Part shown: positions 1 to 64,000 of the stretch, one piece after another
Layout of the letters: each line of letters begins with the position of its first letter
Numbering within the stretch: position 1 is the stretch's first letter
DNA from: Octopus vulgaris
Lineage: Eukaryota
Length of the DNA stretch: 64,000 nt
NCBI GenBank assembly: GCA_951406725.2
Contig: OX597821.1
Span: 68,820,001 to 68,884,000 of the forward strand
Direction: 5' to 3'
Notes under the pieces: generated by a model
Database searches by the model: none
Told to the model about the DNA's origin: nothing
What the model saw: the letters and a program-made list of their open reading frames with translations, nothing else
Position numbers and translations under genes: made by a program

Positions 1-954
1 GAGCAATATTTCAGTATTTTCAATGAATGGCTGGTTCGATAACGTAGCTTCTTTCAAAACAGGTGGCTCACACAACCTTCTAACAGCTGTTGAAAATATC
101 TTCTTGAAACCATGTGGTACAACCTACGCACTACTATACATCATTCTACATTCTGTGAATGTAAGTGTGTGTGTGAGAGAGAGAGATGGAGGCTGTTTCC
201 TCTTGAGTTCTTTGGATTCTATGGTTAAAAGAAAGATACCTTTGCTTGAAACATATTTCGGTTCTCCTCTTAGCACACAAACTTTATGAATTTCACACAA
301 CAATGTGTGTGTGTGTATGTGTGTGTGTGTAATACTTTCTAGGGCTATGTTAAGCACTCGACCCGGATTCCCTTTAACTATTTATTACGAAATTCTATGA
401 GAGTCATCAAGAGAATCTTTAATTGAATACTCGACCAGCTAGAAATAACAACCAAATTTCTCTTAGATCATATCCTACTGCTTTAAATACGTAAGACATA
501 CAGAACAAATGGAAGTAAATATCGGTGTCATGTATCGAACACCTTGCAGCGTATTGTCCACTCTTGTCCGTCCATATGCTAAGTGTAAAAAAAATATGCA
601 GTGAACATTGCTGCTCATTCGTCTGAATTAGCGTTCAGCAGCAGTGACGACGATGACCTAAGAAGTTCTCCGAGGCATAAGTGTGGGTAAGGCTGTTTAC
701 AGAAGACCGACAGTTGCCCATGCATATCAGCCTTTCCTCTCTACAACACCAATGTTATCCAAGTAAAAAAGCAAAGGCTTGGTAACAGTGACGTCACAGC
801 TCATTTCTACAGCTGAGTTAACTGGAGCAACGTGAAATAAAGTGTCTTGCTCAAGAACATCACATAGAGCCCAGTCTGAGAATTGAACTCATTACCTCAT
901 GATTGGGAGCCCAATACTCTCACCACTGAGCCATGCGCCTTCACATATTATTAT

Positions 955-1177
955 TATCTGTTTCTTTATTACCCACAAGGAGCTAAACACAGAGGGGACA
1001 AACGGATTAAGTCGATTACACCGACCCCAGTTCGAAACTGGTACTTAATTTATCGACCCCGGAAGGATGAAAGGCAAAGTCGACCTCGGCGGAATTTGAA
1101 CTCAGAACGTAACGGCAGACGAAATACGGCTACGTAGTTCAACCGGCGTGCAAACGGTTCTGCCAGCTCGCTGCCTT
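955..1177 (-). mobile_element. Young copy of the same SINE family
   Basis: 15-bp TSD TTCACATATTATTAT (940-954, 1178-1192); highly similar to 13297-13527. Confidence 0.85.
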
Positions 1178-1357
1178 TTCACATATTATTATCATAATTG
1201 ATAACACTGATTCAGCTCCATACAACTTAGTTTTGTAGGCTTCTCATATAAGTTTAGCTCATCAATCACCTAAGCCTGATGAATGAAGTTCATATGATGA
1301 GCCTATGAAACTAAGATGCGTGGAGCCAAATAATACAATTTACAAAATAAAAATATA

Positions 1358-1665
1358 TAGCTCAGTGATCAGAGCGTTGGGCTCACAATCATGAAGTAGT
1401 GAGTTTGATTCTCGGACTGGGCTGCATGTTGTGTTCTTGAGCAAGACACTTTATTTCCTGTTGCTTCAGTTCATTCAGCTGTAGAAATGAGTGGCAACAT
1501 CACTAAAGCCAAGCGGTATCAGCTTTTGCCTTTCCATTAGATGACACAGGTGGTATGGAGAGGGGAGGCTTCTATGCATGGGTAATTGCTATTCTTCCAT
1601 AAACAACCTTACCAGGACTTGTGCATTGGAGGGGAACTTTCTAGGTGTATCCCATGGTCATTCAT
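1358..1665 (+). mobile_element. Third tRNA-headed SINE family (TTGAGCAAGACACTTTATTTC core)
   Basis: tRNA-like head plus shared core. Related copies at about 680-940(-), 51345-51585(-), 63523-63830(+). Confidence 0.7.
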
Positions 1666-2299
1666 GGCAGAATTATTACTGTGCCAGGTAAAATCCTTAG
1701 CAGTATTTCTTTCATCTGTCTTTACATTCTGAGTTCTAATTCCACTAAGGTCAACTTTGCTTTTTATCCTTTCAGAGTCAATAAAATTAGTAGCAATTGA
1801 GCACAAGAGTTCTTGTCCTCTGAAGTTGCTGGCCTTGTGCCAAAATTTCAAACCAATACATGTAAGCCCAACCAAATGTGTTGAGTGCCACTTTTGTTTG
1901 ACCACTCAGTTATATATGTGTATATATATATATGTTTATGAATTTATTTAGCAAGATTCCTGATGTGGGATGGAAGAGTCACTGAAGAGGTCACAGGTGT
2001 GTGACAAAAAATTTCCAGAGAGTGGGTAAAAAATATGAACAATAATAAATGAGTGAAGAACAAATATATAGTGCATAGGTTTATTTGGCAAGAATATAAA
2101 AAATGGTCATTCCGAAATACAATAATATATATATAGATACACATCTGAGAATGTAAAGAATGGTAAAGATAAATAAAGACTACAAATGTTTCATAGCTAA
2201 ACTCTTTTTATCATATATTCTTCACCTTTTGTCATCTGTACTAGCTGTATATATGCTCGAAGTTTATTATCTTCATACATAGACTAGTGTATGTATATA

Positions 2300-2939
2300 C
2301 GTAGTCTGATCAATAAGTATCTAGACGGTTGCCATAGTAATGAATCTAAAACAGAGTGAAACCACTTGGCACTGATTGACCTTGAACTCTGCTGCACATG
2401 TGCACCAAGTTTTAACATTCTAGCTCACTTCCACTGTTTACAGCAGTGCTTGGAAGGAACATGTGTAGCATGTGATCATCGTATTGACCATGACAGAAAA
2501 AGCTGAGCAGAGAATCTGCATTAAATTTTGCCATAAGCTTGGTGGTACCTGCTCAGAGGCTTATGCAAAATTTTCAAAACATGTTCATTGTTCTCGCCAC
2601 AGTCAAGATCTTGTGCAACTGAAACCTGAGTATCTTTTCGGACTGAACTGAACCATAACTAATCTGTACATCCTCTGATAACTCACAAATGATTTGATGA
2701 TTTCCCCTCACAGCTGTGATGTTTTCCACATTTCTGCTGGTTGCAAGTGTCCCAGAACATGCGTCAATACCAACATTTTTTCGGCCATCTTGCACTGCTG
2801 TAAACAACAGAAGTGAGCTAGAATGTTAAAACCTAGTGTGCATACACAGCAGAGTTCAATCTTTGCCAAGCAGCTTCACTCTGCATGCTTTAGCTTTGTT
2901 ATTATGGCAACAGTCTAGATACTTATTGATCAGATCTCA
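2300..2939. mobile_element. Non-autonomous mariner (Tc1/mariner) derivative with long inverted arms
   Basis: TA at both ends (2298-2299, 2940-2941). About 150-bp imperfect inverted repeats (TCTGATCAATAAGTATCTAGAC...). Transposase fragments MTEKAEQRICIKFCHKLG (+, from 2490) and DGRKNV..SG..TS.NVENI..ELSEDVQISYGSVQS (-). Confidence 0.88.
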
Positions 2940-2964
2940 TATATGTGTGTGTGTGTGTGTGTGT

Positions 2965-3170
2965 GTATATAGTTAGTTAAAGTTAATCCAAACATCAAAG
3001 CACAAAAAAAACAACAACAACGCGAGGACGTGGAACAAATACAGTATTATTAGACGCTCAGGAAAGAAGGAGGGTTTAATGTTTCAAGCGGAGCTCTTCG
3101 TCGGAAACATAGAAGGAAAGACAGAGGAAAAAAATCGCCAACGGTATACACGCGGTCACATTTTGAATCA
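2965..3170 (-). mobile_element. Penelope-like element terminal fragment with degenerate hammerhead-like core
   Basis: Minus strand GTTT-CCGACGA-AGAGCTCCGCTT-GAAAC-ATT-AAAC at 3108-3074. Confidence 0.5.
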
Positions 3171-5395
3171 TATATATATATATGTACTTATACTTTTGTC
3201 GCCATGGGTAATATGAGGAAATATGGCACATATACAATAATCGTAATTAAACTTTTATTCAAATCTCTCAAAATGATTGAAAACACAAATACTAATTTTT
3301 AGAAAATTATTTCATACTGTCTCTCTCAATCTTTCTATATAATGTACATCATGACCGGAGAATTCAACCAACAAACAGTTTCATTGGCTAATATATATAA
3401 TTTAGACTAAGGAGAAGGGATAGAGCTTCCTATATCTTTTCTAGGCTTTACTCATCTGGATAGGAGCAAGTGCCAAGTGATATGTTTTGAAATCTTTGAA
3501 GGCCAGTGGTTCATGGAAAACATTAGGTTAGGGCTTAGGTGAAACACAATAAAGGGGAAATACATGAGGATGCTATCATTTGACTGTGTGGTCACTGGGA
3601 TATTAATTGATGATATTGCAACCAGGTTTTGCCACTTTTTTTGGGGGTTTTCTGCTGCTCTCTGTGAGTCAGTGGAACTGAGGTATGATCACTCTTTGAT
3701 GATACAAGACCAGCTTTTCCCCACCTTCCACTGTTCTTTGCCTGACAGGAGCTTCTTGTGACATGGATATACCATTTCAGTTTCCTTGTCTTCATAATTG
3801 TCAGCAGATCCTTGTGGTCAAATAGCCTGTGTTATTCTCATCCCCACATCATCATGTTCTTTGTACAAGCCATCTCATCTTCATTGTGCTTACCTTTTTT
3901 CTTTTCCAATTCTTTTAATGTCCAAGCATTGCGGCTGTATAGAAATATGGATATCACAAATGAGGATAAGATTAGACAGAACGGGTATGCAACATCAGAA
4001 CCCAGTAGTATTCCTTGATAACTATGTATATTAAGCATGGCTGTGTGGTTTAGAAGCTCCTTTTACAACCCTGTAGTTTTGGGTTCAGTTCCACTATGTG
4101 GAAATTACCTTCTACTAGAATTCCTGACCAATGAATACCTTGTGAGTGAATGTGGTAGATAGAAATAGTGAGGAAGCCCATCATATATGTGTGCATGTAT
4201 TCACTTCTACCACCACTGCTTGACAACCTGTTTTGGTCTGTTTACATCCCTGTAATATAGCAGTTCAGCAAAAGAGATTGATAGAATAAGTACCAAACTT
4301 GAAAATATATACTGGGATCAATTTGTTTAACTAAACCCCTTAAAGTAAGTGTTCCAGCAATACTGCAGTTTAATGACTAAAATAAATAGATAAAAGATAT
4401 GAACAGCTTTGTCCAGCAAACCCTGTCTTAATTGATTTTAAGCTTCATTAAGTAACAATTTTTGGCTCTCACTGTTACCAAAGGTATCTCCTGGTAAAAG
4501 CACAACCTTAACAAAGCTAAGATCTCATTCCAGCAACTACCCATGCCCTTCAAGACTAGAAGCTACTTCAGCTCCTAACATCCTGCAAAGCTCAAATGAG
4601 GCTCTTTTCTCACATTTGAGACAGTGCTGTTGCAATACACACAGATATACCTCTCGGTTTTAGTAAAAATTACTGAATGGTAGCATGAATGGAATAAAGT
4701 GTTTTATCACAGTCTCCATTGCAATTAGTGACATTTAAAATGGAGTGTTCAGGGCCAGCTATTTTTTCTTCTTTTTTGCATTTGAATTACTCCTGCTTCT
4801 AGGATGATTCAAATTACATTCTATCCAGACATATGAAGTAGTTCTATAAATCCTAACAACTGGATACCTTTTATGAAGTCTACTCTATATTTGAGCCTGT
4901 ACGTGGTCCTTAGAAATGCTAGAAATAGCAGTCAAATCTCCCACAAATTGAAAAGAGAACATGATGAGCAATGTTATCCAAGGTCTCAGCTGGAATGCTT
5001 CTGGTTATAGTATAACTGCTTTATAATGATCCATTCATCCTATATTTAAGGAATTTGATTATGCCATTGTCCAACAACAACAGTAACTATCAGGTGTTGC
5101 TGCTTAACTTCAAGTGAATGATCGAATGTATACCAGTTGTGACCATCCCATCATTATAGGGACAAATAGGATTACAACAGCTAATGTCAGGGGAATGATT
5201 TCATTGCAGGATGTGGGTCACATAAACTGTCAGAAGTTTCTAAAACCCTAAATAGTGGTGAGGATCAAAGCCTCAAGTTCAAACAATATAGAGGTGCTCA
5301 CCAAGGAAATCATGAAATTATAAAACATTCAGTTTTTTCTCAGCAAAGAACCCCTACAAACTTTTATGCATTTGTAAGTTGCCAGTGGTACTTAA

Positions 5396-5616
5396 CTGTT
5401 TAGCACTCAGATTATTGTCAAATGTAATGCTAATTTATTAATATTGTTTTGAATTAATCATGCATTATCTCATAGCTTTGAGATTTTGATGATGCGATAG
5501 TTTTGTTTTATTTTAAGAATAACACTAGCATACGTGTGGAGGCTGGATCTAGTCAGTTTAAACATAAAATAGGGAGACTATTTGGACCAGATATGACTGG
5601 TTTAAAAGCTAAAAGG
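5396..5616. mobile_element. Same ~210-bp TTAA MITE family
   Basis: TTAA flanks; internal similarity to 14776-14988. Confidence 0.78.
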
Positions 5617-8600
5617 TTAATGAAGTTTCTGGCCCCAGAAATAAGTCTTAGATAACTAGGAGTGGCTGTGTGGTAAGTAGCTTGCTTACCAACCACATGG
5701 TTCCGGGTTCAGTCACACTGCATGGCACCTTGGGCAAGTGTCTTCTACTGTAGCTGAAAAAAGCCCATAGTCTATATGTGTTTGTCCCCACAACATCGCT
5801 GGTGTGTTTACGTCCCCGTAACTTAGCAGTTCAGCAAAAGAGACCAATAGAATAAGTACTAGGCTTACAAAGAATAAGTTCTGGGGTCAATTTGCTCAAA
5901 TAAAGACGGTGCTCCAGCATGGCCACAGTGAAACAACTGAAACAAGTAAAAGAGTAAAGAGTAATATTCTGTTATGCTTGATAGTAAGACAAATTAGTGA
6001 TTGCAATATTTGTGACAAGTCTATTTAACTACGGACTGATTGAATAAGCCATAAGTCAAAACTTGCAACAAGAATTTTGCAATAAATTTCAGTTTCAGTA
6101 TTGAGTTCCTCATCAGTAAATTATAAAGTTGCTTTAAAATAACCTCAACATAACATTTGTTATACTAAATTACATCTATTCTTTCAGTGGTTTAATGATC
6201 ATCTATTTAATGTCAGAGAATTCTGCAAATGTTAGCAGTTCACATTTTGAATTAGGTGGCCATAGTCATCTTCCATCCGACAACTAGTCAGTATTACTGA
6301 TCATTATTTGATTGATCTCTCTATGCTGCTTCCCATGGTGATTCTAATTTAGTCTAATCTCTCACCTGGTATAGTTGTTTGGGTCATAGGAATAATGGAA
6401 ATCCCACTACAACAATCAAGATAAGAATCATTAAATTTAAATCAATAATGCTGATAAATAGCAATCTTTTATTTTTAACAATAAATGGAAAGTACTTTCC
6501 CATTTTTTCATGTTTCTAACCAAACAGCAATCATCAGATAGTACATTAACTGGGTCCCCCTGCCACTGCAATAAAAATATACAATGTGTGTTACTACTAC
6601 TACTACTACTGAGTTCTCTTTCACATACTATACAGAGACAAACATTCTTTCCTTCTAAATAAGCTTGGTATAGCAAAATAACTGTACGCTGTTCTTGAAG
6701 AGTTATCGAACTTGCTCAAAGCAAATGAAAAAAAATAATCAGTAAATGCAATCTTCACTATAGAAAGAACTTTTTGTTTCGGTACAAGATCTTTTGTACA
6801 ATATGGTGGATAAAGCAGTGACTTGCAGATATTTCATCAATCCCTTGTATCTTTGCGAGATGGTTCTGCACTTTGTAGCTGAACAACCTGCACAAACGAT
6901 TTGTTTATAGTGAACAGCACACACCCTCCATCAAATTGACATTACCTGAACAGGTACATGGTGTATCATGTCAGGTGTCAAGGTAACCAGAACGTGAGAT
7001 GAGGTTTTTGGTGCCTGGCCCAAGAGCAATCATGAGTGCCACATCCTAACTTCTAAGTCATGAGTTGTTTCAACCCCCAATAACAAAACCAATACCCATT
7101 ACTTTGATTAAATCAATAACAAAAAAGATACCTAAATTCAAATTCTCTGTGGTCACCTGATTAAAAAGTTCACTAAGTAGATATGTGGGGTTCCAGATTT
7201 GAACCACCACTATGCTGTATCTTGGGCAAGTGTCTTCACCAATAATCACAAGTGATTATATCTTGCAAATGGAATTTACAGCCATGCTAGCATGGAAGGT
7301 GGAAGTTAAATGATGATAACAAAAAAAATCATTGTCTGTCAGTGTTTACACTGTCCCAATTCTTCACTAAGACAAAACCCCACCAAAAACCAAACAACTC
7401 AATATTGTTTAAGACATATTCTTTTATGTCCCACAAAAGAACACATCTCTGAGATTCATGAGCTGATATGATAAAAATCAGACCCATGAAAGCGATGCAA
7501 AAACATGGCAACACACTACTACCATGTCTGAAACAAGTGAAAGGATTTAACATTTTTTAGCATCAATCAAACAAGAGATCTAAACAGTTTCTACATGATT
7601 TAGCTACCAAATTTTTGTCTTGCAAGGGAGAAAACATTGGGCAATGTAACAAGATAACTAATACCCGCTGGATTTCTATTAATCACAGATCTGTCCTAGG
7701 GCTAAAATCAACAACAGAAATTATGATCATTGCAATTTTGATTCAACATTAAAAACAAAAATGACAAAGAATTATCTATGACAGCAGAAATTTTTAGGAT
7801 TTGTCATTTTATTCAAATTATGTACACAATAATTTGGTTTTTGTAATACTTGCCAACACCCACATACCAAATTTTCTTAAAGGGGAAAAAAAACCCATCC
7901 CCAGACAAAGACAAAAATTATACCTGTAAGATTACTGTGGTTTGAGGTAACTGTGAGCTGGTTGCCAGCATCTAGAATTGATTAGTAATGAAAAACCAGC
8001 TAAAGCAAGTCAGATGTGTTAAAAGATAGAAGAGTTGATTTTATTGATGCATAAATATACAGTCACCGCAAGCTTTCTAGCAAGGAAAACGTGAGTGAAA
8101 TTAATTTGGAGGAAAGAGAAGACGTGAATTTTATATCTATATATATTCATTTATATAAAACTGTAATTGAGTTAGATCTCCTTGCAGTCTAACATCCATT
8201 GTTATTAGTTCTGATGGGAAAAATAAGTTAGAAAGAAAGAAAAATTTAGTTTGCTTTATATTGTATGTATTAAGTCATTTGGGTAATGTTTACATTTGAT
8301 GATGAGGGGGATGGAGGTAGCAATGATGAAAGGGCCAGTGAAAAGAGAGAAAAAAGACAAAAAAAAAAAACCCCACCCCTTTATCTAAAACAGAAACCAG
8401 ATGAAGTCAGTCAGTGAAATAAAATTTAAATTAAAAATAAGTTTTCTATTACTTAGGGAGAAATTGTATAAAGTAAATGTTGCATATATTCACAGTATGC
8501 AGAGTCAAGATTAGGTGACTAACAAACACTATGGAAGGGTTAAGATTTGCTCAGCTCTTGATGGACCCAGCAGTTGTTTTGTACAAACTGTACAGATCAC

Positions 8601-9151
8601 CAATGATTCAGTGATGGTGGATAATAATGCTGATTGTAGCTATTAAAATATGTGTATATCACAGACACACAGCAATGTAATATTCGTCATTTCCATTCTC
8701 TGTCTGATTTCTTCATTTTCAATGCTAATAATTGTCTTAAGCATTAAGGAGAGATGCAACAAATATCAAAACAATTTAATACAGTTTATGATTTCAGTCA
8801 GAAAACCCAGAGAAACATGAGAAAACAGTCTCCAGAATAATTACTATAGGTATCAGAATGGTATTTGCTTTTCTTTCCACTTCCAAAGTAGTTGTTTGTC
8901 CATCTTTTGAAACACTTCCACGTGCAGATTACAAAAAAAACCAGCTGGAATTTCCATAGTAACAGCAGGTTAACTACAAATGGTTGCAGCTAGATGACAT
9001 TTCAGAACTGATTGCTATATATAAAAAAAAAAGGGGGAGAAAAAAAAAAAGACAGGAAGAGTTTTTGTCAGTTACAAAGATTTTTTTTTTTTTTTTACAG
9101 GAACTGACAGCTGGTCTGCTCAGAGTCGGCACTTGTGGTTGACACAGTAGC

Positions 9152-9260
9152 CTACCTTTTGCTATTACTGTGTCCCATTCCCCTAATGGGCATTTTGAAA
9201 TTGGCAGCAGCCTGATACTGGAGTTGATATGCTAATGGGTGAATCTTGAAACCATATAAT
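9152..9260 (-). CDS. CSNK2B: CK2 beta last coding exon ([35 protein letters not shown])
   Basis: CAG acceptor, CK2alpha-binding RLYGFKIH motif, TAG at 9154-9152. Total CDS with exon 3b is 666 nt (221 aa). Confidence 0.95.
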
Positions 9261-10279
9261 CTGAAAATATATATGAATATGAGATTAAAAGATAATCAGA
9301 TGAATACAGACTGCTTCAGCAGACTCAACGGTTTAAAAAAAACAAACTAAAAACGCAAAACATAAATTACTTCAAGAACAGTCTTGTAACTTCCTTTAAA
9401 CTCTCATACAAAGAATTCAAAGTATTTTAAAAAACATATACCATCAGTTACTTCTCAAGAACACCTTCCTTCTATTTCCATATTTGTTTGTTCCTTCTTG
9501 AGCCATAACTGGCTCATAAGGGCCGCTTTCCTGGTTTCATTGGTGTATAGGTTCCCCACCTGGACAGGACACTGGACCGTCACAGGTGAGCAGCTAGAGG
9601 CAGGAGGAAAGAGCGAGAAATTCTACCACTTGCTTGAATTTCTAGTGTTTAAAGAAGCTGGACAATGTAAGCAAAAGTGAAGATTTATTTCTTTTTTCAA
9701 GAAACTGAACCAAATCATTGCTGTGATTAAAGTTGAAGTGGTAGAATTTTTAACTTGAATTAACTTGGAGATTTGAAACTTCTAAGGAGATATTGGCCAG
9801 AAGAGCTGTGCTTTAAAGCTATTTGCACTACTTCCTTGTTTATTCCACTCCAAGTCATATATAACAGAAAGAATGAATTACAAAATGAAGAGAATTAGGA
9901 GCATTTTTGCAATAAAGGCATTTAATAAACTAAATAATGTAGTCCGAGAAATAATTTCATGTCATGATATTTGAAAAAAAAAAAAAAAAAAATTTCAATA
10001 ACTAATGTTTTACTAATTTTCCAGTACTTATCTGTAATTAGAGTAGTCTGAGACAAAAATTCCATAATAGATATATGCAAAAACCTTAGTTGTGTTCCAA
10101 ATATCACTTTTATATATTTTGATAAATGAAAAAATTTGTCTTATGAAAGCAGTCCATATTTAATTTAAGCACACAGAAATATAGTAATGAAAAGGTTTAA
10201 CTCCCTTCCATACCACTTCTGGGTCTTTGATACACAACATCTAAAATGTTTAGATTTCGAAATAAACTTTCCATCTTAA

Positions 10280-10572
10280 CCCCTTACCCAACAATTATTT
10301 TGAAAATAAATGCATTTTTTCAGACATATTTTTTTATTGTTTTATTTTACTATGTTTTGAATGGTGATTTCGAGGTATATTTCAAACCTTATTTATTATG
10401 AATTTTTATTCAATAATATTGATTTTAAATTACAGCTTTGGGCAGAAACGAGTTAACCCGTTTTTAGACGAAGGAACTCATTTGCTGTCGATTTTGGCGA
10501 GTTAACTCGCCAGAGATAGAAAAAAAACGATTTCGGTCAAAACGCATATATTCGTTTCTGCCGGGTAAGGGG
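10280..10572. mobile_element. piggyBac-type MITE
   Basis: TTAA|CCCCTTACCC...GGGTAAGGGG|TTAA: perfect 10-bp TIRs with TTAA duplication; internal palindrome GGCGAGTTAACTCGCC. Confidence 0.85.
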
Positions 10573-11020
10573 TTAATATGCTAGAACCTTTTTGTTAAAT
10601 CATTTTCCTAACACTAGCTTTGCAATGAACCAATTGTTTCAGCAAATCCTAAATTCTCAATTGTTTTTGAAATAAACAAACACACAAGCTGTGTATTCCA
10701 TTAGAGATATGGCCACAAATTGTTGAAGTCCCTGTGAACTGGTAACATGTCTTAAGCTCAAGTAACTGGTTGTTTCTTACACAATTGAAACCATTAAAAC
10801 AAAAAACTATTCATATAGTTCTGATGACAGTAAGGATTGCAATTACATTGAATTTATATTTTTTATATATGTATAGGCACAGGTGTGGTAAGAAGCTTGT
10901 TTCCCAACCACATGGTTCTGGGTCAGTCCCACTGCTTGGCACCATGGACAAGTGTCTTTTACTCTAATCTTGGGCTGTTGTTAGATGGAAACTGAAAGAA
11001 GCCTGTCGTATATGTGTGTG

Positions 11021-11052
<32 letters not shown>

Positions 11053-11249
11053 TGCATGTGTGTGTTTGTTCTCCACAATCGCTTGACAACCGATGTTGGT
11101 GTGTTTACGTGTTCGTAACTTAACAGTTTGACAGAAGGGACCGATGGAATAAGTATTAGGCTCATAAAGAGTATGTCCTAGGGTCAATTTATTCAACTAG
11201 GAGGCGGTGGCTCCTGCATGGCCGCAGTCAAATAACTGAAACAAGTGAA

Positions 11250-11287
11250 AGAGAGAGAGAGAGTGTGTGTGTGTGTGTATGTATGTG

Positions 11288-11357
<70 letters not shown>

Positions 11358-11367
11358 CACACACACA
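11250..11367. repeat. Compound microsatellite (GA)n(GT)n(GTAT)n(AT)n(AC)n
   Basis: Directly visible, about 50 nt inside the intron downstream of the CSNK2B exon 5 donor. Confidence 0.95.
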
Positions 11368-11416
11368 AATTCCCTACTCTCAGATTATTGCTAGTGAAAA
11401 GCAATCAGCACTCTAC

Positions 11417-11606
11417 CTTGGAATAAATTGGTTTGCAGGACGCTTAGGTCTGTATTCAGGATGGACCATGAACAACATGTGTGGGAAACCAGTGCCGAAA
11501 TATGCTCCATCCGTGTGGTGATGACGAGAAGACTTAGGTGTGTAAACATCTTGGCATTTTGGACAGTACAGCTTTACCATGGCTTCACCAGGTACATCAG
11601 TGAGAC
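11417..11606 (-). CDS. CSNK2B: CK2 beta coding exon 5 ([63 protein letters not shown])
   Basis: 190 nt, phase 1->2. CPKC zinc ligands and [11 protein letters not shown] signature. Confidence 0.98.
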
Positions 11607-12778
11607 CTGTTAAATATACAAGGGGAATAACTTGAATAGTTGCAGTTATCAGAACAAAACAATAACAACAAAATATATCTGCTTAGAAGGAAAAAATAAA
11701 ACCCACAGGAATTAGAAAATATTTAACCCTTTTTTCTTGTAAGGGCTCACTATCAGCATTACAATACTGTTTTTTTTTAAAGACAACTCTGTAAAGTCAC
11801 ACACTGGTTTTCAGCAACATGTTTGACAAAGTAAAATTTAAACTGACAAATTTTATGAATAAACCAGTCATAGACATTCCTACATTTAATACAACCATTA
11901 AACCCTTCAAATAAACTCCATGAGCCCTCAGTACAAGGTTTTCACTATGCATACAGGTTAACACATAAACGATCCAGTTTCACTTAGCTGGTTCATTAAG
12001 CAAGTCAGCCTGCCAGTGGCCACTAGACAATGAATTATATCTCTTAGCCAGTCCCTCAGCAACATGACAACTAAGCAGTAAACACTCAGTTAAAAAAATA
12101 ACTAACATAGTCATAGTTAATCTGACCATCCAAATTCAATGTTAAGAAATTTTTAATAAATTCACTTCCAATTTGTCTGAAACTACCTACTTTCATTAAT
12201 AATACGTGCCATCAAAAAGGGACAGCGAATTGTTTGAGCAGTCATTTTTATATAACTATCACCTTCATTTTAACTTGAGTGTGTACACATGAAACAGAGC
12301 TCCTGCTGGGCTAAGCCTATAATCCCTTTGAAAAGTAGCTATTTTATTTACATTACTCATGAGCTGAGGAGAGGCATGAACATTTCAAGTTACCATTTCA
12401 TGTTTTTGAAAATCGATCAGATTAATTAGAAAATATACTGAATACAAATGTATTAGGATATGCAGAATATGAATCCTTGCAAATTAGTTTTTCTAATCAA
12501 TGGGGTTTTCTTTTGTTTTTTTTTCAGAAGCTTAGTCAGAGAAGGGAAATGTCAATGAATGTTTTCGAAGCTCCCACTTCCAAGTGCTAAGTGATGGTGA
12601 TAAACTGGACGATGGACTGGTATTAGCTTCTAGGCAATGTTTTAAGAGGTGATAAATAAAATATACCTCAACCAAAAGCACACAAAATCAGTAACAGTGT
12701 TTCAATTAATGACAACAACACTTTCACAACTCAACTATTCAATGAGGACTGACATGAGAACTTGATCAACAAACTTAC

Positions 12779-12854
12779 CAATAGGTAGCATGGGTTGGTT
12801 TTCACAATAAACCCTAGGACAGTAACCAAAGTCACCTTGCTGCCATTTTTCAAT
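12779..12854 (-). CDS. CSNK2B: CK2 beta coding exon 4 ([26 protein letters not shown])
   Basis: 76 nt, phase 0->1. First half of the CPxxxC zinc ribbon; canonical splice sites. Confidence 0.98.
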
Positions 12855-13296
12855 CTGTCAAAACAACAATGTCTTTATGAAATACAAGTGATGTACTGCT
12901 AGGTGGCAATATTTGTTTCATAAATCAAATGGTTATACTACAGTTCTAATTCACTGCAGACCACTTCTAAACAGTAGTTTAATTCTATAGCTGTCTATAT
13001 TCTTATAAAGATAGAGGTTTATAATTATTTTATACTAGTTTAGATGCTGAATTAGAGTTTCAATGCATTTGTTTCTGCAGTAAAGCAAGTTTTCTAAAGC
13101 TACATATCATATAATAATTGTGTTCCGAACATAAAACAAAGAATATAAATTTTAAAAATTGAGTTTAAAGAATGCATAAATCTATTTGCAAGTGTAGAAA
13201 CCATTATCCTATATTTAGAATAAATGTTTATATCACATTAATTATAGTTGCATAGCTACAAATTGAGGGGAAAGAATAGTCAAATCAACCCCAGTA

Positions 13297-13527
13297 TGTT
13301 TCTTTATTACCCACAAGGGGTTAAACAGAGGGGACAAACAAGGACAGACAAACGGATTAAGTCGATTACATCGACCCCAGTGCGTAACTGGTACTTAATC
13401 TATCGACCCCGAAAGGATGAAAGGCAAAGTCGACCTCGGCGGAACTCGAACTCAGAACGTAGCAACGGGCGAAATACCGCGAAGTACTTCGCCCGGCGTG
13501 CTAACGTCTCTGCCAGCTCGCCGCCCT
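13297..13527 (-). mobile_element. Young tRNA-headed SINE with Meta-like central domain
   Basis: 17-bp TSD TCAAATCAACCCCAGTA (13280-13296, 13528-13544), CpGs intact, core GTCGACTTTGCCTTTCATCCTTTCGGGGTCGATA. Other copies at about 955-1177, 1665-1860, 23675-23885, 32070-32225, 43228-43440, 53064-53270. Confidence 0.85.
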
Positions 13528-14775
13528 TCAAATCAACCCCAGTAGTTAACAGGTGCATGTTTAAATCAACAGCAGCAAGATTGTATAAGGATGGGACTAA
13601 ATTCTGCAAGATTCATTTCGAAGGAATGTTATTGATGATAATAGAAATAAATTGAACTATTGCTTTTGATTCACCCTGGATTAAAATGCACTTCGTTTCA
13701 TGCTTGAAACCAAATTTTCCAGAGACTTTAGCATGAGAAATTATTAATCATTCCTCAGATACTTACACATTTCCTATGGGCTGATGCAGCAAGAGTGGCC
13801 CAGGATCTTGCTAGCATGTAAGATTAAGAAGAGATTTCCCCAAGGGCTAAATCAACAGTAATAGCAATATGTCTAAAGTACATTTTGGATAATGTTTACC
13901 ATAAGAAAGTAATATACTTTTACTAGTTTCAGTCATTTGACTACTTCAACTCACTTAAGGTCTAGAGTGACTCACAGCTATGGTAGAAAACAACTTGCCT
14001 AGCATGCCTTGTAGAAAATGAATATGGAAGGCGATGTGAACTTTTTATCCAGTTGGTCAGTGTTTTGATTAAGTAGACCTATAGTCAGAGGCATTCAACC
14101 ATGATCATACCAATGGCTTAAAGATATGTAGGACTTCATTATCCAATGTGTTCTTTTCTTTTCCAAGACAGTAAAGTGTAATTTTAGAGAAATTTGGCTG
14201 CTATATGCAGCAAATCAAACAATCATATAGGAGACCTCTCTGTTGAAACTGGTAGTACAAACAGGTCCATTCTATAAATGCATTTTTACAATTCTATTGT
14301 CAATTTTTACTTCAGATATTTCCAACAGCATTTATTAACATTTGATAAAAAAAGTTTTTTTCAAATATTCACAAAAATTGAAGCAGTAAGAAGTATTTGC
14401 TAATTTTTTGCATGCCCTAAATGAACTAAAGATTTAATTAAGATGTAAGAGTGGAGACAGTTAGTACCATAGTTGGGATTTATTGGGTGTAGAAAACAGG
14501 AATAAACCACAGAACTTAAAATGATGGTTTAGTAAGCAGAAATAAAATACAGCAATCATGTAGCCAAACCAAGCTAACAAACCCATTACAACTACCTAAC
14601 CATACTAAAATGGATGCAGCTATATGCTTAGATATTAACTCCCAAAGCTAGATGAAGTTTTACTAACCGATGAAAAGATAATTAGGTTGATTGAGACAGA
14701 ATATCTTCAAAATTTAAACCCATAGTTAATTCTGATAAAAATTCATATTCAAACAACAGGAGATGATCATTTTAA

Positions 14776-14988
14776 CCCATTAGCATTCAGATTACTCAAA
14801 TGCAACACTTATCCATTGACATTGTTTGGAATTAATCATGCATTATCTCATAGCTCAGATTTCGATGATATGATTATTTAGTTTCAGAACAACATCGAAG
14901 GTAGATGTGAGAGGCTGGATCTGTTTGGTTTGAACATAAAACAGGTAGAATATTTAAGCCAGACATAGCTGGTTTAAATGCTAATGAG
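14776..14988. mobile_element. Same ~210-bp TTAA MITE family
   Basis: TTAA flanks, degenerate TIRs, shared internal GAATTAATCATGCATTATCTCATAGCT. Confidence 0.8.
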
Positions 14989-15163
14989 TTAAAGAAACTG
15001 TTAATATTAACATTCCATTCCCAACCCTCTTTAAACGATCTCAAAGGGAATTAAATGTGTGAATACGACTACACACTAGTTGGAAGCCTTAAGCTAAATC
15101 TGAAAATGTATTTTAAATAGAACAGCAATGAAAATAAAAAAGCTGGTTAACGGCTAAGCTTAC

Positions 15164-15279
15164 CATTTGAGCTATGCCCCTATTTGTCATTATGTAACGT
15201 GCATGGATCAAACCATACAGCATCTCAGCAGCTTGCTCAATCAAATCACTTTGGTTTGGATTATCTTCAAGTTCATCAT
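15164..15279 (-). CDS. CSNK2B: CK2 beta canonical coding exon 3b ([39 protein letters not shown])
   Basis: 116 nt, CAG acceptor, ATG|GTAAG donor, phase 1->0. Near-identical to the vertebrate CK2beta acidic loop and following helix. Confidence 0.98.
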
Positions 15280-16779
15280 CTGTATAAAGATAAATCATTT
15301 ACAGCCATCAACTCTCGCCCAACCAATTCCGATCAACAAACCCTGCAGAAACAATTACTGCGCACGTGTGTGTGTGTGTGTCTGCGTATGTGTAATAAAA
15401 AATAAAACAGCAAAAAAAGAAAAAGGAATTTTGGAAACGGATGCAAACTTGCAAAATTCATATTTAAAAATAAATAAAAAAATAAACACCACTACAAAAA
15501 TTATAACCAGAAATTGCGGGAGGAGAAAATGCACAACTCCTTTAATCATATCTAAATTCTCTAGATAAAAAAAGCCATGCCTCTAATGGCAATAAAATAT
15601 ATTGAATTGCAGTATATGACATTCAAGATTCTCAGGACTAAGTAATTGTCATGATTTTTCTAATCAGTTGATTAGTTATTAGTTAGTTCATGTATTATCC
15701 ATACTTCTTATATCTAGTTACTAAATCTACACCATCATAATCATTTTAACACCCTCCCTCTTTTTTCCATGCGTGCATGGAGTTTGAGGCAGTGTTCTAT
15801 AGCAGGACGGTCTGTTTGCCACTAATTCTCACCCATTTCCAAGCAAGACATGTTTTCACAGAATGACACTGCTTACATGATGGTGACATTCATTTACAAC
15901 CACCACACAATGTCAAGACAAGGACACATGTAATCACATTTCGAATCAATCATTCACTGCGGTCCTGTACTTTTGGTTTTCATTTGCTTTCTTCCACAGT
16001 ACGTAAATTTCCTAACTAAAGTTGGTCTGTTATCAAGATTGAAAAAAACCTTCAGTTGTTGCATCTTCAGTGCCTACATACAACAACACATACATATATA
16101 TACAATGGGTTTCCTTCAGTTTCCATCTACCAAATCCACTGATAAGGCTTCGGTTGGCTCAGAACACTTGCCTAAGGTGCCATGCAATGGGACTGAATTC
16201 ATAACCATGTGGTTGGGAAGCAAGTATTTAAAACTCAAATGGCTTTAAGATCTTGCAATTGGTCAGTTAATCAAACATCTTCAATTTTCTCAGACTATTA
16301 GAATCCTTTTGCTAAAGAAAGTATGTGTGTCATAGAAAATGCTACTTCCTTAGAATATGTATTTATCTGCTACATAATTCTGCAATATCCTAACTGCCAA
16401 CTGTTGAAGCACCTATCACCTGCATCAATTTCATACATCTTGATTAATGGTTCTAACTAATCATAAGCTAGAGGCAAACCCTTCATCTCAGATGCAATGC
16501 AATAAATTATATAAATATGAGACACTAAAACATATTCTATTTCAGCCTAAAGACAGCAGTAAAATTTAGCTGTCCTAAAATATTATCTTCAGATTTTCCC
16601 CCCTCTCCTTCCATGAAACAATTATTAAAGTCAGACAGAAAAACAAACACACTTGAAGGCAGTTCAAATTGAGAATGTCATATTATGCAAGGTGTGAGAC
16701 AAGAACAACAAATTTCTTTTGAAAACAAAATGAACATTCCATCAGACAGGGTCATGGCAGGAAGCAGACAAATTCTTAC

Positions 16780-16892
16780 CATAGTACTGAGACCAGCATT
16801 TGTTAGGATATATCTAGCATGAATCAGTCCATAAAGCATGTCAGCAGCCTGCTCCAGCTGGTCTTTATTAACGCAGTCATCCCCATCATCGT
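16780..16892 (-). CDS. CSNK2B: CK2 beta alternative (duplicated) coding exon 3a ([38 protein letters not shown])
   Basis: 113 nt, open frame, polypyrimidine tract plus TAG acceptor, ATG|GTAAG donor, phase 1->0. Clear paralog of exon 15164-15279. Confidence 0.88.
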
Positions 16893-19223
16893 CTAACACA
16901 AGAAAACAGATCTTCACAGTGAAGAAGCTTGGACAGATACAATGTGATAATAGAGTTTACACAAGCTATTAACAGCCAGCAGTCACACTTAAATTAGAAC
17001 ATATACAATCACAATACAATTTCAGTAAAAATTAGTTCTGAAAACTATCACATTTTCATTTGCTTTGCAATTAAGAACATGACAGTCATAGAAAACTTAC
17101 CTATTTCTTTTGGTTAGTACATTCGTGTTAGTGAAGGAGTATACACTGCCTAAATTTGTGAAGGTAGCAACTACTCTATTCTCTCTCTTACTTTTTCCTG
17201 AATGTCTTTTTTTTTTCTAAAACAAGGAAGCTCATGTGCCCTGATTAGAAGCGAGTTCTGATGTTATGAACAGGACTCTTGGTCCTTTTTAACATTAAGA
17301 TGACTGTATGGAGGTGCAAACAAATTCTAAACTATGGACAAAGCACGTTTGTCCATCCATATATGTATACTGCGACACTAAAACGAAGTTACCTCCCTTC
17401 TATACTATAACTTCACAAACACATGGAAATATATTTAAAACATCTCAACTATATTTTCATGTTCTTTCCCGAATGCAAAGCGACATATTTCTCATGAAAA
17501 TGGACTGCATTTGAAACTAATGTAAAAGCTTTGTGCATTATCACATCCAAGATCTGCTGTGCTGAAGTGAATTAGGAACGCAACAATCTCTGCTAATTTC
17601 TTATGCAAGCTCAAAGTGCAAATATTACAACAGTTTATCTGTGAGAGAAATGCTGACTGATGTCACAAGAAAGCCATCACAACAAAGGAATACAATGTGC
17701 AAACCACTGTAAACTTATCTCCTAAACATAAAATATTTAATGATTGACATTTACAGAGACATCAAATTTATTAGATTAATACTAGTAAGGAACTGTTTTG
17801 ATCTCACCAAAAGCTACTGGTTTTACTAATAACCAGTCAACTGTAATGATATATTTTTATACAACAGGAATAAATGCTGGCTATATGGTTAAGAAGTAAA
17901 CTACATTTTACTGTTCATTCCCATTGTGTGGGTACTGTCAGTGTTTTCTACAGACATGGGTTGATCAAGCATTGTGAGTGAAGTTGGTAGATGGAAACAG
18001 TGAGAAACCCATTCCATATACATGTGTACTTGTGAGTGTGTCTTCCCCTTGTCTTAACAGGTATACACTAATTGAAAAAAAAAGTCATCATTCATATAGC
18101 ATCATTTGTTTACAATATATCCAAGTAAACATGCCAAGCCATTGAGTTGTTCAATGTTGAAGTAAGATGGGGAAAATGTTACTTTCCTCAAAAACAGAAG
18201 AGTGCTGGTAATAGGAAGAGCATTTGGCCACAGAAAATCTACCTCAAACAAGTTACATCTGCCCCATGCAAGTATAGAAAAGTGGAGGTTAAAACGATAT
18301 TGAAAATTGCATCTCTCCTGCAGCTGATGCTTTTGATATTTTAAATCTAATTAGCAACTAATTTCTCTGATTTAGAGAAACCTCATTATACTTGCTTAAA
18401 GTTCAAACTGAATAACCAGATGAATTTTTATCTCCAGTTATAATATTTCTATATTTCTGTTTTTTTTTGCAATGTCTCATGGTCAAAAGTATTCCATGAT
18501 ATTGAATGGTCTTAATGCAATAAGCTGTTGTATATACTAGTCACCACATTCAGAGTCTGCAGTTAAAGAGTTCAGATCAAACTTTGATCAGATTGATCTG
18601 ATACCTATCCTCAGCTGTAGGCTTAACTGTGTCACAACAAAGTAAAAGGGTTTTGATACAAAACACAACAAAAATAAGTAACATTTTAAAAGATTTTTGT
18701 TAAAGCAGAGCAAGGTAGCACCCATGAAATTTTTGCAGGGTTTCCAAAACTGGCAAAGAAAGCACCCACGTGTTATCTTCAGATTGGAGACCATAACTGA
18801 ATGTTTACAACATAGTAGATGAAAAGGTAATAAAGGGTGAAACGGAGATGAATTAGTTCTATTGAATTTCACTGACAAGGCTTGGAACGACTCAAGGCTA
18901 TGAAAGAAGCCACTTGTCCAATGTACTGTGCAGTGGGATTGAACTGGGAACTTCTTAACCATAAAGTCATTCATATCCCCAAGTGCACCTAGTTGAATAT
19001 CTTGATCATTTTGTCATATTCATCATCATCATCATTTAGTGTCTGCTTCCATGCTGGCATGGACTGGACAGTTCGACTTAAACTAGTAAGCCGGAGAGCT
19101 GCACTAAGTTCCAGTCTGGTTGGATGCCCTTCCTGACACCAACCATTCCAAGAGTATAATGGATGTGTCTCACAAAAAAAAAAAACTTTTAAGAATCAAA
19201 ACAAAAGCCAATAGATTGAGTAC

Positions 19224-19326
19224 CTGGCTCAAGGTCTAATATCATATCCAGAGCCTGCCTATAATGAGGGACTTGTTCATTGAGACCTGTTAAGTTGAAT
19301 TTGTCTTGAATATAATCTTCATCAAC
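19224..19326 (-). CDS. CSNK2B: CK2 beta coding exon 2 ([34 protein letters not shown])
   Basis: 103 nt, CAG acceptor and GT donor, ends in phase 1. Contains the D-box-like RQALDMILD and the start of the acidic loop. Confidence 0.98.
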
Positions 19327-21073
19327 CTGCAATAAATAAATAAAAGATTAATTACACAAATTACATGCTAAGAAAGTAAAATAGCAAAGGTATGTATCAT
19401 AGTAATAGCACTAATTGTAGAAATGTACACTGACTCTTTCAGCGATAACTGAATGTATGCTAGCAAATAGTTATTAATAGAATTAGTAGAACAGAGAACA
19501 CCAAAGTACTGGTACTACAATAAGATTATTGATATTGGTATTTAACCCCAGGTCAACCCTAAGTAAGAAGGGAAATAAGTGGTCGAATTCATTCAAGCTA
19601 CAGCCATATTCTTTTCAAGCTGTGTATTTAAAATCACACAAACCAATGTATCCGTTTTTAAGATGGTAGATACAAATTGAAAGAGATTTGACTGCTATTT
19701 CTCACAAATATATCAATTACATAAAAAGTCCTAACACCTAACTTCACAGTAAAATATACAGTCTTGTTTCTATATATTAACAATAACCTACACAACATTG
19801 GTATCCTATGAATTGTGTCAGTCATGTGTTTGTTTTTAATTATCATTGTTTTAATGTCCACTTTTCCATGCTTGCACTAAATTTGTGAAGGCAGATTTTT
19901 CTATGGCCAGATGCCCTTCCTGCCGCCAACACTCACCTGTCTCGAAGATATTATTTCTCCAAGACCAGACATGTTTTCATGAAAAATTGGAAACAAAGGA
20001 CACTGCATGCATAATAGCAATACTCGTTACAGCTATCATATGAAATCTAGGCAAGAAGACAGTAACACACACGTGAATGTGTGTGTGTGTATATATATAT
20101 ATATATCATCGTTTAACGTCCGTTTCCAATGCTAGCATAGGTTTGACGGTTTGACTGGAGGTCTGGGAAACCCGGAAGCTGCACCAGGCTCCAGTATGAT
20201 TTGGTAGTGTTTTCTACAGCTGGATAAACTTCCTAACGCCAACCATTAAGAGTGTAGTGGGTGCTTTTTACATGCCACTAGTATCTACCACGTTTGGATG
20301 ATATAAAATGGGCTTTTTCCAGTTCTCATCTACTGACAAGGCTTTGGTTAGCCGGGGGTTATAGAAGACACATGTAAAAGGTGCCACACAGAGACTGAAT
20401 CTGAAACTTCTTACCTCACAGCTATGCTCATGCCTACGTTTTGTTTACATTTATTGAAGGAGCCATTAACAGTTTGGGAGAAAAATGTGAGATGATGATG
20501 ACTTGTTAACAATGAAACTGGTAGACTTGATCCTCATTCCAAGCTGCCAAAAGTTCCCTATGGTCCTAATTTTTAAAAATGGAGATTCAATGCAGATTGA
20601 TCATGGTTAGAATGCCTTTTGATCATAGATCTAATCCATCAGAACAGACCAGGAGCAGAATAACATCACTTAACAGCCAGTTTTCAACGAGTCAGACTGA
20701 ATTTGTTGAAGCAAATTTTCTATGATCAGATACCCTTCCTGTTGCCAGTTCTCACCTGCTTCCACAGTTTCCATCAACCAAATTCAAGAACAAAGCATTG
20801 GTCAGCCCAAGACTTTGTAGAAGCTACTTGCCCAAGGTGTTGAACAGTAGAACTAAACCCAAAACCACATAGCAATATATGCTTTTCATGGAAAAGATTC
20901 CCAGATCCTTGAGTAATTGCTTAGTGTTTCCAATTTATATTGGACCTTGGATTGTTATACAGCAAACTATTTACATAACATGGCATTTAACAGAGCAAGT
21001 TTTGAATTTTCTTTTTAAAGTTTGTCTATAAATCAGCTGTAAATTGCATTAATTGTTGTTTTTTGTTTCTTAA

Positions 21074-21482
21074 CCCTTTAATATTCAGATTTCTTTCTTC
21101 AATTTATAGCTTATTTATTCACATTGTTTTGAATTAATCAGGCATAATCTTGTAGCTTCAAGATTTCTATGATATGATTGTATATGCCAAAACTGACCCC
21201 GCCTGTGCTGGTGCCATGTAAAAAGCACTCAGTCCACTCTGTGGGCGGGCGGGCTGGCTGGTGTTAGGAAGGAAGGAAGGGTATCCAGCCGTAAAAACCA
21301 TGCCAAAACAGACACTGAAGTCTGGTGCAGTCTTCTGCCTGGTAAGCTCTTGTCAAACCATCCAACCCATGCTGTTGAATCATGATGCTTGTAGGGGTGG
21401 TGTGAGAGGTTGGCTCTGGTCAGTTTAAACTTATAACAGGTAGAATATTTGGACCAGATATGGCTGATTTAACTGCTAAAGG
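21074..21482. mobile_element. TTAA MITE copy interrupted by a retroposon (about 21183-21390)
   Basis: MITE 5' and 3' halves are separated by a GGAAGGGxATCCAGC-family repeat. Confidence 0.7.
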
Positions 21483-23146
21483 TATATATTATTGAAAAAC
21501 CTGCTATATTTATGCACAATAGTGTTGAGGATTCCACTCTTTCGAGCATCATATTTCCAGACTGTGAGTGTCTTTCTCATTTCAGCCACTGGATTGTGTT
21601 CATGCTGGAGTACTTCTTTGAACAGTTCAATTAAACAAATCATCCCTAGCACATATTTTTTAAAACCTGGTACTTAGTCTACATTGCTGAACTGCTAAGC
21701 TATGGGGATATAAACAAATCAACACCAGCTGTTAAGAGCTGTGTATGTGTGGAAACAAGCAAACACAGACACACAAAGTTTCTGCCTATCAAATTAATTC
21801 ACAAGGCTTTGGTTGACTTGGGGTTATCGATGAAGATACTCACTCGAGGTACCATGCAGTGGGATTGAACCTAAAACCACGCCTGCTTGCATACTTTCTT
21901 TTCAAACATTTCCCAACCGCTTGAAAGGAAAGCAAATATACTCATATTTGAAGACATTTTCACTAAAGGATAGACAATATATAAAGAAAAGATTTATAAA
22001 GCACTGACATATTGATAATTTTTTTCTCTTTTTAACTTGAATGCAAACAATGTCAAGAGTAGTGCTGGCTGCAAGTGACGGCGTTTAATAAAGATCAGTG
22101 AAGCACAATGAAAAATGCTGAACAATGGATTTGCTGGACTATGGATACCAGATTAATGGAACTTTTCTGTATACAGGCACAAACTTGGACACGTGACCAA
22201 GTTTGCTTTGTGACCATGTGGTTTTGGGTTTAGTTTCATTGTGTAGCACCTTGGGCAAGTGGCTCCTACAAAGATCTGTGAGTGAATACGGTAGATGGAA
22301 ACCATGTGGAAGCCTGTTATATATGTGCCTCCCTGCCAGTGTTGGTTCATGCCTTCATAACAAAGTGGCTTGGCCTGAACACCCCTGTACATAACTCCAT
22401 GTCCCCCTACATGGTCTTGCTTTTTGCTTTTTGAGCCAAAAAATTAACTTAACTCAACTAGTAAGTACTAGACCAATAAAAAAATATATACAAAAAGTGG
22501 GTTTGATGTGTTCAACTAAAACCTTTTGAAGCTGTGCCCCAGCGTGGCCACAGTCCAATGACTGAAATAAGAAAAAGCTATGTACATAAAAGGTGTTGAG
22601 TGAAACTGACAGCCAGTTCTTAAATTACACCAAGAGCGACCCAGAGTTCTATTATTAAACAGAGACCTGTACTAACACGACTATTTTTAATGACCTCATT
22701 AATTGCTGTTGCTATTTACGTATTTCATATTTGGAAGCCAATCCCAATCCAGGTTGTTTGCTAATTTGGTATAGATTCTTTTAATTTCTATTGGTTTCAG
22801 TACTGCTTTTTCTCACATTGTTATTTATCATTCAGAATTCACAAGAGTTTTAAGTAAACATGTTATTTTTATCTTTTATTTTACTTGTTTCAGTCATTGG
22901 ACTGCGGCCATGCTGGTGGCACTGCCTCGAAGAATTTTAGTCAAAGGAATCAACCCCAGTACTTATTCTAACTTTTTTGCTAAACTGCTAAGTTACAGGG
23001 ATGTAAACAAACCAACAACAGTTGTCAGGTGATAGTAAAGGCATAAAACACAGTTTCCTTCAACCGAGTTCACTCACAAGGCTTTGTTCAGTCTGAGACT
23101 ATAGAAGATGCCCAAGTGATATTAAAAAGGCAACATCCTTTTTTGG

Positions 23147-23319
23147 CGCAGGAGTGGCTGTGTGGTAAGTAGCTTGCTTACCAACCACATGGTTCCGGGT
23201 TCAGTCCCACTGCGTGGCATCTTGGGCAAGTGTCTTCTGCTATAGCCCTGGGCCGACCAATGCCTTGTGAGTGGATTTGGTAGACGGAAACTGAAAGAAG
23301 CCCGTCGTATATATGTATG

Positions 23320-23362
<43 letters not shown>

Positions 23363-23562
23363 ACGTACGTGTTTGTCCCCCTAGCATTGCTTGACAACCG
23401 ATGCTGGCGTGTTTACGTCCCCGTCACTTAGCGGTTCAGCAAAAGAGACTGATAGAATAAGTACTGGGCTTACAAAGAATAAGTCCCGGGGTCGATTTGC
23501 TCGTCTAAAGGCGGTGCTCCAGCATGGCCGCAGTCAAATGACAGAAACAAGTATAAGAGTAT
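23147..23562 (+). mobile_element. Abundant tRNA-headed SINE with internal (TA)n(TG)n microsatellite (representative copy)
   Basis: A/B-box-like head GTGGCTGTGTGGTAAG...GGTTCAGTCCC and tail CCAGCATGGCCGCAGTCAAATGAC. Copies at about 4036-4400, 5660-5962, 10875-11250, 21560-21880(-), 22200-22575, 22871-23117(-), 33725-33890, 35130-35465(-), 35925-36262(-), 47925-48260. Confidence 0.88.
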
Positions 23563-24178
23563 CTTAATTATTTTTCAGTTAGTTCTATAGCTATTTTTTT
23601 TTCTATTGTATTTTATAGAGCAATTATAAATAAATTTGACTAAACTCCCTTTTCCCCACACATCATTTAATATTCTTTTCTACTCTAGCACAAAGCCAGA
23701 AATTTTTGGGGAGGGGGCCAGTTGATTAGATTGACCCCAGTACACAACTGGTACTTAATTTATCAACTCCAAAAAGGATGAAAGGCAAAGTTGTTTGCTG
23801 TGAAATTTGAACTCAGAATATAAAGACAGATGAAATACCATTAAGCATTTCACCCAGCGTACTAATGTTTCTGCCAACTCACCATCTTAATATTGATAAG
23901 TGAATGTATATTATACATGAAACCAGAGTATAACTCATCATACGTCAGGTAGCTTTGAGAGTGTACTTTCGCCACCAAGAGTAATAACAAGAATTATGTC
24001 ATACACAATACAATAATTACAAATTAACTTTCATCAAATTTCTTGGTACTTATAATAAAATAAATATTTAGTTTCAAAAGAAAAATATCTTAAATTCCAA
24101 ATTTCTCGTTTGAATAACTTCAACTACTGCCATTCACTTCCTCTCCTCCAGTCTGATTCAATCTCTCTCACTATTGTG

Positions 24179-24212
<34 letters not shown>

Positions 24213-25161
24213 TACATATAGATGACCGTTCTTTTACTCATTGCCTGCCACCAAACCTCTTATGCGCACATATCCTGCACCTTATAACTTACCTCTCTCT
24301 ATCTTTTTTGCTCTCCTCGCTTTCTCTATGAGGTGTAAAGCATGACCGGAGAAATCAATCAACAATTATATCTGCTATTATTATATCAAAACTCCTTACC
24401 ACCAAAAGATTTCATTGCTCAAAGTTATGCCTGTGGGTCATCATCATCATTTAACGTCCGTTTTCCATGCTAGCATGGGTTGGACGGTTTTGACTGAGGG
24501 CTGGCAACCAGATGGCTGCACCAGACTCCAGTCTTGATCTGGCAGAGTTTCTACAGCTGGATGCCCTTCCTAACGCCAACCACTCCGAGAGTGTAGTGGG
24601 TGCTTTTCACGTGCCACCTGCACAGGGGCCAGTCAGGCGGTACTGGCAATGACCTCGCTCGAATGGTGCCCTTTTACGTGCCAGTTGGTTGCTCTGGCAA
24701 CGATCACGCTCGGATGGTGTTCTTGGCACCCTACTAGCACAGGCATAAGTGCCAAAGTACGATACAAATGAAAAACTTCTCTTATTAGAAATTATTTCAT
24801 CACAGGAATCTCTCGCCTTGCATATGTGTAAAAATGTTTTTTCTACCTTGTTTGGCACCAGGGCCAACCCTGAACAAGCAGACCTATAATCAAAAACATT
24901 ATCACGAAAATCCTGGGTTTTTTTCTCGTTGTTTTTAAAAAAAAATTAACAAGAAATGGCGGTGCCCCAGCATGGCCACAGCTCATAAGCTGAAACTAGA
25001 ATCAATCAATCAATCAAAACTACATTATCCAGTAAGTCATGTTTTAAAATGGGTGATTTAAAAGAATTACTAATGAGCACCCACAGAGATGCGCATAATT
25101 TTTAAAAATATTATTGTTAAACAAATTAACAAAGAATGACAATAGAATCAGCTCTACTTAC

Positions 25162-25233
25162 TTCGCAAAAGAACTCATTTCCTCGCAATCCACAAAACCA
25201 GGAAATCCAAGAGACTTCCTCTGAACTACTCAT
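25162..25233 (-). CDS. CSNK2B: Casein kinase II subunit beta, coding exon 1 ([24 protein letters not shown])
   Basis: Translation matches the conserved CK2beta N-terminus. ATG at 25233-25231, acceptor CAG at 25244-25242 (exon starts 25241), donor GTAAG after 25162. 72 nt, phase 0. Confidence 0.98.
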
Positions 25234-26589
25234 ATCAGATCCTGAAGTGAAAAAACGAAAAAAGAGAAAACTTTAGATAAGCAATTCATGTGAAACTCGT
25301 TTAAAATATGTAATTAAATTATTTACCGAATATTTGCTTCCACATGAGAGCAATGATGGTTTTCTCAAAATGATCGATATAAGTTTCAACAAATAATCGG
25401 TTTGTACATAAAACAGTTTATGTAACAGGAGCAAAATGATACACTCGATTATATGATGGAGGTAACAAATCTATTTTTACAACACTGTCCTAAAAATGTT
25501 TTTTGTTAAAGCAATTCAAGGCAAATTTTGTCATCACCATGTGTGCATGATTCGATACTTATGTTTAACAGCAAAAAAAAGATCAACCTAAAACCTCTGC
25601 TTGCACATCGTATTCAATAGCAGGAAGATATTAAACAATACACTTTATACGTCATAATAAACATATCATCAGATTAAAAAAGAATATTTTCACAATACAC
25701 TGATCAGATCACTTGAAATTAATTACACATGAAGAAAAAAAAAAATTCTGAAATTCAACAGACGTTAATGTTTTACTCCCAGAATTCAGTTAGAATTAAG
25801 AGAAATGTTATGAAAACAACGTTACAAGCAACAGACATCAATTTCTTCCTACTGGCAATTTAAGATATAAAGTGAAATATTGGACAGAATAGTGATTCTA
25901 TATTCTCTGAAATGGGTGTAACATCATCTTATCACTTCCATCTTATTTTTAATCTTAACTAGCATAGCTCACATTTCAACTAAGATTGGTTAAACGAGAT
26001 AAGTTCATAAACCCTGATAAAAACATAACCCTGCTATCTACAATGAATCCACAAGTAGAAGACATTTCAATGCCCAATTCCCTACTCGAGGGTTGTTTAT
26101 ACTGAATTGTTTCAGTAAGCAGAGACGCAATTTTAAATGGATAAATACGCAATAATTATAGCAAGCATTTACAAAGATAAATACTAATTGGTAACACAGA
26201 AATATAACAAATTAGTGCGACCGGCACTGCAGTGGCTGAAATAATATTCGTCACGATGGAAATATAATAATAATAATAATGATGATGATAATAATAATAA
26301 TGTTTGTTAGATTGACTTAACAGTACATTTAATGATTTTTTGATCGTCTCGTTAAAGGCAAACCCAGAAAATACAAAGATATTTAACAAAAGTCGAGTTA
26401 AAAACCAAGAACAGTGCCCGCCAACAACGAGCAATCCTCGCGAAACAGTGATTCATCTCTACGAAGAGAAGCTCAAAAAGGACAATCGTAGACAGAAGTC
26501 TTGTGAGATTATAATGGCACTTACAGAAAGTCATTTGCAAACATTATTATGCGATAAAAAATAAACTTCTAAAATCACTTGACTTCAAA

Positions 26590-27790
26590 CAAATCACGTG
26601 TAAAGTGCGTAGATAATTTCTGAATGGTAAGAATTCAACAGATTTTGGCAAAATTCTCTGAAGAGCATCCGGCCATCTTAAACGATGTCGTTTGCTGTGA
26701 AAGCAGAGGGGAGGCTGAGAATTAGAGACAAATACTACATTTCATGAATAGATTAACAAAATTTTAAGATTGGTAAATAATTATACATGCTTACCGAGGT
26801 AACTAGAATGCCTTAAAATATTGGAGATAGAGCGAAATAGCTTTAGAATTTCTGCTACTCAGGAGACACAAAACACAAAGGTAAAAGTATAGAATAAGAG
26901 AATCTTACTAAGGAAATAAGATCTACCTGCCGTAACTATTACGCATGCGTAAGTGCGGTATGATTGTCTCTTGATTTTAATTCAATTAACTTAAAATAAT
27001 TTTAATAATTCCTTTCAAAATATTATGTTGATATTTTAAAATATATTTTATATTTCTAAAAAGATTAGTTTTGAAAAAGAAAAAAATGCCAATATTTCAT
27101 TGGTGGCGAGATTATCATTTTCCCGCCAAACATCACTTCCGTTTGTAAGAAAGAAATCTTCTCGTGTGAACTCTATTGATTTCTCTTTCTATTCAACATC
27201 CCGGGCTCCTTGTTGCCCCCCAACACGGTAAGAAATATATCAAACTTCTTTGTCTAGGTCGATAAATTTGAATTAGAACTATACAAAATATATGAGGTCA
27301 AAGGTTACCGAAAACAACGATACCAAATAATCATAGGAACGGCGGTTTCGGTTTATAAATATTGTGGTAATCCTTCTGTAGGCAGTTCTTTGTGATGTTT
27401 TGTTAGAATGGAGATTTCGTTACAAATGATTTCCGCACACATACACACACCAAAGAGAGGCATATATATGTACACATATAATATACACATGCACACATGT
27501 ATTGGCACGTTTGTATATGTGTATGTACGTGTTGTGATTATTTATTTATGTTTGTAAGAAAAGGGTAGTATATAACATGTCATAGCACATGACAAGTGGG
27601 ATCATGCTAGTTGCCTTACTACGGATGGGTTTTTGTTTTTTTTCACTTCTGTTTACCAATTTTAAAATGCACAAGCCTTAAAATCTTCTTTACAGCGTCT
27701 GTTTCCCTATTGCGAAAACCATCGCCTACCTATCTTTATAGTTAATGACAGGACTGTTAAGGTAGTCCGATACCAGAAATTTATCGATAT
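26590..27790. promoter_or_regulatory. Probable bidirectional promoter for CSNK2B (-) and POLE3 (+)
   Basis: Lies in a SINE-free stretch that looks relatively CpG-retaining. E-box CACGTG 26595-26600; YY1-like GGCCATCTT 26671-26679; NRF1-like palindrome TACGCATGCGTA 26940-26951; E2F TTTCCCGC 27119-27126; ETS ACTTCCG 27135-27141; DRE TATCGATA 27782-27789. Outward-facing candidate first-exon donors at 26795/26794 (-) and 27227/27228 (+). Confidence 0.65.
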
Positions 27791-30700
27791 TCTTGCTCAC
27801 ACCAATAATTTCGTTGGAATGGCTGTGCAGTGGATAGAAACTGTCGATAATTGCAATTCGTTATTAGATTAGATAGGAATCGTCTCACAGAAGCAAATAC
27901 TTCAATACGAAAAAAAAAAATGAATAAATAAAATAGCAAACGAAATCAGATTACAATACAAGTATTATTTAAGTGTTTTAACACATTTAAAATATTTGGT
28001 AAAAAATGTTGTTTAGTATAGAGTGAAATATTATTGCTTTGAGTTCTAAGACAGAGATTTGCTGGCTATCTTTAGCAGGCAAGATATCCACATCAAACTG
28101 CATGTTGTCTTAATCTTAGTACCATAAGAAGACTCCTTAACTTTTTAAATGGAATGTTTCATATGTGCTAGACATTAATTTATTAAAATATTCACTGATT
28201 AAACGGATTTAGTCGTTGCATTGTATCGCTCAGAAGATTATAGTAGATTATGGTGCCTCTATTATAAACTAAAGCATGCAAGACGCAGAGTTTATAATCT
28301 AACGCTACTCGCTGCTTCGTATGAGTAATATAAGAGTCATAGAATTTTCATTACTTTGTACTGTTAACCGATTCTATGGCGCCCTATTTATTGATAGGCT
28401 TGTCTTCAACTGAAATTAGTACCCATTTCTGTGTGTTTTATTGTTTTACTAACGATTTGAAATTTACTGAAGGCGAAATAATTGTCACTACTATAACTGT
28501 TACACCAGTTACAAACACATTCATTAATACCCTTACTTTGGATAGTCTTCTGTACACACACAAAAAACAAAAAAACCCGACTTCTACACCTACTTCCAAT
28601 ATTTTCTCTCTCCCCCTCTTTCTTTAATGTGTTTTGTGTTCGTGTGACTGTTTCTCAGCGCTGCCTCTCTTTATCCAGCTGCCCCGTTTATTATAATAGA
28701 AATATATAATCTATTGCCGTGGTTGATATGACACAACATTAAAAAGCAAAAGAATGGGGGGTGCAGCTGTTTGGAGAGTGTCTTCGTAAATATTACATTT
28801 TACTTACGAAACACTTGGGTATTTTAGTTTGTGCTTAAGTTTATAGTGGTACACGGTGTATTCTGTTATGGTCCTAGCTCTTGATTTCATACATAGCTGG
28901 GGCTTTAGAGTAGCTTAAAACAGACCGTTGTTATTGTACTAATTGTACAAGAAGGTTAACATTTAGAGTTTGTTGGCAAAATACAGTGAACGTAGTTTAC
29001 ATAAAAATAATCAGGTAACGATGGATACTATTTATGATAATCAGCAGAATATATAAGGTGTAGCTTAGACAATAGAAGAGTGTTATCTAGCTAAAGCTAA
29101 GCATGATTTATAAATGTAAAATCATGACTCATAAGGTAGAAGGTGTTTAGCCTCTTATTGAGCAGATGAAATTAATCTCCTCTATGAAAAGACACCAATC
29201 AGTCCTGGACAGATTTGTTAAAGTTGACCTTTTAAAAGAAAACTTCACAGCTTGTTTAACTGATCCCTTAGGGCAAAACATAGCACTGTCAAAGTTAGCT
29301 GATCCACATTTGATATATCTGGAATTAGAATCCAGTAGACTGGATCCAATCAGGTTAATGAATTCCTCATGTTTTAAATAGGTATGATTTATATCCCTCT
29401 GTATTTGTTTACAATCCCTCTCTCATTCACCATGTTTTCACCTCTTTGGCAAGACACCTATTCCTCTGTCATACTTTAGGGGGTGTTATGAGTACTTGGT
29501 GATTTCACTATTGTCAGCACTGTGAAAAAAGCACCCATGGGCCCTCTGAGGTAGTTGGCATTCAGCTGTTGAAACCATGCCAAAGCAGATACTGGAGCTT
29601 ATTGCATCCCTGTGGCATCTTGGTTTCTCCCAGACCATCCAACCTATGCCAGCATGGTAAAAGTATTAAATGATGATAATGATATACATAACATAGATAA
29701 GTGGTTAACAAGTTTAATCTACAATTATGAGGTCTTGGTTCAATCCCATTGCATGGCACCTTGAACAAATATCTTTTACTATAGGTTTGGGTCAACCCAA
29801 TCTTTGAATGACATTGGAGGGAAACTGTTGACATCCATCAGATAAATAGCATCTGTAACTCAAAGGTCCAGCCTTTTCACATAGTTATACTGATTCTACT
29901 TGGGAATTACGTTAAGAGCACCTGTCCCCCTGGAATACTCAACCATTTGCATGTTAATTCAATGGGTAGACAGTTCCAGGTAATTAAATGACAAACCAAC
30001 AAAGGATCCACTGTCATAATTATTGTCTTGTACTACTGAGTAAAATGAAAGCTTTTTGAATACAGTCTCCTACCAGCTTTGTGTGATTTCAAAACTGATG
30101 GTAGATTCCTCAACCATCTGTTTAGCTTATGAAGTAGCATGGTAACTTTCAACAATGTCTTCAGTAATTTATGATCAGTATCCCAGCATATGAACCTCAA
30201 AATCATTATCTCTGTAACAGATGTGATGGATTAACTCGGTTTAAAACTGGTTTTGTCAGAACAATAGATGACATCATCCTCATCAATATCATTGCTTTAA
30301 TGTTCACTTTTCTATGCTTTATGGGTCTGATGGTGTTTGTTGAGACAGACTTTCCATGGTTGGGTGCCCTTCCTGTTTCCAAGCAAGGTAATATTTTCTG
30401 TTATCACAGAGTATTGGAAATGATTGACACTGCTTGTATAATATCGCTCATTTACAACTATCAATATCAAGACAAAATGTGTGAAACACACACATTCATA
30501 TATATATATACACACAAACACACAGGCGCAAGTAATATACACAGCTAGCCTCTTTGTTTCCATCTAAGAAATCCACTTATGAGGTTTTTGGTTGGTCCAG
30601 GTCTATAAAACACTTGTCCAAGGCGCCAGGCAGTGGGACTGAACCCAAGATCATGTGGTTGTGAAACATTTTTTTGAACCATGCAGCCACACCTGCACTT

Positions 30701-32922
30701 TTATATGATAGTTTGTGTGTTATATGCACTAAACAAATATAACTGCTTAAGTTGTACATTATTTGATAATAATCATTTCCCTTTATTTTACACATTGCTG
30801 ATGTCATCATCCCATATGTTGCCATCACTTGCAAGCATTCATGTCAACTTCTGGCACCTACGTGTGTCTTAAACTGATCAACAGGTCTCTTGTGTACAAG
30901 TTCCTTCACTGTTTACATTCATTACTTAAAACCCTTTTAATACCAACCTGTCAAAGACCACTTCTGGTTCCAGGAAAGAAAACTCTTATTTTTAAAATCT
31001 TCCTGTTTTAAGTAATAGCTCTGTTTTCTTAAAGCAATATTCCAAAATACTAACCTTATAACCAACATGTTTGTCACTTTGTGATATTCCTACTAATAGC
31101 TGCTTATTTTCAAATTCAATTGTAAAGTGTCATCAGTGATTGTGTTAGAAATAAGGACATGAAAGAATCTAATGTCTACAATTTATTCTACTTGTTCCTG
31201 TTGACATCTATGGCTGTTTCTGTTGACATTCAACTTGTTCCCATTGACATCTATGGCAATTTGACAAAAAGTTTGCTTTGTATCTATGAAGTTCCAGGTT
31301 GAAAAATCTTACTGCTTGGTCTCTTGGCCAAGTAGGTTTTTTTTTTTTTTACTGTAGTCTCAGATCATCTGGCATCTTATGTGGGAAATTTGATGTCTAA
31401 GAAATTGTGCATATGTCAATTATATTTGTCTGTATGTATTAGTGTTCAGTGATGCAAACAAATTTGAATAGATATACCTTGTAGTATTAAGTATTGCCTC
31501 CCCTTCATCTGGTTGACTCAACTTTTGTCCTCTTCAAAAGTTGATAAATAAAACATCAACATACTGAAGTTGACATAGTCTTCTAAAAACCTCAAAGGTG
31601 TTACCAGTATGGTTACATTGCATTAATTGAAATCTGTAAAAGAAAGATTTTTTAAAAACAGGTTAACTATTAAATATTTCCAATTATCCAAAACTAGTCT
31701 TCAGTTTTTTGTTGATCACAATATGGTGCACTTATTGTACGCACTATATGCATTTACTGTGCACACACGGGTTGTAATACTTGCACATAAATTAAGTCCC
31801 AACATGTATCTTTCTTGTGTGTTATACTTTGCCATTTTCTCAGTGTCCCTGTTGTCAATTAGTTAATCAGTTAATCCCTAGCTTCATTTATTAGGTCTAG
31901 TAATATTTATACATTTAATTTATTTTCAAAGTCCTTCATACACTTATTACTTTCGTCACTGAGGCTATTTCTCTAATTCTCATATATCGTTTCATGCAGG
32001 ACTGCCAAGTATATAACATTTTTATACAAACACTTCATTTGTGGAGTAGATTTGTTATTACTTTTGAAAGTGGTAGATTGGCAAAATCAGAAAGCATCAG
32101 GAAAATGCTGTAGGTTATTTGTTCTGGCTCTTTGCATTCTGTGTTCAGATCCTACCAAGGTCAGCTTTGCCTTTAATTCTTTCAGGGTCAGTAAAATAAA
32201 GTTACAGTTAAGTACTGGGCCAGTCATCATTTAATGTCTCCTTTTCCTTGATGACATGAGTGGGACAGTTCAACAGGAACCAACCAGCCAGATGACTGTG
32301 CTCAGTTTCAATGCCTGCTCTTCCTAATGCTAACCACTTTACAATGTACTGGGCGCTATTTCCATAGCACTGGCACTGTCACCAAGTACTCACCTCAACT
32401 AAATGAAATATAGTTCTGAAGGCGGGAACATATTTTTACTTTTTTCAATATCAGACCCCGATGTTATCAGTTAATCTCTTCCCACTAAATTGCGGGTCTT
32501 GTATCAAAATTAGCAGTTATTATTGATGGTTGTGGAATATTTAATAAATGTAGTCACACAATAGTTCAAATTTTCTAACCAATGTATTGGTACTCCTCAA
32601 CAAGGTGCTTATTTCACTCACTATGAACCTCTTTATGCTTAATAGTACAGCAGTAAAAATATAGTATTGTTCCAAAAATAAAAACTATTATCGTCAGCTT
32701 TCTTCATTATTCCTATCTAGTAGGAGTATTAAGTCTTGTTATCTATGCCCTCTACATTATTTAGGTTTTGGTGTACTCCGGTCAGTTGGTTTACCGTGAC
32801 CCTTTATAAATTTCTATTGCATAATGTAATTTGTACCTACCTTGTAGGTATATATAGATGTATATGGTTGGCATATTTGTAGACAACTCATTTGCAATGT
32901 ATAAATATTAAAAATAGTATCT

Positions 32923-32994
32923 TTGCAGGATGTGCTTTTGATCTATGAACATCTGGGTTATGGGCCCAGCATGCTTTCACTGTGCCACTCTGCT
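32923..32994 (-). pseudogene. Decayed initiator tRNA-Met (anticodon CAT) copy
   Basis: Reverse complement AGCAGAGTGGCACAGTGAAAGCATGCTGGGCCCATAACCCAGATGTTCATAGATCAAAAGCACATCCTGCAA is colinear over 72 nt with metazoan tRNA-iMet. Anticodon arm intact; T arm and acceptor stem disrupted. Confidence 0.88.
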
Positions 32995-33493
32995 CAGCGG
33001 ATACTTTAGCAAATACACGATGTATTACTTTTATTGTCTGTTCTGAGTTACATTACTTCTATGGCATCATTTCATCATATGATATTTTTATTTCTATACT
33101 TGGACTCTGTCAAATGTATGAAATATAGTAATTACATAATACCTGTTGAAGCACTGGAATGTTAATTTAATTACAGAAAGGTGACATTACATTCTGTTGA
33201 TATTCCAAGAGTTAGGCATTTCACAAACTGCATGCATTGATCTATGCATTGCAAATTTTTTCTTGGTGTCCCTTCATTTGCCATTTTCAGGTCAACCAGA
33301 AGCAAACTACCTCCATAAATGTTCCCCCAGCACTTGCTTAGCAAGTGGGCTGTTCTTTTATTAAACTACTCTATTATATTAAGTCATTTCAGCTCCTAGG
33401 AATCTGTAGCCTTATTTCTCTATCTTGTGTCCTATACACAATGCTAATATGCAGTTTATGTTTGCAGGTAAACAATTGATGCCCTAGTGTACA

Positions 33494-33559
33494 ATGGCAG
33501 AGCGACCTGAAGATCTAAATTTGCCAAATGCTGTTATTACAAGAATTATCAAGGAAGCC
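33494..33559 (+). CDS. POLE3: DNA polymerase epsilon subunit 3 / CHRAC17, coding exon 1 ([22 protein letters not shown])
   Basis: Matches the known POLE3 N-terminus. Acceptor TTTGCAG at 33461-33467, GTGAG donor at 33560. Confidence 0.97.
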
Positions 33560-34024
33560 GTGAGTTATTCATTACTTAACATTTTCATGTGATGCTTATT
33601 TCATTTTATACAATTATATTTTATGCCCTTCTCCAATCATCCAGTTTCACAATAATAATATAAAAAAATAGGATTTGAATTTTGAGTCAGGGATTGTGTA
33701 GTAATTTTTCATTAATACTTAATGAAATGGATGTGGTGAAAAGCTTGCTTCCCAACAACAAGGTTCTGGGTTCAGTACCACAGCATGGCACCTTGTGCAA
33801 GTGTCTTCTAATGTAGCTTTGGGCTGACCAAAGCCTTGTGAGTGGATTTGGTAGATGGAAACTGAAAGAAGCCTGTCGTGTATGTATATATATCATCATC
33901 GTTTAATGTCCATTTTCCATGCTGGTCTGGAAAGCCAGCGACTGCACCAGGCTCCAATCTGATCTGGCAATGTTTCTACAGCTGGATGCCCTTCCTAATG
34001 CCAACCACTCCAAGAATGTGGTTG

Positions 34025-34270
34025 GTGTTTTTTATGTGCCACTGGCACGGGAGCCAGTCAGGTGACCCTGGCATCACGTTTGGATAGTGCTTTTTACATA
34101 CCACCAGCACAAGAGCCAGTCAGAGGGCACTAGCATCGACCACATTCGGGTGCTGCTTTTTACATACTACCAGCACAAGAGCCAGTCAGGGGGCACTGGC
34201 ATTGACCACATTTGGATGGTACATTTTACGTGCCACCGGCACGGGAGCCAGTCAGGGGGCACAGGCCACA
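34025..34270 (-). repeat. ~60-bp tandem units (about 4 copies) inside the RTE 3'UTR
   Basis: Recurring CACxGGCAC.GGAGCCAGTCAGGxGGCACTGGCAT; similar arrays at about 37250-37540 and 57725-58010. Confidence 0.75.
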
Positions 34271-36660
34271 GCTACGATTTTGATTTTACTTGACTCAACG
34301 GGTGTTCGGAAGCGTATCATATCATCCATCGCATCAAGGGTACTTTTAAATGGGCCAGACGTGCAAAACTAGCATTGGCCATGGCTGCAATCTCACTTTA
34401 GTTGCTGGGTCTTCTCAATCATAGCATATCTCCAAAGGTCTCGGTCTGCTGTCATGGGCTTTGTGAGACCCAACGTTCGAAGGTCATGCTTCACCACCTT
34501 GTCTGATGTTTTCCTAAATCTACCTCTTCCACAGTTAGGGTGTGGCACTTCCTCACACAGCTGTCCTCATCCATATGTAACATATGACCATACCAGTGCC
34601 TTTGCGCATGCCTTTGTGTCTGTGTTTGTCCCCCACTACCACTTGACAACCAGTGTTGGTGTGTTAACATCCTTGTAACATAGCAATTCAGTAAAAGACC
34701 ACTAGAATAAGTACTTGGCTTTAAAAAAAAAAAGGTCCTGGTGTCCATTTGTTTGATGAAAACCTTTTGAGGCAGGGCTCCAACATGACCGCATTCAAAT
34801 GACTTAAGCAAAAGAATAAAATAATACCAAAGTTTACAGAAATACATACATTTCAATTAAAATCGGTTTTTTTTTTTAATGTATAAATACTATTTCTTGG
34901 TGTTAAAATGACTATTTCTTGGTAGCTGGTGCCATCTAAAACATTTCAATTTGCCCCTTGATCAGGCAATAAAATTCACTACATCTGTTTGTGTTTCTGG
35001 TCTCACTCCTAGCTGTCAGTCAATGCTGGATCCTGTTGACGTGGTCTGCTCGCTCCCAACACTCTTAGCTTCTCTGGACAATGATATGTTATAGCTTAGT
35101 ATTAAGAATCTTTTTTTTTATTTTTTGTTTCACTCATTAGACTGTGACCATGTTGGGACACTGCCTTGAAGTGTTTAGTCAAATAAATTGGCCCCAATAC
35201 TTATTTTGTTGGTATCTTTTTGCCAAACTGCTACGTTACAGTAGTGTAAACAAAACAACAACAGCTGTCAAGCGGTGGTGGGCAGGGGACAAACACAAAG
35301 TGCATATACACTCTGCAGGCTTCCATACAGTTTCAGTCTACCAAATTTATTCACAAGGCATTTGGTATTGCCTGAGACTATAGTAGACACTTGCCCTTGG
35401 TGCCATGTAGTAGGACTGAACCAGGAACTACTTGCTTGCAAAGTGAATTTCTTAACCACCCAACCACAAAATCTTTGAGGAAATCTGTAAAGAACTTAAA
35501 TTATTTTCGCCATTTACTGCTTGGGTGGATCTGGTTTGTTTATTGGAGCAATTGATTTTGACAGCATGGTATGTTGTTCCTACTGCTAGCCACTTAGAAC
35601 TGATGAAGGATCTTTTCTGCAGCTTATTGGTCTTCTAGAAATAGTAACCAGAGCTGTCTCTAGACATTCACTACTACCTTTTAAAAGGAAGGTCATATTG
35701 GATAATGTAGTATGAACTATACTATATCTGGAAATAAAGATGAGATGGTCGTGGTTGGAGTGCTTTCAGTCAGATCTAATCAATGAGTAATCAACTTCAT
35801 GGGAGTGAGTAGGTCTTGATGCCCGTGGCTGTAGAAGGGAATGCTGCCTGTGACAGATTAGCACAATCAATCGAGAGTTATGTACCCTTCTTCACAATCA
35901 CACTGCAGGAGTTCTTTTACTCTATTCAGTCACGTGACTGTGGCCATGCTGGAGCACTGCCGTTAGTCGAGCAAATTGACCCCCAGAACTTATTCTTTTT
36001 AAACCTAGTACTTATTCTATCGGTTTCTTTTGCCGAACCGCCAAGTTATGGGGACGTAAACACCAGCATCAGTTGTCAAGCAATGTTGTGGTGACAAACA
36101 CACACATACATATGTACGACGGGCTTATTTCCGTCTACCAAATCCACTCACAAGGCTTTGGTTGGCCTGAGGCTATAGTAGAAGACAACTTGCCCAAGGT
36201 GCCACACAGTGGGACTGAACCCGGAACCATGTGGTTGGTAAGCAAGCTACTTACCACACAGCATCTCCTACGCTGTTAATTTTTTTTCATTCATCATTTA
36301 ATGTCTGCCTTCCACACTGGCATGGGTTGGACTATATACTCCAAAATCTGATCTTGCGACCATTTGGTCCACAAGTCCAGTTGTTTACTCTCGAAGTTAT
36401 TGCATTTCGTTGAGACAGCTGTAGCCATGTAGTTAGGAAGTTTACATGATTCAGGTTTCATTTCTATTGCACTCCACATTTTGAGTGAAAACTGGGTTGT
36501 CAGAAATGATGTAGAAACTTCCAAACTGAAACTATACTATCACCTGGATTTAACATTTAAAAAATATATATAAGCATCGCCATTTTAGCACAAGATTTTC
36601 CTGTATTTTTGTTCTAGTTACTAATGAAACCAAAATAACAGTAGTGAAGTGTTTATTCTC

Positions 36661-37020
36661 TTTTACTCTTTTACTTGTTTCAGTCATTTGACTGCGGCCA
36701 TGCTGGAGCACCGCCTTTAGTCGAGCAATTCGACCCCAGGACTTATTCTTTGAAACCCCAGTACTTATTCTATCGGTCATTTTTTGCCGAACCGCTAAGT
36801 GACGGGGACGTAAACACAGACACACAAACATACACGCACACACATACATATATACGATGGGCTTCTTTCAGTTTCTGTCTACCAAATCCACTCACAAGGC
36901 ATTGGTCGACCCGGGGCTATAGCAGAAGACACTTCCCCAAGATGCCACGCAGTGGGACTGAACCCGGAACCATGTGGTTGGTTAGCAAGCTACTTACCAC
37001 ACAGCCACTCCTGCGCCTAT
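36661..37020 (-). mobile_element. Same SINE family, minus-strand copy
   Basis: Reverse complement of 23147-23562. Confidence 0.85.
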
Positions 37021-38542
37021 TCTGTTTATACAACACAATTTTTGTCTAGCTGCTGTGGTTGGTTGTGCTCAAAACATGGCATACTATCACATCATCATCA
37101 TCGTTTTACGTCCGCTTTCCATACTGGCATGGGTTGGATGGTTTGACTGAGGACTGGTGAGCCAGAAGCTGCACCAGGCTTAGTCTGATCTGGCAAAGTT
37201 TCTACAGCTTAATGCCCTTCCTAATGCCAACCACTCTGAGAGTGTAGTGGGTGCTTTTACATGCCATTAGCATGAGGGCCAGTCAGGCGGTACTGGCAAC
37301 AACCACACTCAAAAGCTGTTTTTACGTGCTACCTGCACAGGAGCCAGTCCGGTGGCACTGGCGATGACCACATTCAAATGTTTTTCACGTGCCAGTAAAG
37401 TGATGCTGACAACAATCATGCTCGAATGGTGCTTTTCACATGTCACTGGCACAGGAACCAAACCACGGTCCTGTCAACAGTCAGGTTCAGATGTGTTTTT
37501 AACATTCCACTCGCATGAGTGCCAATCAGGCGGTACTGTCAGTGATTTTGATTTGTTTACACTTGCCTCAGTAGGTCTTCGCAAGCAAAGTCCATTGTCC
37601 AATGAATGAAGAGTACTCATAAGTGGTCTGGTTACACCCTACATCAGGCAGTACTATCATCGACCAGCAATTTTGATTTGATTTCACTTGTCTCAATGTC
37701 GTCACAAGCAAGGTTTATTGTCCATGGTTATACAAAATATTAACAGAGTGTAGCAATATTACTCATTGGTTTGCCACATTTGAAATGCAGGCTAACATTA
37801 CATGTTGGTTGCACAAAATCCTAGTAACAGGATGCAGGAATGTTACTCTTTGATTTTGCTGTGGTTTGTCATTATTGAAACGCTGTTCTTTGGCTACCTT
37901 TCGTGGAGTCCACTCTGCCAGCATTTAGACTGTTGATCTGGTCTGAAGTTCCTAACTTGATTCTCTCACACACCTGCTTTTTTAATGTAGTGACCCATTC
38001 TACCACCAGTCTTGGAAGTATTTAATCAGGGCTGTGCCTACCTTGAATAAAATAGATTAAAAGCAACATTTTCCTCACATGGCAAAATATGCACCTAATT
38101 CAATAAAATTATGATTGTTAGTCTGATTACTATGCATAAAATGCAAACTATTTTATTATTTTGTAGATTAGGTAGGCATAATTCACCCCTGCTTTTCAAT
38201 CTCAGTATTTAAACTATACATAGTACTGCTGTGGTACACATACTGCATACACTTCTACAACACTATTTTCGTTACATGCTATAAAGGCAGAGGTAGGTCT
38301 GCCTTCAACTTAGTCGTGAACCGTGTTTCACTCTTTTTTTTTTGTGTTTTACTACATGAAGGTCACCAACTGCCTACTCGGAGTAATTACTGATGGCACG
38401 TGCCTGTATTTAATCCTCTATGCCGTGGAAATGGTAAATTTAGATCATAGTCCTTTAACATGTAAACCGTAAACTGGTCATAGCAAAAATTAGCAGTCAT
38501 ATTGAAATATCAAAGCTATGTGATCAACCATGATTAATTTAA

Positions 38543-38752
38543 CCCTTTAGTGTTCGCATTATTCTGCCAAAATTAATGCTTTTTTATCCACATTGTTTTG
38601 AACTAATCAGGCATTATCTTGTAGCTATGAGGTAGCTGTTAATTTTTAAAAGGACATTGTAGGGTCGGTGTGAGAGGCCAGATCTGGCCAGTTTGAACAT
38701 AAAACAGGCTGAATACTTTTGGCCGGATATGACTGGTTTAAATGCTAAAGGG
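38543..38752. mobile_element. ~210-bp TTAA-flanked piggyBac-type MITE family (best copy)
   Basis: TTAA|CCCTTTAG...CTAAAGGG|TTAA. Homologous copies at 5396-5616, 14776-14988 and 21074-21482. Confidence 0.82.
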
Positions 38753-38861
38753 TTAAAACAATCTAAATAGATAAACATATTTGATTGTAATCTCAATGCT
38801 GAAAGACTAACATTTGTTGGAGGTAATTTCATCTCTTTATTCCACTATATTCTTTTTTCAG

Positions 38862-38947
38862 ATACCTGATGGTGTAAATGTATCAAAAGAGGCTCGATTA
38901 GCCATTTCCAAAGCAGCCAGTGTTTTTGTTCTCTATGCTACATCTTG
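38862..38947 (+). CDS. POLE3: POLE3 coding exon 2 ([29 protein letters not shown])
   Basis: 86 nt, phase 0->2, histone-fold helix 2, canonical splice sites. Confidence 0.97.
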
Positions 38948-39044
38948 GTAAGCATTGTATCAGATGTTTGTCTTATTTGTTATTTATTTTCCCATTTCCA
39001 GCCCACTGCCTTATGAACCTGAAACTCTTTCTTTACTGTTTCAG

Positions 39045-39163
39045 TTCCAATAATTTTGCATTAAGGTCAAAGAGGAAAACCATCAATGCTCAGGATGTGT
39101 TGTCAGCCATGCAGGACATGGAGTTTGATCAGTTTTTAGACCCTTTGAAGTTATGTCTAGATT
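39045..39163 (+). CDS. POLE3: POLE3 coding exon 3 ([39 protein letters not shown])
   Basis: 119 nt, phase 2->1, after a 97-nt intron. KRKTI..DV histone-fold motif. Confidence 0.97.
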
Positions 39164-41494
39164 GTAAGTAAAACATTGTTCTGTTTGTATTACTAGCAAG
39201 CTCACTTGCTATACTGCACTGGGGAAAACATCAAATTTTTTTTGCTTCTTTCAATAGGTTGCATAAAGACAACTAACAATAACTAATCGGTGAACTTTAA
39301 AAATCCTCTCAAACATATTATATGAAACTTTATTTTGCTTCATAGTTATTTTTAAAACTTGCAAATCTTATGTTATAAAAGACATGTGGAAAGGGAAGAG
39401 AAAAAATTGTTGTTGAGAAAGAAATACAGTGTGTGTGAAAGATAGCTAGATAGTGTTGTCACCATAATAAGTTTTGATTAAAATGCTGGAATTTTAAGTG
39501 CGAGTCTATCAACACAATGCAACACAGACTTTGAAAAATGACTTTCACTGTATAATAGTCCATTGGCTGTACTGCACAGATTTTAGAAAAAGTCTTTCTC
39601 TTTGGACAGTTTATGAAGGTACACACATGATTTTTACTGATACTGGTAGTGATGGATAATGACCTAGTTTAATCATAAAATATATATTCATACAACTGAC
39701 CACCCCTCTCTAAAACTACTGGCTTTATGCCAAAATTTGAAACCATTATTATTACTATCATCTTAATACAATTTATTGTGATATTATCGAGTCTGTAAGA
39801 GGGACACCTGCTCCAACACATCATGAATATGCATGTAGGTAGGTATATATAAATTGTATTATGTAATAGAGATTTATACAGGGTCAAGTGGTCACCAACT
39901 GATTAGGGTTCACTAAAATCCATGTAGTGTAATGGACAGAGACATCAACAGGACTTTTCATTTAGTATGTTAGGATATATTAAAAAGGAATTCCATTCAG
40001 TATATGTTTACTAAACTTCACTTACAAGGCATTGGTCAGCCTAAGATGGAGGATCTTTTGTCTTGTGAATTACTTGGTGACCTCACTGGTGTTGGTGCCA
40101 CATAGAAGGCTTATGTATGGCACCTTGCATATCTTGTTCTGTAACCCCAGATTGACCAATCACTAGTGAATGAAATTTGGTTGGCAAAACCTGCATGGAA
40201 CCCCATGTGTGATTTGTGTGTTTTCACACTTCTCCACTTTAATTCCATTTTGCAGCAATAATGTTTGTAACTCTCATGAATTAAATAAAACCTTTAACAA
40301 CAGCCTGACATGCAAGTATGTGATGTGAAATATCTTACTTGAAAACAAGTTGGCATCAAGAGAGACATCTGATTGTAGAATTCTGCTTCAAGAAGTCTTG
40401 TCTAACTTGTAACCAGTATGGAAAAAGTGGACATAGGCATAAAACTGAAGATGATGAACTTTATCTTTCGAGATGTAAAAATTTATCTTCTGGTGTTTAC
40501 ATTTACACTGTATTTTAATCTGTTTGAACTTTGGTCATGTACGTGTATCCAAGCTAGTCTCAAACCTGGAGCCTTTCTTGTAATAACATCTGTTGTACTT
40601 TCCAATTCAGGTAGCCATGTAATTTCCTCTATTGCAAGAGACATTTCTAACCTTTATCATTGGCATCTAATGTTCATTTTCCATGCTGCCATGGGTTGGA
40701 CAGTTTGAGAGGAGTTGACTAGCTGAAGTGCTGTTCAGGCTCCATGTCTGTTTTGACATGGTTTCTATGGTTGAATGCCCTTCCTATTATGCTTTAATCA
40801 GTCATCAGTTGGCACAAAGCCAGCTCCCTCAATACTACTTGCCCATACACTCAGATGGCGGATCTTTTGTCTTGTGAGTTACTTGGTGACCTCACTGGTG
40901 TTGGTGCCACATAGCTAAGTAACAACACCAAAGCAGGTGGTGGAGCGTGGCACAATTCTCTAGCTCTCTACCTCCTCTTGAACTGTCCAACCCTTGCCAG
41001 CATGGAAAACGGATGTTAAATAGTGATGATGTTCTAATAACACGTGCATCCACCCAAGGACATGCATTTTGATGGAGAGTAACATCAATTACATAATGAT
41101 CCTTGTAATTGAACATTTTTGCCAACCATGGAAAGTTGCACGATAAAGTTAACTGTGGCAAGATGCAATCTCAGGACATAAAAGTGATGTGACTAAATAC
41201 CACAAGGTATTTATCTCATACTCTGCTGATTGCCAAATATTGATGAAAATTAACTGCTTTAGCAAAGAGGAGTAACCACTTGGTTTTAACAACAGCATAC
41301 AATTTGATGTAATTATTATTTTGAAAGTACATGTTTAATTTAGTCGTATATAGGTGCAGGCTTGGCTGTGTGGTTCAGGTTCATTCCCTCTGTGCAACAC
41401 CTTGGGCAAGTTTCTTCTATTATTGCCCCTGGCCAACCATTGTTTTGCAAGTGAATTTGAATTTAGTTGACAGAAACTATGCAGAAGCCCATCA

Positions 41495-42262
41495 TTCTTC
41501 ATCATACGTCCGCTTTCCATGTTGGCATGGGTTGGACGTTTTGATTGAGGGCTGGTGAGCCAGAAGGCTGCACCAGTCTCCAATCTGATCTGGCAAAGTT
41601 TCTATAGCTGGATGCCCTTCCTAACCCCAACCACTCCGAGGGTGTAGTGGGTGCTTTTACGTGCCACTAGCACGAGGGGCAGCCAAGTAGTACTGGCATC
41701 AACCACGCTCAAATGGTGCCTTTTATGTGCCACCTGCGCAGGAGCCCTGGTAACAATCACACTTGAATGGTGCTTTTAATGTTCAACTGGCACAGGTGAC
41801 AATCAGGCGGTATTGTCATTGGCCCCAACAGTGATTTCACTTGCCTCAACGAGTCTTTGCAAGCATAGTTTATTGTCCAATGATTGAAGAGTACTCTTAA
41901 ATGAGCAGGTTATACAGCATTGGCATAGGCCATGGTTATAGTCTCACATGGATTGCTGGGTCTTCTCAAGCACAGCATATCTCCAAAGGTCTCGGTCACT
42001 TGTCATTGCCTTGGTGAGGCCCAATGTTTGATGGTCGTGCTTCACCACCTCATCCCAGGTCTTCCTGGGTCTACCTCTTCCACAGGTTCCCTCAGCTGCT
42101 AGGGTGTGACATTTTTTCACACAGCTGTCTTCATCCATTCACAACACATGACCATACCAGCGCAGTTGTCTCTCTTACACACCACATCTGACGCTTCTTA
42201 AGTCCAACTTTTCTCTCAGGGCACTTACACTCTGTCGTATATGCACACTGACATTACACATC
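41495..42262 (-). mobile_element. 5'-truncated RTE-clade LINE 3' end (ORF C-terminus + 3'UTR + (GAT)n tail)
   Basis: ...EGTCGRGRPRKTWDEVV...MTSDRDLWRYAV is a typical RTE C-terminus. The 3'UTR motif GGAAGGGCATCCAGCT recurs at about 20105-20300, 24440-24750, 33895-34600, 37092-37630, 57725-58172, 61872-62190. Confidence 0.85.
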
Positions 42263-44415
42263 ATAATGGAAGAAGTTTAGGCTCATGTTCTTTCACAAAT
42301 GCAGCCAAGTCTGTGATGTCATAATTTGTCTCTCGACGTTAAATCACTAATTAGATGGTTTGTTTTTGGCAGTTCAGGACCAGACTCTTCCAAATAAAAC
42401 CTTATTTAAATTTAAAACCAAATGATAAAACAATTTAATTTATTAAAAGATTTCATCTACACTTTTCCTCACTGACCTTCTCTTCTGATTTCTGTATTAT
42501 TTTGCCTGTGTAACTCTTGTTGGTAGTATCTAGTAAATCTGTACCATCAACCACCCTTCTGTTCACACTCTCTTCTACTCACCTCAAACATGTTATCTTG
42601 AGTACATGTACACATCATAAAATGTGGCAAGGACCTTGCCTTACTTGTTATAAGACAAACTCACAAGTGCTGTTGCTGCGATAAAATGCACTCAATATGC
42701 TATGTAAAGTTCTTGCTGATTGAGCAGAGTAAATGACCTTTTAGCACCTTTTAGTTTTTATCAAAAGCATGGCACCCTTTCTGGTGCTGGTGCCACAATA
42801 ATTCAGAAGAAGGGCATCCATCCAGCTGTAGAAACCAAGCCAAAAGTATTACAGGTCATTTGTGGATCCATCTAGGAAAGCAGTAACTCTGAATAAATAC
42901 TGACTTGGACCCTAGCGAACTGTCTAACCCATGCTAGCATGGAAAATTGACCTAAAGTGATGGTGATTATCCTTCTACATTATTCTCAGGCTCAGCAGAC
43001 CTGGAATTTGAGGTATGATTACTAAAATCTTGTTGCACCTTAATCATGTGATAACTCATGCAAGGAAAATACCTGCTGCTTGCTGATCACAAAATGAGAT
43101 TGTACACCTCCTTATAAAACTGCATTTTATTGGTTTATATATTTAGTTGCCAAGCAAATTTCTTATATTATTAAGAATTGTGTTACAATTTGTTAATGAT
43201 AATGAGTATATTATGTTATTTACATAAAGTAGCAAGCTGGCAGAATTGTTAGCACATCAGGCAAAATGCTTAGCAATATTTCATCTATTGCTACGTTCTG
43301 GATTGAAATTCTGCCATGGTCAACTTTGCCTTTCATCCTTTCGGGGTCAATAAATGAAGTACCAGTTACATACTAGAGTCGATGTAATCAACTGCTCCTC
43401 CTCCCCCAAAATTTCGAGCCTTGTGCCTTGAGTAGAAAAGAATAAATTGTGTATCAATGTGATCGATTTATCCCTTTCCACCAATTTTCAGGCCTTGTGT
43501 CTATAGTAGAAAGGGTTATGTCATTTACATGATCTCTCCCACACACACACTTCTGGAAATGTTGTATTATGTGACTTAACAATGTTCAGTTCTGAAGACA
43601 AATTTGAATGTTTTCCTTTCAGGATAGTGAAAATTCTGAGAGAAAATATTTATTTGACTACAGACAAGACAGAGCTATTTTTGATGCTTGTAGTAGTAAA
43701 ATTCAAGAGAGAAGCATTTGTGTAAATGAACGGACCATAAATATCACCGAGTTTTCAAGACAACAAAAAAATTAGATGACAGAAAAAGACTTCTTAAATA
43801 TACTTTGCCCTTTTGTGTGTCACTTGATGAAAATATGCATTTGGCCAAGTAATAAGGAATAGGGAACTTGTAAAAATTATCCAGAACAGTATAAGCAATA
43901 TGAGGTACCTTTCCCACCTTCATTAAGATTTTTTTATTTTGTTATTTATTTATATATACTGGTGGTTCTTTTTTCCTAGTAAACATTTTTACAGCAGTTA
44001 TTTTGTATTTATTGCTGAAATTTTATAGTAATTGTTAGCATTGAGAAATGATTATCTACAAGTTTTGTAAATTTGCAGATGCTTTAAAAATCTGAAATGG
44101 TATATTCTGTTATAAGGGCCTAAGAGATTGGCCGAGGTGAAAATAAGTCCTAAATCTTAAAGGGTTAAATATGTGAGTTTGATAAATTTATTATCAACAA
44201 ATCTGTCTTTGTGATTGGTAGTTTAACTAAATTGAAAAAAGTAACTTAAAACACCTCTTGCTCCTTCATGCTGAGCCTTGGATCACCACCATTCACACGT
44301 CCAATTTCCCATGCTTGCATGGGTTAGATGGAGAGACCAGTTATCAAAAATATGTTGATGAATATGAAAAATAATTTATGCCTCAGTTGAATTATTGGAT
44401 TGCTTGTATTTGCAG

Positions 44416-44600
44416 CATTCCGCAGAGAACAACAAGGAAAGAAGGAAGCCTCTGAGAAGAGGAGGAAAGCTAAAGAGGAGACTATTGTGATAGATGATGA
44501 AGAGGAAGGTGATGAGAATGAGGATGAAGAAGAAGATGGAAGTATGGAGGAAGAAGAACTGGACTCTAAAGATGAAGACTATATTGAAACAGATGATGAG
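44416..44600 (+). CDS. POLE3: POLE3 coding exon 4 (FRREQQGKKEASEKRRKAKEE + acidic tail)
   Basis: TGCAG acceptor, phase 1. Basic patch then an Asp/Glu tail typical of POLE3. GAG|GTAAG donor at 44600/44601; unspliced read-through stops at 44624. Confidence 0.93.
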
Positions 44601-44829
44601 GTAAGATTTATTGTTGGAAAATGACCTTGATTTAGGATTGGATTAGGTATTTGATCTGATGGATATCTATGCCAAGAATCTTTTGCCACATGTAGGGCAT
44701 GCATGGAAAGATGCAGCGCTTGAGATAATTGTAGTTCTAGTTTTGCAAGGTGAACAATACTTCTCAAAAGTAGTTTTAGTACCAGAGTGATCCATGCTGC
44801 ATTAGTTGCTGGTTTTGAACAAAAAACAA

Positions 44830-45310
44830 CTGTAAGTTGTCAGTGACAGTGTTGAGGTCTTTCAGAGATTCTTTTAGGCAGGCCTTGGATGTTTTCCTTT
44901 ACCCCACCAACTTTGTGCTTTCCTTGATAGTTCATCATAAAGGAGCTGCTTTTGGGATGTTACAGTCTGGCATGTGACTGACCTACCCAGCTCATCTCAC
45001 CTGGGAATTCTGCCAAAATGTGTACAAGCTTGGGAGATCAGCTCATTGAGATGCTTGTGTTGTGGATCCTCTCTTGCCAACAGATTTACCAGATGCTGTG
45101 AAGCCAGTTTGTGTAGAAAAGGCTCAGATGTTTTACGTGTTTCCTACAGACTATCCAGGGCTCAAAAACATATAAGAGGGTTAAGAGATCTTCAGCATGG
45201 TGGCGAGGTTGATTCCTCTGTCCTTCCATACATTTTTTTTTTTTTGCCTCCTGCAGAAGTCAGTCCTGGATTTGGGAGATCTTACTGTTGACCTCTTCAT
45301 TGATGTTTAC
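44830..45310 (-). mobile_element. Old RTE-like LINE fragment in the last POLE3 intron
   Basis: Minus-strand degenerate translation resembles RTE post-RT motifs (WKDRGI..TML.., CWQERIHN). Confidence 0.55.
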
Positions 45311-45840
45311 CCAGAGAATTCATAATTGAATTAGCTGAGGTGGTTAGATTTTTCTCTCTCTCACTTGCAGACTACAATGACTCATAAATAGTTGTATAAA
45401 CCAAAATGCATGGTAATAGTACCACTGCTTTCTTCAGGACTAAGCACAATACTATCGATATTTGTATTAATAAGCTTTTGAACCCAAGTGGATCATGGAC
45501 TTGACTTGGTGGCCTGTTCCTGTTTGTTGACTTGATCAAGACTTAGACTCTTTTTAAAAAAATAACTCAAACAATTAAAAATAAAATAACTGGTAAACTT
45601 TTATTATTATTGATAATAGAATTTATTTTCTGAACATTTTAAAGAAGTCAATTACAAAGTTTTTCCTAAGATTATTCTCTTGAATGATTCTTAATATCTG
45701 TAGAAATGAAAGACGTCAGGTGGAAAGCCATTTCTGTTAACTGCTACCTGAGAAGAAAACTGACTAAGACAATGTATAGATGTAACGAACATCCTTTGGA
45801 ATACATTTTTCCTCAAGTAAATGTTCTTTTTTTTTCATAG

Positions 45841-45855
45841 GAGGCTCTTGGTTGA
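45841..45855 (+). CDS. POLE3: Probable POLE3 terminal coding exon (EALG*) followed by 3'UTR
   Basis: Strong T-rich tract plus CATAG acceptor ending 45840, in-frame TGA, downstream AATAAA at 46132 and 46144. An alternative acceptor at 45370 is also possible. Confidence 0.55.
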   Translation, partial: EALG

Positions 45856-46903
45856 AAAAACTGCTGATGCTGTGGGAACCATGTTTTTACTACAGAAGAG
45901 CCTGTTCTGACTGTAAATTAGCTGAAGGAGTATTGAGGAGAGAAGCTGAGAACTGTGACCGCCTTTAACGAGAACAGTTATTGTATGTGTACATATATTA
46001 TATATAAGTAGAAGCCATTTGATGGACTTGCTCGCCCTGTTGGTTGCCAAGATTGGCAGAGAGACCTGATCATTCAAAAGATGCTAGTGCACTCACTAGC
46101 ATGCATCATTTTCATAAGGAACAACTTTTTGAATAAATGAATTAATAAATTAATCATTTTTTTTATTTAGTTTGAGTTATTTAATTACATTTCAACTAAC
46201 TGTTTGATATATTTGCTGCATTTATTAGAAAAATTTTCTGGAAAGTTGTATTTCAAAATGAATTATCACAGATTATTTGATTTCTCAATATTGTTGTTTT
46301 TGAAAGTTATCAAAGCAAGTTCGTAGAAGATATATGTGAAATACAATGTAGTGGATAAAAATGTAAACAAACAGCTGGAAAAAAGGCACATAACACATGC
46401 AAAAAAATAAACACCAGTGTACCAATGTTGCATTCTTTCCAATTGTCATACTGCAGCTATTTCAAGTTCTGGCAGCTATTTATAACAATTGGTTTAATAA
46501 TGTGACCAAAGTCATATTTAAACATGGAAGGAAATTCCAGCCAGGTTCAAACTTTTGGTAGAACGAGTATTTTTCAGATTTTGTATTTGAAATTCTAATA
46601 TTTAATTTAATTTTTAAAAAAAGTTCCCATTAACTGAATAAGATATAAATACACATAATATATTTTTATATATATAATGGAATTATGGCAAAAGTAATTT
46701 GGAAGAAATGTCAAAACATGACAGTTACTAGGATTATGAAGAATATAAGATGGCTAGCAGCAATAACTTTTCAGTAAAGCAGAAGCGAGTGCAATATCAA
46801 GAAAGGTTATATTCCCAATTTAGCCATATTTGTACAGTAGCTGAAATGGGGCTGGATATGATATAATGTTTTGGATGATGATTAACAAGAAAATTGGCAG
46901 TGA

Positions 46904-47029
46904 TCAGCTCTGTTGCTGTACTTGGATTTTCTGTAAAATGTGTGATCGGCAGAGAGGACAGACCTCTAGATCAACGGCACATTCGGTACAACAACAAACA
47001 TGGCCGCAGTTGAGGAAAATGATGTTAGT
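46904..47029 (-). CDS. LRSAM1: LRSAM1 last coding exon, C3HC4 RING (TNIIFLNCGHVCCCTECAVDLEVCPLCRSHILQKIQVQQQS*)
   Basis: 126 nt. FLNCGHVCCC..C.....CPLCR RING as in LRSAM1; TGA at 46906-46904. Confidence 0.96.
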   Translation of the reverse strand, partial: TNIIFLNCGHVCCCTECAVDLEVCPLCRSHILQKIQVQQQS

Positions 47030-49720
47030 CTGAAAAAGAAAAAAATATATATTTTACTCTAAATCACCAACATATATGTAAAAGAAAAAAAGACAGTGAT
47101 AAAGCAACTTATGAGAAATTTGGAGAAAATTATTCATTATTTTAGCTTTATCAAGCATAAATTTTTAATTTTTTTTTTTTTGTGAATTCTCATGACTCTG
47201 TCGCCATCCAATTCTATTACTATGAATTTGAGTTATAGTGAATCTTTCATGAGCTGATTACACACAATCACGGATGCCACCCTTATGGATGCATTGCAGA
47301 TACTCTTGACATGGCTTTGTGATCTAAGATTCCTTTACTCAGCATCAATGTAAGAAGCACCATTGGCTCAGCTGAGCTCTTCCACTACCTCTTCACAATC
47401 TGCCACGCTGCACTCCCATGACTATGCCATTTCCCTGGCAGGGTGGATGTATGAGTGCTGTGCCTTGCTAGAGGTCTGTCACCTGCAAACCCAGTCAGGC
47501 AGTGTACACTTTCCATGTTGGCATGGGTTGGCTGAGGACTGGCAAGCCAGAAGGCTGTACAAGGCTCCAATCTGATCTGGCAAGGTTTCTACAACTGAAT
47601 GTCTTTCCTAACACCAACCACTCCGAGAGTGTAGTGGGTGCTTTTTACATGCCACAAAACTTTTTAAATTGTTTAACAGGCTGCCATGATTCAAGAAGCT
47701 TGCGATCGGGGCAAGCAAATATCCAAGTGATCTTTGTCAGCAACCAAAGTTTTAAGGGTTTGATATGATTTATAACTTCTGCATTCTGACAGCTTTTGCC
47801 TTTACAGTCAAGACTGCTACATCAATGTGTTCTGTAATGCATAAGTCTAACAAGATATTTGTTAGTGACTTCAACACAGTCAATGAGAGTGCATTCAGTA
47901 AACTCTAAAGCATTTATTGACATACAGGCACAGTAGTGGTTAAGAAGTGCAGTTCCCAACCACATGGTTCCAGGTTCAGTTCCACTGTGGGGCACATTGG
48001 GCAAGTGTCTTCTACAATAGCCTCTGGCTGACCAAGGCTTTAAGAGTGAATTAGGCAGACAGAAACTGAAAGAAGTTTGTTTCCCACTGCTACTTAACAA
48101 CTGTTGTTTTGCTTATGTCCCTCTAACTTAACAGTTGGGCCATAGATACAAATGGAATATGTACTAGACTTTAAAAAAAGTACTGGAGTTGATTTGTTTA
48201 ATTAAACACCTTCAAGACAGTACTACAGCATGGACACAGTCCAATACTTAAAACGAGTATAGGAATTTCCAACAAAGCAATTCATCAACCTACATATTCT
48301 GTCAGGATCAGAAGTTTGTTTTCACCTACCAAAGTTATATTTACTGTGTCCACCTTAATCATCTAGCACACTCTAACGCAATTAGCTACCCGTCCACCTT
48401 GTCTGTTCCTCTATCCTTATTCTCTCTCTCTCATGCACTTTGTACCTTGAGGGTTTGCTCTCACCATCTCTCTTTCCAGCACAAGAAGCCATAAGACACC
48501 TGTTCCTGTCCCTCTATCATACTGTCACATTCTTCAATGTCAAACTCCATTCAGTTTAGGGGTCTAATATTTTTTTTATTTGCCCATTTTGGCTTCCCCA
48601 CTTCTTTGTGTGTTGCAGAAGCATGAATGGTTTTGATTCCATTCACTATTATCCTGGATATCTCAAGTATAAAAATTAGAAATAGAATAAAGAAATTCCT
48701 GCATAAGGAACAGTTGTTAGATGTAGATTCCTTTGAAAATGTTTAGACTCTGAAGGGAATTATGATCAAAGACGCTCTATTTATAATCATATGAAGTATT
48801 TTTCTGAGTCTATCTAGGATTAGATTATCTAATATATGTCTTTCCTTGAAATAACTGGATATGATTGGAATGAAATTTGTCTGGTACAGAGGATCCTTTC
48901 ATTGACTGAGAGTAATTACATGCACTGGTGTCAACTGACAATAACCTTACTCCCTCTTCACATGCTTGAGGAATCAATCCCTGAACCATGTTTCTGCTAT
49001 AGTGGGAATAGGTTAGCATCATTGCTGCTAGATTCTTGGTAAGGCAGTAATGGAGAAATGTGTAGAAAAAAAAGATGCAGCTAATTCTGTCCTTAGTTTG
49101 CCTGCAATCGTTATTCTTGAGCTGTATATGCAACTATTTTTATGCTAAGGAGCCCAGGTTGAAGGTAACATTAGATACAAGGGCTCAGGTTTGAGATGGT
49201 TATTTAAAAAGTTGGAAATCATCCTAATGCATTTGATATTGGCCCATCTGAGAGTACCTCTGCTCTCAGATACATACTTGTTTTAAAATGATTTAAATTA
49301 AAACCAATCGAAATGCTATTTTAACCCTGTCATGCCATGTTACCACTAAGGCATGAATAGGGTAAATGTCATCACTGCTGGATTCCTGGTAAAGCGGTAA
49401 TACAGAGACATGGGCTCAAATCTGAGGGTTAAATTTAAAAGGTAGTTGGAAGAGAGGAAATAATATTTTTACACTATAAAGTGGTTGGCATTAGGAGAGG
49501 CAGCCAGCTGTAGAAGCTATGCCAAAGCAGACACTGGAGTGCAATGCAGTCCTTGGACCCATAGGATCCTGTGAAACCTATGCCAACATTAAATTATGAT
49601 GATGTTGCTTCAAACAGAAGATTCACAAAGATATTTTTTTTTTTGTTTTTAAACCTCAATTGAAAATTTTGTGAAACATTCTCTCTGAGTATCAACACTT
49701 GAACTAAACCAGAGACTTAC

Positions 49721-49870
49721 TGTTCGGTCAAGACATATAGAACATTCTGAATAGAGTCCACGAGCTGTAACAATTGGTTGGGTACTAGATGTCGGGTTCT
49801 CTACAGATGATGATGGCTCGATAGCAGGAGCACTGGGCAGAGGTCGTACTGCTTCACCCGTGCAAACGTC
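49721..49870 (-). CDS. LRSAM1: LRSAM1 exon with PSAP motif and RING start (DVCTGEAVRPLPSAPAIEPSSSVENPTSSTQPIVTARGLYSECSICLDRT)
   Basis: 150 nt, phase 0-0. P(S/T)AP TSG101-binding motif and the first CxxC of the RING. Confidence 0.93.
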
Positions 49871-52692
49871 CTGAAAATAGAAAATAAATGTTTTAAATGT
49901 TGCCAGTAAGCAAGCGGTATCTATCTATTTCAAAGGGCAATTCAGAAGTTGTTATAGCTGATCAAATCAAGTGTTATTCACATTACAATTTAGCATTCCA
50001 TCAAACAAAAATTATTCACATTGAAAAAAGAAAAATAAACCTAGAATAAGGGAAAACTGAAACATGTCCAAAAGCTGTTAATGTGTTGGATTAAGTTTCC
50101 CCCACTTCACTGTGTGCTTATTTCCAATTTTGCTCTTGCTTTGATTACTGTTTTCTCCATCACACTAGTGTTTTATTCACCCAGCAGGTCATGCTTATTT
50201 TGAACAAACAGGCAATGCAGAGTAGAGAAGACTCTTTAGTCTTGCAGAAGACAAGTTAAATTCACCAGTGCTGGTGCTACAAAATGCACTCAACACTCTG
50301 TGAATGGTGTCCAGCCATAGAAACCACGTCAAAATGGAATATCCAAGTAAGACATGTTTGCCTGATATGTCTATGAGGACAGTAACTCCACAAAGAACTG
50401 ACTTAAGATTGTGATGACTCCTGCAACCAGTACCAGCACTGGGAAATAGACATAAGATTGTGTTGATGATTTCAGTATAAGTCAACATTCAGCCTATCTT
50501 GGTTTCTATTTTTTTTTAAATACACCCAGATATATCAGTTATTTTAAGTTTGAATTTTAAACCAAAAGCAAAGATGCTTAGTATGTACATATCTATTTTT
50601 TTCTTTCTTACTCATTACAAAAACCTTGGAGTTATCCACCCCTGCATCTGCTGAATAGATTCAAACATGGAACCACTGTATATTTTGATTCACAGTCTTA
50701 TATCAAAACATTGTGAATGAGAGATGTGAACTGCTACAATCAGTCAATAAGGTGTCTCATTTGAAATGACAGGGTCAGTGCATAAGTTGTGGAAAAGGAA
50801 TTAAAACAATGATAAATGATATAGTATTTATGCAACATCACCTTCTCTCCATGCTAGCTTGTTATGCATCCGTATAAATCTATTATAAACTATGTTCTAA
50901 ATACAAGAGTAAAATACTATTAACATACAATGCTAGAATTCTATTCCATAAATAAGCTTATAGATGTTTATTCCCAAGTCAAGCCTCATTAAATTGACCT
51001 AAGATTAAATACCCAGCTCTGTATCTAAGAGTACACTGTTTTTTTCACTTTTAAGATAACAGGAGGAAACTAGGCTACCATTTCAGCAAATCAAATGACT
51101 ATATAGTCTCATTCATTGGTTTGTAAGTTGTGAGCAGACACTGTAGGTGTAACACAAGCATTGATGACTTGCAAGCAACAGTTGTACAAATTTGTAGACG
51201 TTCTTGGTTTCACTTTCTAACAAATCTAGAGATGATGTAGAGACACTTTCATGGGCTCGACCATGTAGACACCCGATGAAAGACCATTGAACCACGACTA
51301 CCCTAATCAAAACTACATTGTCCTACATGTGGTTGGGCATTGTTGGTTATGACAACAGAACAGCCTGCTCATGCAAGTGACTGAGCACGTCACATATACG
51401 TATACCCTTAATGTAGTTCTCAGGGAAATTCAGCATGATAAGGACCACTGAACTATAGATACAACTCATTTTTGCCAGCTGAGTGGACTGGAACAACATG
51501 AAATGATTGTCTTGTTCAAGAACACAATGTACCACTGGGAATTGAATCTATGACCTTACAATCTTGAGCTGGATGCACAAACCACAATATATACTTTCTT
51601 CATTAAGACAGAACGGTATGACATGAGGGATATATGGTTGCTATTTCAATCAAATTGAGTGACCATGTAGAGGATTCTGAGGTTATCAGGTTCATTAATG
51701 TTAAAATAAAGATAGAAAATAAAAAAAAAGGAGTGATATTATGGATTTATAAAAGAATGGTGATATGAGGAGGAATATCTGGTAAAAGGGCAACACTGCT
51801 GAGATATCAAACAATTAACAAACAAATTGTGTGTGGCAGGGAAGAGTGAGAAAATCTACTTTAAATTAAAAATTAAGGTGCCATATAAAAGCGCCTGTAT
51901 GGCACCTTGTAAAAGCACTCAGCACACTCAGTAAAGTGGTTGGCATTAGGAAGGACATCCAGCTGTAGAAATCATGCCAAATCAGACTGGAGTATGGTGC
52001 AGCCACCCAGCTTGCCAGCTCTGGTCAAACTGTACAACCCATGCCAGCATGGACAACGGACGTTAAATAACTATGAAGATGATAATGATCTTATACTTCA
52101 CTTGGTCAGTCCTTTATATGGTTATTCAATTTGCTAGAAATAGCAGCTATATATCCTACAGTCATAATGTACATATTGAACACTGTAGTTTTTGGGTATA
52201 TAAAAGGCAGGATGGTCATGGTTGAAATGTCTATGATCATGTAGATATGAACACATGTCTAAATGATTATGGTCAATCTGAAGTTAACATATATAAGGTC
52301 AAATCAAAGACAGAATCTCTACATAGTCCCTTGACTTGTTAGAAACAGGGCCAAGAACATCTACCATGTTTTCCAGCATACAAATTGAATTTTTCAGGCC
52401 AAAATTTACAGCTAAAAAAGGCAGGGAAACTTACCACTAAAATGACTCTGGAGGGTTAGAAATTCCATGTGAAATGCAGTAGGATTTGGATAGATAGTGA
52501 CAATGTTTGCATGTTTACACTACATGTTTTACACTGTGCACTAGGTTCACTTGTATGTTGGAAAACACAGCATAAACTTGTAAAAGAAACTTCAACAAAG
52601 TATGGAAAATCTCCAACTTCAACAAACTGTCCTGAAGTCATGTGATCAGGAAATAAGAAAGAAATTATAAAATATGTCAAATTAGAACTTAC

Positions 52693-52782
52693 TGGTGGAA
52701 GCATGTCGACTTTTTTTGTTGATTGGTGTTCCTGCAGACGTACCATGATAGCACGCCGTACACCCAATTCATGAACACCCAT
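52693..52782 (-). CDS. LRSAM1: LRSAM1 SAM C-terminal exon (MGVHELGVRRAIMVRLQEHQSTKKVDMLPP)
   Basis: 90 nt, phase 0-0, SAM mGv...G.R..I motif. Confidence 0.93.
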
Positions 52783-53470
52783 CTGTTGAAAGAAATAATC
52801 AAAAGTGTTTATATTTTGTTTACAAAATCCTTGTTGTAAACTTGTATGTTGAAACAAATTTTGTTGCATATTGGGAGGGTCATTATGCCAATGATAAACA
52901 AATGCACTGGTTCTGTTTCACTTCTTTTCAGGTCTGAAACAGACCTAGAGTAGAGAGGACGATGAAAGGATTTTGACAAAGCTAGCTAATTGATTGACCA
53001 AATGATTAGTTGATAAGTTAATTGGTTAAATGATTAACTAATTGACTAATAATAATAATAATGATCCTTTCTACTAAAGGCACAACACCTGAAATATGTA
53101 GGGAGGGGAATAATTGGTTACATCAACCCCAGTGTTTCACTGGTCCTTAGTTCACCAACCCTGAAAGGCAAAGTTGACCTCAGTGGGATTTGAACACTGA
53201 ATGTAAAGATGGACAAAATGCCACTAAGCATTTTATCCAGTGTGCTAATGATTCTGCTAGCTCACTCCCTTAAGAATAATAATAAAAGAAGTAAAATAGA
53301 ACCAGTAAATTTGTTTCTTATTGACATAGTGATCTTCCCAAGATACAAAAAAGAAAAAAACATAACCAGCCAATTCTAGTTTAAGAGAGATTGATGATTC
53401 AACACTAAATGTGATGAGGTTTACATGAAAATGTTGTGGAATGACTATATCGATATAAATATGTACCAAC

Positions 53471-53602
53471 CTGTTTCAGATCATCTTCTGTCATATTGCA
53501 AAGAGTCTCAGAAGTGATACGATGGCGTGAAAACAATGGTATGTAATCCTGAGCACCCGCTTGTTCTAGAATCTTAAGCACAGGAATTTCTAGCAACCAT
53601 TC
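53471..53602 (-). CDS. LRSAM1: LRSAM1 SAM domain exon (EWLLEIPVLKILEQAGAQDYIPLFSRHRITSETLCNMTEDDLKQ)
   Basis: 132 nt, phase 0-0, SAM consensus Y...F..h.I....L..MT..DL. Confidence 0.95.
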
Positions 53603-53998
53603 CTAGAAAACCAAATTTTTTAGTGTTAATTTTTTCAAATAAATAACTGTTGGTAACATTTTATAATTTGTATTTTGTATAATAAATCTGACCTTATTTT
53701 TGATGAATTTAAAAGAAATTAATTAAAAAAAAAAGTAGAAGAATTGGAACAAGCCATCTTCAAACGAATCCTACAAAACATGTAAAGATCAATATTAAAA
53801 AGCAACAAGAATTTGTTTAAATATATTATAACAGATACATTATTGGATAATTTCAAAATTTAAAACACAAATATTGCAACGACTGAAGCTGTTGATTTGA
53901 CTAAAAATTGCAGTGGAAAAGGAAATCTAAGACACCATTACTTATATAAAGAACCGTTTGGTGCAGAGAATATCCACCCAGACTTCACACACACTTAC

Positions 53999-54097
53999 TT
54001 GGTCAATTAGTGCTTGTGGTTTACGGTCCATCAAGCGTTGGTACTGCACCAACCAATAATCCGTTTGGTCTTGCAGCCGTTGCTCTTCCATTTCAAT
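53999..54097 (-). CDS. LRSAM1: LRSAM1 exon (IEMEEQRLQDQTDYWLVQYQRLMDRKPQALIDQ)
   Basis: 99 nt, phase 0-0. YWL.QYQRL..KP motif characteristic of LRSAM1. Confidence 0.95.
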
Positions 54098-55630
54098 CTA
54101 GAAATGAAAAACATAAATAAAAGAGAAAAAAAAAACAAGCCAACAAACAAACAAAACAACACAAGAAACTTCAGGGATTTTTCTGAAGTGTTACATTTGG
54201 AAAATTAGTTCAAAGGTCATGAGACATAGATCAATTCAAGTATTCGAAATCTAAACAATGTCAAGAACAGGAATTTCTCAATATATATCTCTGATGACTG
54301 ACTCAGTTTCTGTCCATGCGTCAGGAACAGGATAATCATTTGTTTGTGCCATATACAAGTGTGATTAAATTATTAGACCTTTTGTGATCACTCTCTTCTA
54401 AAATGTGAGTAGTCATGTAGCTCCTTTACAACAAGAAACCTGCTCACCACTGGCCCTTTCTCTCATACTTTTACCCATCTTTTAACTGAGCATAAAGTTA
54501 CCCCAACAGGGTTTTATTCTTGCATACTGCATAATGGCCTCATTAGTGCTGGTGGCACAAAAATAGCGCTCAGTACATGCTGTAAAGTGGTTGGTGTAAG
54601 GAAGGTCATCCAAACATAGAAACCGGCCAAAGTAGACAATGGAGCATGATGCAGTCCTTGGGCCCATCAGATCTTATCAAACTGTCCATCCGTGCCAGCA
54701 GGGAACTTGGACATTAAATGATGAAGTATTTAAGGTAATGTTCTTATGGCTGACATAAGAAAGAAAGAGGGAGATGCGGTTTTTATGCCTTTCTCAAAAA
54801 CATTAATAACATCAGTATTAATTATGACCGGAACATGATCTGCAACTTTACAGTTCCTCTGCTGTCATATATGAAGGTTTGATAGATTGTTTACTTCTCA
54901 TAGAAATTAAACTTAATGTTTTGAGACCTTGGCTTTCATGTATAAGGGAAAAAAAGGAGAGACAACAGTGTTGTCACTTTTAGTATGAGCAACAGACAGC
55001 ACTCTTTCTTTCTTCTTTACTTAGATGAAGGGAAGACCAAAAACATTCAATTCTACATTTAATCATCATCACCATCATCATTTAACATCCATTTTCCTTG
55101 CTGGCAAGAGCTGTCCAGGCTCCAGCTGTCTGTTTTGGCATGTTCTTTACAGCTGGATGCCCTTCCTAATTCCAAACACTTTACAGAGTGTGCTGGGTGC
55201 ATTTTATGTTGTACTGGCATGAGTGTATGGCCATAAAAGGACATGCCTGTATGTATGGATGGCCATGATTTTACTTAGCTTGATGTGCCTTCTCTACACT
55301 TCTCAGAGAGTAGGAACTTATCAGACTCCTATACTGACCAATACCGAATTCTTTAGGTTTCTAAATTTTACTTTATTATATAACTCAGATTATTTGCAAG
55401 AATAATTGTGACCCAAATGTCACAAAAGCTGAGTGGTTCCCAATCACTAGAGCAGTAGTTTTTCAAACACTGGTGCATTTCAGATAATAACTAGCTGTGC
55501 AACATATTTTTTAAAATATAATTTAAAGCTTTGGAAAATCCATACTTGAATATTTTGAAAAAATTGCTATTCATGATTTTGTTATACACAAATATGACCA
55601 GTATAACAAGGTAAGTATTGGTTTTCTATA

Positions 55631-56040
55631 CTCTTTTACTCTTTTACTCGTTTCAGTCATTTGACTGTGACCATGCTGGAGCACCACCTTTAGCCAAACA
55701 AATCGAGCCCAGGACTTATTCTTTGTAAGCCTAGTACTTATTCTATCGGTCTCTTTTGCCGAACTGCTAAATTACAGGGACGTAAACACACCAGCATCGG
55801 TTGTCAAGCAATGTTGGAGGGACAAACACAAACATACACACACACACATATATATGTGTATATATATATATATACACACACACACATATATACGACAGGC
55901 TTCTTTCAGTTTCCGTCTACAAAATCTACTTACAAGGCTATAGTAGAAGACACTTGCCCAAGGTTCCACGCAATGGGACTGAACCCGGAACTATGAAGTT
56001 CATAAGCAAGCTACTTACCACACAGCCACTGTTATGCCTA
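55631..56040 (-). mobile_element. Same SINE family, minus-strand copy
   Basis: Reverse complement of 23147-23562, including the microsatellite. Confidence 0.85.
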
Positions 56041-57254
56041 TATATATATTTTTCTTAAATTGCTAACTTTAAAACATAGGTACAGTGCAACTGTGTGGTT
56101 AAAGAGTTTGCTTTCCAAATACATGGTTCTAGGTTCAGTCCTACCATGTGTCACCTTGGGGTAAATATCTTCTACTATAGTCCTGGATCAACCAAAGATT
56201 TGCGAGTGGATTTGGTAGATGGAAACAGAAAGAAGCTTGTCATACAGCTGTATGTGCGTGCAAGTGTGAGAGTGTTTGTCTCCTTGTCTTGACATTGTGT
56301 GATTGATGTGAGCGAATATCATATATACCTAATATTCTATGAAAACATGTCTGGTCATAGGGAAATGTTACCTTACATGGAAACAGGTAAGGGTTGGCAA
56401 CTGGGTGGGCATCCAACTTTAGAGAATCTGCCTCAATAAATTCACTCTGACTCATTGCAAGCGGAGAAAAGTGGACATTAAAATGAAGAAAAAAAAAACC
56501 TTTGATACATAGATTTTCTTTTTACCTTTCCTATGAAGTGAACCAATAATTTTTTGTTTGCTCTTCAGTGTGTTAAAAAGTTGAAATGATTGAGAATCAC
56601 TGAGTATTAAGCTCAAAACTTGTCATAAATATTCTTTCACAACCTCACTGCCATAAATAATCTTTCAGTACCTCACTGTATTTTCCTTAAAATTTGTCAT
56701 CACCCCTAAAGTAGTATTCTACTTTATGTAATGATTTTCCCTGATATTTTCTGGCTTAAAAAGGATCTAACAATCTACAGCACTGAGATGCTATACTAAA
56801 ATTACAAATTATGGTTTTGAACAGCTGAAGTACCACCACGAGTAAAATTGTTACCAACCAAACCAATGGAAGAAGCCTGTATGAGGCTAACCAACATGGT
56901 AAAAACAGCAGTTAAGTGTTTCTGAAATGAAACCATACCATCTCAGAAAAGAACACATTAGATAATATAGTCCTTGGTGCACACTGCAGATGAAAAAAAA
57001 ACAATACATGATTGTCACAGCTAGACTGACCTGATATTAAACAAGAGTAACCTAATGAATGTTGTAGCTGTGTTAACAGTAATAACTGATACGGTCAATA
57101 ACAGAGAAGTGTCACTTTAGTAGCACAAATACAGAGTAAAGAGTCACATGTGAAATATTATGGAAGTCATTGAAAAGCACTAAGTAAGCAGAGCAACAAG
57201 AAAATGACCAAACAACACCAAGTGGCCAGAAGAAAGAAAGAGTAGTTAACTCAC

Positions 57255-57350
57255 AAGCCTCATCTTCAGTTGTTCCTCTCGCTTGTCTCGCTCAGCAATG
57301 AGCTGCATTAACATACCAGTTAGAGCTATCCTCTTGTCAGCCAGAATATT
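57255..57350 (-). CDS. LRSAM1: LRSAM1 exon (NILADKRIALTGMLMQLIAERDKREEQLKMRL)
   Basis: 96 nt, phase 0-0, (CT)n tract plus CAG acceptor, GTGAG donor. Confidence 0.92.
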
Positions 57351-58174
57351 CTGTAAGAGAGAGAGAGAGAGAGAAAGGAAGATGAAAATAGATCAGAGCA
57401 AATTATGAAGAAATGTTTCAAAGATCAACTGATACAGACATTTATGAATGCTTCAACTGGACTTACTTCTACATTCTCTGTTGTTAGGAATTCTATGGCA
57501 TTAGCAAGGGTATCTATCCATAGAAACCATCCTGCAGCTCATCAGATACTGTCAAACCACCCAACCCATGCAAGCATGGAAAACATATGTTAAATGATAG
57601 TGGTGATGATGATGATGAATTTGGACATGAATGCCTATATAGTGCCAATCAGTAAGGATGCTAGTGTTAAACAGATGGTAATATGGCTTCTATTGTACTG
57701 CTAGTCATATCACTGCACATATACCAGTGGCACATAAAAGGCACCATTCGAGTGTGATCGTTACCAGCGTCGCCTAACTGGCACTTGTGCCCCATGCTAG
57801 CAGGGTGCTAAGAGTACCATCCGAGCATGATCGTTGCCAGAGCGGCTAAGTGGCTTCCGTGCCGGTGGCACGTAAAAGGCACCATTCGAGCATGATCGTT
57901 ACCAGCGTCGCCTTACTGGCACCTGTGCCGGTGGCATGTGTAAAAAGATTCGAGCAAGGTCGTTGCCAGTACAGCCTGACTGGTCCCCATGCCGGTGACA
58001 CATAAAAAGCACCCACTACACTCTCAGAGTGGTTGGTGATAGGAAGGGCATCCAGCTGTAGAAACTCTGCCAGATCAAGATTGGAGCCTGGTGCAGCCAT
58101 CTGGTTCGCCAGCCCTCAGTCAAATTGTCCAACCCATGCTATCATGGAAAGCAGACATTAAACGATGATGATGA

Positions 58175-58470
58175 CCAACTGAGATTATGGATACCATCCA
58201 ACCATCTTGCTCTTGGTCTACACCTAGGTCTCCAGCTAGTTGACTTGGCTTCAAAAATCCATTTTGCTATCCTTTCCTGGTGCATTCTAACCACGTGTCC
58301 ATAATACCAAAGCTGTGACTTCTCAATGCAGAGAAGTAGCAGTTCAACCAGGAGAGACACCCTGATCTTTGAGTTATACACCCTGTCAAGTAACATTAGT
58401 TCAGAGATTCTTTGGAGGAACCCCATTTTGGCAGTTTGAATTCAGGATTGCACTCTTTTGGTTGTTACCC
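58175..58470 (-). mobile_element. RTE-like LINE C-terminal fragment
   Basis: IEKSQLWYYGHVVRMHQERIAKWIFEAK...RPRCRPRARWLD resembles an RTE ORF end. Confidence 0.7.
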
Positions 58471-58553
58471 AACATTCATGACCACAGGTGAAGATAAAAT
58501 GATGCTGCTATTTTGCTCAGCTTAAAATAAAGAAAGAGAATGTTTTCTTTTAC

Positions 58554-58709
58554 CTTTTCCATGTCTATTCGTAATTCTTTCCTCTCAATTTCAATTGCCG
58601 TCAACTGAGCCAATTCTTTCTCAATCAGAGAAATCTGCGAGGAAACCCGACTGTGACGCGAGTCTTTTTGCATAAGCAGAGCTTCAAAAGCTGCTTTCTG
58701 AAGTTCTTC
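58554..58709 (-). CDS. LRSAM1: LRSAM1 coiled-coil exon (EELQKAAFEALLMQKDSRHSRVSSQISLIEKELAQLTAIEIERKELRIDMEK)
   Basis: 156 nt, phase 0-0. QKAAFEAL..KD and LIE.EL.QLT motifs recalled from LRSAM1. Confidence 0.93.
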
Positions 58710-59916
58710 CTGATGATAAAAAAATTTAAAAAAATTTTTTTAATTATTTCTCTGCACATGAAATATTAGCATGTGATTCTTTTATCTTATAAGTATGTAA
58801 ATGCTATTTCATATAAAGCTTAATAATTCAGGTACTAGACTTTTAAACATTCAAAATGCACTGTAGCTGCTGAGTCAAGACTTCTGACAAAATGGTTAGG
58901 AGTTCAGATATCACATCTATTTTTTGTACCCCAAAATATGATGCAAAATTTTGCTTGTATTAGTTTATACACCTGATAAGTGAGTTGTTATTTTTACAGC
59001 TGACTGATTAGCAGTTGAATGTTTATTCAGCTGTAAACACAACTGTTCTCATATGAATTTACACCAAACTCAATCTATCTTTGCAAGCATGGAAGGTAAA
59101 AAAAAAAAAAAAAACAGTGGAAACCCCATCATGGCACTAACAAAGACCCAAATATACATGCAGACAAACATGTACATAAGTAGACATTTGAGAAACTATC
59201 AAAGGTAATATGAGGACTACCAGATGAAATGCTCATAACTATGTTGTTGGAAACCATTTAATGAGGAATAGCCATTTCACTGACTGTGAATACATAATAT
59301 TATTCACATTCGCCTTTAAAAATTAGGGAGTCTCTATTAAAAACCCAAGAATTATATTGACCCTGAAAAACAAAAAAAACATCATATTTGAAGTCTAATT
59401 TTCCCTTACTTCAGATGTATTGTAAAACCTGCATTATTTAACAGTATATTTATTCAAATTCAAAAGGCCCTTCAGTTGATCAGTAAACTATCTCAAAACT
59501 AACCCTACTCCATGGAAATCTAGGTACATTTTAAGCTTAATTAAAAAAAAAACGAGTCTCTCATCATTTCTCATATGTCTGACACAAAGCATAATTAAAT
59601 TCCAGAAATCTTTCCTGAACTTACTCCTGTCGATTGGGTACCCATTTGAAACTCAAGATAAGGGTTGGATGCTAACTTCCAGAGAAAACATTCCCCATTC
59701 ATAAATACTATTGTGAAGCATCCCCTCCCTATCTACATTTACTTGAAACATTATTTTGACCTCAGCCCCTACAAATCCAAGATGACCGTATCAAGTTAAG
59801 GATCAAGTGCTTACTTCAAAGACATCTCCAGAATCAAAGACAAAAAAAAAGTGTTTTATATACTAGATCACGAGACTGGCTAATAAAGAGTTGTCAGAAG
59901 AAATACCACAACAAAC

Positions 59917-60001
59917 CTGCTGAGTAAGAACTTTGAACATTTCATCCTGTTCTGCCGACTTTGATTGCAAGATATCATTCAACACAGTGGAATTCATCTC
60001 T
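59917..60001 (-). CDS. LRSAM1: LRSAM1 exon (EMNSTVLNDILQSKSAEQDEMFKVLTQQ)
   Basis: 85 nt, phase 2->0, long T tract plus CAG acceptor, GT donor. Confidence 0.85.
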
Positions 60002-60211
60002 CTGGGGATAAAAAAAAAAAAAAACAAGAATAAATCTTTATTGAAACACAGCAACATAAGAGAATTGGCAGTGAATGATGGGTTGACTTCACAGGCAGTG
60101 AACATTGTAACAGGTATAAACAATGAATAGCCACAGCTTTTCTAGTTCAGTCAAGGCTGAGAATACACAACATCCAAAATTAAATGAAAGGTAAAATTCA
60201 GGAATATTTAC

Positions 60212-60311
60212 TTTTCTAGTGCATTTCTGGCAGCATGTTTCTTATCAGCATCGTGTTTCCTTCGACAAGTCTCCAAGAAGGCAGAACTATTCAATATTTC
60301 TTCCATGCGGT
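60212..60311 (-). CDS. LRSAM1: LRSAM1 internal exon (RMEEILNSSAFLETCRRKHDADKKHAARNALE); upstream exons lie beyond the window
   Basis: AAG acceptor and GTAAAT donor, 100 nt, open frame, ends in phase 2 matching the next exon. Confidence 0.8.
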
Positions 60312-61246
60312 CTTTAAAGGAAAACAAAACAGTATCATCCTCATCATATATATATATAATCATCATAATCATTTAATGTCTGCTTGCCATGACCCAGCAG
60401 AAGACTGCACTAAAGTTCTGTGCCTGTTTTGGTATGGTTTTTATGATTGGATGCCTTTCCTAACACCAACCACTCCACAGAGTGTGCTGAGTGCTTTTTA
60501 CGTGGCACCAGCATAGGTGAAGTCAGTTTAGGCATGGTTTTTACAGCTAGATGCCCGTCTAAGTGCCAACCACTTTACAATGTGGACTGAATGCTTTTTA
60601 CGCGACATATTTGGAAGAGCGTCCAGCTGTAAAAACCTTGCCAAAACTGACCTCGCCTGTGCTTGTGCCACATAAAAAGCACTCTGCTGAGTGGTTGGTG
60701 TTAGGAAGGGCGTCCAACTGTAAAAATCCTGCCATAACAATCACAGAAATCTGGTGCAGGCTTCAGCATGGCCAGCTCTTGTGGTATTGTCCCACCCATG
60801 CTAGTATAGAACACGGACATATGATGATGATAATATATGTAGAGAGAGAGAGAGAGAGATAGCATATGTGTGTATGTGTGTGTGTAATGGATATATATAT
60901 ATATATATATACATATATATTACAAGAAGCTGAGACAAGGTGCAGGCATGGCTGAGTGGCTTAAAAGTTTGTTTCCTAATCATGTTGTATTGGGTTCAGT
61001 CCCACTTCATAAGCAAGTGTCTTCTACTATAATACTGGATAGTGCGTGTGAGTGCGTATATGTTTATGTCTGTCTGTCTTGACATGGCATGACAGTTGTA
61101 AATGAGTGTCACTGTCATACAAGCAGTGTCATTTGTTTTCAAAATTATGCCAAAGCATATCTATCTATGGAGAAATATTACCTTGCATGGAAACAGGTGA
61201 GTGCTGACAATATGAAGGTTATAAAAATTCTGCCTCAATAAATATA

Positions 61247-61286
<40 letters not shown>

Positions 61287-62294
61287 CATCATCATCATCA
61301 TTGTTTAATGTCCACCTTCCATGCATGCATGGGGGGGGGGGGTAGGATGGTTCACAGGAGCTGGCCAGGTAGAAAAGCTACACCAAGCTACGGTGTCTGT
61401 TTTGGCAGGGTTTTTACAGTGGATGCCCTTCCTAACACCAACCACTCTGCAAAATGGACACAGTGCTTGTTACATGGCACTAGCACAGACAAGGCTAATT
61501 TTGACATGGCTTTTACAGCTGGATGCCCTTCCAAATGTCAACCACTTCACAGTGTCAACTGGGTGCTTTTTACACACACACATACAGAGTCAAAAGGTGA
61601 GCGCTAGAGATGCTAAATACAGAAAACATGTGCTGGTGCTCAAATGATTTGAACTTAAACTCTGAAGTTATAGAGGACTAGGTCCAAAGGGTAAAGAGTG
61701 GTTATAAGAGAAACCCAGGTGAGCTGATAACGGAGATAGTGATGTAGATAAACACAATAAGGCTTGATATATATAAATATACATACATATACTCATATAT
61801 AGGGATATATATATATATACATAGATACAAAAACTAAATATATTCAGAAGATAAACACATATGTACAAGCATCATCATCTTCCTTTAGCATCCATTTGTC
61901 CATGCTGACATGGGTTGGACGGTTTGACCAGGGCTGGCAAGCTGAGGGGCTGCACCAGACTCCTGTCTGACTTGGCATGGTTTCTACAGCTGGATGCCCT
62001 TCCTAATGCCAACCATTCCGAGAGTGTAATGGGTGCTTTTACGTGCCACCGGCATGGGTGCCAGTTGTGTGATACCAGTATCTGCCACGAGTACGATTTC
62101 ACTTGGTTTGATGGGTCTTCTTTCTCAAGCACAGCGTATTGCCAAAGGTCTCGGTCGTTTGTCATTGTCTCTGTGAGGCCCAGTGCTTGAAAGGGGCTTT
62201 TTACGTACCACTGGCATGAGTGCTAGTTACACGGCACTGGCATCGACATTGACAAATATATCTGATTTTAAATCGAGTATAAAAAATATAAGAA

Positions 62295-63165
62295 ACTACT
62301 GAGAGAATGCATAGTTTTTTTAACAGTATTGCTAGAATAAGAATGGGCTGGGAAAAGTTCAGAAAGATTCTATATTTGTTGGTAACAAAGGGCCTCTCTC
62401 TCAGAGACTGTGTATGAATAGCTATTCTACATGGCAGTGAAACATGGGCTGTGACTGCAGAGAACATGTCATGGCTTAAAAGAAACGGAACTGGTATACT
62501 CCGCTGGATGTGCAATGTCAGTGTGAAGGTATGACAGAGTGCAAGTGCTTTAACAGAGAAAGATTGGGCATAAGTGACATCAGATGTGGCATGCAAGAGA
62601 GATGACTATGCTGGTATGGTCATGTGATACGTATGAGTGAAAACAAGGACAACTGCATAAAAAAAGTGCCAATCTCTAACTTTGAAGGGAACCTGTTGAA
62701 GAGGTAGATCAAGGAAGACGTGGAATGAGGTTGAGAAATAGGACCTTCAGATGTTGAGTCTCACAGAGGTGATGACAAGTGACTGAGATTATTGGCAAAT
62801 TGCTGTACTTGAGAAGACATATCAAGTTAAGTGAAACCATAGTTGTGGCCATTGCCTGTGACACTTGAAAGGCATCCGTGCCGGTGACACAAAAAGGCAC
62901 CCATGCTGGTGACACACAAAAGGCACCCATGTTGGTGACACACAAAAGGCACCCATGCCGGTGACACATTGAAGACACCAGTGCTTTTGACATGCAAATG
63001 ACACCTAGTACACTCTATGGAGTGGTTGGCATTAGGAAGGGCATCCAGTCATAGAAACCAAGCCAAAACAGACTGGAGCCAGATACAGCTTACCAGTTCC
63101 AGTCAAACCATCTTATCCATGCCAGTTGGAAAATAGATGCTGAATGATGACAATGATGATGATGT
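62295..63165 (+). mobile_element. Degenerate RTE LINE 3' fragment
   Basis: Frameshifted post-RT sequence (LHGSETWAV, RWMCNV, WYGHV.RM, GR.RKTW) followed by the same 3'UTR and (GAT)n tail. Confidence 0.8.
62880..62968 (+). repeat. ~26-bp tandem repeat (about 3.5 copies) inside the LINE 3'UTR
   Basis: GGTGACACACAAAAGGCACCCATGYY repeated. Confidence 0.85.
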
Positions 63166-63470
63166 GTATAGATGTGTATATGTATGTGCATGTGTATGTA
63201 TATTTATGCATTTGTGTGTATTTATGCACATGTGTGTGGGGATGAGTGGATGTATGTTTGTGTTTCTTTGCAAGTACCTGATCTCATTAGTGCTGGTGCT
63301 ATAAAAAAAAAGCCCCCAGTACTCTCTGTAAAATAGTTAGCATGAGGAAGGGCATCTAGCAGTAGAAACCATGCCAAAATAGACACTGGAGCTTGCTGCA
63401 TCCCTCTGCCTTGTTTCCTGTTGAATTGGCCAACCTATGCCAGCAAAGGAAAAAGGGATGCTAAATGATG

Positions 63471-63515
<45 letters not shown>

Positions 63516-64000
63516 ACGTGTGAAGGCTTGTGGCTTAGTGGTTAGAGTGTTCAGCTCATGATCATAAGGTTGTGAGTTCAATTGCTTGCGGCGCATCTCC
63601 TTGAGCAAAACACTTTATTTCACATTGTTCCAGCCCACTCAGCTGGCAAAAATGAGGTGTAGTTGTATTTCAAAAGGGCCAGCCATATCACACTTTGTGT
63701 CATGCTGAATCTCCCTGAGAATTACATTAAGGGTTTGCGTGTTTGCAGAGTGCTCAGCCATTTGCATGCTAATTTCATGAGCAGGCTGTTCTGTTGATCA
63801 GATTCCTCATTGTTGTCACCGACAGAGTATCAGATGTTCAGAGTATACATTGTTTGCTTTCCAGACATTTTTACATTACTGCATGTACTTTATATGCACT
63901 TTCTGACAAGCTGTGGTGCACCTGAGCAATGTATACAATAATTTCATTATTATTATCATGTATGTGTATATTTACAATTAAAAAAAATAATGAGACAACT

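Follow-up and report, generated by a model that had tools for sequence, protein, structure and literature searches.

A tandemly duplicated third exon, spliced one copy at a time, in the CK2β gene of Octopus vulgaris

The CK2β gene and its two third exons

The window, i.e. the whole stretch of 64,000 nucleotides analyzed here (Octopus vulgaris, contig OX597821.1, positions 68,820,001 to 68,884,000), carries the sole CK2β gene of the octopus genome. Its six-exon coding region occupies positions 9152-25233 of the minus strand and includes two candidates for exon 3, designated 3a and 3b (Table 1). A CK2β search of the genome (2.8 Gb, 227 contigs) returned seven matches, all of them exons of this single locus, and when the 3a peptide was compared with the whole genome the two matches obtained were 3a itself and 3b. 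Both copies have AG acceptors, GTAAGA/GTAAGC donors, phase 1->0 and open frames; these features, along with their coordinates and lengths, are as described in an earlier note on this DNA, made from the sequence alone.

Table 1. Features of the CK2β locus, with positions counted from the first letter of the window.
Feature	Position	Strand	Description
CK2β coding exon 1	25162..25233	-	residues 1-24; canonical ATG at 25233; joined to exon 2 in 4/4 runs
Exon 2	19224..19326	-	residues 25-58 and the first nucleotide of codon 59, with D55-P58 of the acidic loop; donor shared by 3a and 3b
Exon 3a	16780..16892	-	113 nt, 37 aa; divergent alternative copy
Intron between 3a and 3b	15280..16779	-	1500 nt, GT-AG
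Exon 3b	15164..15279	-	116 nt, 38 aa; canonical copy, inferred default
Exon 4	12779..12854	-	common acceptor for 3a and 3b
Exon 5	11417..11606	-	second cysteine pair of the zinc finger; bulk of the C-terminal part
Exon 6	9152..9260	-	coding part up to the stop codon
Dispersed-repeat pair	17967-18025 and 16092-16150 (span 16092..18025)	opposite-facing	brackets 3a

The encoded protein aligns to human chain 1jwh_C, with the zinc-finger cysteines and the C-terminal segment present. Joining exons 1-2-3a-4-5-6 yields 220 aa, identical to residues 10-229 (the last 220) of XP_036361111.1, the RefSeq 'casein kinase II subunit beta isoform X2' of Octopus sinensis, and use of 3b yields 221 aa, identical to CAI9726954.1/XP_029639655.1 (O. 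vulgaris, O. sinensis). The 3a and 3b forms score 257 and 261 bits, respectively, on Pfam PF01214, both covering profile positions 1-182 of 182; 3a by itself reaches 33.4 bits, the cut-off being 27.

If 3a and 3b are both included, a stop is found after 108 aa, 343 nt ahead of the last junction; if both are skipped, the stop falls after 59 aa, 261 nt ahead of that junction. A stop well before the last junction is the usual signature of a target of decay. The earlier note had taken this frame lock to mean that exactly one copy can be used. The early stops are there in both cases, but the lock cannot by itself prevent co-inclusion and therefore only makes its product a likely decay target.

Splicing of the two copies in public runs

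Most or all of eight sampled words of 3a are contained in 20 of 24 listed runs, under four organism labels. Seven distinct runs were examined as contigs rather than reads; none is recorded as RNA, their kind being guessed (probable RNA). The 2->3b->4 splicing was present in all seven and the 2->3a->4 splicing in two of them (X12 and X8, from two studies and with two organism labels). In each of these two a single 169-nt contig spans the joints 19224->16892 and 16780->12854, alongside a 3b contig, so each copy is spliced to both flanking exons and bridges the other, and the four joints that the earlier note had named are all seen there. The sides of the joints measure 27 and 29 letters, below the 31-letter guide, and the same holds for the 3b contigs of X12 and X8. 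In these contigs the two exons are spliced one at a time and both forms occur, which agrees with the two full-length subunits, of 220 and 221 aa, that had been claimed.

Contig depth, which is a rough measure, was 29.2 for 3a versus 47.1 for 3b in X12, and 2 versus 3 in X8. The added depths of the two copies approach those of the flanking exons (29.2+47.1 versus 82 and 94; 2+3 versus 5 and 4.8), and 3a inclusion is about 40% in both runs. Joints between 3a and 3b, or between exons 2 and 4, were absent among the joints listed; decay would hide such forms, and contigs drop rare ones. In X1, X3, X13 and X18, 3a was found solely in intron-containing contigs, at a depth of 4-15 versus 242-796 for 3b, and X10 had zero cover on 3a at 96% likeness. 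From these data we infer that 3b is used by default, 3a making a substantial contribution in some samples.

The pair shows several features of tandem-duplicated mutually exclusive exons: the copies are adjacent and homologous, encode the same protein region, share the same phase and have a similar length. As to how exclusivity may be enforced, the intron between them is 1500 nt long with 88 AG dinucleotides, both donors read GTAAG, and none of seven splice-site windows clearly beat shuffled sequences in a duplex scan, one being marginal; a clear docking-selector pairing, an intron short enough for a donor-to-branch distance below 50 nt, or a U2/U12 mismatch was thus not found at the CK2β locus. 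The dispersed-repeat pair that brackets 3a has a pairing energy of -80.6 kcal/mol, versus -45 ± 6 kcal/mol when shuffled, and as a candidate element could loop 3a out and favor its skipping, although the repeat has ten matches within the window and the arrangement may therefore be incidental. Three inverted repeats (I12, I13 and I17) beat shuffles, but only after selection from 117. Among the same 117, a pair of neighboring AT-rich arms lying upstream of 3a (17825-17863, with 15281-15299 and 15665-15683) could form nested duplexes with the acceptor region of 3b and with a second, more upstream site, possibly by chance. Our best guess is a choice of exon by trans-acting factors with decay as a back-stop: 3b would be used by default, splicing factors would turn 3a on in certain tissues, and transcripts with both copies or neither would be removed by nonsense-mediated decay.

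Constraint on exon 3a and the residues it changes

Over their last 28 codons, 3a and 3b share 20 identical residues, with synonymous differences in 11 of these 20 codons (pS 0.83, pN 0.21), and 3a retains all 12 exon columns that are invariant in 59 other CK2β proteins. Both the proposal of an old tandem duplicate under purifying selection and that of a helix core conserved despite synonymous codon changes are borne out by these figures; the string quoted in the earlier note, GCAGATATC, is present in neither copy. In a comparison of Octopus species, a Logan protein matches 3a at 37/37 residues. The four listed differences of the 3a contig in X18, which comes from another species, are all intronic, a fifth being outside the listing. 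Among the contigs listed, the 3a contig of X1 has 4 changes in 333 nt, whereas four further intron contigs total 43 in 930 nt (Fisher p 0.004); in X13 the corresponding figures are 7 in 313 for the 3a contig and 12 in 193 for intron contigs (p 0.03). Among Octopus species, conservation also seems higher in the first ~200 nt of the intron between 3a and 3b than in other pieces of intron. The 3b peptide is identical (38/38) in six trochozoan rows, including Pomacea, Nucella, Sinanodonta, Crassostrea and Tubulanus. Exon 3a is real, spliced and constrained.

By alignment to 1jwh_C, exon 3 encodes residues 60-97. The acidic loop has been placed at residues 55-64 (PMC9182197) or 55-70 (PMC9608649), and the earlier description of the exon pair as swapping this loop has to be corrected: residues 55-59 come from exon 2, and 3a keeps all the acidic positions, with an acidic residue at 60, 61, 63, 64 and 70. 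Each copy has seven acidic and two basic residues; D61 is found in 32 and D63 in 17 of 59 other animal CK2β proteins. The exon switch, as translated, replaces just part of the acidic loop and leaves the net charge unaltered, and since the acidic charge is unchanged an altered autoinhibition does not necessarily follow. What does differ in 3a is the loop itself (L62G, N65C, P66V, Q68K, loss of one residue, L71Q and I72L) along with E77D, R92A, I94L, A95S and Q96T, most of these changes occurring in 0-3 of the 59 other proteins. Residues Y80, R86 and M97 are unchanged. Residue 72, described as a spermine contact near E60/61/63 (PMC8533506), and E77, assigned to the acidic groove in a study that reports Y80 and M97 as buried (PMC9608649), both lie within the alternative exon.

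The zinc finger and the C-terminal α-binding parts (domain roles according to PMC9608649) are encoded by the shared exons, and from the unchanged exons 4-6 the 3a form would likely dimerize and bind CK2α. The 3a subunit is likely to be folded and to assemble, with a different surface rather than a de-acidified loop. AlphaFold predicted the 3a form with low confidence in both models obtained (pLDDT 48 and 55). The region 60-97 is one where human disease variants have been reported (E77K, Y80N, R86C and M97I; PMC9608649), and a natural swap of these residues provides a ready protein pair with which to test which surface sets partner choice.

Occurrence in other molluscs, origin and interpretation

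A second exon-3 copy of 37 residues, known from gene models only, lies upstream of the canonical exon in Pomacea and Nucella. The existence of two copies explains the garbled snail models that join parts of both (P0018 of Pomacea and P0055 of Nucella), which are probably mis-annotated. Complete 37-residue exons of the 3a type were found in the ORFs P0223, P0056 and P0358, and a 36-residue 3a-like exon in P0324 (ENA). Gastropod-type copies and octopus 3a have in common a shorter loop, L89 (M89 in 3b) and A92, the latter confined to five 3a-type peptides among the 208 exon peptides counted. A serine occupies position 92 in 24 of the 208 (P0096, P0114 and kin), this site being variable in some animals. 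A 3a from squid, cuttlefish, Nautilus or a named bivalve was not found among the best 120 of 276 and 150 of 356 matches, both sets consisting of cluster representatives. Two matches in Timema douglasi (P0054) were set aside, as they repeat a larger block that extends beyond exon 3, which could be another kind of duplication or an error of assembly. A metagenome scan for the R92A motif gave two unrelated loci, L003 and L004, and the duplicated exon is absent from both: the first (5001-5950, JGI metagenome) is a divergent intron-containing CK2β with A92 in which no intron separates the exon-3 part from the exon-4 part, and the second is a protist-like CK2β, likewise with A92.

Octopus 3a is identical to the gastropod copy at 21 of 38 positions and to 3b at 23 of 38. 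In free trees built on the 38 columns, which are unresolved, it joins Mnemiopsis and not the gastropod copies, and the 3a rows group in just 6% of bootstrap trees, whereas a single 3a clade was not rejected by the AU test (p 0.15 and 0.11). Gastropods and cephalopods separated approximately 500 million years ago. We regard a single origin of 3a, by one duplication of exon 3 before that split, as fairly probable, and the exon pair is probably an old molluscan feature. That both lineages duplicated the exon on their own and arrived convergently at R92A and a shortened loop is a less favored but still sizeable possibility: beyond the separation in the free trees, the loop sequences are widely different, R92A has arisen elsewhere, as the metagenome loci illustrate, and convergence in tandem exon duplication has been reported to be frequent (PMC9741552). 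The two copies share, however, the same upstream position and 37-residue length together with A92 and L89, and the AU test leaves room for one clade.

As for function, we lean toward a reading in which splicing one exon at a time produces a default 3b subunit and an alternative 3a subunit with a remodelled docking surface. The 3a subunit would still dimerize and bind CK2α and would meet other partners and substrates; the changes in the loop (62-72, one residue deleted), at E77, and at R92A and Q96T, which would sit at the start of the next helix, may alter partner docking, the polyamine response or tetramer oligomerization, rather than acting through net acidity. Tissue specificity, mixed dimers and a changed polyamine response, which the earlier note had also anticipated, would be extensions of this reading from sequence. 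An unlikely alternative is that 3a, although real and spliced, is near-equivalent or relaxed, its changes being drift on a tolerant surface and the two subunits behaving alike. The long octopus 3a branch (0.57-0.69), the equal acid and base counts, the tolerance of other animals for loops of 18-22 residues and for S, N, K or I at position 92, and the lack of observed 3a splicing in five of the seven runs would fit that explanation. It is harder to reconcile with a 3b that is frozen (38/38 identical across molluscs and a nemertean), with changes at N65, P66, Q68, L71, E77, R92 and Q96, residues kept in 49-58 of 59 proteins, with gastropod 3a peptides that are conserved among one another, and with an inclusion of about 40% in two runs. 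Less probable still is that 3a acts chiefly as a poison exon for dosage, co-inclusion or intron retention leading to decay and the in-frame 3a form being a by-product. The stop 343 nt ahead of the last junction upon co-inclusion, the frequency of 3a in intron-retaining contigs and the seemingly conserved flanks of 3a point that way, but the clean in-frame 2->3a->4 contigs at around 40%, the protein-level constraint on 3a and the lack of 3a->3b joints among those listed, even if decay would hide them, argue against it. An assembly artefact, a paralog fragment or a dead exon, which could be suspected from 3a being unspliced in most of the runs examined, has a negligible probability: it is refuted by the splicing of 3a into mRNA, and stands against the presence of 3a in 20 public runs under four organism labels, the single genomic locus, and a synonymous divergence from 3b with the frame intact.

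A broader version of the preferred reading, in which 3a makes a functionally distinct subunit, can be put forward tentatively. Molluscs might have held for some 500 million years a splice switch between two interchangeable CK2 regulatory cores from one gene. It is equally tentative that the β3a/β3a, β3a/β3b and β3b/β3b holoenzymes would differ in autoinhibitory oligomerization and substrate docking, as are deployment in a particular tissue, nerve or gonad for example, and a faster remodelling of 3a in octopods. The extra copy in snails suggests that molluscs likely use the switch to modify the behavior of a kinase that is otherwise constitutively active. If true, this would be a naturally occurring system, switchable by genetic means, in which to test how such a kinase is controlled. 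How the always-active CK2 is regulated has yet to be settled, and leading models give a central place to the acidic region of CK2β (PMC8533506, PMC9182197).

Metazoans generally have a single CK2β form, according to a review (PMC5374408). In Drosophila the same source lists splice forms VIIa-d and the paralogs CK2β′, SSL/CK2βtes and Stellate, so that, as in octopus, there are several CK2β forms per animal, which are non-redundant in vivo. The Drosophila paralogs differ in the acidic micro-domain, but alternative splicing there affects the C-terminal tail alone and leaves the core as it is, core variants being encoded by separate genes (PMC5374408), whereas in octopus a single gene alters core residues 60-97 by an internal exon swap. 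By analogy, splicing would serve the octopus as the paralogs CK2β′ and SSL serve Drosophila. Mammalian Csnk2b has been described as giving minor alternative transcripts, through species-specific skipping or retention that results in truncated products (PMC3626593), unlike the full-length homologous swap found here. Tandem-duplicated mutually exclusive exons are known to keep core residues, and about three quarters of human homologous exon events are reported to be tissue-specific (PMC9741552, PMC5740500). Neither of these works on tandem-duplicated exon pairs mentions CSNK2B in its main text; the gene is absent from one supplement of PMC8373072, and passages of PMC4883820 contain nothing on the pair. 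Our literature search, with subscription papers and most supplements outside its scope, gave no account of the exon pair or of R92. The suggestion that the arrangement was undescribed is correct in that no paper was found, but RefSeq already models the 3a isoform in O. sinensis. XP_036361111.1 is an automated annotation that says nothing on exclusivity, spread or function. The surprise is thus bounded, the class of event being well known and the isoform automatically annotated, if apparently undescribed in print; what is new is the gastropod copy in the same upstream position.

Other features of the gene were observed in the course of this analysis. High-copy dispersed repeats, very deep in transcript contigs, occupy introns at approximately 13300-13520, 23075-23540 and 24440-24940. 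A distant 3' exon (~3934-3838, minus strand), known here from sequence, matches the C-terminal extension of the O. vulgaris model CAI9726953.1 and recalls the alternative CK2β tails of Drosophila. At the other end of the gene, an upstream ATG exon segment (25345-25325, minus strand) precedes the canonical start and corresponds to the N-terminal extension of isoform models of O. sinensis and O. bimaculoides.
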